DNA of 64,000 nucleotides, taken from NCBI GenBank assembly GCA_963770895.1, contig CAVYRF010000002.1, positions 3,136,001 through 3,200,000 on the forward strand, written 5' to 3'. The notes under the pieces are model-generated. The model had not been told where the DNA came from, ran no database searches, and saw only the letters and a list, made by a program, of their open reading frames with translations. The stretch comes from an uncultured Acidobacteriota bacterium. GTDB lineage: Bacteria; Acidobacteriota; Thermoanaerobaculia; Multivoradales; UBA5704. This document shows, piece after piece, positions 1 through 64,000 of the stretch; within the stretch, counting starts at the first letter, position 1; every line of letters starts with the position of its first letter. Both the position numbers and the translations under genes were made by a program.

Positions 1-43
1 GAGCTTTGTTGTCTACCGATGGTTTCGTCCGCAGCGCCCTCGT

Positions 44-946
44 TTGTATAAGCTAACTGGCACAGCTGCGCTGCTCACCGCAACTATAACGGCCTTACTT
101 ATCTCGCTTTCCACCCATACAGAACGCCACCCCGCAACAGCTTCAGACATAGTAGCAACACGCCGACCGGAGCCAGAAAGCGCACCAAGCAATGGGGGCG
201 ATGCCGGCGTCGAGCGCCCCGACCCCACGGCCGGCCAGGCGCCCGGCGAGCAGGCGGCGCGGGCGGATGCCGCCCTGGCCATGCGGATACAGGACGAGGG
301 GGCCCGGGAACGGCGACCCGGCCGTGGACTGCGGTATTTGCGACGACGCCACGATGCACCACCTCCAGCGCCATCGGTCGACGACCTAATAAGTCAGATG
401 GCGACGGCACCGATGACGCTCACGGCGCCGCCTTCGATGCAGCGCGATGCGGCAGCGACCATCACCCTGGTGCTTGACCCTTCAAAGACCTTGGCTGACC
501 TCATGAAACAGTTCGACGCCAATCAGACAAAGGGGTACACTGTCAGGTTCGCAGACCGCATGCAGGCCACCCTTACCGGGGACGGCTTTGCCATCACGCC
601 ATCTGGTCCAAGTATCCAGGCGGTATCTGAAAAAGTGCCGACCCAGTGGAACTGGGACATTCGGGCGATCAAAAAAGGAAGCCAAAGTCTGGACGTAACG
701 CTCGATGCTCTCCTCATGGTCGACGGGTCGTCCACACCCCGCACTGTCAAGACATTTGTTCAGACCATAACGGTAGAAGTGACCACACCTCAAATACTCA
801 GTGACTTTTTCAAGGCCAACTGGCAATGGCTATGGGCCTCGATCTTGGTGCCCCTGGCTGGCTGGACAATGAGACGCAAGCCTCCCACTGCACAGGCTGC
901 GAGGCCAGGGATTCCGCGCGCATCGGTAAGGCTAGGCGATTCGTAG
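44..946 (+). CDS. hypothetical membrane-anchored protein (N-terminal hydrophobic segment, beta-rich C-terminal domain, C-terminal TM 'WQWLWASILVPLAGW')
   Basis: 300-aa ORF with a protein-like C-terminal half; codon usage less GC-rich than the rest of the window; start uncertain (TTG). Confidence 0.6.
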   Translation: MYKLTGTAALLTATITALLISLSTHTERHPATASDIVATRRPEPESAPSNGGDAGVERPDPTAGQAPGEQAARADAALAMRIQDEGARERRPGRGLRYLRRRHDAPPPAPSVDDLISQMATAPMTLTAPPSMQRDAAATITLVLDPSKTLADLMKQFDANQTKGYTVRFADRMQATLTGDGFAITPSGPSIQAVSEKVPTQWNWDIRAIKKGSQSLDVTLDALLMVDGSSTPRTVKTFVQTITVEVTTPQILSDFFKANWQWLWASILVPLAGWTMRRKPPTAQAARPGIPRASVRLGDS

Positions 947-974
947 GCACAACGATTCCAATTTAGTAACGGGA

Positions 975-1435
975 CCGAAGAGACGCCACTTTCGAAGAGA
1001 ACCAAGGCGGACGAGGACCTGAGCATCCGCATCCGATCGCTCCACGAGCGATCACGAGGTACTTACGGAGCGCCGCGGATCCAAGCCGAGCTGGCGCAGA
1101 AGGGCAACGCGTCAGCCGCAAACGAGTGGCACGATTGATGAGGCTGCTGGGCGTGCAAGGGGTCAGTCGTCGCCGGCAGTTTTGTACGACGATTCGCGAT
1201 CGGGCTGGACGCCAGGCGCCCGGCTTGGTGGAGCGCAAGTTTCAAGCCGCAGTTCGCGATCAGCTCTGGGTCGCAGACATCACCTATATCCCTACAGCGA
1301 CGGGCTTCCTGTACCTGGCCGTAGTGGTCGACGCCTGGAGTTGTTGGGTGGTCGGCTACCACGCATCTGCGTACCGAGCTCGTGCTGGAGGCTCTGGACA
1401 TGGCGATCGCCCAGCGCAGGCCCAGCGGGGGTGAT
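975..1435 (+). pseudogene. IS3-family transposase OrfB remnant (HTH_21 + partial rve integrase core), frameshifted and truncated
   Basis: Reads across frames: YGAPRIQAEL, VSRKRVARLMR, WVADITYIPTATGFLYLAVVVDAWS, HLRTELVLEALDMAIAQRRP; breaks off before the HSDQG motif; frame changes near 1105 and 1360. Confidence 0.9.
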
Positions 1436-1641
1436 TGATCTGCTCCCAATGACAGGTCAACTTGAAAGGTGAGTCCCCGCCGCCCAACACCGGTGGCGCC
1501 AGCTCAACGCCGCTCATTTGCGGCCTCCTCTTCGAGCCGGCGTCTCGTTACGCTTCATTGCCGCTGGCGGAGGGTTCGGCGTACAATGGCGGACCACCCC
1601 GGGGGGCTTTTGGCGCCGCCGACGGGTGCGGTACGTGCCCG

Positions 1642-3456
1642 ATGATCGAGCTGTCACAAGTCCCCTCCGAACTGTTCGCGCCGATCCTGGCGGGCAACCT
1701 GCGCCAGGTGGGGCCGCTGCACAAGCTGGTGGTGCACTTTCTGCGCGCGGTGCGGCTGCGGCTGGGGGCGGACGTGGCGTGGGTGACGCGGGTGGGGCAG
1801 GGGGAGCGGCTGCTGCCCGGCGACCGGCTGGTCGACGGCGCCGCGGCGCTGGCCGACGAGGCGTTGGCGGCGGCGTTCCTGCGCCACGAGCGGCCGGCGA
1901 TCCCGCCGCGGGTGGCGCTGGGGTCGCTGATCGTGCAGGGGCGGCAGGTGGCGGTGGTGGGCGCCGCGCGGCGCCTGGAGGACCTGGCGCCGGTGGCGCG
2001 GCGGGCGCTGCCGCGCCTGTGCGCGGTGCTGGGGCGGGAGCTGGCGCACCGCGAAGAGGAGCGGCTGGCGCGGGTGCTCGACCGCATCCGCGAAAAGATC
2101 GTCTCGGAGCTGCGGCCGCTCGACGTCGCGTACCAGATCCTGGACGGCCTGCACCAGCTGGTCGAGTACGACCACTCGTCGGCGTTCCTGGCCTATGACT
2201 GCGAGAATTGCGCCTTCCGCATCGAAGCCGAAAAGATCGTCTGGACCAAGGCCAAAAGCCCCTTCGTCGGGCGGGAGATCCGGCTGCCGGCCGAACGCAT
2301 CGGCAGGATCAGCCGCGGCATCGAGATCCACACCGTCCCCGAACCGGGGCCCGGCGGCGGCATGGTGCGGCTGGGCGACGGCTTTCGCGAGCTGCTCGAC
2401 TACCATCGCGAAGGCGGCAGCCCGCCGGTCACCAGCCTGCTGTCGGCGCCGCTCTTCTACGAGGGCGAATTTTTGGGCCTGCTCAAGATGGCGGCGTGGA
2501 AGCGGCAGCCCTTTGCGCGCCACGACCTGGACGTCGTGCAGCGCTTCCTGCCCGCCGCGGCGGTGTCGATGCGCAACGCGCGGGTCAACCGCTCGCTGGA
2601 GATGCAGGCCATCGAAGCGGAAGTGAAAGCCAGCCTGGTGACGCTTTCGCACGCCGTGGCGCACGACGTCAACAACGCGGTGGGCAGCATCCTGCCGCTG
2701 GCGCAGCAGATGCGCTTCGAGCTGCACCACGGCCAGCTGGATGCCGACACCTTCGACCGCGACCTGGGGGTGATCATCGACAACGCCCGCCTCTGCCAGC
2801 GGATCTTTTCCAACATGCTGCGGGTGGCGGGCACCGGGCGGGTGTCCGAAGGCCCGGTGGACGTGCCGCAGGTGGTGGCGGAAACCATGCCGTTCCTGCT
2901 GTCGCTCGCCGCGCGCCGCGGCATCGACATCGCGCTCGACCTGGCGCCGGGGCTGCCGGCGGTGCGCGCCGGACGGCAGGATCTGCAGCACATCGTCCTC
3001 AACCTGGTGCGCAACTCGCTGCAGGCGATGACGCCGCACGGCGCCCTGCCGGGGGCCAACGGGGTGCACGGCGCGGCGTACGGCCCTGCCGGCGAGGTGG
3101 CGGAACCGGCCGGTGTTCGTGGCGGTTTCGGCGGTGCTGCCGGCGTCGGCGGCGCCGGCCGCGCCGGCGACAGCGGCGGCAGGGTGGAGATCACGGTGCG
3201 CGGCGTCGACGGCGCCGTCGAGCTGGCGGTGGCCGACGACGGCCCCGGCATTCCGGCGGAGCTGCTGTCCAAGGTGCAGGAGCCGTTCTTTTCGACCCGT
3301 CCCGGCGGCTCCGGCCTGGGGCTGGCGATCTGCCGGGCGCTCGCCTGGCAGAACGGCGGCAGCCTCAAGATCCAGAGCCCGCTGGCCGGGCTGGACCGCG
3401 GCACCAAGGTCACCGTGCGGCTCGAAGCCGAGCGGCGCGCGGCGGAGCTGGCGTGA
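1642..3456 (+). CDS. GAF-domain sensor histidine kinase
   Basis: GAF-like region, H-box VAHDVNN, N-box NLVRNS, DDGPGI, PFFST, GSGLGL; ATG at 1642 preferred over the upstream TTG. Confidence 0.9.
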   Translation: MIELSQVPSELFAPILAGNLRQVGPLHKLVVHFLRAVRLRLGADVAWVTRVGQGERLLPGDRLVDGAAALADEALAAAFLRHERPAIPPRVALGSLIVQGRQVAVVGAARRLEDLAPVARRALPRLCAVLGRELAHREEERLARVLDRIREKIVSELRPLDVAYQILDGLHQLVEYDHSSAFLAYDCENCAFRIEAEKIVWTKAKSPFVGREIRLPAERIGRISRGIEIHTVPEPGPGGGMVRLGDGFRELLDYHREGGSPPVTSLLSAPLFYEGEFLGLLKMAAWKRQPFARHDLDVVQRFLPAAAVSMRNARVNRSLEMQAIEAEVKASLVTLSHAVAHDVNNAVGSILPLAQQMRFELHHGQLDADTFDRDLGVIIDNARLCQRIFSNMLRVAGTGRVSEGPVDVPQVVAETMPFLLSLAARRGIDIALDLAPGLPAVRAGRQDLQHIVLNLVRNSLQAMTPHGALPGANGVHGAAYGPAGEVAEPAGVRGGFGGAAGVGGAGRAGDSGGRVEITVRGVDGAVELAVADDGPGIPAELLSKVQEPFFSTRPGGSGLGLAICRALAWQNGGSLKIQSPLAGLDRGTKVTVRLEAERRAAELA

Positions 3457-4862
3457 GCGGGCGCGACCGCATTCTGGTGGTGGACGACGATCCCGGCATG
3501 CGCCGGGCGCTGCAGCGCATCCTGGCGCCCTGGTACGACGTGGAAACCGCCGCCGGAGCGACCGCGGCGCTGGCCCGCCTGCGGATCCCCGCCGTCCCGC
3601 TCGCCGCGGCGGGCCAGGCTAGCGCGGCTGGCGCGGCCGGCGGCGCGCCCGCGACGGGCGCCGGGACCGGCGGCACGGCGGTGGCGACGCCGACGCCGGC
3701 GCACGTGGAAGGCAATGACGGAGGGGGCGGCGGCGGTGGCATTGCGCTCGCCCTGGTGGACGTGCGGCTGATGGAGGGCGACGGCTACTCGCTGTGCCAG
3801 GCGATCCGCGAAGGGCGCCCCGAAACCGACGTCATCCTGATCACCGGGTCGCTGTCGCAGCCGGACGAAAAGCTGTACCGCTCGCTCGAGCAGGGGGCGT
3901 TCTACTTCCTGTTCAAGCCTTTCGACCGGCGGGTGCTGCTGGCGCTGGTCGAGCGCTGTCTGCGCCTGCAGCGCGAGCGCGCCGACAAGGAGCGCTTCGG
4001 CCAGGTGCTGGCCGCCGATCTGGAGCGTGCGCGCCGCTTCCAGCACAGCCTGCTGCCGCGGCAGGCGGTCGCCGCCGGCGGCTGGCGGCTTGAGGGGCGC
4101 CTGCTGTCGTGCGACGCCCTGGGGGGCGACATGTTCCAGGCTCACGCCGGCCCCGACGGCGTGGTGTGGGCGGTGACCGACGTGGTGGGCCACGGTGTCG
4201 CCGCCGCGATGTACGCCGGCATGCTGCGCTCGACCCTGGACGCGGCGCGCCGCCGCAGCCCGGAACCGCGCGACATGATCGGGGAGCTGCTGGCGGGGAT
4301 CGATTTTTTCGAAGCCGCCAAGTACGCCACCATGGTCTACGGCCTGCTGCGGCCCGATGGCACGCTGCGCTACGTCAACGCCGGCCATCCGGCGCCGCTG
4401 TGGTTGCATGGCTCTACGGGGTCGCCGGGGACTCGGGGGGGCGCTGCAGCCCAGGGCGCTGATGGTGTCGCGGCAGGCGCCGGAGGCACGGCTGGCGATC
4501 GCCTGGCTGGCGCCTTGCGTGCTGCCGTCCAGCCGCTGCCGGCGACCGGCTTCTTTCTCAGTACGGCGTTTCGCGATCGCCCGCACACGCCGGCCGAAAT
4601 CGTCATGCTGCCGGGAGACCGTCTGCTGGTGTATACCGACGGTGCCTCCGAAGCGTGCGGACCGGCGGGGCAGGAGCTGGGTGCGGCAGCCCTGGCCCAG
4701 GCCCTGGAGGCGTGCCGCGCCCTGCCGCTGACCGACGCCCTGGATGCGCTGCTCGAGCGCATCCGCGATCATTGCGGCGGGTCGCCGATCGACGACGACG
4801 TGACCCTGCTGCTGATCGAACGCACCGCCGCCACTGCCGCCGCGCAGAAAGGGACCGGGTAA
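3453..4862 (+). CDS. response regulator receiver fused to PP2C/SpoIIE Ser/Thr phosphatase (RsbU/RsbP-like)
   Basis: GTGA overlap with the kinase stop; ILVVDDD, LVDVRL, FKPF; GGD, DVVGHG, NAGHP, YTDG, DDVT phosphatase motifs. Confidence 0.92.
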   Translation: MSGRDRILVVDDDPGMRRALQRILAPWYDVETAAGATAALARLRIPAVPLAAAGQASAAGAAGGAPATGAGTGGTAVATPTPAHVEGNDGGGGGGGIALALVDVRLMEGDGYSLCQAIREGRPETDVILITGSLSQPDEKLYRSLEQGAFYFLFKPFDRRVLLALVERCLRLQRERADKERFGQVLAADLERARRFQHSLLPRQAVAAGGWRLEGRLLSCDALGGDMFQAHAGPDGVVWAVTDVVGHGVAAAMYAGMLRSTLDAARRRSPEPRDMIGELLAGIDFFEAAKYATMVYGLLRPDGTLRYVNAGHPAPLWLHGSTGSPGTRGGAAAQGADGVAAGAGGTAGDRLAGALRAAVQPLPATGFFLSTAFRDRPHTPAEIVMLPGDRLLVYTDGASEACGPAGQELGAAALAQALEACRALPLTDALDALLERIRDHCGGSPIDDDVTLLLIERTAATAAAQKGTG

Positions 4863-4864
4863 CC

Positions 4865-6280
4865 ATGGCCGACGTGGCAGATCTCATCCAGGCTCTCCGG
4901 GGGGTGGCGATTTTCGCCGACCTCGAGGAAGAGCAGCTGCGCTGGCTGGCGGAGCAGTGCACCGAGCGGTGGCTGGAGCCGGGAGAAGCCTGGTTGGTGG
5001 AGGGGGCGCCCGCCGACTCCATGGTGATCATCCTCCAGGGGGAAATCCATGGGCGGCGCGAAAAGAACCCCGGCGACAGCTCGGTGGTCGTCATCGGCCA
5101 GGGCGAGGTGAGCGGCATGCTGCCCTTCTCTCGCATGACGACCTTCGGCATCACCGGCCGGGCGGTGGTGCGTTCCCACGTGCTGGCGTTTCCGGCCGTC
5201 CGCTTCCCCGAAATGCTGCGCCGCATCCCGGCGCTCGAGCCGCGCCTGATCGGTTTGCTCACCGACCGGGTGCGCGAAACGGCACGCCGCGATCAGCAGC
5301 GCGAAAAGCTGATGGCGTTGGGTAAGCTCTCGGCCGGCCTGGCGCATGAACTGAACAATCCCGCCGCGGCCGTGCAGCGCTCGGCCGGGGAGCTGCGCGA
5401 CCGCCTGGTGGCGCTGCGCAGCCTGGCGGGCAAGCTGATCGAATGCGGGCCGACGTCCGAATCGATGCAGGCCGCGGTGGACCTGTACCGCAGCGCCATC
5501 GAGCGCAGCCGCCGCAACGGCGCCGAGCTGGACCCGCTGGTCCGCAGCGACCGCGAAGAGGCGCTGGGCGACTGGTTGCAGGAGCACAAGGTGGAGCGCC
5601 CATGGATTCTGGCCGGCACCCTGGCGGGCGTCGGCGTCCAGCCGGCGGAGCTGGACCAGCTGGCGGCGGTGGCGCCGGGGCCGTTTCTGCCCTGCCTGGT
5701 GTCGTGGATGGAGGGCGGCCTGGCTGCCGAGGGCCTGCTGTCAGAGATCGCCAGCGCCGCGCACCGCATCACCGAGCTGGTCGCGGCCATCAAGTCCTAC
5801 TCGCACATGGATGACGGCCAGGGGAGCGCCGAGATCGACCTGCGGCGCGAGATCGAAAGCACGCTGACGATCCTGGCGCACAAGCTGCGCAAAAAGGGCG
5901 TGCAGGTGACCCGCGACTTCGCCGCCGACCTGCCGCCGCTGGTGGTCTATCCGGGAGAGCTCAACCAGGTCTGGACCAACCTGCTCGACAACGCCGCCGA
6001 CGCCGTGGCCCAGGGCGGTCACATCACCGTCCGCGCCATCCGCGAGGGCGACGCGGTGCGGGTGGAGATCCGCGACGACGGCCCCGGTATCCCGGAAGCC
6101 ATCCAGTCGCGGATCTGGGAACCCTTCTTCACCACCAAGCCGGTCGGCGAAGGCACCGGTCTGGGGCTGGAGATCGCCCAGCGCATCGTGGTGCGCCGCC
6201 ACCACGGCACCATGTCGCTGGCCTCGGTCCCCGGCGACACCTGCTTCACGGTGCGGCTGCCGCTGACGCAGCCGCACTAG
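4865..6280 (+). CDS. cyclic nucleotide-binding domain sensor histidine kinase
   Basis: N-terminal cNMP-like domain; LAHELNNP, NQVWTNLLDNA, DDGPGI, PFFTTK, GTGLGL. Confidence 0.92.
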   Translation: MADVADLIQALRGVAIFADLEEEQLRWLAEQCTERWLEPGEAWLVEGAPADSMVIILQGEIHGRREKNPGDSSVVVIGQGEVSGMLPFSRMTTFGITGRAVVRSHVLAFPAVRFPEMLRRIPALEPRLIGLLTDRVRETARRDQQREKLMALGKLSAGLAHELNNPAAAVQRSAGELRDRLVALRSLAGKLIECGPTSESMQAAVDLYRSAIERSRRNGAELDPLVRSDREEALGDWLQEHKVERPWILAGTLAGVGVQPAELDQLAAVAPGPFLPCLVSWMEGGLAAEGLLSEIASAAHRITELVAAIKSYSHMDDGQGSAEIDLRREIESTLTILAHKLRKKGVQVTRDFAADLPPLVVYPGELNQVWTNLLDNAADAVAQGGHITVRAIREGDAVRVEIRDDGPGIPEAIQSRIWEPFFTTKPVGEGTGLGLEIAQRIVVRRHHGTMSLASVPGDTCFTVRLPLTQPH

Positions 6281-6303
6281 CCGCGCAGTCTAGTGGCCTG
6301 GCA

Positions 6304-8331
6304 CTAGCCGCGCCAGTCCAGGATCTTGTCGACCGCGGACTGGGTGACGGAGTGATAGCCGGGGCGGGCGCGGATGTAGATGCGCAGCGCGGTTTCGGTG
6401 CCGGCGGCGGTCTTGCCCATTTCCGTGTACAGCGGTTCGACGTACTTGCCGCGGCCGACGGTCAGCAGGAAGCGTTCCAGGGTGGCGTTGGCGGGTGCAT
6501 AGCCGGTGCGCACCGCGAGCAGCAGCCAGCGGTCCAGGATCTCGTCGTTGCCGCTGGCGGTGAAGTGAAACGCGGTGTCCAGCTCCGCCATCTGCGCGGC
6601 GGTCGTCGCCGGCGGCAGGTCGTGCAGGAAGTGCAGCCACTGGAAGGTGGCCCAGCCGGTGGTGGCAAGCTGCGACGGGGGAGTGCCCTGGGTGAAGGCC
6701 GCCGCCTGCTGATCCACCTTGGTGAACGCCGCGGAGTGGACGGTGATGGCGTTGGCCGGCAGCCCGGTGCCGTACAGCCAATCGTCCAGGCGCAGCGATT
6801 CGGCCAGACCCGGACTGGCGTCCAGCAGGTGCTCCTTCAGGTAGGCGGCAAAGCGGCGCGTGTCCATCGACTGAAAGGCGAAGGCGGCAAAATACTCGCG
6901 CAGGAAGCGATCGAAGCGCGGCCGCCCCACCGAGGACTCGATCGTCGACAGGAAGAGCGCCCCCTTTTCGTAGCCGATGAGCGAGGTGGCTTCGTCGGGG
7001 TCGCGGCCGGCCGCGTCCAGGTGCAGGCGGGTGTCGGGGCTGGTCATCCCCATCTCGTGCAGGGTGTCGTCCAGGTCGGCGCGGCCGAGCACCTTCAGCA
7101 TGTCGGCGTAGTCCCGGCCGTACAGCGACTCCATGATGCGCCGCTCGAAGTAGACGGTGAAGCCTTCGTTGAGCCAGAAATCGTTCCAGGTGGCGTTGGT
7201 GACCAGGTTGCCCGACCACGAATGCGCCAGCTCGTGGGCGACCACCGACACCAGGGAGCGGTCGCCGGCCAGCAGGGTGGGGGTGGCGAAGGTGAGGCGC
7301 GGGTTTTCCATGCCGCCGTACGGGTAGCTGGGCGGCAGCACCAACAGGTCGTAGCGCCCCCATCGATAGGGGCCGTACAGCTTTTCGGCGGCGTCCATCA
7401 TGCGCGGTATGTCGGCCAGCTCCCAGGCGGCGCGGTCGATCACGGTGGGCAGCGCGTACACGCCGCTGCGGTTGGACAGCGGCTTCCAGGCGATGTCGCC
7501 CACCGCCAGCGCCAGCAGGTAGGACGGGATCGCCTGCGGCATCTTGAAGCGATAGACCCCGTCGGCGCTGCGCGCGGTGGGATTTTCAGCGCTCATCACC
7601 GCCATCGCGCCCGGCGGCACGCGCACCGTCGCCTCGTAGGTCTGGCGCACCGACGGCGTGTCCTGGCACGGCACCCAGGTGCGCGCCAGGATGGCCTCCG
7701 ATTGGGTGTACAGAAACGGTTGCAGGCTGCCGGCCTGCGCCGGCGTCAGCCACTGCAGCGCCGCGGCCTGGGGACGGGTGGCGTAGGTGATGATCACCGC
7801 CGGTGCGTCGGGCGGGACGCGGATGGCGAGCGCGCTGCCGACAAAGGGCGCCGGAGCGCTGAGCGTGAACGGCACCTCCGTCTTGCCGTCGGCCAGCGTG
7901 ACGCGCCGGATGTCCAGGTCGCGGCTATCCAGGTACAGCGTGTCGGCGCGGCTCCCGTGACGCAGCCGCAGGGTGGCGGTGCCGGTCAGCTGCCGGGCGG
8001 CAAAATCGACCGTCAGGTCGAGCGCCAGGTGGTCGACCGCCACCTCCCAAGGCCGCGCAAAGCTGTGCGGGTCGGTCTCCGCCGGGGCGGTCGCGGCGGT
8101 GGCGCCGCCGCCGGCGGGCGCGGACCCGGCGGCAGCGGTGGCGGTGGAGGATGGCTCGCCGGGGCCGGCGCCGGGCTGCGTCCCGGCGGGTGTGCCGGAC
8201 GCTGCGCCGCCGGGTGCCGCGGCAGGGGCCGGCGCCGGCGGCGTGTGCGGTGCGGAGGCGCAGGCTGCCAGCCACGCCAGGCAGCCCGCCAGCGCGATCG
8301 AGATCCAGAGAGAACGCTTGCAGACGCGCAT
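6304..8331 (-). CDS. M1 family aminopeptidase (leukotriene A4 hydrolase-like), probable lipoprotein
   Basis: GGMEN, HELAH(x18)E (WLNEG), YEKG motifs; signal peptide with lipobox-like LAAC; ATG at 8331. Confidence 0.95.
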   Translation of the reverse strand: MRVCKRSLWISIALAGCLAWLAACASAPHTPPAPAPAAAPGGAASGTPAGTQPGAGPGEPSSTATAAAGSAPAGGGATAATAPAETDPHSFARPWEVAVDHLALDLTVDFAARQLTGTATLRLRHGSRADTLYLDSRDLDIRRVTLADGKTEVPFTLSAPAPFVGSALAIRVPPDAPAVIITYATRPQAAALQWLTPAQAGSLQPFLYTQSEAILARTWVPCQDTPSVRQTYEATVRVPPGAMAVMSAENPTARSADGVYRFKMPQAIPSYLLALAVGDIAWKPLSNRSGVYALPTVIDRAAWELADIPRMMDAAEKLYGPYRWGRYDLLVLPPSYPYGGMENPRLTFATPTLLAGDRSLVSVVAHELAHSWSGNLVTNATWNDFWLNEGFTVYFERRIMESLYGRDYADMLKVLGRADLDDTLHEMGMTSPDTRLHLDAAGRDPDEATSLIGYEKGALFLSTIESSVGRPRFDRFLREYFAAFAFQSMDTRRFAAYLKEHLLDASPGLAESLRLDDWLYGTGLPANAITVHSAAFTKVDQQAAAFTQGTPPSQLATTGWATFQWLHFLHDLPPATTAAQMAELDTAFHFTASGNDEILDRWLLLAVRTGYAPANATLERFLLTVGRGKYVEPLYTEMGKTAAGTETALRIYIRARPGYHSVTQSAVDKILDWRG

Positions 8332-8390
8332 GAGTGCTCCTCGCAGGCCAGGATGTCGCGACCGCCGCGCCGCCCGCCCGGACCGGCGCA

Positions 8391-9449
8391 TTATAGCGGC
8401 CGGTCGCGCGGCGCCACGGCCGGGCGCACCGACACCGGCGGCTCGCCGCGGTCGAGCGCGCCGTGGACCCGCTGCACCAGGGCGTACACCTCGGGCCGGG
8501 TGAGCTTGGCGCCCGGCCCTGCCGCTTCGACGCGGTCCAGCGTGGCATAGGCCAGCTCGACCGGCAGGGCGGTGAAGGCGACCACGCCGCGTTGGGCGCC
8601 GTGGCGCTGCAGCAGCAGCACGTACTCGGCGGCGGCGCGCAGGTTGGAGCGGGCCAGCGCCAGCACTTCGGCCCGCGGCACGTCTTCCGGCAGGTAGCGC
8701 CGTCCCTCGACGAAATCCGAGTCCGAGTCCTTCAGGATGTTGACCAGCTGCAGGCCCTCGCCAAACGCGCGCGAGCGGTCGCGGAGCGCCGCGGCGCCGG
8801 CGGCCAGCGCCGGATAGTTCAGCAGGAACAGCTCGGTCAGCAGCTCGCCGACGATGCCGGCGACGACGTAGCAATAGGCGCGCAGATCGTCCAGGTCGCG
8901 CAGCAGCAGCTGGCCGCGATCGTCGGTGCGCGCCACGAAGCCGGCCATGCCGCGCGCGGTGCGCAGCGTGTGCTCGCGCGTCAGCTCGACGGCGGCCGGC
9001 GCCAGGGCGAAGAAGGCGTCCAGCACCTGCGGGGTCTCGGCCAGCAGCTCGCGATACGCGGCCTGGTCGCACGGCACCTCGGCCGCCCAGGCGCGCGCCG
9101 TGGCGGCGATCTCGCGCCGGTCCGGCCGCAGCAGCAGGCGCTCGAACGTCGCGAGCGCCCCGATGCGCTCGCCGCGCGGCCAGCGCGCCGCATCCTCGAA
9201 CGTGTCGGCGATGCGGAACAGCAGGTACGCGATGGTGACCTGGCGGCGGGCCGGCTCGGGCAGGTGCGGAATCGACAGCGCAAACGTGCGGCTGGTGGCG
9301 ATCAGCAGCTGCTCCAGGTCGGGCCGCAGCTCGTCGGCCTCCTCGGCATTGGCCTGGTCGGGCCTTGCCGCCTGGTCGGCCTGGTCGCCCCCTGCGGCCG
9401 CACCGGCCCGCGGGTCGCCCTGCGCCTCGGTGTCGCCTCCGGCACCCAT
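8391..9449 (-). CDS. squalene/phytoene synthase family protein (squalene synthase-like)
   Basis: SRTFAL, RIADTFED, YCYVVAGIVG, LQLVNILKD motifs of head-to-head prenyl synthases. Confidence 0.9.
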   Translation of the reverse strand: MGAGGDTEAQGDPRAGAAAGGDQADQAARPDQANAEEADELRPDLEQLLIATSRTFALSIPHLPEPARRQVTIAYLLFRIADTFEDAARWPRGERIGALATFERLLLRPDRREIAATARAWAAEVPCDQAAYRELLAETPQVLDAFFALAPAAVELTREHTLRTARGMAGFVARTDDRGQLLLRDLDDLRAYCYVVAGIVGELLTELFLLNYPALAAGAAALRDRSRAFGEGLQLVNILKDSDSDFVEGRRYLPEDVPRAEVLALARSNLRAAAEYVLLLQRHGAQRGVVAFTALPVELAYATLDRVEAAGPGAKLTRPEVYALVQRVHGALDRGEPPVSVRPAVAPRDRPL

Positions 9450-9642
9450 GGGTCAAGGATACCAGGAGCGGCGCGGCGGACCGCCCCCTCGTCGTCTGGC
9501 GGCCCCGCCCGGCCCCGTCGACCCGCGCTGGCCCACGGCCAGGAGCGGCGGCAGCCGCTAGTGCGGGACACCAGATCGACTTTTTGTTTTTGGTAAGATT
9601 GTGGATCTGCGTTCAACGAATTGACCGGCGAGGGAGCTTTGG

Positions 9643-11664
9643 ATGTCTCGATGGAGGGTTCGTCATCTTTGCGCTCTGCGGGCGGCGCCGCGCCGCTGGG
9701 CTTGGGTCGTCACCGCCGTGGCGGTTGCCGCGGCCGCCGCGGCGCCGGCGCCCGGCGCGGCGACCGACTTTCCGCCGCTGACCGACCAGGAACGCGCCTT
9801 GACCGCCGTGCCCGGCCAGCCCAACGCGCCGGCGGTCGTGCTGTTCAGGAAAGGCGAGCTGCGGATGATGAACCCGGCGGCGGCCTCGCGTGAGGTCTCG
9901 TCGTACCTGCTGGTCGAGGAGCGGGTCAAGATCCTGACCGACGCCGGCCGCAGCCGCGGCAACGTGCTGGTCGCTCACAACGGCACGTTCCGGCTGGAAG
10001 GATTCGAAGGCCGCACCGTGCTGCCCGACGGCTCGGTCGTGCCGCTGCCCAAGGACGTCCAGTTTCGCAACGTGACGTCGCGCCTGCACAAGCAATCGGT
10101 GACGGCGGTCGCCTTTCCGGGCGTGGTCGCCGGCGCCATCCTGGACTATCACTACACCATCCGCTGGGACTCCTTCGTCTTTCTGGAGCCATGGATCTTT
10201 CAGGAGCGCATCCCGGTGCTGCACTCCGAGATCACCTACCTCATACCGCCGGCGCTGGGCGTCAAGGCCTGGCGGAGCGATCCGATGCAGGTCGGCATCC
10301 ACTCCGAAACCACCGCGGAGCGGGGCATGCAGCGGCTGCGGGCCTGGGCCGACAACCTGCCGGCGGTTCCCGAGGAGGCGTTCAGCCTGCCTTTTACCGA
10401 GGTGGCTGCCGAAGAGATGGTGCTGCCCACCGAGATCGCGCGCAGCGGCGCGCGCCTGGTGCCGCTGTTTGAGGACTGGGCCTCCACCTGCAAGCTCTAC
10501 GACACCTTTTACCAGGCGGCAAAGCGCAAGGACGGCGATGCCGCCCGTCAGGCGGGCGAGATCGCTGCCCGCGCGGCGAGCGCTCCGCCGGACGGCGGCG
10601 CCAGCCTGGAGCGCCGTCGAGCGGCGGCCATCTACGACTTCGTGCGCGACGAGATCGCCACCGTGCACGCCAACCGCGTCGGGGTGCCGCGCGACGCCGG
10701 CGTCGGCGCCGTCCTGACGGCGCGGCGCGGCGAGCCGGCCGAAAAAGCGCTGCTGCTGCAGGTGATGCTGGCGGCGGTCAAGATCGACTCCCGCCTGGTG
10801 TGGGCCGCCAACCGCGAGGACGGCGCAATCCATTTGGAGATCCCCAATCCGGCGTGGTTCGACCGCGTGCTGGTGGCTGCCCAGGTCGACGGCCGGCGGG
10901 TCTACCTGGACCCGTCCGACCGCTCGCTCTGCTTCGGCCACGTCGAGCCCGGTTACGAGGGCACCCAGGCGGTGCTCTACGATCGCGACAAGCCCGAGGT
11001 CATCACCCTTCCCGAGGCGCCGTTCGAGCAGAACGTGCGCCGCGCCAAGCTGGACCTGACGCTCGACGACACCGGGCGCGCCACCGGCACCGGCACCCTC
11101 ACCCTGTTGGGGCATCCCGCGTGGCAGCGGACGCGCTGGAAGGGTCCCGCCGCCGATGCCACCGCGTCGTGGCAGGAGCGGCTGCGCAAGGATTTTCCCG
11201 CCTACGAGATCAGCGGCGTGACGGTGACGGAGAGCCTGGACGAACCACAGGTGACGGTGCGCTGGGCGCTGGCGCAAAATGCCGACGAAGCGCTGGGGGA
11301 CCAGACCACCCTGGTGCCGAGCCGTCCGCTGGGGCCGCAGCGCCAGCCGTTCCCGATCGGCGCCAAGCGCCTGTCCGCCGTGGAGTTTCCGTTCGCCGAG
11401 CGCACCGAGGTCGAGCTGACCCTGCATTGGGCAGCCGGCTGGCGGCCCGAGGTGCTGCCGGCCGCGTCCCGGTATCAAACCTTCGCCGGCGCCATCCTCA
11501 CCAGCGTCGACGTGGACGCCGCCAACCGCACGCTCACCTACCACCGGCGCTTTGACGAAGCCCATTGGAAGATGGTGAGCGCCGAGCAGTTCGCAATGGT
11601 CCAGCAGCTCTTCGAGGAGGCGCAAAAGATCGATGCGCAATCGCTTGTCATTGCACGCCACTAG
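9643..11664 (+). CDS. secreted DUF3857 + transglutaminase-like protein (catalytic Cys apparently absent)
   Basis: Signal peptide; RVKILT..G, GAILDY.Y DUF3857 pattern; YLDPS; GEPAE where GDC is expected. Confidence 0.8.
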   Translation: MSRWRVRHLCALRAAPRRWAWVVTAVAVAAAAAAPAPGAATDFPPLTDQERALTAVPGQPNAPAVVLFRKGELRMMNPAAASREVSSYLLVEERVKILTDAGRSRGNVLVAHNGTFRLEGFEGRTVLPDGSVVPLPKDVQFRNVTSRLHKQSVTAVAFPGVVAGAILDYHYTIRWDSFVFLEPWIFQERIPVLHSEITYLIPPALGVKAWRSDPMQVGIHSETTAERGMQRLRAWADNLPAVPEEAFSLPFTEVAAEEMVLPTEIARSGARLVPLFEDWASTCKLYDTFYQAAKRKDGDAARQAGEIAARAASAPPDGGASLERRRAAAIYDFVRDEIATVHANRVGVPRDAGVGAVLTARRGEPAEKALLLQVMLAAVKIDSRLVWAANREDGAIHLEIPNPAWFDRVLVAAQVDGRRVYLDPSDRSLCFGHVEPGYEGTQAVLYDRDKPEVITLPEAPFEQNVRRAKLDLTLDDTGRATGTGTLTLLGHPAWQRTRWKGPAADATASWQERLRKDFPAYEISGVTVTESLDEPQVTVRWALAQNADEALGDQTTLVPSRPLGPQRQPFPIGAKRLSAVEFPFAERTEVELTLHWAAGWRPEVLPAASRYQTFAGAILTSVDVDAANRTLTYHRRFDEAHWKMVSAEQFAMVQQLFEEAQKIDAQSLVIARH

Positions 11665-13714
11665 GCTGCCCTGGCGCGTCACCAGGTTGCCCTGGCGCTT
11701 CACCAGCTTCCTGCCGCGCGTCGCCGCGAGCCTCGGGTCCGCCGCTCCGGCGGCGGTCTGCGTCTGGCTGGCGCTGTGCGCCGGCAGGCCGCTCGGCGCC
11801 GCCACGGTGCTCAGCAAGACCGTCGAGGCCGACATCCATGGCGACGGCAGCCTGGTCGAGCGGACCCACCTGGAGGTGCGGATCGACAGCGCGGCCGACG
11901 TCCCGTCCTGGTCGAGGCATGCCGTCGCGATCAGCGAGACGCGCGAGCTGGGTGAGTTCTCCGCCTGGGTGCGCCAGGCGGACGGCCGCACGATCAAGGT
12001 GGGGCGCGACGGCTTCGACACCGCGGATGCGGCCGGAGGCGAGATCCTGACGTCCTCGCACAAGGTGCGCTGGGTGCGCTTGCCCGGTGTGACGCAGGGC
12101 GCGGTGGTGGGGATCGACTATGAGTGGACCGAACACCCCTATTTCCCGGTCGCGGTGATCGCCGTCGGCGGCGCGGACGCGATCGCCAGCTTGCGCGTGC
12201 ACGTGCGCGGTGGCGGCGCCGGCTGGCGCTGGCGGATCGACGGCCGCACCCCCGCCCTGGCGGTTGCCGAGGCGCCCGGCGAGGTGACCATCACCGCCTC
12301 CGGGTTGGCGCCGCGGTCGGTGCTGGAGCGGGAGCCGGACGAAGACCGGCGGGGGCCCGTGCTGTACTTTGGCTGGGGCGCCGCGGCGACCTGGGCGGAC
12401 GTCGGACGCTGGTACGACGGGATCGCCGGCGACCTGCCGCGGGGGCGCCAGGAGGTGCGGCAGGCGGCGCTCGGCCTCTTTGCCGCCGGCGGCGCGTCCG
12501 CCGGTGCGGCGGCCGCCGGCGTTGGCGGAGCGGCAACCGCGAGCGGCGCCGAACGGCGGCGGCGCCTCGACAGCGTGCTCGCCTTTCTGCGCCGCGACGT
12601 GCGGTACGTGGCGGTCGAGCTGGGAGTCGGCGGATACCGCCCGGCGGCGGCGCACGAAACGCTGGCGCGCCGTTGGGGAGATTGCAAGGCCAAGGCCGCG
12701 CTGCTGCTCGACATGCTGGCGGCGGCGGGCATCGAAGGCTACCCGGCGCTGATCAGGCCGGCGCCGGCGGGTCGCATCGATCCCGAGTTTCCGACCGCGA
12801 CGGTGTTCAACCACATGATCGTGGCGCTGCCGGTGGCCGGACTCGACATCGCCGCCGGCGATCCGGTCGCCGGCGGGTACCTGTTCGTCGATCCTACCCA
12901 GGAGCGCGGCGGCCTGGGTTGGTTGTATCCGGGCGACCAGGACCAGTGGGCGCTGGTGCTGCGCGGCGGGCGATCCGAGCTGGTGCGCACGCCGCTGTTG
13001 CCGCAGCTGGAAACCACCCAGCTATCGGTCGAGCTCACGGCGCGGCCGGACGGCGGCGCCGCTGGGCACCTCCAGCTGGATCTCAACGGTGCCCAGGCGG
13101 CGGCGCAGATCGAGCGCATGGGCAAAGAACGTCCCGAAGTCGTCGAGACGGAGGCCCGCCGCCTGGTCGCCGCCTGGCTGCCGGCCGCCACCATCAGCGC
13201 GCTGCGCTGGCAGGCCGACACCAAGGCCGACATCCCGCGCGCCACCCTCACCGCCGAGGTGGCGCTGCCGCTCCTGGTCGCCACCTCGGCCGCCGCCGGC
13301 GCGCCGGACGCGGCCGGCCCGGCGGCCGCGGCGAATGCGGCCGGGGCGGCGGATGGCGGCGTGGCGCACTGGCTCGCCCTGGGCGGACCCATGTCCACCC
13401 CCGCGCCCGGCCTGCTGCGCAACCGCGAGGTGCCGATCGTGTTCACGCCGCAGGTGGTCGAAAGCCGTTGGCGCATCGCCCTGCCGGCAGGCTGGTGCCC
13501 CGATCAGAGCGACCAGACGGCCGCGGACGGCGACGCGGTGGGCGCTTTCAGTCAGTCGCTGCGGTGCGACGGGGGCACCCTGGTCGTGGTGCGGCGCACC
13601 GAGCTGCGGCAGCGTTGGGTCGATCCCGGCCAGTTTGCCGGCCTGTCCAAGGTGGCGCTCGCCGAGCATCGCGCCGCCGCCCGCCGCCTGCGGCTCGACC
13701 GTCTGCGCGGCTAG
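11633..13714 (+). CDS. DUF3857 + transglutaminase domain protein (intact Cys-His-Asp)
   Basis: VRYVAVELG.GGY.P, GDCKAKA, FNHMIV, FVDPT; start codon uncertain. Confidence 0.85.
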   Translation: MRNRLSLHATRLPWRVTRLPWRFTSFLPRVAASLGSAAPAAVCVWLALCAGRPLGAATVLSKTVEADIHGDGSLVERTHLEVRIDSAADVPSWSRHAVAISETRELGEFSAWVRQADGRTIKVGRDGFDTADAAGGEILTSSHKVRWVRLPGVTQGAVVGIDYEWTEHPYFPVAVIAVGGADAIASLRVHVRGGGAGWRWRIDGRTPALAVAEAPGEVTITASGLAPRSVLEREPDEDRRGPVLYFGWGAAATWADVGRWYDGIAGDLPRGRQEVRQAALGLFAAGGASAGAAAAGVGGAATASGAERRRRLDSVLAFLRRDVRYVAVELGVGGYRPAAAHETLARRWGDCKAKAALLLDMLAAAGIEGYPALIRPAPAGRIDPEFPTATVFNHMIVALPVAGLDIAAGDPVAGGYLFVDPTQERGGLGWLYPGDQDQWALVLRGGRSELVRTPLLPQLETTQLSVELTARPDGGAAGHLQLDLNGAQAAAQIERMGKERPEVVETEARRLVAAWLPAATISALRWQADTKADIPRATLTAEVALPLLVATSAAAGAPDAAGPAAAANAAGAADGGVAHWLALGGPMSTPAPGLLRNREVPIVFTPQVVESRWRIALPAGWCPDQSDQTAADGDAVGAFSQSLRCDGGTLVVVRRTELRQRWVDPGQFAGLSKVALAEHRAAARRLRLDRLRG

Positions 13715-13746
13715 CGTCAGCCGGCGGCCGGCGGGTGGTGCGGAAG

Positions 13747-13914
13747 CTAGTGGCCTGTATCAGAGGAATTGGTAGTGGCTGGCGCCGCCATTCGGCGGCG
13801 CGGGCAAGGCGCGCCGACGCAGGCATAGTCGAACCTATGTCGAGGAGGCGGAACGCAGCCCCCGCCGTCGAGGGCAAGCCAGGCGCTAGCGATTCCTCTG
13901 ATACAGGCCACTAG
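13747..13914. repeat. structured palindromic repeat / MITE-like element 1, copy A
   Basis: CTAG + 19-bp perfect terminal IR (TGGCCTGTATCAGAGGAAT ... ATTCCTCTGATACAGGCCA) + CTAG; about 83% identical to 21351-21510 by manual alignment. Confidence 0.85.
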
Positions 13915-14058
13915 TACTACAGTGTCACAAACTCGCACAGGCTGCCGTGCAAGTTATTCTGTCTCAGTACTTTGCGTATTTCAATTGAATACTTCTGAAA
14001 ATTTCGTGGAATTCAACGCTGGCAGGCTTTTTCTGCTGGCGTGACACAGTAGTACTAG
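13911..14058. mobile_element. MITE-like element 2, copy A (AT-rich, CTAG-flanked)
   Basis: CTAG-TACTACAGTGTCAC ... GTGACACAGTAGTA-CTAG (14-bp IR, 1 mismatch); one mismatch versus the copy at 21511-21658; no transposase. Confidence 0.8.
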
Positions 14059-14879
14059 GCGGGGGCGATCACGGTGCCAGGCACCGGGTCGCCGCGCAGG
14101 GCGGCGGCGAGCAGGCCTGGGGTGGTGCCGTTGGCGATCAGCGAGGTGATGCCGCGGCCAGCCAGGGCCAGCGCGGATTCGACGCGGTGCAGCATGCCGC
14201 CGGTCACGTCGACGCCGGCGGCGCGGCCGCCGGCGCTGCGCAGCGCCGCCAGGTCGGCCGGCGCGACGCGCGCCAGGGTGCGGCCGGCGCCGTCGTAGAC
14301 GCCGTCCGTTTCGCCCAGCCAGACGATGCGGGCGACGCGCGGGCCTGGCGGGGTGAGCTCCCGGGAGAGCAGGTCGAACAGGCGCTCGGTCGAGCAGATG
14401 GCGACGCCCTGGTCGCGGTCGAGCACGACGTCGCCGTAGAGGACGGGCAGCAGGCCGCGTTGCAGGGCCAGCCGCAGCGGCTCGGTGGCGATGGTGAGGG
14501 GGCGGCCGGCGGCGGCGATCACCGAGCTGGACGGGGCGAGCGAAAAGGGCGACAGGCCGGCGCCGGCGAGCGCGTCCATCACCAGCCAGTGCAGGGCGGC
14601 GGCGCGGTTTTGGGTGAGCGAAACGCCCGCCAGCTGGTCGGCGCGCCGCAGGCCGGACGCCAGATCGTGGCGGTGCGCGGCGACGTGGCCGAAGGAGCCG
14701 CTGCCGTGGGCGACGACCAGGGCGCCGGCGAGCGCCGGGGTGGCGGCGACGGCGGCGGCGACCTCCGCCGCCAGGCGTGCCAGCGTCTCCGGGCGTACGG
14801 CTTCGACGGCGGCCTTGTCGGTGAGCAGGCTGCCGCCCAGCTTTAGCAGGGTCAGCTGGGTGGCGGCGGGTGGGCTCAT
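14055..14879 (-). CDS. ipk: isopentenyl phosphate kinase (amino-acid kinase fold)
   Basis: KLGGS, HGSGSFGH (IPK signature His), LYGDVV, DVTGGM; last gene of the mevalonate operon. Confidence 0.85.
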   Translation of the reverse strand: MSPPAATQLTLLKLGGSLLTDKAAVEAVRPETLARLAAEVAAAVAATPALAGALVVAHGSGSFGHVAAHRHDLASGLRRADQLAGVSLTQNRAAALHWLVMDALAGAGLSPFSLAPSSSVIAAAGRPLTIATEPLRLALQRGLLPVLYGDVVLDRDQGVAICSTERLFDLLSRELTPPGPRVARIVWLGETDGVYDGAGRTLARVAPADLAALRSAGGRAAGVDVTGGMLHRVESALALAGRGITSLIANGTTPGLLAAALRGDPVPGTVIAPA

Positions 14880-14926
14880 GGGCGGTCGGCGGTCGGCGAT
14901 GGCCCCTGGTGGCGGCGGTCCGCCGT

Positions 14927-15928
14927 TCAGAACAGGTGCTCGCTGTCCGTTTCGGGGCCGCCGCCGACGCCGTCCTGGATGACGAAGCCCACCGCGGGCA
15001 CGTTCTCCAGGCGGTCGGCCACCTCTTCTTCGGAATCCGCGTCGCAGATGACGTGGACGTTGGCGCCGGCGTCCATGGTGGCCCAGGCGGCCAGCCCTTC
15101 CTGGCGCAGCTCGCGCACGGTGCGCAGCACGGCGACGGTGCCGGGAGACCAATAGAACACCGGCGGGCGCGACGACATGGCGATCAGGTGGAGGTCCACC
15201 GCCTCTTCCTCAAGCACCGGGCCCAGCTGGTCAAGCTTGCGCGCGGCGATGGCCTGGCGCACCTTGGCCAGGCGCTCGGGCAGCAGCTCCAGGCGGCGGC
15301 TGAGGTAGGGGCTGGTGATGGCGCGCTGGTGGCCCTCAAGGGAGGGCACGGACTTGGGGCCGATTTCGACCACCGCGATGACGTCGCGCAGGTCCCAGTG
15401 CTCGGCGTCGGCCAGCTGGACGGCGTGGCCGCTGTCGCTGCCGTCGCCCATCGTCCATTCGACGTAGCCGCCCAGAACCGACCGGGTGGCGGAGCCCGAG
15501 CCGCTGCTGCCGGCCAGGCGCGACAGCTCCGTCGGCGGCGTGTCGCCGCGCCCCAGGGCGCCGGCGGCGGCCAGCGTCAGGGCGGCGAAACCCGAGGCGG
15601 AGGAGGCCAGCCCGGCGGCGCTGGGGAAGGTGTTGCGCGTCGCGATGCGGAAATGCTCGGTGCGCCCGGCCCAGGCGCGGATGCGATCCAGGTGTTGCAG
15701 GATGCGGCGCGAAAACTGCGGCTCGGGGCTGCTGAAGCTGCCGTTCTGTTCGACCAGCCACACCTCGTCGCGGTCGCCGTGGATCGTCTCGGCGGTGCAG
15801 CGGGTGACGCAGTGGTCCAAGGTCATCGAGATCGAGCTGTTGAGCGGCTGCACCCGCTCCAGGTCGCGCGCGCCCCAATACTTGATGAAGGCGATGTTGG
15901 CGGGGGCGGAGATGGTGGTCTTGGTCAT
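14927..15928 (-). CDS. mvaD: mevalonate (di)phosphate decarboxylase, probably phosphomevalonate decarboxylase
   Basis: ANIAFIKYWG, GLASSASG, SGSATRS, DAGANVH; 'KSVPSLEGH' in place of canonical 'K.VSSR.GM'. Confidence 0.9.
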   Translation of the reverse strand: MTKTTISAPANIAFIKYWGARDLERVQPLNSSISMTLDHCVTRCTAETIHGDRDEVWLVEQNGSFSSPEPQFSRRILQHLDRIRAWAGRTEHFRIATRNTFPSAAGLASSASGFAALTLAAAGALGRGDTPPTELSRLAGSSGSGSATRSVLGGYVEWTMGDGSDSGHAVQLADAEHWDLRDVIAVVEIGPKSVPSLEGHQRAITSPYLSRRLELLPERLAKVRQAIAARKLDQLGPVLEEEAVDLHLIAMSSRPPVFYWSPGTVAVLRTVRELRQEGLAAWATMDAGANVHVICDADSEEEVADRLENVPAVGFVIQDGVGGGPETDSEHLF

Positions 15929-17187
15929 GAAACCTCCCGCCGGAAGCCGCCGGCACCCAGGTGTACGGAGTGAAGTGTGCAGCGGTCCATGAAGCGCCAC
16001 CCGGCGACGGTGGCAGGGCCGTCTGGATGGTATACGAGAAGCGACCCGGCGCCCGGTCCGGCGATCGATCCGGCGCCTGAGACCTTGGCGGCGCCGCCCG
16101 CCGCTTCCACCTGCCGCACCAGCGCGCGTACCGGGTGGGGCACGACGCCCAGCGCTTCCAGGCAGGCCTGGTGTTCGCGCAGCAGCGCCACCACCTGGTG
16201 CGGCTCCTCCTGCGGCAGGGCGAGCTGGGCGCGCAGCTGCTGGGCGGCGGCGGCCATGCGGTCGAACAGCGCATCCACCGCGGCGGGCTCGCGATCGCGG
16301 CGCGCCCGCACCGCCGCCACCACTTCACCGGTGGATTCGGGCGGCATGCCGGTGTGGTAGACGCGCAACCGACCGAGCAGCGGCGAGCCGGACGCCAGCC
16401 GTTCGGATGCCAACCCGCCGCCGTCCGGCAGCCGGCGCGCCCACAGCAGCCCGCCGTAGAGGCTGGTCGCCGTGTCGACGCCCGAGGGGAGGCCGTGCTG
16501 GCGGCGCTCCGCCTCCAGCGCCAGGCGCTCGATCGCGGCCTGGTCCAGAGCCGGCGCCGCGGGCGCCGGGTCGTCGCCGGCCGCCGACCGCCACGCCGCG
16601 TAGCCGGCGACCACCGCCACGGCGGCGGCGGCGGAGCTGCCGAAGCCCGAGCCGATGGGCAGCGCGGAATCGAGCCGCAGGCGCAGGCGGGGGGCGGTGG
16701 TGGCGGTCTCGCCCAGAGCGGCGGCCACTTCGCCCAGCGCCGCCTTGACGATGTGCGCCGGGTCGCCGCCGCGCATGGCCAGGAAGCCCGCCACGTCCGG
16801 GCGGGAGGCGTAGGCCGTCCAGCCGTCGCGCGCCGCCTGCGCGTAGGCCAGCACGTCGGCCCACGAAGCCGTCGTGTGGTGGGGCAGGCCGGGCAGGTCG
16901 ATGTCGATGTCGACGGCCGCCGCATCCGGTGGCGCGGTGGCGGTAGTGGCGGCGGCGGGCGCGGCGGCGGCGGGCGTCGCCGGCGCGAAGGTGGCGCGCA
17001 GGCGGAGGTCGATCGCGGCCACCAGCGCCGGCCGGCCGTAGACCACGGCGTGCTCGCCCATCAGGATCAGCTTGCCGGGGGTCGAAACGACCACCGGTCG
17101 GGCGGCGGCCTGGGACTGCCGGTGTGGCGCCGCCGCGGCCGTGCCGCTCGGGCTGGGCGCCGTCGTCTGGGGTTGCTCGGAAGTCAT
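15925..17187 (-). CDS. mvk: mevalonate kinase
   Basis: PGKLILMGEHAVVYG, PIGSGFGSSAA, HGLPSGVD, KVSGAG GHMP motifs; ATGA overlap with mvaD. Confidence 0.93.
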   Translation of the reverse strand: MTSEQPQTTAPSPSGTAAAAPHRQSQAAARPVVVSTPGKLILMGEHAVVYGRPALVAAIDLRLRATFAPATPAAAAPAAATTATAPPDAAAVDIDIDLPGLPHHTTASWADVLAYAQAARDGWTAYASRPDVAGFLAMRGGDPAHIVKAALGEVAAALGETATTAPRLRLRLDSALPIGSGFGSSAAAAVAVVAGYAAWRSAAGDDPAPAAPALDQAAIERLALEAERRQHGLPSGVDTATSLYGGLLWARRLPDGGGLASERLASGSPLLGRLRVYHTGMPPESTGEVVAAVRARRDREPAAVDALFDRMAAAAQQLRAQLALPQEEPHQVVALLREHQACLEALGVVPHPVRALVRQVEAAGGAAKVSGAGSIAGPGAGSLLVYHPDGPATVAGWRFMDRCTLHSVHLGAGGFRREVS

Positions 17188-17299
17188 GCCAGGAGCGCTG
17201 CCGGGTGCCGGCGGCCTCCGCGCGCGACGACCGGCGTGCGCGCGGGGGCCAGGTGGGTTGGTCGGGGTCCTCGCAGTGTCCTGGCTGGGCTGGCTGGGC

Positions 17300-18589
17300 T
17301 CAGGAGGGCAGCGGCATCGGGCCGGCGATGCCGCCGCGGCCCAGCTTTTCGTGCGCCCGCGCCAGGTCCTGGGAGGTGAAGGCCGCCATCAGCGACAGCT
17401 CGCCGGCCAGCACGATGGCGCCCAGGATCTCCGCCAGACGCAGCGTCGCTTCGCCGCGCCGCGTCGGGTCGGGCGACACGCCGAGCATCGCCAGCGCTTC
17501 GCGCTGGGTGTCCAGGGCGGTGCCGCCGCCCACCGTGCCCAGCGGCACGTCGGGCATGAAGATCGACGCGAACACGCCGTCGTGACCGCGCGGCTCGATG
17601 CAGGTGACGCCCAGCGACCCTTCGACGACGTGCGCCGGATCCTGGCCGGTGGCGATGAAGAACGCCGCCAGGACGTTGGCATAGTGCGCGTTGAAGCCCA
17701 TCGAGCCGGCGGCGATCGAGCCCAGGAGGTTCTTGCGATACTGCACCTCCACCAGGTCGCGGGCGTTGGTCTTCAGGTTGTGATGGAGGATCGGCGCCTC
17801 CAGGATGATCTCGGCGTAGATGCGCTTGCCGCGGCCCTCCTGGAAGTTGATCGCGGCCGGCTTCTTGTCGACGCAGTAGTTGCCCGACAGGCCGATGCAG
17901 GCAACCCCCGTCGCCGGCTCGATCAGGTCGCTGACCACGCGGTCGCAGGCGATGGTCGCCATGTTCATCCCCATGGCGTCGCCGGAATCGAAGCGGAAGC
18001 GCAGGAACACCGTGGTGCCAAAGGCGAAAGGCCGCACTTCGAGCAGCCGCAGGTGGCTGCTGGTGGCTTCCGTGACGCGCCGCACGTCGTCGTAGTGGTC
18101 CTGGATCCAGCGCAGGAACGCCTGGGTCTGGACGATGCCGGAGGTGCGGAAGACCGGCGCCCGCGTCATCCCCACGTCTTCGACCCGCACCACCGCGCCG
18201 CCCGCTTCGCGCAGCGCCGAGCAGCCGCGGTTGGTGCTGGCGACCAGCGCCGCTTCGGTGGTGGCGAGCGGCACGTACACGTCGCCGTCGATGTGGTTGC
18301 CGCGTACCCGCAGGGGACCGCAGATCCCCATCGGGATCTGTGCCACGCCGATGAAGTTTTCGCAGTTGCGCCGCGACGCTCGCGTCACGTCCAGCGAGTG
18401 GTGGGCGATGTTGCTGAGCGGCGTCCGGGTCATCTCCTCCAGCGCCTGGCGGCGGATTTCCGCCGCCTCCGCGGGAGGCATGTCCTTGGGCAGCTCGTGG
18501 AAGCGGCGCTCCCCCGCGACCAGCGAGCGGACCAGCTCGACGCGTGTCAGGGGAGCGTTGGCGAGTGCGGTATTGGTGGCGTTGGTCAT
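17300..18589 (-). CDS. hmgA: hydroxymethylglutaryl-CoA reductase (NADPH, class I / archaeal type)
   Basis: CENFIG, PLATTE, DAMGMNM, GNYCVDKK, GTVGGGT, C-terminal His (AHEKL). Confidence 0.95.
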   Translation of the reverse strand: MTNATNTALANAPLTRVELVRSLVAGERRFHELPKDMPPAEAAEIRRQALEEMTRTPLSNIAHHSLDVTRASRRNCENFIGVAQIPMGICGPLRVRGNHIDGDVYVPLATTEAALVASTNRGCSALREAGGAVVRVEDVGMTRAPVFRTSGIVQTQAFLRWIQDHYDDVRRVTEATSSHLRLLEVRPFAFGTTVFLRFRFDSGDAMGMNMATIACDRVVSDLIEPATGVACIGLSGNYCVDKKPAAINFQEGRGKRIYAEIILEAPILHHNLKTNARDLVEVQYRKNLLGSIAAGSMGFNAHYANVLAAFFIATGQDPAHVVEGSLGVTCIEPRGHDGVFASIFMPDVPLGTVGGGTALDTQREALAMLGVSPDPTRRGEATLRLAEILGAIVLAGELSLMAAFTSQDLARAHEKLGRGGIAGPMPLPS

Positions 18590-18590
18590 C

Positions 18591-19700
18591 TCACGAACCT
18601 TTACGGAGCTTGGCGTGGCGCAACTCCGCGATCGTTTTCGCGCCGAGACAGAACATGCAGATCTTGAGCTCCTGCACGATCCTCTGCACCTTGGCGACTA
18701 CTTTTTCGGGCGACTCGGTAGCCGCCTGCAAGAACGGAAATGCCATTCCGGCCAGGTCGGCGCCCAGCGCCAGTGCCTTGGCCACGTCGATGCCGTTGCG
18801 GATGCCGCCGCTGGCGATGACCGTCAGGCCCTCCACCGAGCGGACCTCCTGGATCGACAAGGGGGTGGGTATGCCCCACCCGGCAAACGCCTCGCCGATC
18901 TCGGTGTCGCCGGCGCGCGCCGCTTCGATGCGCGCCCAGCTGGTGCCGCCGACTCCCGCGGTATCCACGATACGAATTCCCTGCCCGGCCAGCGCCCGCG
19001 CGGTGGCCGCCGAAATGCCGCAGCCGATCTCCTTGATGATCACCGGCACCGACATGCCGCGGACGATTTCACCGATCTTCGGCAGCAGGCTGGCAAAGTT
19101 GCGCTGCCCTTCTGGCTGGATGGCCTCCTGCAACGGGTTGAGGTGCAGGATCAACGCGTCGGCCCCGATCATCTCCACTACCTGGCGGCAGGCTGCAAGA
19201 CCCAGGCCGTAATTGAGCTGGACGGCTCCCAGGTTGGCCAGCAGGGGGACCGACGGCGCGACCTCGCGAACTCGAAAGCTATCAGCTTTCGACGGATCCT
19301 CCAACGCCTTGCGCTGCGACCCGATGCCCACCGCGATGCCCGATCGTTCAGCCCCGGTGGCCAGATTACGGTTGATCAAAGCCGCCGCCGCCGTGCCGCC
19401 CGTCATCGAGGAAATGAGCAGCGGCGCCGCCAGGCGATGCCCCAGGAACTCCACCGACACGTCGACGTCGTCAAAGTCGATCTCAGGCAGCGCCGCATGA
19501 TCGAACTGGTAGGCGTCAAAGTAGTTGGCCTCCAGCTGCATGCGCCGCTCCAGCGCCAGCTGGATGTGCTCCGCCTTGCGGTCCCGCTCCAGCTCCTGGG
19601 CGACCGTGGCCGGCGCGGGCGGTGCTGCCGCCGCGGCCGGAGCGGCGGACGCGGCGGGGGGGGCGGGGGGGGCCACCGTCGAAGAGGGAGTCGCGCTCAC
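18591..19700 (-). CDS. fni: type 2 isopentenyl-diphosphate delta-isomerase (FMN)
   Basis: RKAEHI, SSMTGG, GSQR, HLNPLQEAIQPEG, KEIGCG, GGTSW, ASGGIR. Confidence 0.96.
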   Translation of the reverse strand: MSATPSSTVAPPAPPAASAAPAAAAAPPAPATVAQELERDRKAEHIQLALERRMQLEANYFDAYQFDHAALPEIDFDDVDVSVEFLGHRLAAPLLISSMTGGTAAAALINRNLATGAERSGIAVGIGSQRKALEDPSKADSFRVREVAPSVPLLANLGAVQLNYGLGLAACRQVVEMIGADALILHLNPLQEAIQPEGQRNFASLLPKIGEIVRGMSVPVIIKEIGCGISAATARALAGQGIRIVDTAGVGGTSWARIEAARAGDTEIGEAFAGWGIPTPLSIQEVRSVEGLTVIASGGIRNGIDVAKALALGADLAGMAFPFLQAATESPEKVVAKVQRIVQELKICMFCLGAKTIAELRHAKLRKGS

Positions 19701-21034
19701 TGCTTCCTCTCGCGCAGGTATTCCAGCAGGCCGGCCAGGAAGAGCAGCCCGTCGGCGGCCGCCGCCGGCGAAGGGCCGGCGCCGGCGCCCGCGGTGGGAG
19801 CGGCGGCAGCCGCCATCGCGTCCAGGGCGCGGCGCGCGTCGTCCAGACGTTCGGTGATCAGGCGGTGGATGGCGCGGCGCGCTCCCGTCCGTTCCAGGAC
19901 CTGCTGCACCCGTTCCACGCCGGCCGCGTCCAGGTCGGCCCTGCCCAGCGCCGACGTCACGACCGCGCGGTCCGCGGCGGTGCCCGCATGGATCGCGTGA
20001 TGCACCAGCAGGGTGAACTTGCCCTCGCGCAGGTCGTCGCCCACCGGCTTGCCCGTCGTCGCCGGATCGCCGAACACTCCCAGCAGGTCATCCTGTAGCT
20101 GGAACGCTTCGCCCACGGCGGTGCCGTAGCGTGACAGCTGGTCCCGCACCGCCGGCGGCGCACCGGCCAGCAGGGCGCCCAGCTGGATGGGCCGCTCGGC
20201 CGTGTACCGCCCCGACTTGAGCTGCAGCACCCTGAGGATCTCGGCGGCGCTGGCGGTTTTGGGGTCGGCCGGGTCCCGGTGGGCCAGCAGGAACTCCAGG
20301 TACTGGCCGCCGATCACCTCTTCGCACATCGTGGAAAAACACTGGCTCAGCTCGCCCCAGGAGACGTTCCGCCGCGGCGCGGCAGGGTCCACTCCAGCCG
20401 ACGCCGCCGACGCCGCGGATACCGCCGATGTCGCGGCGGGCGCCGGCAGGATGGCGCGGGCGAACAGTTCCACGGCGTAGGTGTGGGCCAGGTCCCCCAG
20501 CAGGATCGCCGCCGAGCGGCCGAAGTCTTCCCCGTCGCCGTGCAGGCCGCTGTCGCGATGCAGGCCGCGAAACCGCGCGTGCGCCGAGGGCTGGCCGCGC
20601 CGGGTGTCCGCGTGATCCATGATGTCGTCGTGGATCAGCAGGTAGGTGTGCAGAAACTCCGTTGCCAGCGCCAGCGGCACCACCCGCTGGTCGCCCTGCC
20701 CGCCGCACGCCAGGTAGGTGAAGTAGACGAACGCCGGCCGCAGCCGCTTGCCGCCCTGCTCCATCAGCCGGGCGATGCCGTCCACCAGGTCGCCCGGATC
20801 GCCCAGCCGCACCGCGTCACCGCCTGGTGCCGTCGCCGCGGGATCGACCGGGCTGGCCGAGACCGCACCAGCCTGCACGCCGCCCAGGGAGAGCCGCGTG
20901 CCGGCCCGCTTGCCGGCCAGAAACCCGCCGATCTCGCGCTCGATGCGCCCCCGGAAGCCGTCCAACAGGCGGCCGAACTGCTCCGGAGAGTGCGCAAGCG
21001 CTGCGGTGGGTGGCGCCGCTGCCGATTGAGACAA
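19697..21034 (-). CDS. polyprenyl diphosphate synthase (GGPP-synthase-like)
   Basis: GGKRLRP, FARM YLLIHDDIMD..RRG, KSGRYT, SARM FQLQDD, GKPVGDDLREGK; TTG start uncertain. Confidence 0.93.
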   Translation of the reverse strand: MSQSAAAPPTAALAHSPEQFGRLLDGFRGRIEREIGGFLAGKRAGTRLSLGGVQAGAVSASPVDPAATAPGGDAVRLGDPGDLVDGIARLMEQGGKRLRPAFVYFTYLACGGQGDQRVVPLALATEFLHTYLLIHDDIMDHADTRRGQPSAHARFRGLHRDSGLHGDGEDFGRSAAILLGDLAHTYAVELFARAILPAPAATSAVSAASAASAGVDPAAPRRNVSWGELSQCFSTMCEEVIGGQYLEFLLAHRDPADPKTASAAEILRVLQLKSGRYTAERPIQLGALLAGAPPAVRDQLSRYGTAVGEAFQLQDDLLGVFGDPATTGKPVGDDLREGKFTLLVHHAIHAGTAADRAVVTSALGRADLDAAGVERVQQVLERTGARRAIHRLITERLDDARRALDAMAAAAAPTAGAGAGPSPAAAADGLLFLAGLLEYLRERKQ

Positions 21035-21349
21035 GTCAGAAACCTTTCAGCTGGATCGATGGGTGTCGCCGGCAACCGCGCAGAGCCTGAGCACGACCGG
21101 CCGTCCCGCCGCCGCACCGAACCCACAGAGGGTCTGCATGCGCCGACGGCCCCTCTCCATATCTAGAACAGCGTAATTTCGACCAAAACCTGGTAGCGCG
21201 TCCCCATCCAGCAGCCGCGCCAACCCCACCAGTCTATCCGAATTGCCCTTGCGCCAGAACTGCACCGGCTGCGCTTTGCCGCACAGGGCCGCGGGTCGGG
21301 TACGATCGGTTCGGTCAGGTTGAGCTGGCGACGGCGCGCCCGGCTGGAC

Positions 21350-21514
21350 GTGGCCTGTCCTGGAGAAATCGAAAGCGGATGGCACCGCCATTCGGCGGCG
21401 CGGGCCAGGCGCGCCGACGCAGGCATAGCAGAGACTATGTCGAGGAGGCGCAACGCCGCCCCCGCCGTCGAGGGCAAGCCAGGCGCTTTCGATTCGAACA
21501 GGACAGGCCACTAG
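21350..21514. repeat. structured palindromic repeat / MITE-like element 1, copy B
   Basis: GTGGCCTGTCCTG ... CAGGACAGGCCAC-TAG terminal IR plus inner AATCGAAAGCG/CGCTTTCGATT stem; collinear with copy A at an offset of exactly 7600. Confidence 0.85.
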
Positions 21515-21658
21515 TACTACAGTGTCACAAACTCGCACAGGCTGCCGTGCAAGTTGTTCTGTCTCAGTACTTTGCGTATTTCAATTGAATACTTCTGAAA
21601 ATTTCGTGGAATTCAACGCTGGCAGGCTTTTTCTGCTGGCGTGACACAGTAGTACTAG
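21511..21658. mobile_element. MITE-like element 2, copy B
   Basis: Near-identical (1 substitution) to 13911-14058; same CTAG flanks and terminal IRs. Confidence 0.8.
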
Positions 21659-21700
21659 GTAGGGCTGGCGGACACGGAACGTGCTTGCGGGAGGTGGACG

Positions 21701-22498
21701 ATGAGCTTCGAGCTGTTGCAGGTAGATGCCTTTACGGACAGGGCCTTCGGCGGCAATCCCGCGGCGGTCTGCTTTTGCACCGAACCGCGTGAAGCGGGTT
21801 GGATGCAGCGTGTGGCGCAGCAGATGAATCTGTCCGAGACGGCCTTTTTGGAGCGGCGGGACGACGGCTTCGGGCTGCGCTGGTTCACGCCCACCGTCGA
21901 GGTCGAGCTGTGCGGCCACGCCACCCTGGCCAGCGCCCACGCCCTGTGGGAGACCGGGCGCCTGGACCCGCGGGCCGCGGCGCGCTTTCATACCCTGAGC
22001 GGCGAGCTGGTGGCCGAGCGCCGGGACGGCTGGATCGAGATGGACTTCCCCGCCTGGCTGCCCGACGCAACCCCGCTGGCCGCCGACGATCTTGCCCAGG
22101 CCTTGGGCGTCGAACCTCTGACCGCCGTCAAATGCCGCTCCTACGGAGTCGTGGAAGTCGCCACGGAAGCCATCGTGCGGGCCGCCACGCCCGCCATGCA
22201 CCTGCTGCGCAACCTGCCCTACGGCGGCGTGGTGCTGACCGCCCGCGCCGAAGGCCCGCCCTTCGACATCGTCTCGCGCTTCTTCGCCCCCGCCTTCGGC
22301 ATCGACGAAGACCCCGTCACCGGCTCCGCGCACTGCGCGCTGGGACCCTTCTGGTGTGAACGCCTGGGCAAGTCGGAGCTGATCGCCTGCCAGGCCTCCC
22401 CCCGCGGCGGCACCCTCCGGGTCCGCCTCGCCGGCGATCGCGTCAAGCTCCTGGGCCAGGCCGTCACCGTCTGGCGCGGCCAGCTCCTGGCAACCTGA
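21701..22498 (+). CDS. PhzF family isomerase/epimerase
   Basis: VDAFT..FGGNPAAV, NLSETAF, LRWFTP..EVELCGHAT, EDPVTGSA; GGAGG RBS. Confidence 0.95.
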   Translation: MSFELLQVDAFTDRAFGGNPAAVCFCTEPREAGWMQRVAQQMNLSETAFLERRDDGFGLRWFTPTVEVELCGHATLASAHALWETGRLDPRAAARFHTLSGELVAERRDGWIEMDFPAWLPDATPLAADDLAQALGVEPLTAVKCRSYGVVEVATEAIVRAATPAMHLLRNLPYGGVVLTARAEGPPFDIVSRFFAPAFGIDEDPVTGSAHCALGPFWCERLGKSELIACQASPRGGTLRVRLAGDRVKLLGQAVTVWRGQLLAT

Positions 22499-22730
22499 CT
22501 CTCCCCGGTTCGGGACTGCAAGCGGGACGGGTGCGCTCTTGCGCGCTGTGGCGCCGGGCTGAGCTGCGGACCGATGCGCCCTGGCAGCCGGGATGCGACC
22601 GGAGGTTTGGTTCCTGGCCGCGGAATAAACAGGGCCGCGGGGAGTCTCCATGGGCGAAAGGGATCGACCGGTAGCGGCAGGACCGCGATGACGAGATCCC
22701 TTGTCTCAGAGCCCTTGAAAGGAGCCCAAA

Positions 22731-23174
22731 ATGACGATCTCACGCGCCCTCTGCTGCACGCTGCTGCTGGCCCTGACCAGTCTGGCCGCTCGCGCTACGA
22801 CGACAGTAGCGGTCGATCGCGACGTTCTGCCCACGGAGTCGTTGAGCGGCGCCGGTTTCGATGCCGACCCCAAAATCGGCCGCGCCTTTGTCGTCGTCAA
22901 CTTTCTCGACTACGGCGGCGAGGAGGCGAAGGTCGCTTCGCAACGTTTGTCGGTCCCGGGTCTGACATACGACGCGGCGACGCGAACCATCCATCTCCAG
23001 GATGGCGATCGCAACGTCACCTGCGCCGTGGCCAAGAAGGTGTTGTGGGTGACCCGCTTCAATTCCACCGAGCAGTGCCCCATCCGCGTGCATCAGGTTG
23101 CTGAGCAAAAGGTCTATGGCGTCGTCGCGAGCGAGAAAGCTCGCTTCATCGTCGAGGTCGGTGCCGACCGGTAG
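22731..23174 (+). CDS. hypothetical secreted protein
   Basis: AAGGAG RBS, signal peptide, two Cys in the mature part. Confidence 0.7.
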   Translation: MTISRALCCTLLLALTSLAARATTTVAVDRDVLPTESLSGAGFDADPKIGRAFVVVNFLDYGGEEAKVASQRLSVPGLTYDAATRTIHLQDGDRNVTCAVAKKVLWVTRFNSTEQCPIRVHQVAEQKVYGVVASEKARFIVEVGADR

Positions 23175-23274
23175 GAGGTGACAGTGCCTTGCGACCGCCC
23201 CCCTCCGGGTGTGCTGCGCTGGGGCCGCCCGTCCTCGCTGGAGAGCCTGGGCGGGCGGCCGCTCCCCGCTCCGG

Positions 23275-25716
23275 CTATTCCTGCCGCAGGATGATCAGGG
23301 GGGAAACCGTCGTCGCGCGGCGGGTGGGGAGGTAGCTGGCGACGGCAGCCACTGCCGCGAGGATCAGCGCGGCGCCGAGGAATACGGCGGGGTCTTGCGG
23401 ATCGACTCCGAAGAGCAGGTCGGAGATGGCGCTCACGGCGAGAAGAGCGCCCAGGAGCCCGCAGGCGAGCCCCACCGCCACCGCGTGGAGCGCCTGGCGC
23501 AGGAAGAGGCGCACCACGTCGGAGCGCTGGGCTCCCAGGGCCATGCGAATCCCGATCTCGCGGCGGCGCTGGGCAATCGAGTGCGCGATCACGGCGTAGA
23601 TGCCGATCATCACCAGGATGAGCGCTACGGCGCCGAAGAGGGTGAGGAGCGCGGCACAGACGCGCGGTGCCCAGAGGAGCTGGCCGACCACCTCGGAGAT
23701 GGTTTTGACCCGCGTCAGCGGCATCTCGGGCACCAGGGCCTGGACCCGGCGCTTCACGGCGGCGAGGGCCGTCGCCGGCGCGCCGTAGGTGCGGATGTGA
23801 AGGGTGACGGCCGGCGTGTACTCCTGGGCGATGGGCAGGTAGATGTAGAGCTGCGGTGTTTCGCCCAGGGTGTTGTACTTGACGTCCCGCGCCACGCCGA
23901 CGATTTCCACGACTCCGTTGGTGGCGGTGAAGCGCTTGCCGATGGGGCTTTCGCCGGGCCAGAAGCGCGCGGCCAGAGTCTGGTTGACGATCACGACCGG
24001 GCGTGAGTCGGCGCGGTCGGCGGCCAAGAAGGCGCGGCCGCGCAGGATGGGAATGCCCAGGGTTGCGAAGTAGCCCGGCCCCACCGAGCTCTGCTGCGCG
24101 ATGACGCGATGGTCGGCGGGCGCCGCGGGGCTATCGATCAGCAGAGCGTGGTTTTCCCCCGTGTCCGCCAGCATCAGGTTTTCCCCGATCGCCGCGGAAC
24201 GCACGCCGGGGATCGCCGCGGCCTGGTCGGCCACCTGCCGCAGCACCTGCTGCCCGCGCGCCGCGTCAAAGCCCTGGCTGTCAAGATCGAAGGAGAGCAC
24301 GGCCAGATGATCGCGCTCGAATCCCGGGTCGACGCGCAGGGCGTGCTTGAGGCTCAGGAGGAACAGCACGGCACCGACAAGCGCCACGACCGACAGGCCC
24401 ACCTGCCCCACGATCAGGAGGTTGCGCAGGCCGAATCGCCGTACCGAACCGCCGGCGATCGCTGCCGCCTCGTTCTTGAGCGCCGGCACCAGGTCGGGGC
24501 GGCTGGCGGCGAGGGCGGGCACCAGCCCGAAGAGCGACGCGGTGGCGAGCGACAGGGCGAAGGCGAAGCAGAGCACGCGGCCGTCCAGGCCCAGCTCCAG
24601 CGACTGCGGCAGGTACGGGGTCTGGACCAGAGAGATCAGGCTGAAGGACCAGCTGGCAACGAGGAGGCCGGCTGCGCCGGCAGGCAGGGCCAGGGCCAGA
24701 CTCTCGACAAGCAGCTGCCGGATCAGGTCGCTCCGCCGGCCTCCCAGGGCGATGCGGACGGCGATCTCCTTGCGCCGGCCCGAGGCCCGGACCAGCAGCA
24801 GGTTGGCCAGGTTGGCGCAGGCGATGAGGAGGATCAGGCCCACCATGGTGGCGACCAGCCCGCCGGCCCGCACGTACGTCTGGCGGTTGTTGGGGCTGAT
24901 CAGCGCCTGGCCCAGGGGCACCACGGCGACGCTGCGCCGGCGGTTGGCTTGAGGGTATTCGCGGGCGAGTTGATCGGCCAGCGACGTCAGGGCGGCCTGC
25001 GCCTGACCCACGCCCATCCCGGACTTGAGCCGCCCTACGGCCGCGAATCCAAGGACCCGGCGGTTGTCCCACAGCGAGCGTGGGAAGTCCGCCAGGACCA
25101 GCCTGTAGGCCCCCTCCGGCACCCAGAAGTCGGCGCGCTGCACGAAGTCGGTGCCATAGAACCCGCCGGGGGCCACCCCGACGACGGTGAACTCGTGGCC
25201 GTTGAGGCGGATCACCCGGCCGAGGATGCCCGCGTCCGCGCCGAACCTCCTGCGCCAAAGGCCGTGGCCCAGGACGACCACCGGGCGGGCAACGCGGTCT
25301 TCCTCCGGCAGGAAGGTACGCCCGAGCACCGGCCGCACCCCCAGGGTTTTGAAATAGCTGGCGGAGACCAGGTTGCCGGAGATCCGCTCGGGCCGGCCGC
25401 CGGCGGAGAGGCTCAGGCTCACCGGCCAGACCACCGCAAGGTCGGAGAAGACGCCGCCAAGATCGCGGTAGTCGGCGGCGTTGAGCCGCGAAACCGGGAG
25501 GTAGCCGGGGATGTCCGGAGAGACGGTGAACACCGCGACCAGCCTGGACATATCGGCAACCGGCAGCGGCCGCAGGAACACGGCGTTGAGGACAGTGAAG
25601 ATCGCCGTGTTGGTGCCGATCCCCAGCGTCAGCGAGAGGAGCGCGACGGCCGTGAAACCGGGCCGGAGGACCAGGCCGCGCCAGGCATACCGCAGATCTT
25701 GCAGGAGCTTCTCCAT
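23275..25716 (-). CDS. ADOP-type duplicated ABC permease (MacB/FtsX x2)
   Basis: MEKLLQDLRYAWR..PGFTAVALLSLTLGIG.NTAIF, LLIACANLANLLL.R, EIGIRMALGA; two permease repeats, no ATPase neighbour. Confidence 0.93.
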   Translation of the reverse strand: MEKLLQDLRYAWRGLVLRPGFTAVALLSLTLGIGTNTAIFTVLNAVFLRPLPVADMSRLVAVFTVSPDIPGYLPVSRLNAADYRDLGGVFSDLAVVWPVSLSLSAGGRPERISGNLVSASYFKTLGVRPVLGRTFLPEEDRVARPVVVLGHGLWRRRFGADAGILGRVIRLNGHEFTVVGVAPGGFYGTDFVQRADFWVPEGAYRLVLADFPRSLWDNRRVLGFAAVGRLKSGMGVGQAQAALTSLADQLAREYPQANRRRSVAVVPLGQALISPNNRQTYVRAGGLVATMVGLILLIACANLANLLLVRASGRRKEIAVRIALGGRRSDLIRQLLVESLALALPAGAAGLLVASWSFSLISLVQTPYLPQSLELGLDGRVLCFAFALSLATASLFGLVPALAASRPDLVPALKNEAAAIAGGSVRRFGLRNLLIVGQVGLSVVALVGAVLFLLSLKHALRVDPGFERDHLAVLSFDLDSQGFDAARGQQVLRQVADQAAAIPGVRSAAIGENLMLADTGENHALLIDSPAAPADHRVIAQQSSVGPGYFATLGIPILRGRAFLAADRADSRPVVIVNQTLAARFWPGESPIGKRFTATNGVVEIVGVARDVKYNTLGETPQLYIYLPIAQEYTPAVTLHIRTYGAPATALAAVKRRVQALVPEMPLTRVKTISEVVGQLLWAPRVCAALLTLFGAVALILVMIGIYAVIAHSIAQRRREIGIRMALGAQRSDVVRLFLRQALHAVAVGLACGLLGALLAVSAISDLLFGVDPQDPAVFLGAALILAAVAAVASYLPTRRATTVSPLIILRQE

Positions 25717-26186
25717 GCCTACCCAGTCTCCCGTTCCATCAATTTCCGCGGAACCGCGCCTTTCTCCCGCCCAATCCTGACGCCGCCACGGACCCGTGCT
25801 TGATCCTACAGCGCCCTGCTTCCGCCGGCTGGGTACCGGCGGGAGATTCCCTGGCCTGCTGAGTGATGCCGACGCAGTACGCGCATCGCCCTCGACGCGG
25901 AGACGCCTGGGTTCGGCGCCGGACATCAGCTGGGCCAACGCCGGCGAGGTAGCCAGCCGCGCACTTTCCTCATACAGCCCTTCGGTAGTGCCTTGCGCCG
26001 AAACTGCCAGCCAGCCTCCGGCGCTTCTCTGCATTGGGCCTCGTCGGTCTGCGCGGTCAAAACAAGGCGCGAGCCCCCCTGGGCTTGAGGAACAGCCCCT
26101 TTGCGTTCGCCATGTCCGCCCGGCGGCCGCGGGGATCGTGCGCGATTGCGTCGCGGACGATCTGGGTGCGGCCGGCGCGGGATGGG

Positions 26187-26981
26187 TCAGTGACTTGGTT
26201 TGAGCCTGTTTGCGTCCTTGTAGGGTGGCGCAGGGGTGGCGGCGAGGGCTTGGTGCCAATAGCGGAGGAGGTTGTGGAAACCCTCCAGCATCTGGCCAAG
26301 GGCCTGCTCTTCTTCGAGGGCGAGGGGTCGCTGGCTTGAGGAGCTTGGCTGGTCGAGGCCGAGCACGCCGTAGAGTTGCGCACCCAGATTCTTGTTCAGG
26401 TCCGGCGCCGACGAATCGGCTTCCGGATCCGTGGATTGAGCGGAACCGCTCGCGCCGAAGGGGTTGGGGGGCTTTGGCTGCCGCACCTCATCGATGGCGC
26501 CGGCGACTCCGATCGGGTCGTGGACGTCTCCGATCTGGTTGTATCGGGTCGAGGGCGCGGTGACTCCGGTCAACGGGCGCCCTGGTGCCGCGCCGCCGTC
26601 CAGCCAGCTGGTGGTGTGCCAGCCGCGCCAGCTCTTGATCAGCTCGGGCCGGCCGTTGACGATCTGCAGGGCGTTGTGCAGGTCGTTGAGATCGCAACCC
26701 AGCGATTCCAGCAGCTTTTCCAGGGTGTCGAGCGAAGGGCGCTGGCGGCCGGTTTCATAGGCCGATAGCATGCCTTTGGTGATGCCGGCGGAGTCCGCGA
26801 CCCGGTACTGCTTGCGGGTCTGTTTTTCACGCAGCCAGCGGAGAGCCTGGCCCAGTCCGGTCAAGGGGGCCGTAGCCAGGGGGGAGAGGGACGAAGAGTT
26901 GGAGGTTGGCACCGGGCGTATCTCCTGGTCACGACTGACAAGCGGAGCATAGGCGAGAATGGGGCGTAAGTCAATCGCCAA
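26187..26981 (-). CDS. XRE-family helix-turn-helix transcriptional regulator
   Basis: LRWLRE..KQYRVADSAGITKGMLSAYETGRQRPSLDTLEKL HTH_3 pattern; true start probably downstream of 26981. Confidence 0.8.
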   Translation of the reverse strand: MAIDLRPILAYAPLVSRDQEIRPVPTSNSSSLSPLATAPLTGLGQALRWLREKQTRKQYRVADSAGITKGMLSAYETGRQRPSLDTLEKLLESLGCDLNDLHNALQIVNGRPELIKSWRGWHTTSWLDGGAAPGRPLTGVTAPSTRYNQIGDVHDPIGVAGAIDEVRQPKPPNPFGASGSAQSTDPEADSSAPDLNKNLGAQLYGVLGLDQPSSSSQRPLALEEEQALGQMLEGFHNLLRYWHQALAATPAPPYKDANRLKPSH

Positions 26982-27171
26982 GAGAGCCGAGTCATGTCCT
27001 TATCCGGTCTAGGTGATGGAGGGCCGCCGGGGCCGACTGTTCCATGCCGTACCCCCCATGGGTTGCCCCGACCGCGGCGCGCCTGCGGCGCGTCCGCGAT
27101 CGGGCCGGGAGGCCGAGCGGAGCTGTTTTGCCGCACCTGGCCGGTGCGATGCAGCGGCTTGCTTGCTATCC

Positions 27172-27189
27172 CGGTAACCGTGCTACCAT
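27172..27189 (+). promoter_or_regulatory. putative higBA promoter/operator (extended -10 TGcTACCAT, adjacent CGGTAACCG palindrome)
   Basis: TG-n-TACCAT at 27181-27189, about 10 nt before the higB ATG; short palindrome immediately upstream. Confidence 0.4.
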
Positions 27190-27198
27190 GTCTCTGGG

Positions 27199-27492
27199 AT
27201 GATTGAGACTTTCGGCGACGCCGCGACCGAGGATCTCTTCCATGGCCGGGCCACAGCGCGCGTACGCCATTTCCCGAGCACCTTGGTTCGCGTTGCGATA
27301 CGCAAGCTCGACGCCTTGAACGGTGCGGCGATTCTCGACGACTTGCGGGCACCCCCCGGAAACCGACTGGAGGCGCTGCGCGGCGAGCTCAAGGGGTACC
27401 ACGGCATCAGGATCAACGGCCAGTGGCGGCTGATCTTCCGGTGGCAGGATGGCGGGGCGTATGGCGTACAGGTGACGGATTACCACGAATGA
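27199..27492 (+). CDS. higB: HigB-family (RelE/ParE superfamily) toxin
   Basis: MIETF.D..TE.LF, DLRAPPGNRLEAL.G, IRINGQWRLIFRW, DYH terminus. Confidence 0.93.
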   Translation: MIETFGDAATEDLFHGRATARVRHFPSTLVRVAIRKLDALNGAAILDDLRAPPGNRLEALRGELKGYHGIRINGQWRLIFRWQDGGAYGVQVTDYHE

Positions 27493-27794
27493 TGGAGACG
27501 GAGATGCTTCCCGAAAACCGAATTCCAACCCACCCTGGCGAGGTCCTGAACGAGGAGTTCCTCAAGCCGCTTGCCATCTCGCAAGTTGCGCTGGCTGCAC
27601 ATCTCGGGATGCCGGTGCAGCGGGTGAACGAGATCGTGCGCGGTAAGCGCGGCGTCACCCCGGACACGGCATGGCGGCTCTCCCAGGCCTTCGAAACCAC
27701 GCCAGCGTTCTGGCTCAACTTGCAGGCAAACCACGACCTGGCCAAGAACCGGCCAGAACGCAAGGTCCGCAGTCTCCTGCCCAGGGCTAGCTGA
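27489..27794 (+). CDS. higA: HigA-family antitoxin
   Basis: ATGA overlap; THPGEVL.EEFL.PL, RVNEIVRGKRGVTPDTA, FWLNLQ. Confidence 0.95.
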   Translation: MMETEMLPENRIPTHPGEVLNEEFLKPLAISQVALAAHLGMPVQRVNEIVRGKRGVTPDTAWRLSQAFETTPAFWLNLQANHDLAKNRPERKVRSLLPRAS

Positions 27795-28092
27795 CGGTCG
27801 CGCTCCTGTTGGCCAAGGTCCGCCAGACGTGGCGATGCCGCTGGCGTGACCTTGCCAGCACGGGGCGGTCCCAACGGTGGGGTCGCAGGCACGTCCGCGT
27901 CCGCCGCCGCAAGGTCTCCATGCTGCCTGAGGCCATTGTCGCATGCGCGCCGCCGCCTATATCGGATCGGTCGAGCTTGCCGACGCCCTGCCCGCGGCCT
28001 TCCACAAGGGCTTTCAGGATCTCGGTTGAGTTGCAAGAAGGCGAATCAAAGCGATAAGCTGGTCGGCTGCGGTCTTGACCGGGAGGAATGGC

Positions 28093-31000
28093 ATGGCGGA
28101 TTGCAGGGCTGGCGGCAGCTTGAGGTTGATCCTTGCGCTCGGGATGGGGGTGGCTTTCTGGGGCTGGGCGGGACGGCCGGCGGTTGCGGCGGGCGACGCG
28201 TTGAGGGGGATCGACGAGACGGATCGGGTGGTGCTGCGCGGCAGCGTTCATCCCCTGGTGCGATCCGCGATCGACCTGGGCCGCACGCCGGCGGGCCTGC
28301 CGATGCAGCGCATGGTGCTTTCGCTGGGGCTGGGGCCGGGGGGGCGGGCGGATCTCGATCGGCTGCTCGCCGGCCAGGGCGATCCCAAGTCGCCGCTCTA
28401 TCATCAGTGGCTGTCGCCGCGGGCGTTCGGGGCGCGTTTCGGGATTGCCGAGGAAGATCTACAGCGGGTGGTCGCGTGGCTGGGCAGCCACGGCTTCACC
28501 ATCGATCAGGTCGCGCGGGGGCGCGGCTGGATCGACTTCAGCGGCACCGCCGGCCAGGTGGAACAGGCGTTCGCCACCGAAATGCACAATTACCAGGTGG
28601 CGGGGGAGCTGCACCATGCCAACGCCGTCGCCGCGTCGATTCCGCGCGCCCTGGCGAGTGTCGTCAACGGGGTGGTTTCGCTGCACGACTTTCGCTTGCA
28701 GGCCGCGCACCGCCGCGGCGCGCCGGTGCGCCGGTCGGGCCGGGCAGGGGCGTCGCCGCAGGCTACCTACGGCGGCGGCACCAACTACCTGGCGCCGGCC
28801 GATTTCGCCACCATCTATAACGTCGGCCCCCTCTACGACGCCGGCGTGGACGGCACTGGCCAGGCGATCGCCATCGTCGGGCGCACCGACATCGTGCTGA
28901 GCGACGTCGAGGTGTTCCGGCGCTCGTTCGGCCTGTCGCCGAACGACCCGATCGTCATCCACAACGGCCCGCCGCCGGGCGACCTGGGCGGCGACGAGGA
29001 GCTCGAGGCCGACCTCGATACAGAGTGGTCGGGCGCCGTGGCGCCGCAGGCCACCATTTTCTTCGTCGTCTCCGCTTCGACGGCCGCCACCGACGGCGTG
29101 TACCTTTCGGCGCAGTACATCGTGGACAACGACCTGGCGCCGGTCATGAGCACCAGCTTCGGGGAGTGCGAGTCGGCGATGGGCAGCGCCAACCTGGCGT
29201 TCGTCGGCGGCCTCTGGGCCCAGGCGGCGACGCAAGGGATCACGGCGCTGGTGTCGTCGGGCGACGCGGGGGCCGCGGGCTGCAACGGGGGCGGCGACTG
29301 GACCGGCTCGGGTCTGGCGGTTTCCGGTCTGTGCTCGACGCCCAACGATGTCTGCGTGGGGGGTACGGAGTTCGTCGACACGGCCAATCCGGCGCTCTAC
29401 TGGTCGCCGACCTCCGACCCGGTGACCCAGGCTTCGGCGTTGTCCTACATCCCGGAGATGGTGTGGAACGAGTCCGGCGCCAACGACGGTGCCTACCTGT
29501 GGTCGAGCGGCGGCGGCGCCAGCAGCGTCTATGCGAAGCCCTACTGGCAGGTGGCACCCGGAGTGCCGTCCGACGGCGTTCGTGACATCCCGGACGTCGC
29601 GCTCAGCGCCGCGCTCCACGACGGCTATCTGATCGAGCAGGGCGGCGACCTCAACTACGTGGGCGGCACCTCGGCCGCCTCGCCGTCGTTCGCCGGCCTG
29701 ATCGCGCTCGTCGTGCAGCAGACCGGTGCGCGCCAGGGCAACGCCAACACCTCGCTCTACCCGATCGCCGCCAACCAGTTCCATGGCAGTGGGGCGGCAG
29801 CCTTCCACGACATTACCGTCGGCAACAACAGCGTCCCCGGGGTGACCGGGTACGCCAGCGGCCTCGGCTACGATCAGGCGACCGGCTTGGGCTCGGTGGA
29901 CGCCGCCGCGCTGCTCGCCGCCTGGGGTGGCGCGGCGGAATGCCACGCGCCGCCGGTGTCCACCGCGCTTGCCGCCAGCGCCCATGGGGCGGCGGGCTTC
30001 ACCTTGACGTGGGACGCTTCGCCGGGAGCGACGCAGTACCTGGTCCTGCGCGCCAGCGCCGCCGGCGGTCCCTATTCGCTGGCCGGCCTGACAGCCGACA
30101 CCACGTGGGTCGACTCCGGCCTGGCCTGCGGCATCACCTACTACTACGCGGTGGTCGCCGGCAACGGCACCTGCCTGTCGGCTCGCTCGGCCCCGCTCGC
30201 GGCGGCCACCGGTGCCTGCGGCTCCAGCTGCACCACGCTGTACAGCGCGAACTTCGAAAGCGGCTCGGGTCTGTTCGACTGGACGGCCGGGGGCGCCGAT
30301 TGGCGTGGCATCCAGGCCTGTCCTGCTCACAGCGGCAGCCACGTCTTTCGCTTCGGCGGCGCGACCTGCTCGGACGACTACGCCAACAACGACTACTCCA
30401 TGGCGCAGCCGCAGGGCGCGACCGGCATCATCGTGCCAGCGGGGACCGTTCACACCAGGCTGTCCTTCTGGCACGCTTACGATTTCGAGACCGGATATGA
30501 CGGCGGCACACTGATGGCGACGCTGAACCTGGCCGCCTTTTCCTCCGGGCGATTCTTCTACGTGCCTTCGAGCGCCATCCTGTCCGGCGCTTCCTACAAC
30601 GGCAGGACCGCCAGCGACTGCGTGTCGCCGCTGCTCGCGGGCGTGCCGGTTTTCACCGGCACCCAGAGCAGCTTCGTCAATACGATCGTCGATCTCGACT
30701 CAATGTGCGACTCCCTGCTCGGTGTCACGAGCGGCTGCGCGGGGCTGCCGCTCCAGATCGCTTTCACCGCCATCAGCGATTGCACCAACGGCGGCACCGG
30801 TTGGTCGCTCGACGACGTCGCGGTCACCACCTGCCAGGCGCCGATGCAGTTCTACACCGTGACTCCCTGCCGGGTGATCGACACCCGGAAGGGAACCGCC
30901 CTGGCCGGCAACTCCACCACCAACTTGACCCTCGCCGACATTTGCGGCGTTCCCATCACCGCCAAGGCGATCTCCGCCAACGTCACCGTCGTCGCGCCGC

Positions 31001-31218
31001 AATACAACGGCTTCCTCACCATCTATCCAGGCAGCTCGCCGACCCAGCCCGGCACCAGCACGCTCAACTTCCGCGCCGGTCAGGTGCTGGCCAACAACGC
31101 CATGCTGCTCCTCGGCGGCGGCAACTACTATTCCGGCGGCGGCACGATCAACGTCTATGTCGACATGCCTGGCGGCGTGACCGACCTGCTCATCGACGTC
31201 AACGGCTACTACCAATAG
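28093..31218 (+). CDS. secreted S53 (sedolisin/kumamolisin) peptidase with pro-domain, FN3-like repeat and C-terminal accessory domains
   Basis: Signal peptide; pro-kumamolisin region (YHQWLSP..FG.RFG); EADLD, SSGDAG, PDVA, GGTSAASP, GYDQATGLGS; GGAGGA RBS. Confidence 0.92.
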   Translation: MADCRAGGSLRLILALGMGVAFWGWAGRPAVAAGDALRGIDETDRVVLRGSVHPLVRSAIDLGRTPAGLPMQRMVLSLGLGPGGRADLDRLLAGQGDPKSPLYHQWLSPRAFGARFGIAEEDLQRVVAWLGSHGFTIDQVARGRGWIDFSGTAGQVEQAFATEMHNYQVAGELHHANAVAASIPRALASVVNGVVSLHDFRLQAAHRRGAPVRRSGRAGASPQATYGGGTNYLAPADFATIYNVGPLYDAGVDGTGQAIAIVGRTDIVLSDVEVFRRSFGLSPNDPIVIHNGPPPGDLGGDEELEADLDTEWSGAVAPQATIFFVVSASTAATDGVYLSAQYIVDNDLAPVMSTSFGECESAMGSANLAFVGGLWAQAATQGITALVSSGDAGAAGCNGGGDWTGSGLAVSGLCSTPNDVCVGGTEFVDTANPALYWSPTSDPVTQASALSYIPEMVWNESGANDGAYLWSSGGGASSVYAKPYWQVAPGVPSDGVRDIPDVALSAALHDGYLIEQGGDLNYVGGTSAASPSFAGLIALVVQQTGARQGNANTSLYPIAANQFHGSGAAAFHDITVGNNSVPGVTGYASGLGYDQATGLGSVDAAALLAAWGGAAECHAPPVSTALAASAHGAAGFTLTWDASPGATQYLVLRASAAGGPYSLAGLTADTTWVDSGLACGITYYYAVVAGNGTCLSARSAPLAAATGACGSSCTTLYSANFESGSGLFDWTAGGADWRGIQACPAHSGSHVFRFGGATCSDDYANNDYSMAQPQGATGIIVPAGTVHTRLSFWHAYDFETGYDGGTLMATLNLAAFSSGRFFYVPSSAILSGASYNGRTASDCVSPLLAGVPVFTGTQSSFVNTIVDLDSMCDSLLGVTSGCAGLPLQIAFTAISDCTNGGTGWSLDDVAVTTCQAPMQFYTVTPCRVIDTRKGTALAGNSTTNLTLADICGVPITAKAISANVTVVAPQYNGFLTIYPGSSPTQPGTSTLNFRAGQVLANNAMLLLGGGNYYSGGGTINVYVDMPGGVTDLLIDVNGYYQ

Positions 31219-31359
31219 CGCGCCCGCGGCGCGATGCCTCGGGGCCGTGGGTAGCGGGGTTTTGGGTGGCGCCAGGAGCCCCGCCGTGGCTCGAGGCGCC
31301 AAGAGCCGGCCGCGGCTCCTTCCGGGCGGGTGTGACTTGCGGTCGGCTCGGCTATCCTA

Positions 31360-31965
31360 GTGCCCGTGGCCGACCGGTACCTGGTCAACGAGATCTTCTA
31401 CAGCCTCCAGGGGGAGGGGGTGCGCGCCGGCACGCCCAATCTTTTTGTGCGGCTGTCGCGCTGCAACCAGACCTGCCGGGTAGAAACGCACGGCTTCGAT
31501 TGCGACACGGAGTTCGAATCGGGACGATGGATGAGTGGGCCAGAAATCGTCCTGGAAGCGCGCCAGCTGTCGGGCACCTGCGCCTGGCTGATCCTGACGG
31601 GCGGCGAGCCCGCTCTGCAGATCGATGGTGAGCTGATCGAAACGCTGCACGCGGCGGGCTTTCTCCTCGCCATCGAAACCAACGGCAGCGTCGCGCTCCC
31701 CGCCGGCATCGACTGGATCACCGTCAGTCCCAAGGTCGCCGAGCACGCCGTCCGCCAGCGCATCGCACACGAGGTGAAGTACGTGCGCGGCCACGGGCAG
31801 GCAGTGCCGCGCACGGTGGTGACCGCCGACCACTACCTGCTGTCGCCCGCTTTCGACGGCGACCACATGGACGACCGTGCTCTCGCCTGGTGCATCCGCC
31901 TGTGCAAGGACAATCCCCCCTGGCGCCTGTCCGTCCAGCAGCACAAGCTGTGGCGCGTGCGCTAG
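31360..31965 (+). CDS. queE: 7-carboxy-7-deazaguanine synthase (radical SAM)
   Basis: EIFYSLQGEG..AG.P..FVRL..C, CDT, LTGGEP.LQ, IETNG, VSPK, WRLSVQQHK. Confidence 0.92.
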   Translation: MPVADRYLVNEIFYSLQGEGVRAGTPNLFVRLSRCNQTCRVETHGFDCDTEFESGRWMSGPEIVLEARQLSGTCAWLILTGGEPALQIDGELIETLHAAGFLLAIETNGSVALPAGIDWITVSPKVAEHAVRQRIAHEVKYVRGHGQAVPRTVVTADHYLLSPAFDGDHMDDRALAWCIRLCKDNPPWRLSVQQHKLWRVR

Positions 31966-32173
31966 TGGCCCGAGTCGGGCGGGCCACTCGTGACCCGAGT
32001 CAGCAGTTCGCAGCGTACGTCGCCGAGGCATCCGCGCTCCTGTCAGGCGCGCCGCCGTAGGCTGAATCGTCGAAGCCGCGTGCAGCTGCGACAGGTCGAC
32101 GCCCTGTCCTGAAGATGGCGCGCAGCGGCTACAATGCGGTGATCTGGATGGCCACCGTTTTTCCGCGGGAGGC

Positions 32174-33652
32174 GTGATGACGGCGAAGCGTGGTGCGGGG
32201 CAGGGGAGTGAGCGCGTGTCGCCCGCCGCTGACGCGGGCTTGGCGCTGCGTGATGGAGCTGGTTTGCCGCCGGCGGCGCCGGTGCCGCTGGCGTGCATCC
32301 TGCTGGCGGCCGCCGTTGCGGCTTTGGGTGGTCTGAAACCGGCGGCGGCGCAGTCCGTGGCTGAGCCGGCGCCGGTGGTTGCCAAGGCGGCGACGCAGGC
32401 GCCAGCCTGGGAGCCGCCGTCCGCGGCGCTGATCGAGCGGGCGCGGACGTTGCTTCGCCAGACGCCGGTCATCGATGGGCACAACGACCTGCCTTGGGAG
32501 CTGCGCCAGCGGTTCCACGACCAGCTGGGCAAGATCGATCTACGGCGGGACGCCAGCGGCTTGCAGCCGCCGCTGCAGACCGATATCCAGCGGTTGCGGC
32601 GTGGCGGTGTGGGCGGCCAGTTCTGGTCGGTGTACGTGCCGGTCGAACTGACGGGAGCGGCGGCGGTGCAGGCGGTGTTCGAGCAGATCGACGTGGTGCA
32701 CCGCCTGGCCGAGCTGTATCCGGACACCTTCGAGCTGGCCTGGACCGCCGGCGACGTGGTGCGGGTTCAGCGCGCGGGGCGGATCGCGTCGCTGATCGGG
32801 GTCGAGGGCGGCCATTCGATCGGCAATTCGCTCGGCGTCTTGCGCGAGCTGTACAGGGCCGGCGCGCGCTACATGACGCTGACCCATGAGCGCAACACGG
32901 ATTGGGCCGATTCGGCGACCAACGAGCCGCATCATGACGGGCTGACGCGCTTCGGCCGCGAGGTGGTTGCCGAGATGAACCGGCTCGGCATGCTGGTGGA
33001 CCTGTCGCACGTGGGTCCGGCAACCATGCGCGCGGCGATCGCGGTTTCGGCGGCGCCGGTGATCTTTTCCCACTCTTCGACGCGCGCCCTGGACGGCCAT
33101 CCCCGCAACGTGCCGGACGACGTGCTGGCGTCCCTGGCGCAGAAGGACGGCGTGGTGATGGTCACCTTCGTCGGCGTGTTCACCTCCGAGGCAACCCGCG
33201 CCTACGCCGCGCAGCACAGCGGCGAAGAGGCACGGCTCAAGGCTCTCTATCCCGAAGATCCGGCGCGCGTCCAGCGGGAGCTCGCCGCGTGGAGCGCCGC
33301 GCATCCCGGGCCGCATGCCACGCTGGCCCAGGTTGCCGACCACATCGATCACGTCCGCAAGCTGGCAGGCATCGACCACATCGGCCTGGGCTCGGACTTT
33401 GACGGCACCACGTCGCTACCCGACGACCTGCGCGACGTGGCGCAGTACCCCGTTCTGCTGGCGGAGCTGCTGCGCCGCGGCTACTCCGACGAAGACGTCC
33501 AAAAGGTGGCCGGCGCCAACATCCTGCGGGTCCTCCGCCAGGCGGAAATCGTCGCGGCTCGCCTTCGCCAGCAACGCCCGCCGTCCGACGCCCGCATCGA
33601 AGACCTGGACGCCGCCCCGGCCGCACCGCCCGCCACCGGTCGACATCGCTAG
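32174..33652 (+). CDS. membrane dipeptidase (peptidase M19)
   Basis: [30 protein letters not shown]; start uncertain. Confidence 0.93.
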
Positions 33653-33735
33653 GCTGGCTGCTTCCTGCACACTCGTTGGCCGCAGGGAACCGGCCATTTC
33701 CGGTTCCGCGGCACGGTCGTGTGAAATGGGAGCAG

Positions 33736-35271
33736 CTAGCTGCAGGCGCCGCCGAGATGGGCGGCGAGGGCGGCGCAGGCGTCGATCTGGTCGATGGGAG
33801 TGGGGGGGCGGCTGCCGCCTGTGGTGGAGGCGACGGCCGTGTGGGAGGCGGTGGGAGTTGCGGAGGCGGCGGGTATGGGATGCCCGGTGCGGTGAAAGAG
33901 GGCGGCGATCTGACTGGCCGTCAGGCTGGGGGTGCGCTGCAGCAGCAGGGCGACGACGCCGGAAACCTGGGCGGCGGCAAAGGAGCTGCCCGAAAAGAAG
34001 TCGTAGTGACCGTGCGGCACGGTGGTCAGGATGTCGACGCCGGGAGCCGCCAGCGTGCCGGCGGCCAGGCGGCGGGCGGGGAAGCGCAGGCCGCCCTGCA
34101 GGTCGTCGCTGCCGGCGACGGCCAGGACGCCGGGCTCCGAGGCTGGAAACGAGCGCTCGACGTCCGGACCGTCGGCGGCCACCACGACGATGCCGCGCCG
34201 CAGGGCGGCGGCGATCAGCTTGGCCAGCAGCGGATCGGGCGGCCCGGCCAGGCTGAAGTTGAGCACCTGTGCCCCCTGCAGGATGGCGAAGTCGACGGCT
34301 TTGGCCAAGGTATAGCTGTCGCAGACCGCTTCGCGCGCACCGGGCCGCTCCTGCCAGCAGGCCTTGAGCGCAAAGACCTGGGCGTCCGGCGCCACCCCGA
34401 CCAGGCCGATCTCGGAATTGAGGGCGGCGGCGATCACCCCGGCGACGGCGGTGCCGTGGATGTCGCTGTTGAATTCGAGGTCGCGATGGCCGGGGCGGTC
34501 GACGAAATCGCCGACCTTGGCGATCCGGCCGCGCAGATCGGGATGGTCGACGTCCATGCCGGTGTCGATGACCGCCACGCGGACGCCCTTGCCGGTCGCC
34601 CAATGGTGGGCCTGCGCCAGGCGCAGGGCCTGGGCGCTGTGCTGAAGCGGCACCGGAGTGGAGGTGAAATGCGCATCCTGGGTGGAGAAGCGCTGAACCG
34701 GTTGCGCCAGCTCGACGCGCGGGTCGGCGGCCAGCCGGCGCAGCAAGCTGCTGACCGAACGATCGCCGGACGAGGCCTCGAAGACGATGCAGCGCTCGCC
34801 CACCGATTGCATCGACCAGGCAAAGACGGTGCGCAGCCGGTAGGTGCGCTCCAGGTCGAGAGTGACCTGGTTCCAGATCGGCGGCGGCGCCGGCGCCAGG
34901 GTGACCATGACCCGCGGAAGGCCCTGGTCAGGCGCCGGGTCGTCCTGGACCTGTCCGTTCGGAGGCCGTCCACCGGCGCCACCGGCGCCGGCGGGCAGCG
35001 TGGCCGGAGATGCTGTGTCCAGCCGGTCGCTGGCCTGCGTGGCGCCGGCTGTGGGCACGGCGGTGGCGGTGGCGGCCGTGCCGAGAGTGCCGGCGGCCGC
35101 CGGGTTGGTCACGGCCGCCGGGTTGACCGGGTCGACCGCGGTCGCCGCTTTTCCGGCGGGACCGGCGGTGGTCATGCAGCCCAGCCAGATCGAGCACAGA
35201 AAAGCCGCCAGGGCGCCGGCAAGCAGCGCCCTGTGGCGGTCAGGGCGGGCAGGCTGGGTAGTGTGGGTCAT
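33736..35271 (-). CDS. S8 family (subtilisin-like) serine peptidase, probable lipoprotein
   Basis: VAVIDTG, HGTAVAGVI, LAAPG, SGSSFAAAQVSG triad; lipobox-like WLGC; pro-domain. Confidence 0.9.
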   Translation of the reverse strand: MTHTTQPARPDRHRALLAGALAAFLCSIWLGCMTTAGPAGKAATAVDPVNPAAVTNPAAAGTLGTAATATAVPTAGATQASDRLDTASPATLPAGAGGAGGRPPNGQVQDDPAPDQGLPRVMVTLAPAPPPIWNQVTLDLERTYRLRTVFAWSMQSVGERCIVFEASSGDRSVSSLLRRLAADPRVELAQPVQRFSTQDAHFTSTPVPLQHSAQALRLAQAHHWATGKGVRVAVIDTGMDVDHPDLRGRIAKVGDFVDRPGHRDLEFNSDIHGTAVAGVIAAALNSEIGLVGVAPDAQVFALKACWQERPGAREAVCDSYTLAKAVDFAILQGAQVLNFSLAGPPDPLLAKLIAAALRRGIVVVAADGPDVERSFPASEPGVLAVAGSDDLQGGLRFPARRLAAGTLAAPGVDILTTVPHGHYDFFSGSSFAAAQVSGVVALLLQRTPSLTASQIAALFHRTGHPIPAASATPTASHTAVASTTGGSRPPTPIDQIDACAALAAHLGGACS

Positions 35272-35307
35272 GGTTGCCCTGCTTGGCGCGATGCCTTGGC
35301 GCCGTGC

Positions 35308-36645
35308 CTACGGATCTCCGCTTGGCGCCGCTCCAGCGGTCGCCCCGGCGACCGCCCCGCCGATCGGTTCTGCAGCTGCCCCGGCAATCGGTTCGGCGAA
35401 GCGCACGACCGGCTGCGCGTGCAGGAAAGCCAGGACGCATCCCAGGGTATCGCCCGGTCCCGCTGATTCCGCCGCTCCCGGCGCCCCCGTCGTTCCCAAC
35501 GACCCCAACGTTCCCGTCGATCCCATCGTGGGCACCTGTCCAGCGCCGCGAGGGGCGCGGCTGCCGGGGCTTGCGGAAGACGGAGCGGCGGCAACCTCCA
35601 GCGTATAGGTGCCGAGAGGCGACGGCCCGTCGGTCAACCGCCCGCGCACTTGCAGCAGTACGTCGCGGATCTGCCTTTCGGTCGCCGTTTCAGAGAATAC
35701 CACTCGAATCTGCTGCCGCGGTACCGTCGAAGCCGAGGATGCCGCCGCCGCGGGTGCCGAAAGGGTATGGAACAGCGGCTGCCGACCGGTGGCGGAGGCC
35801 TGCTGGGTGGCTGCGGCGGGCGTACCGGCTGCGGGCCGGCCTTCTCCGGGAGCTCCGGGGGTTCCAGGGACTCCGGATTTGCCGGGCAGCCGCAGCACCA
35901 GCGCCACGCCGAGCAGCAGCATCGCCGCCAGCTGGCCGACCAGGACCATGCGCACGGCGCGCGGTGTGGCCGCAAGCTGCGCCCGCCGCCACGCCGGACC
36001 GCGACGCACACGAGCCGCGCCGAAGGATTGGGAGGGGTCGGGGTCGGCCATGGGGTCCACATAGCCGTGCATGAAGTCGGCGCCGGTGCCGTCGTCGGCT
36101 GCCGCGGCGCCGAGCAGAGCCGGACGCGAACCCCGCGCCCGGCGTGAGGCACCGGCGGCAGGTGCGGTCGCGTAGGCCCCTTGCTCGCTCGCCTCGATGC
36201 GGGCCATCAGCCGCGCCAGCTGAATGGGATGCGGTGACGGCGCGTGATCCGGCTCGGCGCGCAGGGCGGCGCCGAAGCTCTGGCAGTGTTCCAGCTCGGC
36301 GCGGCAGCGTGCGCAGGCGCCGAGGTGCTCTTCGACGTCGCGCCGTTCGGCGGCTGCCAGCGAGCCGTTGGCATACCAGGGCAGCAGCAGCCAGACGCTG
36401 TCGTGCCGGTTTGGGTCGGTGTGGCTCGGATCGTTCATTGCGGCTCCTTCGACACGGTTGCCGTCATCTCCGCCTGCCCTGCGTACTGTGCCGTCGCCGG
36501 CGTTGCCAGGGTCGCCGGCGTTGGGGACGTCGCCGCGGATGCCTGCATCGCCGCCGTGGCTGCCGTCGCCGGCATTGCCGGCGTTGCCGGCATTACTGGC
36601 GTTGCCGCGGGCGGAGATGCCGTGCGGATCGGATTCATCCCACAT
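35308..36645 (-). CDS. zinc-binding (ZAS/zf-HC2) anti-sigma factor with TM helix and extracytoplasmic domain
   Basis: LLPWYANGSL..VEEHLGACARC (HxxxCxxC); TM LAAMLLLGVALVL; directly downstream of the ECF sigma; alternative start at 36438. Confidence 0.85.
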   Translation of the reverse strand: MWDESDPHGISARGNASNAGNAGNAGDGSHGGDAGIRGDVPNAGDPGNAGDGTVRRAGGDDGNRVEGAAMNDPSHTDPNRHDSVWLLLPWYANGSLAAAERRDVEEHLGACARCRAELEHCQSFGAALRAEPDHAPSPHPIQLARLMARIEASEQGAYATAPAAGASRRARGSRPALLGAAAADDGTGADFMHGYVDPMADPDPSQSFGAARVRRGPAWRRAQLAATPRAVRMVLVGQLAAMLLLGVALVLRLPGKSGVPGTPGAPGEGRPAAGTPAAATQQASATGRQPLFHTLSAPAAAASSASTVPRQQIRVVFSETATERQIRDVLLQVRGRLTDGPSPLGTYTLEVAAAPSSASPGSRAPRGAGQVPTMGSTGTLGSLGTTGAPGAAESAGPGDTLGCVLAFLHAQPVVRFAEPIAGAAAEPIGGAVAGATAGAAPSGDP

Positions 36646-37201
36646 GGCTGGACACGCCCATTTCGGGCAGCAGGTCGCGCAGCCGGCGCCGGGCGTGGAA
36701 CATGCGGGTCTTCACCGTGTTGACCGGGCACGCCATGATCTGAGCGATCTCCTGGTATGCCAGGCCGTAGTAATAGGTCAGCTCGACGACCGAACGCTGC
36801 TCGGGTGAAAGCGCGAGCAGCGCCCGGCCGAGTGTCGCCGCCAGCTCGCGGCGCACCAGCAACGTTTCGGGTTCATCGCTGTCGATGGGCTCGTTGACCG
36901 CGTTTTCGCGGTCTCCCGGCTGCTCGGGAGGCCGCCGCTGCCCCAGCGCCTTCATCGCCTTGTGGTAGGCGATGCCGAAGATCCAGGTCGAAGGCTGCGA
37001 CCTGCCGTCAAACGTCGCGGCCTTGGTCCAGATCACCAGCATCACGTCATTGAGCACTTCTTCGACCATTTCGGCGCGTCGCGTCAGCTTGAACAGGTAG
37101 GAGAAGAGCCGGCGGTAGTAGAGCGAGTAGAGCGCTTCGAAGGCCCGCCGGTCTTTCTGGGCGATCTGCCGCAGCAGAACGAGATCGTCATCGCGTCGCA
37201 T
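36635..37201 (-). CDS. ECF-subfamily RNA polymerase sigma factor
   Basis: AFEALY..Y, STWIFGIAYHK (region 2), LSPEQR..YQEIAQIM.CPVNTVKTRMFHAR (region 4). Confidence 0.95.
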   Translation of the reverse strand: MRRDDDLVLLRQIAQKDRRAFEALYSLYYRRLFSYLFKLTRRAEMVEEVLNDVMLVIWTKAATFDGRSQPSTWIFGIAYHKAMKALGQRRPPEQPGDRENAVNEPIDSDEPETLLVRRELAATLGRALLALSPEQRSVVELTYYYGLAYQEIAQIMACPVNTVKTRMFHARRRLRDLLPEMGVSSHVG

Positions 37202-37209
37202 GGTTGCCC

Positions 37210-37239
37210 GTATGTGCCGCCCCGGCGCGCGAAGGTTCA
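37210..37239 (-). promoter_or_regulatory. putative ECF promoter TGAACC-N17-CACATAC driving the sigma gene
   Basis: GAAC-type -35; -10 ends 8 nt before the sigma ATG; mirrored by a matching motif on the + strand. Confidence 0.6.
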
Positions 37240-37264
37240 AGTGTCGCGCCCCACGGTGCCGGCA

Positions 37265-37294
37265 TGAACCTTCCGCGCCGGCGACCGGACAGAC
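37265..37294 (+). promoter_or_regulatory. putative ECF promoter TGAACC-N17-GACAGAC driving the cupredoxin unit
   Basis: Same -35, spacer length and -10 pattern as the 37210-37239 minus-strand motif. Confidence 0.6.
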
Positions 37295-37391
37295 CGGCGA
37301 CTTCGATCGTTGGACCGGCAGTCCGGCCGCCAGCCGCAGGGCGATGGGTCAGCTGCCAACCACGGACTATTTCAGAACCCGGAGGCATGCG

Positions 37392-37805
37392 ATGTTCAGA
37401 TCTCGTTGGGGATTGGTAGCGGCGGTGGCGGGGCTGCTGTTGAACGCTTGCGGTGGCAGCCACGGCGGTTCCACGCCGGCCGAGCCGGCTCCGCCGTCGA
37501 CGACCAAGACGGTGGTGATCCAGATAATGGACGACTCCTTCAGTCCCAAGGACGTGACCATCAATCCCGGCGACACCGTGCAGTGGGTGCTGACCGGTGC
37601 CACCCTGACCCACACGGTGACCGCCGACAACGGCGCGTTCGATTCGGGCTCCATTTTCACTCACCAGGGCGCCACCTATCAGCAGACCTTCAACACCGCC
37701 GGCGTCACCGTCAACTACCACTGCAAGGTCCACCAGGTCTGCTGCGGCATGCAGGGAGCCATAAAGGTCGGTTCCAACGCCCCGGCGCCGGCGCCTGGCT
37801 ACTGA
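37392..37805 (+). CDS. plastocyanin/azurin-family cupredoxin lipoprotein
   Basis: Lipobox LNAC; FSPKDVTINPGDTVQW, HTVT, YHCKVH...M.G type-1 Cu ligands; GGAGG RBS. Confidence 0.9.
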   Translation: MFRSRWGLVAAVAGLLLNACGGSHGGSTPAEPAPPSTTKTVVIQIMDDSFSPKDVTINPGDTVQWVLTGATLTHTVTADNGAFDSGSIFTHQGATYQQTFNTAGVTVNYHCKVHQVCCGMQGAIKVGSNAPAPAPGY

Positions 37806-37882
37806 CGTGAGCCTACGCGCCTCGGCGGCTGAAAAGCGAGCTGTGCCTTGCACGCAGACTACTTGACGACGGAGCTTGACCG

Positions 37883-38326
37883 ATGCGGAACAGGGCTGCG
37901 GCCGCGCTTGCACTTGGATTGACGGGGCTGGCCGCCGCGGGGTGCGGCGGCAAGCTCCGGTCGCCGACCGACGTGGGACCGGTGGCGCCGGGCGCGACCG
38001 CCCTGACGTTCACCCAGATCCAGAGCCAGATCTTCACCCCCAACTGCGCCAAGGCAGGTTGCCACAGCGCATCGTCGGCAAGCGAAGGCCTGGTGTTGGC
38101 TCCAGGCCTCGCCTATGCCTCGATCGTCGGCGTCCGCTCTGTCGAGCAGCCGCAGCTCGATCGGGTCAAGCCGGGCGAGCCCGACGCCAGCTATCTGCTG
38201 GAGAAGGTGCGGGGTGACTCCACTATCACCGGTGCCCGCATGCCGCTCGACGGGCCGCCCTACCTGACGCCGCAGCAAATCGGCGGGCTGACCGCCTGGA
38301 TTCAGGCGGGCGCCCCCAACAACTGA
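37883..38326 (+). CDS. lipoprotein with Cx4CH motif (cytochrome c-like)
   Basis: Lipobox AAGC; IFTPNCAKAGCH, RVKPGEPDASYL..KV, RMP, WIQAGA. Confidence 0.7.
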   Translation: MRNRAAAALALGLTGLAAAGCGGKLRSPTDVGPVAPGATALTFTQIQSQIFTPNCAKAGCHSASSASEGLVLAPGLAYASIVGVRSVEQPQLDRVKPGEPDASYLLEKVRGDSTITGARMPLDGPPYLTPQQIGGLTAWIQAGAPNN

Positions 38327-38346
38327 GCCGCTGGCTTGCCAGCGAG

Positions 38347-39438
38347 ATGGGAGCTCTGGCCGTGCCGCGTCCGTTTCCGACCCGTCTGCAAACCTCGCAG
38401 CCCGCTGCGCCGTGCTCTGCGGCACGGCGGCACCGCGCCGGCGCCGTCCTGCTGGCCGGCGCCTGCGCCGTGATCTTCCTTGCCGGACCAGCCCAATCCC
38501 AGGCGCCGCCGCCGCCGTCCCCGGCCGAGCCGCCCGGCGCGTCGTCGCCAACGGCCCAATCCGGCGGGCCGGCGACCGCGCCTCCCAGTGAGGCGGCGCC
38601 GGCAGGATCGGCGGACTCAGCGGCAGGTGCCCCGCCGGCGAGTGCGGCGCCGGCGGCGCCCTCGCCGGCGAAGGGGGACGACTACCTGGTGCAGGCGCCG
38701 GCGCCGCTGGAGCGCGATCCGGTGGGCACGCGGCTGATCGATATTGCGACGCCGTACACGGTGGGTGAGCACTGGCTGGAACTGCTGGTAACCCATCGCT
38801 TCATCCAGCCGGTCAACCAGGGAGGCAGCGCGCACAACCTGTGGGGGCTCGACAGCGGCGCCGAGGTGGGCATCGGCTTCACCTACGGGCTGTTCCGCCA
38901 GGTCGACCTGTCGGTCTATCGCGGGGAATTCCAGGAAGACTACGAGCTGGCGGCCAAGTACCAGCTGCTGCAACAGGGGGCGCACATGCCGCTCTCGCTG
39001 GCGGTGCGGGCAGGTGCCGACATGCTCGGGCGTCCGGGCGTCGTGGACCCGCATCGGCCTTTCGCCCAGCTGCTGCTCGGGCGGCGCCTGGCGCCCGGCT
39101 GGAACGTCTTCGTGTCGCCGTCTTTCGTGCATGCCACGCCGCTGCTGCGCGACGCCTACAACGTGCCGGTGGGAGTGACGGCGCCGCTGCCCGGCCACTG
39201 GCTGATCGAAGCCGAGGGGATCCCGGCCAACCAGGCGTTGCACGCTACCCCCGGCGCCAGCCAGTTCGCGTGGCACGTCGCCTTCACCAAGCCGCTGGGC
39301 TGGCATCTCTTCCAGATTCTGATCGGCAACTCGCGCGCCACCAACGTAGATCAGATCCTGGGCGGCGACTTCGCCGGCGGCTTTGCCGAGCGCGACCTGC
39401 GGCTGGGCTTCAACCTGGTGCGCTACTTCGACCTGTGA
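38347..39438 (+). CDS. outer-membrane beta-barrel protein (DUF5777-like)
   Basis: GTRLID..T, THRF, WGLDSGA, GWHLFQI..GNS, C-terminal LRLGFNLVRYF. Confidence 0.7.
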   Translation: MGALAVPRPFPTRLQTSQPAAPCSAARRHRAGAVLLAGACAVIFLAGPAQSQAPPPPSPAEPPGASSPTAQSGGPATAPPSEAAPAGSADSAAGAPPASAAPAAPSPAKGDDYLVQAPAPLERDPVGTRLIDIATPYTVGEHWLELLVTHRFIQPVNQGGSAHNLWGLDSGAEVGIGFTYGLFRQVDLSVYRGEFQEDYELAAKYQLLQQGAHMPLSLAVRAGADMLGRPGVVDPHRPFAQLLLGRRLAPGWNVFVSPSFVHATPLLRDAYNVPVGVTAPLPGHWLIEAEGIPANQALHATPGASQFAWHVAFTKPLGWHLFQILIGNSRATNVDQILGGDFAGGFAERDLRLGFNLVRYFDL

Positions 39439-39457
39439 GCTGGGCGGCGGCGACGGT

Positions 39458-40087
39458 TCAGTAGCCGCGGCGCCGGCGCCGCCGCGCCAGGGAGCGCCGG
39501 GCGGCGAGGCCGCCGGCCAGCAGCGTGACGCCAACGACGCCGGCCGCCATCGCCAGCCCTTGCCGGCGGCGGCGTGCGGCATCCAGCTCGTGCGGCGGCA
39601 CCGGTGCCAGATCGACCGCGCCGCCGTCTCCGGCAGCGCCGCCGTCTCCGGCAGTGGGGGCGCCGTCGCCGCCAGCGCGTCGCACCAGTGCCGGTGGCGG
39701 CCCGAACAGGAAGTGGTTGGCGCGGGACAGCTGCGGCCGGTGGTTGGCGATCCAGCGGTAGCCCCATTCGCTGACCGGGCGGGCGCCGGGGAGGCGCTCG
39801 TACAGTTGCAGGAGCTTGCCGTAGTGCGACGGCTGCGGCGCCATGGCCAGCGAGCGGAACACCGCTTCGGCGCCCTGGTAGACCGTGCCGTCGGGCAGGA
39901 TCAGGTGGAGCGCGTGGCGGAAGCGGCTGCGCGGGATGGTGGGGAAGCGCGCCGCGGCCGTCTGAAAAGGCTCGTAGGCGATGCGGTCTCCCAGCCGACG
40001 GCGCCAGCGCGCCACCCAGGTGCGGCAAAAGCCGCAATCGGCGTCAAAGACGAGCAGCGGTTCCGGCGGCGGGTTGGGGATCTTCAT
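39458..40087 (-). CDS. DCC1-like thiol-disulfide oxidoreductase (DUF393)
   Basis: LVFDADCGFC, YQGAEA, GYRWIANHR; ATGA overlap with the upstream dehydrogenase. Confidence 0.85.
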   Translation of the reverse strand: MKIPNPPPEPLLVFDADCGFCRTWVARWRRRLGDRIAYEPFQTAAARFPTIPRSRFRHALHLILPDGTVYQGAEAVFRSLAMAPQPSHYGKLLQLYERLPGARPVSEWGYRWIANHRPQLSRANHFLFGPPPALVRRAGGDGAPTAGDGGAAGDGGAVDLAPVPPHELDAARRRRQGLAMAAGVVGVTLLAGGLAARRSLARRRRRRGY

Positions 40088-41274
40088 GCTACGACCTCGG
40101 GTTGCGGCTCCGTCGCGGCGAGCGGCTCTGCGGCGGAAAACGCTGGAACGTCGGGCGATGCTTCGGCCCCTGGGGGCTCGATCACCACCTTGAATGCTTC
40201 CTTTCGCATCATACTCCACAGGGCCGCCTCCACCTGGTCGACCGGCCGCCGCGCCGACAGCAGCACGCCGGGGGCGGCCAGGCCCGCGGCCAGCAGCTGG
40301 AGCGCCGCTGCAAAGGTCGCCGGCCGGTGGTGGTAGGCGCTCTTGATGGCGATCTCCGAGTAGTGCAGGCGGTGGGTGTCGAGCGGCACCGAGGTGCCCG
40401 GCGGGCAGCCGCCGAACAGCAACGCCGTGCCGCCCGGACGCGCCGAAGCGAGCGCGTCCCACCAGGCCGCGGGCGAGCCGGTTGCCTCGACCGCCAGGTC
40501 GAATCCGTCGCCAGCCAGCGACCGCAGGCGCACCCGGTCGGCCTCGCCCCCCTCGCGCCCGACGTGCACCCCCGCGGCGGCGCCAAGGGACAGGGCCGTC
40601 GCCAGGCGGCCCGAATTGGGATCGGCCGCCACCACCCGGTGGCCGGCGCGCGCCAGCGCCTCGACGAACAGCAGGCCGATCGGCCCGGCGCCATAGACCG
40701 CCACGTCCGACCGCCGATCGAGCGCGGCCGCGTCCAGGCCGTGCAGCACGCACGCCAGCGGCTCGGCGAGCGCCGCCACCGCCAGCGGCAGCCCGGCCGG
40801 GCAGCGATGGACGCTCGCGCGCCCGAACGCCGCCGGCACCAGCAAGTACTCCGCAAAGGCGCCGTTGAGGTAGACCAGCGACGAGCACAGGTTTTCGCGC
40901 CCGCGGGCGCACCACTCGCACTGGCCGCAGGCGGCCGAGTTGGCGACCACCACCCGGTCGCCGACGGCGAACGCCGGCGCGTGGGCGGCCGCCCCACCTG
41001 AGCGCCCGCCGGCGGCGGCGCCGCCACCGCCGGGCAGCGGCAGCCCGACCGCCGCCACCGTTCCCGCCATCTCGTGACCGAAAGGCCCCGGCACGCGCAG
41101 CATGCGCGGATGGCCCCCCCGGCGGTAGACCTTGATGTCGGTGCCGCAGGTGGTCGCCGCCCCGATGCGCACCAGCAGCTCGCCGGGCCCCGGTTGGGGC
41201 ACCGGCACCTGGCGCACCTCAAGCCGCTCGGGACCCACCAGGTAGACCGCGAGCTGTGTGCGGGCGGCGGTCAG
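40084..41274 (-). CDS. zinc-binding (MDR) alcohol/sugar dehydrogenase
   Basis: CGTD, GHE, CGQCEWC...C, EPLAC, GAGPIG; probable CTG start overlapping the upstream stop. Confidence 0.88.
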   Translation of the reverse strand: MTAARTQLAVYLVGPERLEVRQVPVPQPGPGELLVRIGAATTCGTDIKVYRRGGHPRMLRVPGPFGHEMAGTVAAVGLPLPGGGGAAAGGRSGGAAAHAPAFAVGDRVVVANSAACGQCEWCARGRENLCSSLVYLNGAFAEYLLVPAAFGRASVHRCPAGLPLAVAALAEPLACVLHGLDAAALDRRSDVAVYGAGPIGLLFVEALARAGHRVVAADPNSGRLATALSLGAAAGVHVGREGGEADRVRLRSLAGDGFDLAVEATGSPAAWWDALASARPGGTALLFGGCPPGTSVPLDTHRLHYSEIAIKSAYHHRPATFAAALQLLAAGLAAPGVLLSARRPVDQVEAALWSMMRKEAFKVVIEPPGAEASPDVPAFSAAEPLAATEPQPEVVA

Positions 41275-42614
41275 GAGCGCCTCCCCGCCGGTGCGGCTAC
41301 CTGCCGCGGCGTGTCCGCGAGGCCGCGCGCAGCCCCGCCGGCGCGGGTCGCGCGCCGCGCACCCGGTCCGATCGGATCGGCGTCGGGCACCAGCAGGACC
41401 TTCAGCGCCCGGCGCGTGGCGGCCAGCTCGACGGCTTCGGCCGCCGCCTCCAGCGGCAGCCGGTGGGTGACCAGCGGGAGCGGGTCCAGCCGGCCGCTGG
41501 CCAGCAGCTGGCAGGCGGCCAGCTGCTCGGCGCGGCCGCTCGAATAGGTGGCGATCAGCCGCCGCTCGCTCTTGAAAAAGGCGTTGAAGGGGAAGGCCGC
41601 CCATACGTCCGTCCGCTGACGGTGGCCCGCGCCTGAGTCGTCCGTGGTGTCCGCTGCATGGGCGAACAGCAGCACCGTGCCGCCGGTCCGGCCGACCGCC
41701 AAGGCTTCGGCGAGCGGCACGGCGCCGCCCACCGTGTCGATCACCACGTCGGCGCCGCGCCCTTGCGACAGCTCCATCACCCGCCGGTGTAGCGGTTGAC
41801 CGGGCGCCGCCGCGGCGTCGGCGCCAAGCCGCCGCGCCAGGGCGCGCCGGGCGGCGAGCGGCTCGGACAGTACGACGTGCGTCCCGGCGCCGTGCAGCGC
41901 GCGCAGCACCAACAGGTGCAGCAGACCCATGCTGCCGGCTCCCAGGATGGCGACGACCGGCGCCGGCGCCCCCTCTGCTTGGCCGCCGTGCTCGCCGCGC
42001 GCCGCCAGGCCGGCGCGCGCCAGGCCGCGCAGCACGCAGGCCGCCGGCTCCAGAAAGACTGCGGCGTCATCGCTCAGCTGGTCGGGCAGCAGAAACATGC
42101 CGCCGGCCGCGGCGCGCCGCCGCACCAGCACCAGGTCGCTCCAGCCGCCGGGCGCCAGCAGGTTCTGCTGGAAGGCCGGGCACATCGTTTCGCTGCCCTG
42201 CAGGCAGTACGCGCAAACGCCGCAGGCGACGTGATGGACCGCCACCACGCGGTCGCCGGGCCGCCAGATCCCTTCGCCGTCGACCGGCGTGCCGGGACGA
42301 GCGCCTCCGGTGCGGTCCACCGCGGCGCCAGCACCTGCATCACCGCTGCCCACCGCCTCGACGATGCCCACCACCTCGTGGCCGAGCACGGTACCCGCCG
42401 CCGCGGTGCGCTGGCGCAGCTTCCACAGGTCGGTGCCGCAGATGCCGCCGCGGCGCAGCCGCAGCAGGACCTCGCCGGGGCCGGGGTGCGGCGGCGGCAC
42501 GGTTTCGATCCGCACGCCGCCCTGCCCGTCGCACACCACGGCCCGCGGGCGGCGTGGTCCGGCGGTCCGCTCGACGGCGGCAGGTGCCGGCGCGGTCTGG
42601 TCCTGGCGGCTCAT
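41271..42614 (-). CDS. zinc-binding (MDR) alcohol/sugar dehydrogenase
   Basis: ICGTD, LGHE, CGVCAYC...C, EPAAC, GAGSMG. Confidence 0.88.
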   Translation of the reverse strand: MSRQDQTAPAPAAVERTAGPRRPRAVVCDGQGGVRIETVPPPHPGPGEVLLRLRRGGICGTDLWKLRQRTAAAGTVLGHEVVGIVEAVGSGDAGAGAAVDRTGGARPGTPVDGEGIWRPGDRVVAVHHVACGVCAYCLQGSETMCPAFQQNLLAPGGWSDLVLVRRRAAAGGMFLLPDQLSDDAAVFLEPAACVLRGLARAGLAARGEHGGQAEGAPAPVVAILGAGSMGLLHLLVLRALHGAGTHVVLSEPLAARRALARRLGADAAAAPGQPLHRRVMELSQGRGADVVIDTVGGAVPLAEALAVGRTGGTVLLFAHAADTTDDSGAGHRQRTDVWAAFPFNAFFKSERRLIATYSSGRAEQLAACQLLASGRLDPLPLVTHRLPLEAAAEAVELAATRRALKVLLVPDADPIGPGARRATRAGGAARGLADTPRQVAAPAGRRS

Positions 42615-42790
42615 GAGAGCGAGTGTACCGTCTCCCGCTGCCGCCGCACCGGCGCTCCCGATCGGCTAGGCTGGCTAAGTGGTTGGTTGGAGAGGTTCCT
42701 TGATTGTTGCGTACACGGGGCAGGGGTTTTCACGCGTAGCGGCAAGGCGTATTCTTGAAAGACACAGGGGCGGGCGGAGGCTGTCAGCGG

Positions 42791-43507
42791 ATGAATCGAC
42801 GGCAGAGCGAGCGGTACACCCGGCGGGTCGAAGTCCAGTTCTGGCAACCGGGGCAGAAGGTGCTGCGCGGCTACAGCACCAACTTTTCAGCCACCGGGAT
42901 GCATATCTCGACGCCCAATCCGCTGCCGCCGCGGTCGCGGCTGCGGATCGAAGTGATCTGTGGCGAGCGCGGTTTCCTGATCGAAGGTGTGGTGGCGCAC
43001 CGCCGCGCCGTCCACCCCGAGCTGGTGAAGGTGTCCGCTCCCGGCATGGGGGTGCGATTCATGAGCGCCGCCGAGCTGATCGGGGAAATGCTGCCCGGCG
43101 AAGCGAGCCGGTCGGCGGCGGCCGCCGCCGCGGCCCCGTCGGACCGCGCGGCGCTGCAGGCGGGACGCGACCCCTTGCCGGGCGAGCTTGAGACCCGCAC
43201 CTTCAGCGTACGCTTTGCCAGCGCCAGCGACTTTCTCAGCGTCTACGATCGCGACATCGTGAACGGCGGCCTCTTTGTCGCCACCAGCCGCCCCGGCCGG
43301 ATGCGCGAAGTGGTCTGGGTGGAAATCCATCCGCCCGCCCCCGGCCTGGCCACGGTCGTGCTGCCGGCGCGCGTCGTCCAGCGCTTCGAACCCAAGCCGA
43401 CCAGCGGCGCCGTGCTGGTCGGCATGGGAGTGGAACTGCTCGACCGGCCCGAAGCGCTCAAACGCCTCCAGCCCATCGTCGGCCAGATCCGCAACCTGCC
43501 GTCCTGA
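42791..43507 (+). CDS. tandem PilZ-domain protein
   Basis: RRQSER (RxxxR), NFSATG (D/NxSxxG), GMGVRF; second domain DIVNGGLFV..GMGVEL. Confidence 0.85.
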   Translation: MNRRQSERYTRRVEVQFWQPGQKVLRGYSTNFSATGMHISTPNPLPPRSRLRIEVICGERGFLIEGVVAHRRAVHPELVKVSAPGMGVRFMSAAELIGEMLPGEASRSAAAAAAAPSDRAALQAGRDPLPGELETRTFSVRFASASDFLSVYDRDIVNGGLFVATSRPGRMREVVWVEIHPPAPGLATVVLPARVVQRFEPKPTSGAVLVGMGVELLDRPEALKRLQPIVGQIRNLPS

Positions 43508-43619
43508 AAACCATCTGCCGGCGCGCCGGGCGCGTCCGCCGCCGTGCGGCACCGGCGTGCCGTCGGCGCCCTGTATCCGGCGACGACCTGGCCGCCTGCG
43601 CCTTGCGCCGGCCCGGCCG

Positions 43620-44681
43620 TCAGTGCCCCGCGCCGGGCGCACCGCCGGCTGCCGGCGTCGCTGGCGCATCTGCTCCGCCTGGCCCGCCCAAGCCGCCTGC
43701 CGCTCCCGATCCCGCCGAGGGCGGCCCGCCGGGCGCGCGATGGCCTGTCGGGCCGCCGGTCGCGGTCGGGTCGAAGCCGAAGGCACCGATCTGCTGGGCC
43801 ACGCGGTCGGCCGCGCCGGCGCCGTTGTCCATGAAGATGATCTTTCCTTGAGAGTGATCGCTCACATACTTCAGTGCGTCGGTATATTCCAGGAAAAGCA
43901 GGAAATTGGAGTCCACGCCCGCCTGCGCCAGGTTGGCGGCGGCCTCCTTCATGCCCTCGGCGATGTTGCGCCGGAACAGGGCGAGCCCTTCGCCGCGCAG
44001 CGCCGCCGCCTTCTTTTCGGCCTCGGCGCCGATCGTCTTGTAGGCCGCCTCGGCTTCGGCGTCCTTGGTGCGCTTCACCAGCAGGGCGGCGCCCTCGTTG
44101 GCGGCGGCGGCCAGCAGGTTTTTGGACGAGACGACGCGCGCCATCGAATCCATGATCTCCTTGTCGAAGGTCATGTCGGTGATCTGGATGTCACGCACCA
44201 CGTAGCCCCACGACGACACCACTTCGTCCAGGGTGCGCTTGGTGTGATCGACGATCTCGGCGCGCATCGCCAGGATGTCGGCCTGCAGGGTGGTGGCGAC
44301 GAACTGGCGGATCGAGCCGTCGATCGTGCGCTGCAGCGCCAGCTGAAACTCCTGATACGAGGCGAAGCTGAACACCGCCCGCTGGATCGTGTCTTCGCCG
44401 GCGTTGGCCACCGCATAGACCACCATGGTGGAGAACTTGACGTTCGCCTGATCGCGGGTGATCGCCTGAAACTCCATCTGCAAGGCGCGGTTTTGCAGCG
44501 ACAGCTTCTGGTAGATCGCCTCCCACGGCAGCTTGAAATTGAGCCCTTCGCGCATCAGGCGCCGGTACTTGCCAAACATGGTGACCACGGCGACGTTGGC
44601 CTGGCCGATGCTGCGCACCTGCGCCAGCACGAAGAAGAAGCCGCACACCAGGATCAGGAACAGGATGAAGGTGGGTACCAC
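43620..44681 (-). CDS. SPFH/band 7 domain membrane protein
   Basis: N-terminal TM, FGKY.R...GLNFKLP, AITRDQANV, coiled-coil AEAE/GEG.A region; GTG start after GAGGAG. Confidence 0.9.
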   Translation of the reverse strand: MVPTFILFLILVCGFFFVLAQVRSIGQANVAVVTMFGKYRRLMREGLNFKLPWEAIYQKLSLQNRALQMEFQAITRDQANVKFSTMVVYAVANAGEDTIQRAVFSFASYQEFQLALQRTIDGSIRQFVATTLQADILAMRAEIVDHTKRTLDEVVSSWGYVVRDIQITDMTFDKEIMDSMARVVSSKNLLAAAANEGAALLVKRTKDAEAEAAYKTIGAEAEKKAAALRGEGLALFRRNIAEGMKEAAANLAQAGVDSNFLLFLEYTDALKYVSDHSQGKIIFMDNGAGAADRVAQQIGAFGFDPTATGGPTGHRAPGGPPSAGSGAAGGLGGPGGADAPATPAAGGAPGAGH

Positions 44682-44878
44682 GGGACACACTCCTCTCAGG
44701 TTCGCCGCTGCCTGGCGCCTTGCTGCGGCGCGCACGATCGGCCGGGTTGGAGCGCAAACCTGGACACTGCGGCGGCGGTATTTCAGCTTATCAGCTTGGC
44801 TAGTGTCCCGCCCGGTTCATTCGCTTGGTATTCGCTTGCCCTCCGGCGGCGGGGGGGTGAGGTGGTGGAGCGGCGCGA

Positions 44879-45637
44879 TCAGCGCAGGGTGAGGACGGCG
44901 ACGGTCTGGCTTTTGTAGTCCTGGCCCATGCCGGAGGCGCTGTCGCTGACTTCGTGGCGGGCGGCGAACAGGCGCGCGCCGCGCCGGCCGAAGACCCAGG
45001 TCTGCCGGCGCTCGCTTTCGAAAAAGAGCACCAGGAACCTGCCGCGCGTGTGCTCGACCTTTTCGGCGCCGAGCGGCTGTCCGTCGGCGCCCAGCCAGAT
45101 GGTGAGCTGGCTGGCCGCCGTCTTGATGTGCTTGCGCGCCTCTTCCGACAGCCGCGGTGGCAGCGTCAGGCTGACTTCGCGGGCGGGCTTGCCCAGGTAG
45201 GTCACCGGCTTGACGTCGACCAGGTGGGACAGCGCGACGTCCTGGCTCAGCTGCGCCGCGCAGTCCAGGTCGCCCGCCGCCTCGTTGAGGGTGAAGACCT
45301 GCAGCGCGTTATAGGTCGGGGTCCGCTTGCTGGGGTCCAGGGTCTGGGTGCGCAGCTCCTGCAGGGCCAGGTGCGAGGCGGCGCGGGGCAGCCCGACCTT
45401 GATGCCCTGCGGGCCGGCTTCGACGTCCACGCTGACCAGCGACTGGTCGGTCCAGGCCTCCTCCGTGCTGTGCCGGGACAGGTGGAATTCCAGCGTGCCC
45501 TGCACGTCGTCGCTGGCGGGAAAGCGGCCCAGGGCGGCGGTGAGCTCCGCCATCACGTCGGGGCCGGCGCCGCGCGCTGGCAGCGCCGCGCCGGCAGCCC
45601 ATAGCAGCAGGAACAGGCCGAGGCGGAGCGGTTTCAT
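44879..45637 (-). CDS. hypothetical secreted protein
   Basis: Signal peptide MKPLRLGLFLLLWAAGAALPARG; coding-like composition. Confidence 0.7.
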   Translation of the reverse strand: MKPLRLGLFLLLWAAGAALPARGAGPDVMAELTAALGRFPASDDVQGTLEFHLSRHSTEEAWTDQSLVSVDVEAGPQGIKVGLPRAASHLALQELRTQTLDPSKRTPTYNALQVFTLNEAAGDLDCAAQLSQDVALSHLVDVKPVTYLGKPAREVSLTLPPRLSEEARKHIKTAASQLTIWLGADGQPLGAEKVEHTRGRFLVLFFESERRQTWVFGRRGARLFAARHEVSDSASGMGQDYKSQTVAVLTLR

Positions 45638-45920
45638 GAGGCGGAAGGTTGGTCCTGATGTCGCACGCAAGGGGCCGGTGCTCGCCGGAGCGCCCGGCAG
45701 CCGCCGATTGGCCGCTCACTATACCTCGCCGCCGCGGCGCCGGGATGCTGCCGCATCACCGCCTGGTGCCTCCGGGCACCGTCACCAGCCGCGGGAATGC
45801 GCAGCGCTGCCACTTCGTTGCTACGCACAGCCCGAGCCTCAGGTTGCGGGCGCCGGCCGCGGCGGTTTGGACGCTGCTGCGGTAGACTCCCCTCAGGTCC
45901 ACCACAGGAGGCAAATAGCC

Positions 45921-46373
45921 ATGCCCTACAGTCCGTTGCTGGTCAAACCCATGCGCGATGAGCTCACCGAGATCGGCGTCCAGGAGCTGCTGACTCCCGG
46001 CGACGTCGATACCTTCATGCAGGAAAAGACCGGCACCGCCATGCTGGTCATCAACTCGGTGTGCGGGTGTGCCGCCGGCATGGCGCGTCCGGGCATCCGG
46101 GCCGCCCTTGCCGACGCGTCCAGCCGGCCCGACCGGGTAGCCAGCGTCTTCGCCGGCCAGGATCTGGAAGCCACCGCCAGGGCGCGCGGCTACCTCGCCC
46201 AGATTCCGCCCAGCAGCCCCTCGATCGCCTTTTTCAAGGACGGCGAGCTGGTGTCGTTCATCCCCCGCCACCGTATCGAAGGGCGCGACGCGCGCGCCGT
46301 GGCCGGCGACCTGACGGCGATCTTCCAGGAGCACTGCGCGGCGACGACCGCGGCGGGCGGCGCCGTCCGCTGA
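45921..46373 (+). CDS. BrxA/BrxB family bacilliredoxin (DUF1094)
   Basis: PMRDELT, INSVCGCAAG.ARP (CGC), VFAGQD, PPSSPS, RH.IEG; AGGAGG RBS. Confidence 0.93.
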   Translation: MPYSPLLVKPMRDELTEIGVQELLTPGDVDTFMQEKTGTAMLVINSVCGCAAGMARPGIRAALADASSRPDRVASVFAGQDLEATARARGYLAQIPPSSPSIAFFKDGELVSFIPRHRIEGRDARAVAGDLTAIFQEHCAATTAAGGAVR

Positions 46374-46401
46374 GCGGGCGCGGCCGGCCGGGACAGCCGT
46401 C

Positions 46402-46674
46402 ATGGGTACCTTTCACCACAACAAGAGCGCTCTGCACGGCATCACGGTAGTCGTCGACACCACCGGGCCGGAAGTGTTCGTCGGCCGCTGCGACGACGAG
46501 GATGAGAGCGGCATCGTGCTGCACGACGTGGACGTGCATCTTGACGGCGACGGCGGGCGCTCCAAGGCGGAATACGTCGAGCGTGCCGCCGTGTACGGCG
46601 TCTTCAAGAAGCACCGGCGGCTGCTGATCCCGCGCGACAAGGTGGCGTCGGTGCGGCGCCTGGGCGAGCTCTGA
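46402..46674 (+). CDS. conserved hypothetical protein (small beta-barrel-like)
   Basis: 90-aa ORF co-oriented in the operon, with strong high-GC3 coding pattern. Confidence 0.75.
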   Translation: MGTFHHNKSALHGITVVVDTTGPEVFVGRCDDEDESGIVLHDVDVHLDGDGGRSKAEYVERAAVYGVFKKHRRLLIPRDKVASVRRLGEL

Positions 46675-46699
46675 CGGCTTCGGACCGGCGGTCTGGTCG

Positions 46700-47071
46700 A
46701 TGATCGTCCTGGGCGCCCTGTGCTGTGCGCTGGCGGTCATCCTGGGCGCGTTCGGCGCCCACGCCCTGGCCGGGCGGCTGGACGCCCATGCGCTGCAGCT
46801 GTGGGAGACGGCCGCTCGCTACCTGATGTACGGCGGGATCGGCCAGGTGCTGGTCGGGCTTGCGGCGCTCGCTTCGGCGCGGCGCGGTGGGCGCCTGCTG
46901 AGCGCGGCGGGCGCCAGCCTGTTGGCGGGCACCCTGCTGTTCAGCGGCACGTTGGCGGCGCTGGCGCTGGGCTCGCCGCGCTGGCTGGGGGCGGTGACAC
47001 CGCTCGGCGGCCTGCTGCTGATCGCCGGCTTCCTGCTGTTCGCCTGGGCGGGGCGTAGCCTCGATCGCTGA
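46700..47071 (+). CDS. DUF423 family membrane protein
   Basis: AVILGAFGAH.L, WETAARY, LFSGTL, LGAVTPLGG. Confidence 0.9.
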   Translation: MIVLGALCCALAVILGAFGAHALAGRLDAHALQLWETAARYLMYGGIGQVLVGLAALASARRGGRLLSAAGASLLAGTLLFSGTLAALALGSPRWLGAVTPLGGLLLIAGFLLFAWAGRSLDR

Positions 47072-47187
47072 CCGGGGCGGCGGGGTAAGAAGGTAAGATG
47101 GGCGCCGGCACCCGCAACGAAGTTCCGTCATCCGCGGAGCGCGCGAACCCGTCGCCTCCGCATTGAACGCAGGGGAGGGCACCGCCC

Positions 47188-48132
47188 ATGGCGACCGAAC
47201 CGCTGGCAAGTGGCGACGAGCTGCTCGACGAAGCGGAAGCTGACGTCGAAGCTGCTGAAGGCGGCGGCCGGCGGCCGCGCATCAAGGAGTTCGAGGCCAT
47301 CGTCGAAGAAGCGGTGCGGGAAACCGCCGACTCGACCACGCTGTTCTTTTTCACCGGCAGCGAGCAGCTGGAGTACCAGGCCGGCCAGTTTCTCACCATC
47401 CGCCCGCACCAGTTTCCCGCCCTGGAACGGTTCGTCAAGTTCTTTGAGGACGTCAAGGGCAAGCGCGAGCCGGCGCGCGCCTACTCGATGTATTCGGCGC
47501 CGCACGAACGGCGTCTGGCGGTGACGATCAAGGAGGAGCTGTACATCTCCGGCGCCACCAAGTACCCGCCGCTGATGTCGCCGTTCCTGACCTATCGGAC
47601 ACCCCCGGGCACGCGCATGGTGCTGACCGGCTTCGGCGGTCCCTACACCCTGCCGACCGATATCGAATCCAGGACCGACCGGCTGATTCACGTCTGCGCC
47701 GGGTCGGGCATCGTGCCCAACATGAGCATCATCCGCCACTGCCTGGCGACCGGCGTCAAGCTGCGCCACCTGCTGATCTACGGCAACAAGACCTGGGACG
47801 ACGTCATCTTCCGCCGCCAGCTCGAAGACCTGACCCGGCGGTATCCCGGCCAGCTGGAAGTGGTGCACGCGCTCAGCCGCGAACAGGACGTGGCGCGCTA
47901 CGGTCCCAACGTGCGGCACGGCCGCGTGGGCGAAGCTCTGCTGCGCGAAACCATCGCCGATCCCAGCGCCGCCCAGGTCTTCACCTGCGGTCCGGGGATC
48001 GGCAAGTTCGAGCGCCAGGCCGCGCGCGAAAAGGGCGAGCAGCCGACGCCGCGGTTTCTGGAAACCGTGCTGGCGGGGCTGCAGGCGATCGGCGTGCCGC
48101 GCGCCCAGGTCCATCGCGAAATGTACGGCTGA
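47188..48132 (+). CDS. ferredoxin-NADP+ reductase-like FAD/NAD(P)-binding oxidoreductase
   Basis: YQAGQF, RAYS, AGSGIVP, LIYGNK, TCGP. Confidence 0.85.
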   Translation: MATEPLASGDELLDEAEADVEAAEGGGRRPRIKEFEAIVEEAVRETADSTTLFFFTGSEQLEYQAGQFLTIRPHQFPALERFVKFFEDVKGKREPARAYSMYSAPHERRLAVTIKEELYISGATKYPPLMSPFLTYRTPPGTRMVLTGFGGPYTLPTDIESRTDRLIHVCAGSGIVPNMSIIRHCLATGVKLRHLLIYGNKTWDDVIFRRQLEDLTRRYPGQLEVVHALSREQDVARYGPNVRHGRVGEALLRETIADPSAAQVFTCGPGIGKFERQAAREKGEQPTPRFLETVLAGLQAIGVPRAQVHREMYG

Positions 48133-48183
48133 GCGCGGCGCGTTGCGCAGCCGTCCTGACAGCAGCAACAGAAAAGGAGTCGC

Positions 48184-49814
48184 ATGAACTCGATCGTTCC
48201 GCTGGCGATCCCAACCAACGAGCCGGTGCGTGCCTACGGACCGGGGTCGCCCGAAAAAGCGTCGCTCAAGCGGCGCCTCGAAGAGATGCTGCGCGACACC
48301 GTCGAGGTGCCGCTGATCATCGGCGGCCGCGAAGTGCGCACCGGCGACACCGCGCAGGCGGTCTGCCCCCACGATCACGGCCACGTGCTGGCCACCTTCC
48401 ACCAGGCCGGCGCGCCGGAAGTCAACGCCGCGGCGGAAGCGGCCCAGAAGGCGTGGCGCGACTGGTCGGAAACGTCGTGGGAGACGCGCGCCGCGGTGCT
48501 GATGCGCGCTGCCGACCTGCTGGCGGGGCCGTGGCGCGACACCTTGAACGGCGCCACCATGCTCAACCAATCCAAGACGGCGCACCAGGCGGAGATCGAT
48601 GCGGCTTGCGAGCTGATCGATTTCTGGCGCTTCAACCCGTACTTCATGCAGGTGATCTACCAGGCGCAGCCGTGGTCGCACGCGGGGGTGTGGAACCGGG
48701 TGGACTATCGCCCGCTCGAAGGGTTCGTGTTCGCGGTGACGCCGTTCAACTTCACCTCGATCGGCGGCAACCTCCCCACGTCGCCCGCGGTCATGGGCAA
48801 CACGGTGCTGTGGAAGCCGGCCTCGACGGCGGTGCTGTCGGGCTACTACATCATGAAGATCCTGCAGGAGGCGGGGCTGCCCGACGGCGTGATCAATTTC
48901 CTGCCCGGCCGCGCCAACAAGGTGGGCGACCCGGTGCTCGCCCATCCCGACCTGGGCGGTATCCATTTCACCGGCTCGACGCCGGTGTTCCAGGGGATGT
49001 GGAAGACCCTGGGCGACAACATCGCGCAGTACCGCAGCTACCCGCGCATCGTCGGCGAAACCGGCGGCAAGAACTTCGTCTTTGTCCACCCGTCCGCGGA
49101 TCGCGACCACGGTGGTCACGGCGATCGTGCGCGGCGGCTTCGAATACCAGGGCCAGAAGTGCTCGGCGGGCTCGCGCGTCTACGTGCCGCGCTCCCTGTG
49201 GTCGGGGGTGCGGCAGGACCTGGTCGACCAGGTCGGCAGCATCCGCATGGGCGGCGCCGACCGATTTCCGCAACTTCATGGCGGCGGTCATCGATTCGTG
49301 GGCCTACGACCGGATCAAGCGCTACATCGACTTCGCCAAGGATTCCCCCGACGCGGAGATCCTGGTGGGCGGCGGTTGCGACAACTCGGCGGGCTATTTC
49401 ATCCAGCCGACGGTGGTGGTGACCACCAACCCGCGCTTCAAGCTGATGACCGAGGAGATCTTCGGCCCGGTGGTCACGGTCTTCGTCTACGAAGACGGCG
49501 ACCTGGACGCCACCGCCGACCTGTGCGACTCGACCAGCCCCTACGCCCTGACCGGCGCCGTGTTCGCCGAAGACCGCGCCGCGATCGAGCGCCTCAGCCG
49601 CCGCCTGCGCCACGCCGCGGGCAACTTCTACATCAACGACAAGCCGACCGGCGCCGTCGTCGGCCAGCAACCCTTCGGCGGCGCCCGCGCCTCGGGCACC
49701 AACGACAAGGCCGGCTCGATGGCCAACCTGATGCGCTGGACCTCCCAGCGCGCCATCAAAGAGACCTTCGTGCCGGCGCGGGACTACCGCTACCCCTTCA
49801 TGGCGGAGGAGTAA
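48184..49814 (+). pseudogene. pruA: L-glutamate gamma-semialdehyde (P5C) dehydrogenase with two +1 frameshifts (pseudogene or sequencing error)
   Basis: PFNFT, FTGS, GETGGKNF in frame 1; FEYQGQKCSA in frame 2; EEIFGP, NDKPTGAVVGQQPFGG in frame 3; extra bases near 49108 and 49253. Confidence 0.9.
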
Positions 49815-49952
49815 AGGCCGGCGTGGCGGCTTGGTAGGAGCCCCCCGGTCAGCCGTGAGGGCCGCGGGCGGGGCGGGGGCCGGGCGGCTGAAGGCGGCCG
49901 CCCTCCGGCCCCCCGTCTTCTGGGCCTCACGAGGGCGACCGCGCAGCTTGAG

Positions 49953-50114
49953 CTAGGTGCAGGTAATACAGGTCTGCACGATGGTGACGCAGGGCGGGGA
50001 AAGGGTGGGGCAGGGGTGGGAAGCAGCGGCCACCATACCCGCGAGGTGATCGCCGACCAGTTGGTGGACGGTTTCGCGGCTCAGCGTCAGCTTCCTGGTG
50101 TGTGGTTTTCTCAC
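49953..50114 (-). CDS. putative lanthipeptide/RiPP precursor peptide (53 aa from GTG; 58 aa from ATG at 50129)
   Basis: MRKPHTRKLTLSRETVHQLVGDHLAGMVAAASHPCPTLSPPCVTIVQTCITCT; KLxLxRETV leader, Cys/Thr/Ser-rich C-terminus; GGGGAAG RBS; below the ORF-track cutoff. Confidence 0.75.
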   Translation of the reverse strand: MRKPHTRKLTLSRETVHQLVGDHLAGMVAAASHPCPTLSPPCVTIVQTCITCT

Positions 50115-50542
50115 GGTTGGCTTCCCCATCGGCAGGCGAGATCCGTCGCGGTTCCCGGGGCGAGCGCCGTCACGCGCGACGCGGCGTCCTGGGAGAGCAG
50201 AGGGGTTCCGCGGGCCGGTAGATGCAAAAAATCTATTCGAAAGGGATGAGCGCCCGCAACCTGGAGGCGATCTGCGCTCCCGCGTTCCCGCCTACCGGTG
50301 GTGTCCTATCAGTGTGTTGGAGCTCGGGTTGGCCTAGACCTGCTGCAGGTTTCTCCCCGCAAGGGGAGGAACCGTTCCGAAACCGCCCTGCTCTACGTCG
50401 ATGAACCGGAAGGCAAGGAGACTCTGCGTCGCCTGGGCCGGCTCATCCTCAACCTGGCCGTCGAGACGACCCGCTTGCCCTGCGAGGAGTCGACGACCCG
50501 GGGCCGGGCGCTCCCGGAGGCCTGCGGTAGGATGCCGCCGCC

Positions 50543-51805
50543 ATGGGCTCGCGCATCGTATTGACCACCTTCGGCTCGCTCGGCGATCTCCATCCGTTCC
50601 TCGCCATCGGCATCGCGCTCAAGGCGCGCGGGCACGGCGTCGTGCTCGCCACCAGCGAGGGCTACCGCGACAAGGTGACGGCGGCAGGTCTCGAGTTCTA
50701 TCCGGTGCGGCCGCACGTCTCGCTGGAGGACCGCGACCTGGTGGCCTATGTAATGGACCTCAAGAAGGGCCCGGAGAGGGTGCTGCGCGAGATCATCCTG
50801 CCGGTGCTCCACGACAGCTACGTCGACCTGCTGGCGGCGATGGCGGGGGGCGCGGATCTCCTGGTCACCCATCCGCTGAGCTTCGCCGGCCCGCCGATCG
50901 CCGAGACGCGCGTCCTGCGCTGGGCCTCGGTGGCGCTGGCGCCGATGGGCTTCTTCTCGGCCTTCGATCCGCCGCTCCTGCCTCCCTTTCCGGCGCTGGC
51001 GCGGCTGCGCGCCCTGGGGCCGTGGATCAACGGCCGGGTGATGGGGTTCGGGCGCCGCATGGTGCTGCCGTGGACCGAGCCGGTGCGCCGCCTGCGCGCC
51101 GAGCTGGGCCTGCCGCCGGGCGCCAATCCGATCTTCGAGGGCCAGCACTCGCCGTATCTCGTGCTGGCGCTGTTCTCGGCGGTGCTGGGCGCGCCGCAGC
51201 CCGACTGGCCGCCGCAGACCGGGGTGACGGGCTTCGTGTTCTACGACCACCACGACGGGGCGGTCGACCTGCCGGCCGACCTGGAGCGCTTCCTCGCCGG
51301 CGGCGAGCCGCCGCTCGTTTTCACCCTCGGCTCGGCCGCCGTGCTCAGCCCCGGCCCCTTCTTCGCCGAGAGCGCCGCCGCCGCGCGGAGCCTCGGGCGC
51401 CGGGCCGTGCTGGTCGGCGTCGAGCCGCACGAGTGTCCCGCCGGGCTTCCCGACTCGATCTTCACCATCCGCTACGCCCCCTTCTACCGCCTCTTCCCGC
51501 GCGCCGCGGCCATCATCCATCAGGGAGGCATCGGCACCACCGGCCAGGCCCTCGCCGCCGGCCGGCCCATGCTGGTCGTGCCGTGGAGCCACGACCAGCC
51601 CGACAACGCCGCCCGCCTGGTGCGCCTGGGCGTCGCCCGCACCCTCGGCCGCGCGCGCTACACCGCCCCGCGCGCCGCGGCCGCCCTGCGTTCGCTGCTG
51701 AGCGACGCGCCAGCCACCGACCGCGCCGCCCGGCTCGGCGCCAAGGTGCGCGGCGAAAACGGCGTCGAGGTCGCCTGCGCCGCGCTCGAACGCCTACTGG
51801 CCTGA
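50543..51805 (+). CDS. GT1-family glycosyltransferase (RhlB/sterol glucosyltransferase-like)
   Basis: GSLGDLHPF, FTLGS, IHQGGIGTTGQALAAGRP, HDQPDNA. Confidence 0.92.
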   Translation: MGSRIVLTTFGSLGDLHPFLAIGIALKARGHGVVLATSEGYRDKVTAAGLEFYPVRPHVSLEDRDLVAYVMDLKKGPERVLREIILPVLHDSYVDLLAAMAGGADLLVTHPLSFAGPPIAETRVLRWASVALAPMGFFSAFDPPLLPPFPALARLRALGPWINGRVMGFGRRMVLPWTEPVRRLRAELGLPPGANPIFEGQHSPYLVLALFSAVLGAPQPDWPPQTGVTGFVFYDHHDGAVDLPADLERFLAGGEPPLVFTLGSAAVLSPGPFFAESAAAARSLGRRAVLVGVEPHECPAGLPDSIFTIRYAPFYRLFPRAAAIIHQGGIGTTGQALAAGRPMLVVPWSHDQPDNAARLVRLGVARTLGRARYTAPRAAAALRSLLSDAPATDRAARLGAKVRGENGVEVACAALERLLA

Positions 51806-51819
51806 CCCGCCGGCGCCGA

Positions 51820-54102
51820 TCACCTCGAAGGCGGCTCGCCTTCGCCGAGCATCCTCTGCAGCGCCGCGGCGGCTCCCGGCACGTCCAGACGGGCGGCGGC
51901 ATAGTCGGCGGCCAGCAGGTCGTCGGAGAGGTAGGGGTGGAACTTCTCGCGGCTGCGATTGGCGACCGAGCGCGCGAGGTCGAGCGCCGGTGGCGGCTCG
52001 CCGGCTGCCATACGGCCGAAGAGAGGGCGCAGGCGCTCCGGCGCCATCCTGGCGATGCCGAGCGCGGCGCCGAAGGCGGTCGCCTCGCAGCCGGCGAGAC
52101 GGAGCCAGAGCCGCAGCGTTTCCAGGATGCGGTCGCCGCACCACGGAAAGACGAGCGTGGTGTCGCCGTCCGCGAGCCACCAGGCCTTGGCCAGGCCATA
52201 GCGGATGAAGCTGGCGCGCCCTTCCGCCAGCAGCTCGCGCGCCCGCGGATCCAGGTAAACCGGCACCTCAGTCCCCGCCAGCACCTCGAACATCTTGCGG
52301 CGCACGCGATCGTGGACAGGCGGGAAATCGGCCGGCGCGAAGACCGGTGGGCGGCCGCCGCCGGCCGCCTGCACGTCGATCGTCTTTTGCCCCGCATCGA
52401 TGCCGACGATGCGCCAGCGGCGGCCGCCGAAAATGAGGAAGGAGCCGATCAGCAGGGAGATCTCGACCGGCATGTTCCCCAATACCCGGTCGCCGGCCAC
52501 GATGCGGTACTCCTCGGGCGACGAGAAGGCGGCGTAGAAGCCATAGTGGTTGACGACGCTCTCACCCGCGCCTCCCAGGACCAGCTCGCCGTCGTGATCC
52601 TGCTGAAGGAGGGAATGGCTCGCGAGGCTTCGCAGCACGGTGCCAAACTGCGAGCGGCTGACGCTCCCGAACGGACCCTGGCCGCAGAGGTCGTCCCAGG
52701 CTGGCGCGGCCCGTACGCCGCCGTGCTGGGCGATGAGGGAGAGGGTCTGCTGCACCAGGGTCGACAGGTGCAGCGCCCCCGGCCACGGCGGCTCGCACCA
52801 GCCGGCGAGCAGCAGATCCAGGGTGGCGATGGTCTGCACCAGCTCGGTCCGCAGGGCGTCACCGGGTGCGCTGTCGGCCTGCACCTCGCTCTCGGTGATG
52901 TAGACCCGCAGGATCGACGGGCCGCCGGTACGGCCGGAGCGGCCCAGCCGCTGACGCGTGCTGGCGACCGACGGCGGCGCGCCGAGCTGGGCGATGCTCT
53001 CGATCGCCCCGACGTCGATGCCCAGCTCCAGGGTTGTCGTGCAGATGGCCGTGGCGGGCCGCGAGCGGTCCTTGATCGCCGCCTCGGTCTCCTCGCGCAG
53101 GGCTTTCGAGAGGTTTCCGTGATGCGGCCAGAACTCGTTCGGCACCGCGAGGTCCTGACACCTCCGGCGCAGGCGGTCGGCGCAGAGCTCCACCCGCCGC
53201 CGCGAGTTGGCGAACACGAGGTGATGGCCGCCGCGAAGGGTCGCGAAGAGATGCGTCGCGATCTGCAGCTCGTCGGCAGACTCTGCATCCGGCTCCGCGC
53301 CGGCCTTCGCACTGCCATCGGTCGCGGTTTCAGCCGTGGCGGCGCCGACCCATCGCTCGCCGGCGCGCGCCGTTCCGGCACCGGCGCCCAGGCGGTAGCC
53401 GCGCACCTGCAGGCGCACCTCCTGGCCGCTCTCGTTGGAAACCACGATTCGCACGCCGCCGCCGCGGCGGGGGCGCAGAAAGTCGGCGGCGAGGCCCATG
53501 TCGCCCAGGGTCGCGCTCAGGCCCACCCGGGCGACGCGGCGAGCCAGGGCCGCCTCCAGCCGGTGGAGCTGCGATTGCAGCTGTCGCCCGCGCTCGGAGC
53601 CGATGAAGGCGTGCAGCTCGTCGATCACGCAGTAGGAGAGGCCGGCGAAGAGGGTTGCGATCCGCGAGCCGTGCAGCACGAAAAGAGCTTCCAGGGATTC
53701 CGGCGTGATCACCAGCACGCCTTCGGGATGCCGCAGCAGCCTCCGCTTGAAGCCGGCAGCCACGTCGCCGTGCCAGCGGTAGAGTGGCAGATCCAGCTCC
53801 TCGCAAAGGCCTTCTAGGCGGCGGAATTGATCGTTGATCAGCGCCTTGAGCGGCGACACGCAGAGGGCGCGAATCCCCTCTCCCGATCGTCCGGCCAGTG
53901 CGCTCAGGATGGGCAGGAAGGCGGCTTCCGTCTTCCCCCGCGCGGTACCCGCGGCGACGATGACGTCCGCGTCGCCACGCAGGATGAGCGGGATTGCCGC
54001 CTCCTGGATGTCGCGCAGCTCGTCCCAGCCCTGGTGCCAGATCCAGCGCTGGATCCTCGGATCGAGCTCGCGAAATGCGAGCGATTCGCCGGCGCCTGCC
54101 AT
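51820..54102 (-). CDS. Lhr-like DEAD/DEAH-box helicase (Shango SngC-like)
   Basis: GWDELRDIQ, GTARGKTEAAF, SPLKALINDQ, TPESLE, IDELH, LSAT, HHG, TLELGIDVG, QRLGRSGR. Confidence 0.92.
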   Translation of the reverse strand: MAGAGESLAFRELDPRIQRWIWHQGWDELRDIQEAAIPLILRGDADVIVAAGTARGKTEAAFLPILSALAGRSGEGIRALCVSPLKALINDQFRRLEGLCEELDLPLYRWHGDVAAGFKRRLLRHPEGVLVITPESLEALFVLHGSRIATLFAGLSYCVIDELHAFIGSERGRQLQSQLHRLEAALARRVARVGLSATLGDMGLAADFLRPRRGGGVRIVVSNESGQEVRLQVRGYRLGAGAGTARAGERWVGAATAETATDGSAKAGAEPDAESADELQIATHLFATLRGGHHLVFANSRRRVELCADRLRRRCQDLAVPNEFWPHHGNLSKALREETEAAIKDRSRPATAICTTTLELGIDVGAIESIAQLGAPPSVASTRQRLGRSGRTGGPSILRVYITESEVQADSAPGDALRTELVQTIATLDLLLAGWCEPPWPGALHLSTLVQQTLSLIAQHGGVRAAPAWDDLCGQGPFGSVSRSQFGTVLRSLASHSLLQQDHDGELVLGGAGESVVNHYGFYAAFSSPEEYRIVAGDRVLGNMPVEISLLIGSFLIFGGRRWRIVGIDAGQKTIDVQAAGGGRPPVFAPADFPPVHDRVRRKMFEVLAGTEVPVYLDPRARELLAEGRASFIRYGLAKAWWLADGDTTLVFPWCGDRILETLRLWLRLAGCEATAFGAALGIARMAPERLRPLFGRMAAGEPPPALDLARSVANRSREKFHPYLSDDLLAADYAAARLDVPGAAAALQRMLGEGEPPSR

Positions 54103-54121
54103 GCCGTACCGTGCCGCGTCG

Positions 54122-55513
54122 CTAGAGCTTGAACGCGGCGAGCTCGTCGTCGGCGTCAACGGTGGAGCCAGGGGTCGGGCTGGGGCCGGAGGTCGCCGGG
54201 TGGGGGTCGAACCCGGATTCGGGGTCGCCGGGGCTGCCGGCGGGAAGGGCCGCGGGATCGGCTTCGCCGGAGACGGTCACCTCGCCGAGCAGGCTTCGCC
54301 AGGAAGCCTCCGGGTTCTGGTCGAGGACGGCGAGCAGGTCGAGGAAGGCGCGGATGGTGTTGCGCGGCGTCCGGAAGTAGGCTTCGCCCACCTTGCGATA
54401 GCAATGTTCGAGGAAGGCGAGAATGGCTTCGTCGGGCAACAGCAGTGGGGCGGCGGCGCGGTCGGACGCATGGACCTCGCGCAGCCGCACCAGCAGCACG
54501 TAGAGCTCCTCCTGCGTCAGGTTGGGCAGATGGATCACCGGCCCGCTGTAGTCTCTCAAGCCCTCGCCGGCGAAGCGGTTGGCGCCCAGGCGGGAGCGCA
54601 GCGCCTCGTAGCTGTAGAGGCCGCGGCGCTCATCCATCAGGAGCTCGGGCGTGCCGCCCAGCAGGAAGCCGAGCCCGACGCTCGCTCCCTGCAGGGAGTC
54701 GTTGAGCATGCGCAGGATCTGCTCGTAATTGCTCGACCGGGCGCGCGTGTTGGCGAGCTTGTAGAGGTTGACCAGCTCGTCGAGGCAGACGAGCAGACCT
54801 CCGTAGCCGGCCAGCCGCACGAAGCGGGCGAAGACCTTGATCTGATCGTAGAAGTTGTCGTCGTCGACGATGGTGCGCACGCCCAGCGCCTTCCTGGCGT
54901 CGGTCCGGGTGGTGAACTCCCCCCGCAGCCAGCGGACGGCATCGCCCTTCAGGCGATCGTCGCTGGTGTCGTGACCGCGCCAGTAGGCGGCGACGACCGC
55001 CGCGAAGTCGTAGCCGCCCACCAGCTCCGACAGGCTGCCCAGGCGCTCCGTCAGGACGGCGTCGACCGCCAGGCCGCGGGTCTTGGCGTCCTCGAGCGCG
55101 GAGGTGACGAAGCGCTCGACCACGTTCGCCACCGCTCCTCCCTCGGGGCGGCTGCGCGTGGCGAGGTTCGCCATCAGCTCGGCGTACAGCGACCGCGCCT
55201 CGCCCGAGGTGCCGTGAAGCCGGCGGTCGGGGTTGAGGTCGGCATGAGCGCAGACCAGACCGCGCTCCATGGCGATAGCCCGCACCAGGAAAAGGAAGAA
55301 CGTCTTGCCCGAGCCGAACTCGCCGATCACGAAGCGGAAGGCCGAGCCGCCGTCGCGGATCGCCTCGACGTCCCGCAGCAGGGCCTCGATCTCCAGCTTG
55401 CGCCCCACCTGGATGTAACGCTGGCCCCGCCGCGGCACCACGCCGGCCCGCAGCGACTGCAGGATCGCCTCGCGATCGCGCGGGCGGATGGTCTCGGTCT
55501 TCGGCTCATCCAT
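54122..55513 (-). CDS. DUF2791/BrxD-like P-loop ATP-binding protein (Shango SngB-like)
   Basis: QSLRAGVVPRRG, Walker A GEFGSGKT, Walker B LLVCLDE, LYSYEAL.SRL, FRTPR. Confidence 0.9.
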   Translation of the reverse strand: MDEPKTETIRPRDREAILQSLRAGVVPRRGQRYIQVGRKLEIEALLRDVEAIRDGGSAFRFVIGEFGSGKTFFLFLVRAIAMERGLVCAHADLNPDRRLHGTSGEARSLYAELMANLATRSRPEGGAVANVVERFVTSALEDAKTRGLAVDAVLTERLGSLSELVGGYDFAAVVAAYWRGHDTSDDRLKGDAVRWLRGEFTTRTDARKALGVRTIVDDDNFYDQIKVFARFVRLAGYGGLLVCLDELVNLYKLANTRARSSNYEQILRMLNDSLQGASVGLGFLLGGTPELLMDERRGLYSYEALRSRLGANRFAGEGLRDYSGPVIHLPNLTQEELYVLLVRLREVHASDRAAAPLLLPDEAILAFLEHCYRKVGEAYFRTPRNTIRAFLDLLAVLDQNPEASWRSLLGEVTVSGEADPAALPAGSPGDPESGFDPHPATSGPSPTPGSTVDADDELAAFKL

Positions 55514-58016
55514 GCAGCATCCCCTCCAGCAGATCGGTTCTCACCTCGACCACCTCGTCGCCTTCGAGCACGGCCTCGCCGAAGGCTGTGAAAGCCGCCT
55601 CGTTGATGGTTTCGAGCGCTCCTTGCGGCAACAGGCCGAGCGCCTGGGTGAGCTGGGCGACCTTTTCGCGGCGCCACTCCGGACACGACGTGAGATAGCG
55701 TAGCAGGGCCGAATGGGCGGCATCCAAGCCGAGGATCGCGTAGCCGTCCGGGGCGGCGCGGCCAGCTGCGGGCGCGGCCGGAGTGATGGATGGAGCGGAC
55801 GCGGCGGCGGAGCTGGCGGAATCCACGGTGTCGGCGGAATCGAAGATCGAGGCCAGCACGCCGTGGAGCGCTGCCGTTTCCGCGATCGTGGTGCGAATCC
55901 GTGCCGCGTCGAGCACCGGACCCGGCGCAGTCGCAGGCGCCACCGGCGCCGCGGCCGCCGGCGGCGGCAGGGCAAAGCCAGCCGAGCTGCCGGCCGGCGC
56001 CACGATGATCGGCGCATCGGCCGATGAGGCGGCGACCGAGGAGCCGGCGGCAAGGGCGTCGGCGGCTGGGGCCGCGGGCGCGCCGAGGGCGCCGGCAGCA
56101 GCAGGCGCCGCCCCCGCGCTGAGGCGCGCGTGGACGTCGGAATAGACCTGCGCCGCCGGCAGGCCGAGAAGGCCGTAGATCTTCGCCAGGTGCGGCAGAT
56201 GCTCCGGCAGCGGCTGCCCTTCCGCCGTGACCAGCTCGACCAAGGCGCGCGGCAGCCACCCGCGCTGGGCGCTATCGAGCGGCGCCAGCCGCTTCCTAAC
56301 CTCTACAGGGCCCGGAGGATTGGCAATCAGCCAGAGGCGCCGCGCCTCCAGGCGGGCGAGCCATGCCGGGGAGCAGCCCAGACTGCCCGCGAAGGACGCC
56401 GCAAGCTGGTGCTCGCGGTGCGCGAGAAGCGGCGCCGCGCCGTCGCGTACCGTGGCCGCCAGATGAAGGAGCGCATCGGCCGCCCCGCTGCCAGCGGTCG
56501 CGGCGGCTGTGACAACGCCGGCGGTCGCGGCGGCGGTAGCGCCATCGCCGCCGGCGCGGCCACCACCCCCGGCGCTATCAGCGCCAGGCTGGAAGAAAGC
56601 CAGCCGGTGGACGCGGGACGGCGCGAAGCCGGCCATCCGAGCGTCGGGCTCGACGCCATAGCCGCGCGCCTCGAGAAACGCCGCCAGGGCTTCGGCATCG
56701 CCGCGGGCGAAGCGTCCGGCGCTCTTCGCCGGCCAGCGGGCGGCCACATCCCGCAGCTCGACGACGCCGCGATCGGGGCCGGCGATCTGCTCGGCGATCC
56801 AGGCGAGCAGCGACTTTCCCGCGGCGCTGTCGTGCGCCGCGGTCAGCTCGTGCGGCAGGAGAGCCACGGCCGCCGGGCTGTCGCCTTCGCCCGTCCGGCC
56901 GATCCACCGGCTGTAGGGCGCCAGCTCGTCGAGAACGCGGTTGCCGAGGTCCCGCAAGAGCGGTGGCGGCGCCGTGACGTCGACGTCCGGCATGTCGGGC
57001 AGAGCGAGCGGAAGAGGGCCGTCGAAGGTCGGGCTCGCGGCCACGTACTGCGTGGTGAGCCGGGCGCCGCCCGCCTCCAGCTGGAGCCCCGCCGCGAACG
57101 CCTCGTGGTAGCGCAGCAAGAAGAGGCGCCGGAAGTCCTCGGAGCAGCGCTCCGCCGCTCGGCGATGGCTGACCTCGGGCAGCGCGAGCATCCAGGCGAG
57201 CGCCCACTCGCCGGGCAGCGGCGCGCCGCGCCCGGCGCAAGCGCCGAGGCCGATTTTTAGGTCCAGCCAGCTGTTCGCCGACGTGGCGTCGAGCGGCGGC
57301 GCCAGGGTCGCTGGATTCACCCCTTCGAAGAGGATATTCACGGCGCGCAGGAAGCGGCTGGCATAGCCGTGAAATGACCGATTGGCGCCATACAGGGCGA
57401 GCAGCCGGCGCACCTCCGCAACCAGCAGCGGCACCTCCCGCGTTGCTGCCGGGTACCGCCGCGCGTCGATCAGCAGCCGGCGCTCGATGCCGTAGAAGTA
57501 CAGGAAGACGTAGCCGATATGGGCCAAGGGATCGGCGCGCCCGCCGGCGAGCCAGGCGAGATAGGCCGCCCGGCAGGCGGGCGGCATCGTCGAGTAGGAC
57601 GGCCAGTACGACATCTGCGCGCCCTGGTGGTCGGGGTGGCTCCGCGCCACCGGCAACCGCGGGTCGATGAGCGCCGGCTCGACGGGGGCGCGCCACCGGC
57701 TGAGTCCGGCGAGTCCCGACCCGACGTACAGCATGCCGGTGCCCAGGTCGAAGCCGCCCACCCTTCCGGACCACTCGCGCGGCTGCCACCAGCCATCCCG
57801 CACGGCGGCCGCGGAGACCGGCGCGGCGGACGCGACGGAGGCGACCGAGGCGACCCGGACCGCAACGGCCGACTGCGGCACCGGATCCGGATCCGCCGCC
57901 GGCGGGATGGGGCCGATCGCCAGCGAGATCGGGCCAGCCTGGCGCGCGGCGAGGTCGGCGCGCAGCCGCGCGATCGCCTGCTCGGCCCAGCGCAGCACTT
58001 CCGCGCCGAAACTCAC
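55506..58016 (-). CDS. TerB-N / TerB-like / TerB-C domain protein (Shango SngA-like)
   Basis: GMLYVG, EPALIDPRL, YWPSY..M.P..RAAYL.WL.GGR, IGYVFLYFYGIERRL (TerB-N); C-terminal GLL..GALETINEAAF (TerB-C); GTG start overlapping the upstream stop. Confidence 0.88.
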   Translation of the reverse strand: MSFGAEVLRWAEQAIARLRADLAARQAGPISLAIGPIPPAADPDPVPQSAVAVRVASVASVASAAPVSAAAVRDGWWQPREWSGRVGGFDLGTGMLYVGSGLAGLSRWRAPVEPALIDPRLPVARSHPDHQGAQMSYWPSYSTMPPACRAAYLAWLAGGRADPLAHIGYVFLYFYGIERRLLIDARRYPAATREVPLLVAEVRRLLALYGANRSFHGYASRFLRAVNILFEGVNPATLAPPLDATSANSWLDLKIGLGACAGRGAPLPGEWALAWMLALPEVSHRRAAERCSEDFRRLFLLRYHEAFAAGLQLEAGGARLTTQYVAASPTFDGPLPLALPDMPDVDVTAPPPLLRDLGNRVLDELAPYSRWIGRTGEGDSPAAVALLPHELTAAHDSAAGKSLLAWIAEQIAGPDRGVVELRDVAARWPAKSAGRFARGDAEALAAFLEARGYGVEPDARMAGFAPSRVHRLAFFQPGADSAGGGGRAGGDGATAAATAGVVTAAATAGSGAADALLHLAATVRDGAAPLLAHREHQLAASFAGSLGCSPAWLARLEARRLWLIANPPGPVEVRKRLAPLDSAQRGWLPRALVELVTAEGQPLPEHLPHLAKIYGLLGLPAAQVYSDVHARLSAGAAPAAAGALGAPAAPAADALAAGSSVAASSADAPIIVAPAGSSAGFALPPPAAAAPVAPATAPGPVLDAARIRTTIAETAALHGVLASIFDSADTVDSASSAAASAPSITPAAPAAGRAAPDGYAILGLDAAHSALLRYLTSCPEWRREKVAQLTQALGLLPQGALETINEAAFTAFGEAVLEGDEVVEVRTDLLEGMLHG

Positions 58017-61000
58017 GGCCACGGGGTTCCCATTTCGATGACGCGGCAGAGCGCGTTGGCGAGCCGCATCTGGCGCGGCGTCCGGCACCGCACCCGCGCC
58101 AGGTCGGGGCTGGCGACCACCACGGCGAGGCAGCAGCCGCGCGAGGTCGCGACGTTGAGGCGGTGCAGGCTGTACAGAAACTCCATGCCGCGCGGCGCAT
58201 CCTGGGCGGTGCTCGTCGCCATCGAATAGATCGCGATCGGCGCTTCCTGACCCTGGAACTTGTCGACCGTGCCGACGAGCGCGTCGGGCAGCGCCTCGCT
58301 GATCGTCTTGACCTGCGCATTGTACGGCGTGATCACCAGCACGTCGCCCATGCCGAGTGGGCGTGATAAACCTTTCGAATCCGACCACGTCCCCGCCGCG
58401 GCAAGCAGCGCGCCGACGATGCGGGCGATGAGCGCCGCCTCCTCGCTCGACTCCTTGCCGTTGCCGGCATGCGGCACGGGGAGATAGCGCAAACCGGCGC
58501 CGTCGAGCGGTCCCGCGCCGCGCACTTGCTGCCGATCGCGGCCGGCCTCAGGCGCCAGGCGGTCGTCGTAGAAGGCGCTGGAGGTGAAGTCGCAGATCGC
58601 GGGATGCAGGCGCCACGTCCGCTCGAGGAAGAGCCCCAGCTCCGGCGGCATGGTGAGGGCACCCCCGAGCAGGTGGGCCAGCGCCGACTTCTCGGCTCCC
58701 GGCGGATGGCTGCCGCGCAAAGGCTGATCCAGCTGTTGCGGGTCGCCGAGCAGGACGAGATTGCGGGCGCTGGGCGCGACGGCCACCGTGTTGGCGAGCG
58801 ACATCTGGCCGGCCTCGTCAACGAACAGCGTGTCGACCGCCGCGCCGAAGTCCTCGCGCGCCCACATCCAGGCGGTGCCGCCGGCGACGTCGATCGCACG
58901 CTCCCGAAGCGCCCGCAGCAGCGACTCGTTGGTGCCGAAGCTTTGCGCGCCGGCGCAGGTGCAGCTCTCCCCGGCGCCGGGCTTCTGGCCGAGCCGCAAC
59001 GTCAGCTTGCGCGCCGCGGCGGCGAGCGCCACCTTGTCGAGCAGATTGCCGATCACCTTATGGCTGTTGGCGGTCACCCCCACCTGCCGGCCCGCCGCCA
59101 CCAGATCGACGATCATCTCGGTGCCGGTCGTCGTCTTGCCCGAGCCCGGCGGCCCCTGGATGGCGAGGCAGCCCCGGTCGAGGGCCAGGCCGAGCCGGCG
59201 CGCCGCCACCGCCGCCGGCTCGTCGCCGGCAAGGACGCTGCCCGCCGCCTGGCCGGCGCGCGGCGGCCGCCGCAGCAGGAGATCCCGCGCGGCCCCGTAG
59301 CGCCCGTCGCCCTGCTCGTTCTGCTCGCTCTGGAGACCGTGCTCGATCACCCACTCGGCCACCCGCAGCAGGCTGTCCTTCTGCTCCTGTGCCTTTACCA
59401 ACAGCTCCGGGATCACCGAGGTGGGGTGCGGCTCGGCGCTGGTCCGGCCGCGCTTGAGGTCGAGCGTCCCGGCCGCGGTGTCCACCGCGACCACCTCGAT
59501 CGACTTGCCGGTCGCGGGATCCTTGACCGGTCTGCCCGGGCTCACCTCGTGCTCCTGCGGTGGAAACCGATAGCGGTGCACCAGCGACCTGGCCACGGTA
59601 GCGACGACGCCCTCGTAGACTAGGCCGCCGATCGGCTCCGGCTCCTCGATCCTTTCCTCGTCGCTCAGCCCGACCAGGAAGAACCAGCGCCACCATGCCG
59701 CCTTGTCCTCGCGGCGGTGCCAGGAAAGCAGCTGCGCCAGCAGCCAGCGGGCGCGCGCCGCGTCGCAATCACCAGCCACCCCGGCCTCGGCGCCGACGGC
59801 GGTTTCGTCCTTCTCGTCTTTCTCGACGCTCGCGGGCCCGGCCGCGGCCGGATCGAAGCCGGCGGTCAAGCGCTCCTCCGCCGCCCTCACCCGCTCTAGA
59901 TATTCGGTCAGCGCCGGGCTCGGCGACGGCTCGGGCCGCGCCGGCCGCGCCAGCGGCGTACCGCCCAGCCGCTCGGCCAGCTCGCGCCGGCGCTCCTCCA
60001 GCCAGTCGCGCAGGCGCCAGTTCGAGCGGCAGTCGTCGCGGTTGTACGCTTCGACGTGCTCCCGAATCGCCGGATCGCCATCTGGGCGGCCGCCTTCGTC
60101 CAGCCAGGCCGAAAAGGTCGCGAGGCTCGCGCCGGCGTCGCGCAGATCGACGGCGCGCTCGAAGCCGTACAGGGGTTCCAGACACTTGATCGAGTAGCTC
60201 TCGACCGAGGCCCGCAGCGATTGCCGCACCACGCGATAGAGGTCGACCAACACGCCACCGCGCAGCAGGCGATCCACCGCGTCCTCGCGCGTGGCGTGGC
60301 GGCCCATGAGGCGGCTGAGCGCCGTGCGCTCGTAGGGCGCGTAGTGGTAGATGTGGAGGTGCGGATCGCGCTCCAGCCGCGCGATGAAGAAATCGACCGT
60401 CTGCTCGAAGGCCCGGCGTTCGCCGGCGAGACTGATGGCGCCGCCATCGTCCCAGGACCAGAAGCGGTGGAACGCCGGCTCGCTCGCGGCATCCGGGCAG
60501 CCCGGATCGACAATGCCGAAGAGGAAATCGACGCCATCTTCGAGCGCGAACGGATCCCCCTCCATGTCGAAGAAGAGGTCGCCCGGCGAGGGCGCGGGAA
60601 GACCCGCCAGGCCGAGCGCGGGCTCGAGCTCGCCGGCGCGCGTCCGTGGCGGTTCGAGCAGCTCGTAGAGCGTGCGTCCGGCGCGCTCGCCCTCCACCTG
60701 GATGCGGGCCTGCTCGCGAACGCGCGCCAGGGCCGCGTCCTTGGTGCCGGCGGCCGCTCCGCGTTCCGCCGGTGGCAGCAGGGCGAGGGCTTGCCGCGTC
60801 GTGACGTCGCGCTCGCGCAGGTCGCGCCGCTGCTGCGCGGTGATGCCGGCGACCAGCGAGAGGTCGTCGACGCGGCGCAGGTGCGCCCGGCACTCGCCGC
60901 TCCACCGGCAGACCTCGCAGTGCTCCACAGGGTCGGGGCGGGTGGGAGGCGGAAAGCAGGGGGCGCCGTGGATGGGGAGCGCTTCGAAGCGCTGCTTGAC

Positions 61001-61594
61001 CAGCCGGTAATAGGCCGCGTACGAGGCCACCCGATGCGCCTCGACGCGCCGCAAGCTGCCGCCGAGCACCACATGCATCCAGGTGGGAGTCACGCCCTGG
61101 ACGGCGGCCAGCAGCTCGCTGTAGAGCGACAGCTGCAGCACCGCGCCGGCAGTCGCTTGGCGCGCCAGCTTGGTGTCGTACACCTCGTAGCTCCAGGGGC
61201 CGAGGGCGCTCGGCACCTCGACGCGCACCAGGAAGTCGGCGTGGCCGCGCCAGCGCCCGTCGAAGAGCGTCGCCTGGTAGACGACGTCGTCGCCGCGATG
61301 CAAGGCGGCCGCCAAGTCCTCGACCGCGGCGCGGAGCGCCGTGCCGCTCCGCGCTCCCCAACCGTCGTTCGCCATCTCGGTGACGCGGCGCCCCTCGGCG
61401 CGGAGCGCCGCCAGGAACCGCTTCTCGTGCTCCAGGCCGCGCCGCGCGATCGCGTCGAGCTCGGGATCCTCGCGGAAGGGCCGCTTGGCGAGGCCGGCGA
61501 GCGCCGCGGCCTCGAGATGCGCCAGGTGCTCGCAGGCCAGGTAACCGACGAGGTCGGTAGCGCTCCAAACGGTTTGGCCGTCGATCCGCTGCAT
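58013..61594 (-). CDS. TM0106-family RecB-like nuclease + RNase H-like domain + SF1 (UPF1/DNA2-like) helicase
   Basis: SATDL...L.C, GHADFL..YDTKL (PD-(D/E)xK), CEVCRW..C, FFDMEG, SYSIK, YNRDDC, QGPPGSGKT, VDEAGQ, GDPQQL, TVDKFQGQE, RLNVATSR. Confidence 0.93.
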   Translation of the reverse strand: MQRIDGQTVWSATDLVGYLACEHLAHLEAAALAGLAKRPFREDPELDAIARRGLEHEKRFLAALRAEGRRVTEMANDGWGARSGTALRAAVEDLAAALHRGDDVVYQATLFDGRWRGHADFLVRVEVPSALGPWSYEVYDTKLARQATAGAVLQLSLYSELLAAVQGVTPTWMHVVLGGSLRRVEAHRVASYAAYYRLVKQRFEALPIHGAPCFPPPTRPDPVEHCEVCRWSGECRAHLRRVDDLSLVAGITAQQRRDLRERDVTTRQALALLPPAERGAAAGTKDAALARVREQARIQVEGERAGRTLYELLEPPRTRAGELEPALGLAGLPAPSPGDLFFDMEGDPFALEDGVDFLFGIVDPGCPDAASEPAFHRFWSWDDGGAISLAGERRAFEQTVDFFIARLERDPHLHIYHYAPYERTALSRLMGRHATREDAVDRLLRGGVLVDLYRVVRQSLRASVESYSIKCLEPLYGFERAVDLRDAGASLATFSAWLDEGGRPDGDPAIREHVEAYNRDDCRSNWRLRDWLEERRRELAERLGGTPLARPARPEPSPSPALTEYLERVRAAEERLTAGFDPAAAGPASVEKDEKDETAVGAEAGVAGDCDAARARWLLAQLLSWHRREDKAAWWRWFFLVGLSDEERIEEPEPIGGLVYEGVVATVARSLVHRYRFPPQEHEVSPGRPVKDPATGKSIEVVAVDTAAGTLDLKRGRTSAEPHPTSVIPELLVKAQEQKDSLLRVAEWVIEHGLQSEQNEQGDGRYGAARDLLLRRPPRAGQAAGSVLAGDEPAAVAARRLGLALDRGCLAIQGPPGSGKTTTGTEMIVDLVAAGRQVGVTANSHKVIGNLLDKVALAAAARKLTLRLGQKPGAGESCTCAGAQSFGTNESLLRALRERAIDVAGGTAWMWAREDFGAAVDTLFVDEAGQMSLANTVAVAPSARNLVLLGDPQQLDQPLRGSHPPGAEKSALAHLLGGALTMPPELGLFLERTWRLHPAICDFTSSAFYDDRLAPEAGRDRQQVRGAGPLDGAGLRYLPVPHAGNGKESSEEAALIARIVGALLAAAGTWSDSKGLSRPLGMGDVLVITPYNAQVKTISEALPDALVGTVDKFQGQEAPIAIYSMATSTAQDAPRGMEFLYSLHRLNVATSRGCCLAVVVASPDLARVRCRTPRQMRLANALCRVIEMGTPWP

Positions 61595-61835
61595 GACGTA
61601 GCCGAAGGTGACGTGGGGACCGAGCCACTGTAGCAGAAACCCTCGAAGATGCTTAGATCTTCGACAAAGCACCTCCTGCACAAACACTGTCCAAGGACAG
61701 CGCCCGCCTACCGGGTTGCTGCGGGTTTGCGTGCTCTTGTGCTATGCTTTTGGGGCTATCGACTGACGTCACGTCTGCCAGGTCACGCTTGCAACCAACG
61801 CCGCAGCTCTGACCTGTACCGCTGGCCCTATCGCC

Positions 61836-62177
61836 ATGATCGTGGAGAAGCGCCATCTGGAGGGGGGGATCACTCTCCTCAACGTCGAAGGGGTCATCAA
61901 GCTGGGGGAGAGTGCGCAGTTTTTCGCCCAGACCCTGGACCGCACGCTGACCGACGACACCAGCCACGTGATCATCGACTTCAGCCGCATCAACTACATC
62001 GATTCGACCGGCATCGGCGAGCTGGTCGGCTACCTGGGCCGCTTTCGCAGCTTCCGGCGGGAACTGGTGCTGGTCAACCCGTCGGATCGCATCCGCAAGC
62101 TGCTGCACGTGGCGCGCCTGGACACGCTGTTCCCCACCTACGACTCGGTGGACGCGGCGCTCGCGGCGCAGCGCTGA
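61836..62177 (+). CDS. STAS-domain anti-sigma factor antagonist
   Basis: VIIDFSRINYIDSTGIGELV with conserved phosphoserine. Confidence 0.93.
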   Translation: MIVEKRHLEGGITLLNVEGVIKLGESAQFFAQTLDRTLTDDTSHVIIDFSRINYIDSTGIGELVGYLGRFRSFRRELVLVNPSDRIRKLLHVARLDTLFPTYDSVDAALAAQR

Positions 62178-62305
62178 TCCGCCCGCTCCCGCCGGCCGCT
62201 AACCCCGCTGCAGACGATCGCCGTTGCTCGCCCGCGGCCGGCAAGGGTCGTTCAGGGTCGGGGTTGGGTCCCTAACATGTGCGGGTCAGGTACACTACCG
62301 GGTTG

Positions 62306-62887
62306 ATGGCACGCCGCAGACTGCCGCTTTGGATGCGGATCGCCGCCGGCCTGCTTGCGGCCGCCACTCTGGCCGGCTGCGGCACGATCGCGCACTGGAT
62401 GGACGCGCGGCGGGCCAGGAAGGGGCCCTATGCGATCGTCAGCCCGGCGGTCGCCTTCGAGATCATGCGCGATGCGCCGCTGGTCTTTGTCCTGGACCTG
62501 CGCTCGCCCGAAGCTTTTCAGGGGCCGTACGGCCACGTCCGCAACGCTTTCAACATCCCGCTGGGACGCCTGCCCTACCGGCTGCTGGAGATGCGGGCCT
62601 ACAACCGTGAAACCTTCCTGGTCTACTGCGACACCGCCGATTGCGGCCTTGCCGGCATGAAGGTCCTGAAGGACAGCGGCTTCACCGACGCGGTCCTGAT
62701 CCGCGGCGGCATCGGCGGCTGGCTCTGCGGCGGCTTCGCCACCTTCGTGCGAACCGGCACCGTGATTCCGGCCAATGCCAAGGTCCGCAAGCGCAAGAAC
62801 GTCGAGCTTGAGCCGGACAGCAACCAGACGCAATACGAGCTGCAGGTCATCCCGCCTCCCCTGGCACAGTCTTGCGGCAACGGGTGA
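62306..62887 (+). CDS. rhodanese-like domain lipoprotein
   Basis: Lipobox LAGC; LDLRSPEAF, GHV..A.NIP, LVYC, GGIGGW; start uncertain (62279 or 62306). Confidence 0.85.
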   Translation: MARRRLPLWMRIAAGLLAAATLAGCGTIAHWMDARRARKGPYAIVSPAVAFEIMRDAPLVFVLDLRSPEAFQGPYGHVRNAFNIPLGRLPYRLLEMRAYNRETFLVYCDTADCGLAGMKVLKDSGFTDAVLIRGGIGGWLCGGFATFVRTGTVIPANAKVRKRKNVELEPDSNQTQYELQVIPPPLAQSCGNG

Positions 62888-62915
62888 CCGCCGCGGCTCT
62901 TCTTCGGAGACCCTG

Positions 62916-64000
62916 ATGACGGTACAAAGCCCTGTTCCCACCGCCACCGCCGCCCTGCGCGAGGCGCAGCAGCGATTTGGCGAGCGCATCGTGCTGGACC
63001 TGGAATCGCGCAGCGCCCTGCGCTCCGACTTCGGCCGCATGGTGGACGACCTGCCGGCGGCCGTGGGCCGCTGCGCCTCGGCGGAGGAGGTTGCCGAGCT
63101 GGTCCGCTTCTGCCGCGAAAAGCACATCCCCATCGTGTCGCGCGGCCAGGCGCACTGCCAGAGCGGCCAGTCCACCTCGAACGGCGGCATCGTGCTGGAC
63201 ACCTCCGCCATGGCGGTCATTCACGAGATCGACCAGGCCGGACAGACCGCCACCGTCGGCGGCGGCGTCCTCTGGCGCGACCTGGTGGACGCCACCCTGC
63301 CGCTCGGTCTGGTGCCGCGCGTGCTGACCAACAACCTGGGCGTCAGCATCGGCGGCACCCTGTCGGTGGCGGGCCTGGGCGTCGCCAGCTTCCGCTATGG
63401 CGCGCAGGCCGACAACGTGATCGAGATGCAGGTGGTCACCGGCGCCGGCGACATCGTGACGTGCTCAGCGCGCGAAAACCGCGAGCTGTTCGACGTGGTG
63501 CGCTGCGGCCTGGGCCAGTTCGCGGTCATCGTCAGCGCCAAGCTGCGGCTGCGGGCCTGCAAGCCGACGGTGCGCATGTTCTACCTGCTGTACGACGACC
63601 TGGCGACGCTGATGCGCGACGTCGAGGGCATCATGCAGCCGGGGACGGCGTGGACCTCGCTCGAAGCCTGGTGTACCCCCTGCCTGCAGGGCATGCGGCA
63701 CATCGGCGAGGGCATGGAGCTGGGCGAAGGGATCCAGACGTTCGCGCAGTGGTTCTACCCGCTGCACCTGACCGTCGACCTCGATCCCGACGAAGCGGCC
63801 GGCCACGACGACGCAGCGGTGCTCGCCGCCCTGCACCCCTATCGCCACGTCCACACCGAGGACTTCTCGCAGCACGAGTTCTGCCACCGCATGGACCCGG
63901 TCTTCGAGCTCTGGCGGCGCAGCGGCTACTGGGACATGCCGCACCCGTGGACCGAAACCATCCTGCCGTGGGACACGGCGCACCAGTTCATCGAGCAGGT
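62916..64000 (+). CDS. FAD-binding (VAO/PCMH-type) oxidoreductase, cytokinin-dehydrogenase-like; truncated by the window end
   Basis: Not in the ORF track (no stop in window): SDFG, RGQAHCQSGQS, SIGGTLSVAG.G..SFRYGAQADNV, GLGQF, PHPW. Confidence 0.85.
   Translation, partial: MTVQSPVPTATAALREAQQRFGERIVLDLESRSALRSDFGRMVDDLPAAVGRCASAEEVAELVRFCREKHIPIVSRGQAHCQSGQSTSNGGIVLDTSAMAVIHEIDQAGQTATVGGGVLWRDLVDATLPLGLVPRVLTNNLGVSIGGTLSVAGLGVASFRYGAQADNVIEMQVVTGAGDIVTCSARENRELFDVVRCGLGQFAVIVSAKLRLRACKPTVRMFYLLYDDLATLMRDVEGIMQPGTAWTSLEAWCTPCLQGMRHIGEGMELGEGIQTFAQWFYPLHLTVDLDPDEAAGHDDAAVLAALHPYRHVHTEDFSQHEFCHRMDPVFELWRRSGYWDMPHPWTETILPWDTAHQFIEQ

Follow-up and report, generated by a model that had tools for sequence, protein, structure and literature searches.

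A predicted MPD/IPK ('haloarchaea-type') mevalonate operon in an acidobacterium

Introduction

The order of the last two mevalonate (MVA) pathway steps is central to debates on isoprenoid evolution and on transfer between Archaea and Bacteria. The archaeon Haloferax volcanii is said to have a phosphomevalonate decarboxylase, MvaD, together with an isopentenyl phosphate kinase (IPK), a finding credited in PMC6107057 to VanNice et al. (2014). Among Bacteria, the closest described systems are those of the Chloroflexota, namely Roseiflexus castenholzii (Dellas et al. 2013, PMC3857490) and Anaerolinea thermophila, whose mevalonate-5-phosphate decarboxylase (MPD) is represented by the structures 6n0x, 6n0y and 6n0z. 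As far as the available portions of two later papers go (PMC6107057, 2018; PMC13001223, 2026), Chloroflexi/Chloroflexota is the only bacterial phylum named as having the MPD/IPK route. An acidobacterium with MVA genes, a non-HpnCDE squalene synthase and shc, and without the MEP pathway, appeared in 2017 (PMC5462960), and the available part of that paper mentions neither the pathway variant nor IPK or MPD.

Here, a locus from an uncultured soil acidobacterium is described, lying in a stretch of 64,000 nucleotides (the window). The reading we favour, with a probability of about 0.8, is that it is a functional operon for the middle and lower parts of the mevalonate pathway, of the MPD/IPK type, also called 'haloarchaea-type' or 'alternative pathway I', with enzyme specificities predicted from sequence.

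Results

Organization of the locus

A sequence-only reading of the window had proposed a six-gene operon, and all six open reading frames were found on the minus strand, in the proposed order and span. The first encodes a polyprenyl (isoprenyl) diphosphate synthase (19697..21034; PF00348, 183.7 bits), and is followed by genes for a type 2 (FMN) isopentenyl-diphosphate isomerase (IDI-2; 18591..19700; TIGR02151, 402.8 bits, cut-off 281.3) and a class I NADPH-dependent HMG-CoA reductase (HMGR; 17300..18589). The latter was identified with TIGR00533 (450.3 bits, cut-off 441.8) and PF00368 (388 bits), while the class II model TIGR00532 gave just 36.7 bits. The fourth gene encodes a mevalonate (5-)kinase of the GHMP family (15925..17187) that carries Ala/Pro-rich inserts and scored slightly below the TIGR00549 cut-off (156.8 bits against 163); its 11 PDB sequence matches are all mevalonate kinases, with no phosphomevalonate kinase (PMK) among them. 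The fifth product is a GHMP decarboxylase of 333 amino acids (14927..15928), a predicted MPD/PMD on the basis of its PDB and Foldseek relatives, its place in a tree and its signature residues, and the last is an IPK of 274 amino acids (14055..14879; NF040647, 155.6 bits, cut-off 120).

The junctions between the genes are operon-like, and their spacing suggests co-transcription. The start of the maximal IDI-2 reading frame overlaps the stop of the upstream polyprenyl synthase, the sequence ATGA holds both the stop of mevalonate kinase and the start of the decarboxylase, with GGGAGG upstream, and decarboxylase and IPK are 47 nt apart; the sole larger gap, of ~ 110 nt, separates HMGR from mevalonate kinase. 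This gene order was kept in 10 of 11 loci of the acidobacterial clade, the eleventh (L013) being broken by a contig end, and in four of five regions taken from other classes of Acidobacteriota.

The best PDB matches of the IPK are themselves IPKs (3ll9, 114 bits; 7n9d, 7lnt and 3k4o), with FomA at 51 bits. The motifs KLGGS..K, GSFGH and DVTGGM, judged against the catalytic residues listed in Table 2 of PMC3857490, are kept in the alignment with 3ll9. A protein identical to this IPK over 274 amino acids is on record (P0275).

The decarboxylase resembles MPD

The best match of the decarboxylase among PDB sequences was the A. thermophila MPD 6n0x (241 bits), compared with 165 bits for the best diphosphomevalonate decarboxylase (MDD), and identity was 41% to the former and 30–33% to MDDs. 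The top 17 Foldseek matches were all A. thermophila MPD; MDD structures matched the fold with TM scores of 0.87–0.91. The window protein retains GLASSASG for ATP binding, along with the GSGSATRS motif and the aspartate of DAG.

The earlier reading had taken the string KSVPSLEGH as a marker of the alternative route, on the grounds that an Arg of the MDD motif K.VSSR.GM was lost and that His replaced Met. The string (residues 192–200) and its His are real. The loss of the Arg is not diagnostic, as only 29 of 150 representative homologues have R at this position (T in 48, S in 40), and four of 11 closely related acidobacterial proteins retain the Arg alongside the rest of the signature. The markers backed by structure are the His and the missing lysine of YWGK: in place of the Lys and Met of MDDs, the window protein has Ala20 (in YWGA) and His200 (in EGH). 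PDB entry 6n0z bears the title 'N20K H194M mutant'; compared with wild-type A. thermophila MPD, the chain of this specificity mutant is changed in the motifs YWG[N>K] and QG[H>M]. The N20 and H194 columns of the alignment hold Lys and Met in the mutant and in MDDs, and Ala and His in the window protein. His is combined with Lys in 45 of the 150 homologues, and so this residue also occurs outside MPD-like proteins. We know of no characterised MPD with Ala at the N20 position. The replacement of the YWGK lysine by Ala, the more telling change, was absent from the sequence-only reading.

According to the title of entry 6n0y, crystals of A. thermophila MPD were obtained with MVAPP in addition to those with MVAP, and MVAPP binding is conceivable on a scaffold of this type. 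It could be that the Ala20/His enzyme is an intermediate between PMD and DMD that takes both MVA-5-P and MVA-5-PP, with flux passing via isopentenyl phosphate since there is no PMK. The dual activity that PMC11052028 gives for the Chloroflexota enzyme points in this direction, as does the fact that Ala20 is smaller than the Asn or Val found in Chloroflexota. In the accessible part of PMC11052028, the PMD-like motif pattern is the one that lacks the conserved Lys and retains the conserved His, and that pattern is treated as a possible intermediate. We consider such promiscuity unlikely; note, however, that without a PMK the distinction would be physiologically inconsequential in this organism.

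A maximum-likelihood tree of 81 rows was built from the top 80 homologues. Characterised enzymes are not rows of this tree, and the window protein was placed relative to them by its PDB scores and by way of metagenome-assembled genomes (MAGs) labelled Anaerolineaceae. The window decarboxylase fell in an acidobacterial clade of 11 rows (support 100/99), nested in a mostly Chloroflexota clade of 48 rows (99/89) and, together with four archaeal rows, in a clade of 52 rows (100/95). The archaeal rows are two Thermoplasmata, one Micrarchaeia and one unclassified archaeon; no haloarchaeal protein was present among these top 80 homologues. All 11 acidobacterial proteins have Ala at the YWGK position, and all 29 rows outside the 52-row clade have Lys. 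The well-supported group with Chloroflexota and archaeal homologues thus stands apart from canonical MDDs and, by PDB scores and tree, the window decarboxylase appears to be nearer MPD than MDD.

Phosphomevalonate kinase and the rest of the genome

Public pipelines label the relatives of the decarboxylase 'diphosphomevalonate decarboxylase'. The window protein passes the NCBI model for that enzyme, TIGR01240 (217 bits, cut-off 171), and fails the haloarchaeal MvaD model NF040704 (138 bits, far under the cut-off of 475). One interpretation of these data is a classical pathway in disguise, in which a true MDD works with an unrecognised, non-homologous or unassembled PMK and IPK only salvages isopentenyl phosphate, a role proposed for IPK in plants. 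The host genome is 94.95% complete and a PMK may lie in the unassembled 5%; one of unfamiliar fold would escape profile models.

The evidence makes this quite improbable. The host genome gave no match to the PMK models TIGR01220 and NF040957, nor to PF04275, which found nothing in control genomes either and is uninformative. TIGR01220 does detect PMK in close kin, since it matched beside the MDD in 16 relatives within the host's class. Apart from mevalonate kinase and the decarboxylase, the GHMP-domain genes of the host encode just homoserine kinase and one protein resembling sugar kinases. This spare kinase is present in 102 of the 151 genomes of the class and does not track the MVA pathway, because it is spread over MEP-only families (33 of 35 genomes in f9, 17 of 17 in f11) and was found in none of the 23 genomes of f5, which bears the MVA cluster. 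Furthermore, MDDs contact the terminal phosphate through a lysine (Lys21 in Staphylococcus epidermidis; PMC3857490, Table 4) that is replaced by Ala here, and IPK directly follows the decarboxylase in all relatives examined.

A different modified route would also use an IPK, either with AcnX and an anhydromevalonate-phosphate decarboxylase or with a Thermoplasma-type mevalonate 3-kinase and a bisphosphate decarboxylase. AcnX indeed lies beside IPK in all three genomes of f23, another acidobacterial family, matching PF04412 at ~ 520 bits. The same model found no AcnX in the host genome, which encodes one homologue of the decarboxylase, with all three motifs intact, and a homologue of mevalonate 5-kinase, and this option is therefore very improbable.

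No match to Dxr (TIGR00243) or IspH (TIGR00216) was found in the host genome, while both models were positive in nine of nine control bacteria expected to have them. IspE is likewise missing from the host, because its GHMP-domain genes all encode other kinases or the decarboxylase. With no MEP gene found, the MPD/IPK route appears to be the host's sole source of isoprenoid building blocks.

HMG-CoA synthase and thiolase had been noted as missing from the window, which is borne out, and the window also lacks a PMK. Both enzymes are encoded 1.5 Mb from the operon on the same contig (4705865–4708960; locus L008), where consecutive minus-strand reading frames carry Thiolase_N/C, OB_ChsH2_C and zf-ChsH2 domains beside an archaeal-type HMG-CoA synthase (TIGR00748, 428 bits, cut-off 353). 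These genes make up an archaeal-type thiolase/HMG-CoA synthase/DUF35 upper-pathway module.

The prenyl synthase and a linked squalene synthase-like gene

The polyprenyl synthase has DDIMD as its FARM, with Tyr at −5, Leu at −4 and no insertion; between this motif and the SARM lies a low-complexity insert of Ala/Ser. Its coordinates are those of the maximal reading frame, the true start being uncertain. It scored under every NCBIfam equivalog cut-off (at best 223 bits against 450), and the genome has two further PF00348 genes. An aromatic residue at −5 is a known chain-length rule for a short-chain product. The Tyr five residues before DDIMD, from which GGPP had been proposed, is present, but GGPP is not supported over FPP.

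A squalene synthase-like SQS_PSY gene (8391..9449, minus strand; PF00494, 116 bits) lies 4.6 kb downstream of IPK on the same strand, with two opposite-strand DUF3857/transglutaminase genes (9643–13714) in between. Its best NCBIfam match, under cut-off, is the squalene synthase model TIGR01559 (90 bits), and its best PDB matches are squalene synthases. A similar gene adjoins IPK or lies within 1–4 kb of it, on the same strand, at five other loci (L010, L012, L013, L015 and L016), and the ancestral module probably included this gene as its seventh. The genome also encodes a squalene-hopene cyclase, and contains no PcrB/GGGP synthase. On account of these three observations, FPP for squalene is the likelier product of the prenyl synthase.

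Distribution in Acidobacteriota

The sample comprised 151 genomes of the host's class, 37 from its order and 114 from outside. Within the order, 35 of 37 genomes have the decarboxylase and 35 have the IPK (32 above cut-off, three at ~ 104–118 bits), the two genes adjoining in the coordinates listed, and none of the 37 has a PMK match. Among the 114 genomes from outside the order, 16 carry a canonical MDD with a higher score. A PMK match adjoins it in each of these and occurs in no other genome, and no IPK in them scored above 57 bits. TIGR01240 scores were 184–233 bits in the host's order, apart from one genome at 161 (191 with neighbours in frame), and 237–360 bits in the relatives with PMK. 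The operon occurs together with IspH in 21 of the 35 genomes and without it in 14.

The nearest relatives that bear a name are MAGs of Thermoanaerobaculia, which carry the same operon, in keeping with the original guess that the host was an acidobacterium. The enzymes are archaeal- or Chloroflexi-like, as they would be in mis-binned DNA from a Chloroflexota or archaeal contaminant. This explanation is exceedingly improbable, given that the window is part of a 5.83-Mb contig and has a GC content of 68–75% throughout, with no break at the operon, that the operon recurs across the order, in many cases on single-contig genomes, and that contamination is estimated at 1.57%.

Discussion

The signature residues, the best solved relative, the phylogeny, the absence of PMK, AcnX and MEP matches, and the complementary occurrence of PMK and IPK in the 151 genomes all support the original proposal of an MPD plus IPK route. 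Acetoacetyl-CoA and HMG-CoA would be made by the distant archaeal-type trio, mevalonate by the class I reductase and mevalonate 5-phosphate by the GHMP kinase. The decarboxylase is predicted to act on MVA-5-P, with ATP-dependent 3-phosphorylation and then loss of phosphate and CO2, giving isopentenyl phosphate. IPK would convert this to IPP, and IDI-2 would supply DMAPP. The prenyl synthase would then join IPP and DMAPP into a short-chain diphosphate, probably FPP for squalene and hopanoid synthesis.

A broader reading, which we offer tentatively and hold a little short of even, is that Acidobacteriota are a second, independent bacterial home of MPD/IPK and a single phylum with all three lower-mevalonate solutions, with Ala20 as a new specificity state between the PMD of Chloroflexota and the classical DMD. 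The three may be PMK with MDD in some Thermoanaerobaculia families, AcnX–IPK in f23, and the IDS–IDI2–HMGR–MK–MPD–IPK(–squalene synthase) operon, which the host's order shares with three or more families from other classes. Pathway replacement may even have been caught in progress, because IspH coexists with the operon in some genomes of the order and the operon stands alone in others; the relatives span all stages from MEP coexistence to sole dependence. The new decarboxylase clade, with Ala at the key position, offers a test set for the PMD-to-DMD specificity switch, and flags systematic mis-annotation of public MAGs as having 'diphosphomevalonate decarboxylase'. A seven-gene module from HMG-CoA to squalene would also be ready-made for engineering.

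Compared with classical bacterial MVA pathways (Lactobacillales, Actinomycetota, Myxococcota, and families f12, f15 and f11 of the host's class), the locus is alike in clustering, upper-pathway logic and decarboxylase fold. It differs in having IPK instead of PMK, in the Lys-to-Ala and Met-to-His changes and in a lower MDD-model score. With the haloarchaeal pathway it would share chemistry and step order, together with archaeal-type HMG-CoA synthase, thiolase and DUF35, class I HMGR, IDI-2 and IPK, but its decarboxylase falls well below the MvaD equivalog cut-off. The gene content matches that of the acidobacterium of PMC5462960, which belongs to another class.

The Chloroflexota systems also have mevalonate kinase, an MPD-type decarboxylase, IPK and IDI-2, and no PMK; the window decarboxylase resembles theirs in sequence, in lacking the Lys and having the His, and in its Chloroflexota-dominated clade. 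The host, an acidobacterium, differs in its class I HMGR, in Ala at the specificity position, where Chloroflexota have Asn, Val or Leu, and in a compact operon that includes HMGR, IDI-2 and prenyl synthase. MVA genes of Chloroflexi form no gene cluster according to the available part of PMC6107057 and, within the 8-kb range of 30 Chloroflexota loci, 25 had the decarboxylase only and five added IPK, one of these with a weak mevalonate kinase match. The acidobacterial operon extends a pathway that was already known and introduces no new biochemical principle; compact and apparently sufficient, it broadens the range of MPD/IPK beyond Chloroflexota to the abundant soil Acidobacteriota.

Operon architecture and genome setting

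The host genome (8.16 Mb in three contigs, completeness 94.95%, contamination 1.57%) was searched with Pfam and NCBIfam models, and the six-gene operon described in the sequence-only reading was confirmed on the minus strand of the window (C2:3136001-3200000, G+C ~70%), where six minus-strand open reading frames fill positions 21034-14055. The first gene encodes a polyprenyl synthase (PF00348, 184 bits) and is followed by genes for a type 2 isopentenyl diphosphate isomerase (IDI; TIGR02151, 403 bits, cut-off 281), a class I NADPH HMG-CoA reductase (HMGR; TIGR00533, 450 bits, cut-off 442; 37 bits to the class II model), a mevalonate kinase (MK; TIGR00549, 156.8 bits, slightly below the cut-off of 163), a GHMP decarboxylase of 333 aa and, last, an isopentenyl phosphate kinase (IPK) of 274 aa (NF040647, 155.6 bits, cut-off 120). 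All 11 PDB sequence matches of the MK are mevalonate kinases. The gene packing is operon-like: a single ATGA, with GGGAGG upstream, holds both the start of the decarboxylase and the stop of MK, 47 nt separate the decarboxylase from IPK, and the widest intergenic gap, between HMGR and MK, is ~110 nt. A consensus scan found no promoter-like sites inside the operon span. Terminator-like matches in 13500-22000 numbered four, a count not above chance (2.9 expected from shuffles), and included one on the operon strand (15174-15158) within the decarboxylase gene. Some 670 nt separate the first gene of the operon from an oppositely oriented gene for a PhzF-family isomerase (21701-22498, plus strand), for which no pathway link was seen in the relatives.

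Signature residues of the decarboxylase

By sequence, the closest solved relative of the decarboxylase is PDB 6n0x/6n0y (241 bits), while the best diphosphomevalonate decarboxylase (MDD or DMD) scored 165 bits. An AlphaFold model (pLDDT 96.3) was used as a Foldseek query, and the first 17 chains returned were all 'Anaerolinea thermophila mevalonate 5-phosphate decarboxylase' (MPD, also PMD), at 40-41% identity, followed by MDDs at 30-33%. Fold comparison fails to discriminate MPD from MDD, with TM-scores of 0.87-0.93 for both. The related entry 6n0z bears the title 'N20K H194M mutant', and the changes in its chain relative to the wild type are precisely YWG[N>K]RD and QG[H>M]. The window protein carries Ala in the first of these columns and His in the second. 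In the PMD-like motif pattern described in PMC11052028, the Lys conserved in DMD is missing and the His conserved in PMD is kept, and Lys21 is among the MDD residues that hold the terminal phosphate and is replaced in MPDs (Table 4 of PMC3857490). Ala at the Lys column is a state without counterpart among characterised MPDs.

The earlier case for substrate specificity had been built on the string KSVPSLEGH, present here as residues 192-200, and on two departures from the K.VSSR.GM of MDDs. The replacement of Met by His is indeed seen at the H194 column. However, His by itself is not diagnostic because, of the 150 best representatives of the decarboxylase homologues at 50% identity, 45 pair Lys with His, Lys and Met occur together in a further 45, and 46 combine a non-Lys residue with His. 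Loss of the 'diphosphate-binding Arg' did not hold up as a marker, since that column is Thr in 48 of these representatives, Ser in 40 and Arg in just 29, and Arg is retained in 4 of 11 close acidobacterial relatives. The quick alignment misplaces the Met/His column in canonical MDD rows and was used for the Lys column and the MPD-like clade only.

A Thermoplasma-type bisphosphate decarboxylase was also considered. In the window protein the ATP-binding motif GLASSASG is retained, as are GSGSATRS and the aspartate of DAG, which fits an ATP-dependent kinase/decarboxylase and disfavours the Thermoplasma type. In five homologues of 608-733 aa (P0126, P0133, P0158, P0159 and P0180), the decarboxylase forms the C-terminal half of a double-length protein, and these may be kinase-decarboxylase fusions.

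Phylogeny of the decarboxylase

An alignment (A1) was prepared from 40 of 123 full-length representatives, with the Lys/Met types left out deliberately; the invariance of His200 in A1 is a product of this omission and carries no evidential weight. A1 was then used to scan the species genomes of GTDB; of 587 relatives confirmed in this way, the best 80 were placed with the window protein in a careful maximum-likelihood tree of 81 rows, characterised enzymes not being among them. The window protein fell in an 11-row clade (100/99) with nine rows labelled Acidobacteriota and one labelled Gemmatimonadota, and the sister of this clade was a single gammaproteobacterial MAG (100/97). The enclosing 48-row clade (99/89) is dominated by Chloroflexota (30 rows), and addition of four archaeal rows completes a 52-row clade (100/95). 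Outside it lie the MDDs of Bacillota, Actinomycetota, Myxococcota and most Pseudomonadota, with Lys at the YWGK column in 29/29 rows. Ala stands there in 11/11 acidobacterial relatives. The phylogeny proposed as a check on the decarboxylase groups it with Chloroflexota and archaeal rows, apart from the Lys-bearing MDDs.

The supposition that the host is an acidobacterium fits the nearest named relatives among the best 80 of 587, which are 'Thermoanaerobaculia bacterium' MAGs at 65-77% identity. Next come a MAG with the label Gemmatimonadota (58%), one from Acidobacteriota (56%), 'Candidatus Multivoradales' and 'Ca. Multivorans' (54-55%) and Chloroflexota (38-46%). The names borne by close homologues of both the decarboxylase and IPK are in agreement with this.

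Mevalonate and MEP genes in the host genome

The wider genome search that had been suggested returned no match to three phosphomevalonate kinase (PMK) models in the 94.95% complete genome, although the blank for PF04275 (animal-type PMK) is uninformative because no control genome matched it either. The host genome likewise gave no match to AcnX, to IspH and Dxr, or to PcrB/GGGP synthase. Its GHMP genes are four, namely MK, the decarboxylase, homoserine kinase and one sugar-kinase-like gene, and IspE is not among them; a fifth, weak GHMP-domain match lies inside a formate-tetrahydrofolate ligase reading frame. One candidate for a hidden PMK was the sugar-kinase-like gene. Such a gene occurs in 102 of 151 genomes sampled from the host's class, where it is common in the MEP-only families f9 (33/35) and f11 (17/17) and was found in none of 23 genomes of f5, a family that bears the mevalonate cluster. 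This distribution therefore rules it out as a surrogate PMK.

HMG-CoA synthase and thiolase, missing from the window, were found on the same contig as a trio at C2:4705865-4708960, minus strand (locus L008, 5866-8961), in the order HMG-CoA synthase (archaeal-type; TIGR00748, 428 bits, cut-off 353), thiolase and a DUF35-type OB/Zn-ribbon gene. The trio is flanked by a TetR-family regulator before and a FabF-like ketosynthase after.

Distribution across the class and phylum

The same 151-genome sample underlies all tallies of decarboxylase, IPK, PMK and IspH, with 37 genomes from the host's order (families f1-f7) and 114 from outside it; the unpublished genomes G004, G104 and G135 were counted only in tallies for other orders. 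In the host's order the decarboxylase is present in 35/37 genomes, with MDD-model scores of 184-233 bits except in G149, where it scores 161 bits (191 with in-frame neighbours). IPK was also detected in 35/37, in 32 above the cut-off and in three at 118, 106 and 104+82 bits, and it adjoins the decarboxylase in the coordinates listed. PMK was found in 0/37, and the two f6 genomes have neither decarboxylase, IPK nor PMK. Outside the order, a higher-scoring MDD (237-360 bits) occurs in 16/114 genomes, a PMK match accompanies it in exactly those 16, and no IPK match exceeded 57 bits among the 114. The PMK model therefore works on close kin, and, of the indirect evidence, this complementarity of MDD-PMK and decarboxylase-IPK speaks most strongly for a host decarboxylase that needs no diphosphate substrate. 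The MDD and PMK genes of those 16 genomes sit side by side in families f12, f15 and f11 (for example G056:C2:57265-59342), and the class therefore holds two lower mevalonate pathways plus MEP.

Of the 35 genomes in the host's order that bear the operon, 21 have IspH; it was not found in the other 14, which include 4/4 of the host's family. In three g9 genomes (G025, G029 and G037) IspH lies ~57-65 kb from the operon, as at G025:C1:4826962-4829054 and 4885854-4886684. Judged from IspH alone, the order shows MEP coexistence together with apparent repeated MEP loss. PMC5462960 (2017) gives MEP genes in 31/31 cultivated acidobacterial genomes.

In a phylum sample of 301 genomes, IPK scored above the cut-off in 26, of which 11 belong to the host's order and 15 to other classes (f23, 3/3; f37, nine; f52, one; f18, 2/4). 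The gene order IDI2-HMGR-MK-decarboxylase-IPK recurs in four of five regions from those other classes, together with YWGA and (E/D)GH. In family f23, IPK lies ~400 nt after a gene for AcnX (PF04412, ~520 bits), which in archaea forms the large subunit of phosphomevalonate dehydratase, in all three genomes (L102, G189:C9:3341055-3345227; L101 in G174; L103 in G156). No MDD/MPD homologue was found in two of the three, and the AcnX-IPK arrangement is a candidate for an archaeal-type mevalonate pathway in Acidobacteriota.

Predicted isoprenoid product

The polyprenyl synthase, one of three in the host genome, scores below every NCBIfam equivalog cut-off. The aromatic residue on which a GGPP product had been proposed is present, as a Tyr five residues ahead of the DDIMD FARM, a position that is the subject of a prenyl chain-length rule. 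Downstream of the operon, the minus strand also carries a squalene-synthase-like gene (SQS_PSY; 8391-9449). In five relatives such a gene likewise comes after IPK in the same orientation, directly adjoining it in L012 (9760-10743) and L013 (2910-3848) and 1-4 kb away in L010, L015 and L016. In the window, two large paralogous DUF3857 proteins are encoded between IPK and this gene on the opposite strand (9643-11664 and 11633-13714, plus), of which the first has a transglutaminase-like core as well. Judged against the gene order of the relatives, this pair looks inserted. The position of the squalene-synthase-like gene in the window and in the relatives suggests an ancestral seven-gene module leading from HMG-CoA to squalene. 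The host genome also encodes a squalene-hopene cyclase (shc, 685 bits). The squalene-synthase-like synteny and shc, together with the lack of a PcrB match, point to FPP, and onwards to squalene and hopanoids, rather than to GGPP.

Comparison with known systems

Signature residues, the tree, the absence of PMK and the PMK/IPK complementarity all support the main interpretation, to which we give a probability of about 0.8: that this acidobacterium carries a compact mevalonate operon of the MPD/IPK type, with predicted enzyme specificities, which is probably its sole source of IPP. In the MAGs of the relatives, the label 'isopentenyl phosphate kinase' is already given to the kinase by public pipelines, which call the decarboxylase 'diphosphomevalonate decarboxylase'. 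Among bacteria, Chloroflexota alone are named for the MPD/IPK route in the accessible parts of PMC13001223 (2026) and PMC11052028 (2024), where 'Acidobacter*' is not mentioned. Full-text literature searches gave nothing pairing Thermoanaerobaculia with mevalonate, and only an unrelated review for Acidobacteria with the mevalonate pathway and IPK; work on Acidobacteriota and mevalonate included none on the MPD/IPK route, judged by title or abstract. Prior mention is possible, for example in supplements, and the supplementary taxon tables of PMC6107057 and PMC11052028 might hold acidobacterial sequences.

Two further MAGs, labelled Planctomycetota (L039, 6936-9800) and Gammaproteobacteria (L028, 8001-9800), show MK-decarboxylase-IPK or decarboxylase-IPK adjacency with decarboxylases of the non-Lys/His type, and the route may be scattered over further bacterial phyla.

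In Acidobacteriota the predicted MPD/IPK pathway, itself of known type, takes the form of a compact operon. Colinearity extends to all six genes in L010, L011, L012, L014, L015 and L016, and to five in L017, L069 and L086, where the prenyl synthase was not detectable; the gene order of L013 is incomplete at a contig end. Among 30 Chloroflexota loci, 25 have the decarboxylase alone within 8 kb, in agreement with the statement, in the accessible part of PMC6107057, that these mevalonate genes are not clustered in Chloroflexi. The other five (L023, L034, L047, L064 and L075) have IPK within 8 kb as well, L047 with a weak MK match. Compared with the MPD/IPK pathway of Chloroflexota, the acidobacterial genes are gathered in one operon.

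Follow-up and report, generated by a model that had tools for sequence, protein, structure and literature searches.

A canonical Shango operon preceded by a TM0106-family nuclease-helicase gene in an uncultured Acidobacteriota bacterium

Organization of the locus

The window analysed here, a 64,000-nucleotide stretch of one contig, carries a 9.8-kb block of four genes, TM0106-sngA-sngB-sngC, all encoded on the minus strand (Table 1). The first-pass annotation of this DNA had described four co-oriented genes with tight junctions, and the ORF coordinates bear this out: GTGA at 58016-58013 contains the stop of TM0106 as well as the start of SngA, the sngA and sngB genes share 8 bp, and 19 bp separate SngB from SngC. 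The GTG start of SngA is backed by its sole close homologue (L001), which has a GTG at an equal distance from a common 'LRWAE' motif. Four-base overlaps are common in the window, where the 43 other called genes include 4 further pairs that have one. TM0106 and sngABC are likely co-transcribed in the window genome, from a promoter presumed to lie in the divergent intergenic region ahead of TM0106; a sigma-70 scan gave no match, and the scan for promoters and terminators is uninformative at this GC content. Among the soil DNA pieces listed for one study, possibly of the source sample, contigs span the SngA-SngB and SngB-SngC junctions, and none spans that between TM0106 and SngA. No RNA run is listed as containing the locus, which carries no information on expression.

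Table 1. Features of the four-gene block and its surroundings (window coordinates)
Feature	Coordinates	Strand	Details
TM0106/COG2251 nuclease-exonuclease-helicase	58013..61594	-	ATG start, 1193 aa
SngA, TerB_N + TerB_C protein	55506..58016	-	GTG start, 836 aa
SngB, BrxD-like/DUF2791 P-loop ATPase	54122..55513	-	463 aa
SngC, SF2 DExH helicase	51820..54102	-	760 aa
GT1-type glycosyltransferase	50543..51805	+	Pfam and NCBIfam; convergent with sngC, 14-bp gap
Variable 12-kb insert	49815..61835		Flanked by genes for a pruA-like aldehyde dehydrogenase and a STAS (anti-sigma-factor antagonist) protein
Divergent intergenic region, TM0106 start to STAS start	61595..61835		241 bp; from sequence; presumed promoter region

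The block lies in an insert that 6 of 9 genus relatives lack at this position, their flanks standing 19-205 bp apart. Of these six, G007 has the same four genes at another site; in this closest copy of the block, a 37-bp gap between TM0106 and sngA replaces the GTGA overlap. Within the insert we found no integrase, tRNA or boundary repeat and no Rfam match, and PADLOC, run on the 44 other window genes, detected no defence gene there besides the four-gene block. The glycosyltransferase gene was considered as a part of the system and rejected, the gene after sngC in G007 being SIR2-like; it is a passenger in the insert, outside the defence block.

The Shango genes

The last three genes of the block encode a TerB-domain protein, a P-loop ATPase and a DEAD/DEAH helicase, the composition and order by which Shango is recognized, and their best PADLOC models are SngA (243 bits), SngB (586 bits) and SngC (863 bits). 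SngA has TerB_N at residues 85-287 (Pfam, E 5e-51) and TerB_C at 687-831 (E 8e-23). SngB matches PF10923, and its Walker A G/G/K, its Walker B DE and its R308 do not vary across 105 homologues; SngC combines DEAD and Helicase_C domains, and its GKT, DELH, SAT and QRxxRxxR motifs are invariant in 96 homologues. The earlier identification of a Shango trio of TerB protein, DUF2791 ATPase and helicase thus holds, as do the domain calls for all four proteins of the block (Pfam, PADLOC and NCBIfam): sngABC is a canonical, ordinary three-gene Shango. Also borne out, by the domain scans and by the components described in PMC10250203, is the statement that Shango has no dedicated nuclease component.

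The TM0106 protein

The first protein of the block scores 267.2 bits against TIGR03491 (NCBIfam), well above the curated cut-off of 97.45. Its N-terminal PD-(D/E)xK nuclease carries the residues D120, D140 and K142, of which D120 and K142 are kept in 65 of 65 homologues, and four staple cysteines, C21, C226, C229 and C235, are kept in 57, 64, 64 and 64 of them, respectively; on this sequence pattern an Fe-S cluster is predicted. A DEDDy RNase-H-like domain follows (RNase_H_2, PF13482, residues 340-532; D343, E345, Y517 and D521). C-terminal to the nuclease lies a helicase of the Upf1/Dna2-like SF1B type (AAA_11 and AAA_12 in Pfam; Walker A 814-821, DE 926-927, R1152), and the sequence matches in the PDB are IGHMBP2, UPF1, SEN1 and Dna2. 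Judged by their motifs, the nuclease, exonuclease and helicase are all intact. An AlphaFold2 model built with a 66-row alignment reached a pLDDT of 90.5 (a single-sequence model, with a pLDDT of 37, was discarded), and its top Foldseek match over the whole chain is Dna2 (5EAN; E 1.9e-25, TMq 0.36, rmsd 22.6, 17% identity).

Distribution and phylogeny

TM0106 is patchily distributed, being present in 2 of 10 genomes of the genus, 8 of 71 of the family and 56 of 401 of a phylum sample. The check set by the first-pass annotation, whether TM0106 is rarely adjacent to Shango, came out mixed. Adjacency does recur, in 10 of 22 other strong-SngB genomes in a class sample, in 3 of 80 metagenome TM0106 loci and in 2 of 80 SngB loci (directly upstream in one), but most Shangos lack TM0106: in the family, 12 of 15 SngB genomes have no TIGR03491 protein, none of the phylum sample's 7 SngB genomes from other classes has TM0106, and 78 of the 80 SngB loci are without it, 59 of these having at least 3 kb of upstream sequence. 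Conversely, 77 of the 80 metagenome TM0106 loci and 5 of 8 TM0106 genomes in the family are without Shango.

Where the two do occur together, four geometries are seen: upstream tandem, head-to-head, convergent and downstream tandem. The order TM0106-sngA-sngB-sngC is confined to the window, G007 and L241. In genus g79, TM0106 stands head-to-head with sngA in 8 of 9 strong-SngB genomes, a count in which one genome (G827) is placed by coordinates only and another (G368) holds only the C-terminal half of the gene. The g79 TM0106 proteins are 67-74% identical and their 3-kb flanks are not shared; the genes lie at different chromosomal sites. Genome G162 has Shango and, with 81% identity over 800 bp, the flank lying past TM0106 in G235, but no TM0106. 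Two linked copies, in G103 and G368, are fragments. Since all 3 family genomes with both TM0106 and Shango have them adjacent, as do 8 of 9 strong-SngB genomes in g79, the link is more persistent than that of a chance island neighbour. The short N-terminal 'LRWAE' segment was seen only in the two tandem copies, those of the window and L001, in a set of 94 extracted SngA proteins with starts placed close to the first homology.

Trees of TM0106 and SngB were built with FastTree and a quick IQ-TREE run under LG; the TM0106 of L205 and the partial copies G103, G111 and G368 were too short to be included in the TM0106 tree, and L071, a long branch, was omitted from the AU test. Shango-linked TM0106 proteins do not form one clade (AU p 2.8e-6, 8 versus 14 rows), which removes the idea of a single co-evolving lineage, and tree and AU test together indicate at least five independent juxtapositions. 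The TM0106 of L241 falls in a different clade from that of the window. On the other side of the partnership, the window SngB belongs to a 13-row clade with 10 members unlinked to TM0106, and its closest relatives (70-76% identity) are without it. Neither tree contains a co-evolving TM0106-plus-Shango clade across the geometries.

TM0106 has many neighbours other than Shango. Of 254 neighbouring genes, 78 (31%) match PADLOC models at E<=1e-10, against 1 of the 44 other window genes (2%), a control that is a single unmatched window. Of 78 metagenome loci, at least 9 have restriction-modification genes as neighbours, and BREX, CBASS, Gabija, Zorya, Wadjet, Tiamat, Azaca, HerA, AbiE and DRT also occur. 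Shango is not outstanding in this company, because Tiamat, Azaca and CBASS each adjoin 2 of the 78 loci against 3 for Shango. Plasmid copies lie 19 bp behind a multiubiquitin-E2-ThiF operon, 11 bp behind a helicase pair and 83 bp behind an Abi gene; another adjoins SOS-response, AlkB, DinB and error-prone polymerase genes. In 41 of the 78 metagenome loci the nearest genes gave no PADLOC match. A general tendency of Shango to recruit neighbouring nucleases was also considered and rejected: no nuclease recurs among the 131 nearest neighbours at 80 Shango loci, TM0106 neighbours excluded. The SngC of L071 has a C-terminal extension of metallo-beta-lactamase/RMMBL type that may be a fused nuclease, at weak scores.

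Two defence units or one extended system

The explanation we favour, with a probability of about 0.58, is that one mobile block carries two defence units, a canonical Shango and a self-contained, Dna2-like TM0106. TM0106 is more probably an additional defence gene, or a helper that Shango can do without, than a required fourth part, since it has come to lie beside Shango independently several times and lies beside many other systems as well. In the Shango unit, the TerB protein SngA may sense or anchor at the membrane, the SngB ATPase may assemble or load, and the SngC helicase may act on the nucleic acid of the invader. By analogy with Dna2 and Bad, the SF1B motor of TM0106 would most likely load at single/double-strand junctions or free ends, for example in phage or plasmid replication intermediates, and move 5'->3', the iron-staple nuclease would cut the single strand, and the DEDDy domain would trim 3' ends. 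TM0106 would reside in defence islands and take up places next to many systems; it may have joined Shango in an ancestor of the G000 (window genome) and G007 block, with the pair moving together since, and any benefit to Shango would be additive or synergistic, with no required-subunit relation. Several observations run against the two-unit reading: all 3 family genomes with both genes have them adjacent, g79 keeps the link despite the divergence of its TM0106 proteins and their unshared flanks, the G000 insert has no other defence gene, and the G007 block lies at a different site.

The first-pass annotation had gone further and proposed a possibly new four-gene system with a translationally coupled TM0106 as fourth subunit or effector. 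An obligate variant of this kind, in which TM0106 is a subunit or effector, would accord with the co-orientation and 4-, 8- and 19-bp junctions of the window, with the order shared by G007 and L241, and with the restricted SngA segment. In G007, however, the overlap has become a gap, so that coupling is not conserved even in the closest copy; the L241 gene comes from another clade, the nearest SngB relatives do without TM0106, and TM0106 and Shango form no co-evolving clade across geometries. With the order varying, the overlap not kept, the linked proteins polyphyletic and other systems equally close, the coupled fourth subunit is therefore unsupported, and we regard an obligate variant as very improbable. 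A looser arrangement, for which we see perhaps one chance in a few, is that TM0106 serves Shango as an optional nuclease module coupled to it in function, recruited several times and kept for synergy: SngB and SngC would unwind the DNA of the invader or make it accessible, and TM0106 would degrade it, making defence wider or stronger. The repeated juxtapositions, the four-gene blocks that two lineages stably keep at different sites, the two motor-type proteins of Shango with no nuclease domain and the possible fusion in L071 are consistent with such a module. The lack of any other recurring nuclease among those 131 neighbours of Shango argues against it, as do the head-to-head and convergent layouts, which exclude a single transcript in most linked cases, the comparable counts for Tiamat, Azaca and CBASS, and the fragmentary state of two linked copies. 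It is also conceivable, though we think it improbable, that TM0106 serves mobile elements in DNA repair or recombination rather than in defence, acting in end resection or in flap or Okazaki processing as Dna2 does, and that it is co-located with Shango merely through shared mobility. Its Dna2-like fold and motifs, the plasmid copy among DNA damage-response genes and the many loci with no defence match nearby would suit that role; the patchy presence in genus and family and the excess of defence genes among its neighbours speak for defence instead.

The two-unit reading has consequences of its own: a Dna2-like TM0106 that defends by itself would put a name to a common but unannotated gene of defence islands. 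We found no paper on the function of TM0106, on a role in defence or on a link to Shango, and supplementary tables of candidates could list the family. A bolder and distinctly less probable proposal is that TM0106 is an undescribed, widespread anti-phage effector, repeatedly recruited as the missing DNA-degrading arm of Shango, and that the block as a whole represents an enhanced form of Shango. If so, two helicases of opposite families would feed a Dna2-like nuclease, giving a first handle on how Shango acts. The mechanism of Shango is left unexplained in the accounts of the system in PMC10250203 and bioRxiv 10.1101/2022.05.11.491447, and the 9.8-kb locus offers a compact test case.

Comparison with known systems

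Several known systems share components with the block. The BREX type 2 helper pair BrxD and BrxHI resembles SngB and SngC by model matches, but the Sng models score far higher (BrxD 146 bits for SngB, BrxHI 379 bits for SngC), and PADLOC found no match to the BREX type 2 core genes pglX, pglZ or brxC among the 44 other window genes. Mokosh is described as pairing a COG1112 Upf1-like helicase with a PLD nuclease, and type I has a kinase in addition; the helicase region of TM0106 matches MkoA (126 bits) and MkoC, whereas the nucleases of the locus are of PD-(D/E)xK and DEDDy types, and Pfam, PADLOC and NCBIfam scans of the four proteins gave no PLD nuclease or kinase domain.

The TM0106 family is catalogued as a RecB-like putative nuclease (TIGR03491/COG2251) and, in the classification of PMC3985635, as RNase-H-like family F.13; our protein has the same architecture, PD-(D/E)xK (DUF83-like), PF13482 and tandem AAA domains, with no architectural difference. 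With Dna2 (5EAN), and with bacterial Bad as described in PMC7430649, it shares the pairing of an N-terminal RecB-type nuclease, bearing four staple cysteines, with a helicase of the SF1B type at the C terminus, and differs in its extra DEDDy exonuclease domain; the likeness to Bad is one of description rather than of sequence comparison, and for both proteins we suggest only that TM0106 may work in a similar way, short of full-length orthology.

Published Shango is described as a TerB-like SngA, an ATPase SngB and a DEAD/DEAH helicase SngC (PMC10250203; bioRxiv 10.1101/2022.05.11.491447), and the same three genes are found here in the same order and orientation with intact motor motifs. According to the experiments presented in PMC10250203, the cloned three-gene system alone gave 10-100-fold defence, a modest anti-phage activity, and a 'large multi-domain helicase' gene that adjoins sngA in the PA14 locus is absent from the clone. 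The Shango part of our locus is thus ordinary, and what is new is the measured association of TM0106 with defence islands and its repeated link to Shango: the clones presented in the published work consist of three genes, whereas here a TM0106 gene is joined to the front of the operon.

Gene structure and identity of the putative operon

Four minus-strand genes follow one another in the window (see table), with junctions as the first-pass annotation had described them: the TM0106 stop and sngA start overlap in GTGA, sngA and sngB overlap by 8 bp, and 19 bp separate sngB from sngC. Because four further gene pairs in the window, out of 43 other called genes, are joined by four-base overlaps, the GTGA overlap alone carries little weight. 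In the window genome the four genes are presumably co-transcribed; their GC content (70–74%) and GC3 (0.86–0.92) are those of neighbouring genes.

Coordinates of the putative operon, its insert and related features in other loci
Feature	Location	Strand	Description
TM0106	window 61594-58013	minus	1193 aa
SngA	window 58016-55506	minus	836 aa, GTG start
SngB	window 55513-54122	minus	463 aa
SngC	window 54102-51820	minus	760 aa
Insert	window 49815-61835		between pruA-like and STAS genes
Glycosyltransferase	window 50543-51805	plus	GT1-type
pruA-like gene	window 48184-49814	plus	aldehyde dehydrogenase
SIR2-like gene	L282:2-898 (G007:C165)	minus	PADLOC 272 bits
SngC, extended	L071:1695-5489	plus	1264 aa
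SF1 helicase	L020:10198-13533	plus	1111 aa, Omnitrophota
Plasmid operon	L280:3618-10351 (NZ_CP101284.1)		TM0106 at its tail

The proposed Shango identity of the trio was borne out by the best PADLOC matches (SngA 243, SngB 586 and SngC 863 bits), by the expected Pfam domains (TerB_N and TerB_C, PF10923, DEAD and Helicase_C), and by Walker and helicase motifs that are intact here and do not vary across 105 SngB and 96 SngC homologues. By sequence, sngABC is canonical Shango, and its family membership suggests anti-phage activity. The closest named relatives of SngB, judged by record titles, are from Thermoanaerobaculia, Acidobacteriota. Shango has been described as three genes, with a three-gene clone protecting 10-100-fold (PMC10250203); membrane surveillance has been suggested for it (bioRxiv 2022.05.11.491447), and SngC is placed in an SF2 clade specific to defence, along with BrxHI, DruE and DpdJ (PMC12278908). 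The sections of these three sources cited here give no mechanism. Elsewhere, a divergent SngB subgroup in family f14 (L180 of G228, also G306, G822 and G828) scores about 365–390 bits on a long tree branch, and the SngC of L071 is extended at its C terminus by a region of metallo-beta-lactamase/RMMBL type with weak Pfam scores, possibly a Shango helicase-nuclease fusion.

The fourth gene, from its TIGR03491 match (267 bits), encodes a TM0106/COG2251 protein. Across 65 homologues, nuclease residues D120 and K142 and exonuclease residues D343, E345, Y517 and D521 are invariant, position 140 is D or E, cysteines C21, C226, C229 and C235 are present in 57, 64, 64 and 64, and the helicase motifs checked are invariant save for two conservative swaps. 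A sequence profile search of the PDB returned IGHMBP2, UPF1, SEN1 and Dna2, and Dna2 was also the top Foldseek match (E 1.9e-25, TMq 0.36) of an alignment-based AF2 model (pLDDT 90.5, pTM 0.89). The nuclease, RNase-H-like and SF1 helicase make-up read from the sequence alone thus stands, and such an architecture has already been catalogued (PMC3985635; PMC3424549). Fold and motifs suggest Dna2-like DNA degradation, and since motor and nucleases share one chain, TM0106 would require no partner on architectural grounds. A literature search outside supplements turned up no publication that addresses what TM0106 does or a link with Shango. A separate short, helicase-less form of about 470–500 aa (26–28% identity) occurs in L192, L193 and L194 (G247, G050, G134).

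The insert and its flanks

The end of the pruA-like gene lies 19–205 bp from the STAS gene in six of nine genus relatives (G002, G003, G005, G007, G008, G009); in the other three the site is rearranged, split or without a listed match. In the window 12 kb intervene, comprising the glycosyltransferase gene, sngCBA and TM0106, and because the flanks nearly abut in those six relatives we regard this segment as an insert. No tRNA, Rfam match or boundary repeat was found to mark it. Only 1 of 44 other window genes, a subtilase, matches PADLOC. The glycosyltransferase matches macrolide/rifamycin glycosyltransferase models weakly, all far under cut-off. The pruA-like gene is broken across frames (Aldedh matches), and as soil contigs have one base fewer at 49105 and at 49252, these breaks are probably assembly indels and not signs of a pseudogene. 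G007 carries all four genes in identical order at a different site (TM0106 67%, SngB 79% identical), with a 37-bp TM0106-sngA gap and a SIR2-like gene downstream of sngC.

Recurrence and origins of the linkage

Adjacency of TM0106 to Shango recurs, and most Shango loci lack it. Among 80 SngB loci from species genomes (at least 3 kb upstream in 59, downstream in 57), TM0106 is present at two: L001, the same contig as G007's, in upstream tandem, and L071, convergent. Conversely, Shango adjoins 3 of 80 metagenome TM0106 loci (at least 3 kb upstream in 34, downstream in 45), with TM0106 downstream of sngC in L205 and L222 and upstream of sngA in L241. In the class sample (401 genomes), the two adjoin in 10 of 22 other strong-SngB genomes, a count omitting weaker or fragmentary SngB matches in G228, G306 and G401: eight from one family are head-to-head with sngA (G111 cut by a contig end, G368 a C-terminal half only), G237 is convergent, and G103 has a 194-aa fragment downstream. 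Genus g79 (35 genomes) has eight of nine strong-SngB genomes linked, two weaker matches omitted. The window's own family (71 genomes) has SngB in 15, TM0106 in 8 and both in 3 (1.7 expected if independent), adjacent in all three (G000, the window's genome, G007 and G237). The phylum sample (401 genomes) has TM0106 in 56 and SngB in 10; the only genomes with both are G000 and G056, and in G056 the two are on separate contigs. On a Mesorhizobium plasmid they lie 15 kb apart in a single defence island.

A phylogeny of 66 TM0106 proteins scatters the linked ones (window with L001, the head-to-head six, G237, L241, L222, L071), and the AU test rejects a single linked clade (p 2.8e-6; 8 linked versus 14 other rows, L071 excluded), which speaks against one clade co-evolving with Shango. 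A tree built from 104 SngB proteins puts the window and L001 into a clade of 13 rows, together with 10 unlinked members and G237; the TM0106 of G237 stems from another lineage. The SngB clade of the head-to-head loci holds 9 rows, of which 7 are linked. G162 has lost TM0106 and kept Shango with the adjoining flank. By this scatter and loss, TM0106 and Shango came together on at least five independent occasions, and the association can be lost. The head-to-head blocks, compared among themselves, share no common 3-kb flanks; the four genes therefore moved or were retained together while TM0106 diverged by about 30%, a point against pure chance.

The company of TM0106

We scanned the two nearest called genes per side of 91 TM0106 loci, 89 of which gave neighbours (254 proteins). 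PADLOC matches at E<=1e-10 were obtained for 78 of 254 neighbours versus 1 of 44 control genes, at 37 of 78 metagenome and 8 of 11 class loci, three of these generic. Partners at the 78 metagenome loci include RM (at least 9), Shango and HerA (3 each), and CBASS, Azaca, Tiamat and AbiE (2 each); Gabija, Zorya, Wadjet, Hhe-like and DRT occur singly. BREX is found at 3 of 11 class loci. TM0106 is co-oriented shortly upstream of brxA in L185 and L191 (G056, G035) and convergent with brxL in L181. Among plasmid matches (6 of 55 inspected), TM0106 follows a multiubiquitin-E2-ThiF-DUF6527 operon after 19 bp, a helicase pair after 11 bp and an Abi gene after 83 bp; elsewhere it is found close to WYL or DUF2357 genes and, once, beside SOS-repair genes. 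The first of these operons, on NZ_CP101284.1, presumably resembles a Bil-type system. Lying close behind or in front of a defence operon, in the same orientation, is thus usual for TM0106. On the Shango side, no nuclease recurs among the 131 genes nearest to the system at 80 loci, counted without 23 near-duplicate or short loci and without TM0106 neighbours. A different SF1 helicase (AAA_11, zinc ribbon) closely follows sngC in L020.

Interpretation and relation to known systems

The analysis establishes how the genes are built, which families they belong to, that their catalytic residues are intact and that the block lies in an insert, together with a repeated, non-obligate linkage and a defence-rich context for TM0106. 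The best reading, to which we give a probability of roughly 60%, is Shango together with a Dna2-like defence gene that is self-contained and moves along with it. That TM0106 is instead an optional coupled nuclease of Shango is a weaker candidate, to which the unit behaviour of the head-to-head blocks would be congenial and the many other partners less so. A repair enzyme seems improbable: the SOS-repair neighbourhood is a single plasmid case, set beside the frequent defence neighbours. The first-pass proposal of a fourth Shango subunit is not supported, the linkage being non-obligate and 12 of the 22 class genomes having no adjacent TM0106, and an obligate subunit is the least credible reading, for all the tight junctions of the window.

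For TM0106, the characterised analogue is Bad, an Fe-S protein with ssDNA endonuclease and 5'->3' helicase activities that recognises ss-dsDNA junctions (PMC7430649). For the trio, the comparison is with BREX: SngB and SngC also match the BrxD (146 bits) and BrxHI (379 bits) models, but these lie far below the scores of the Sng models.
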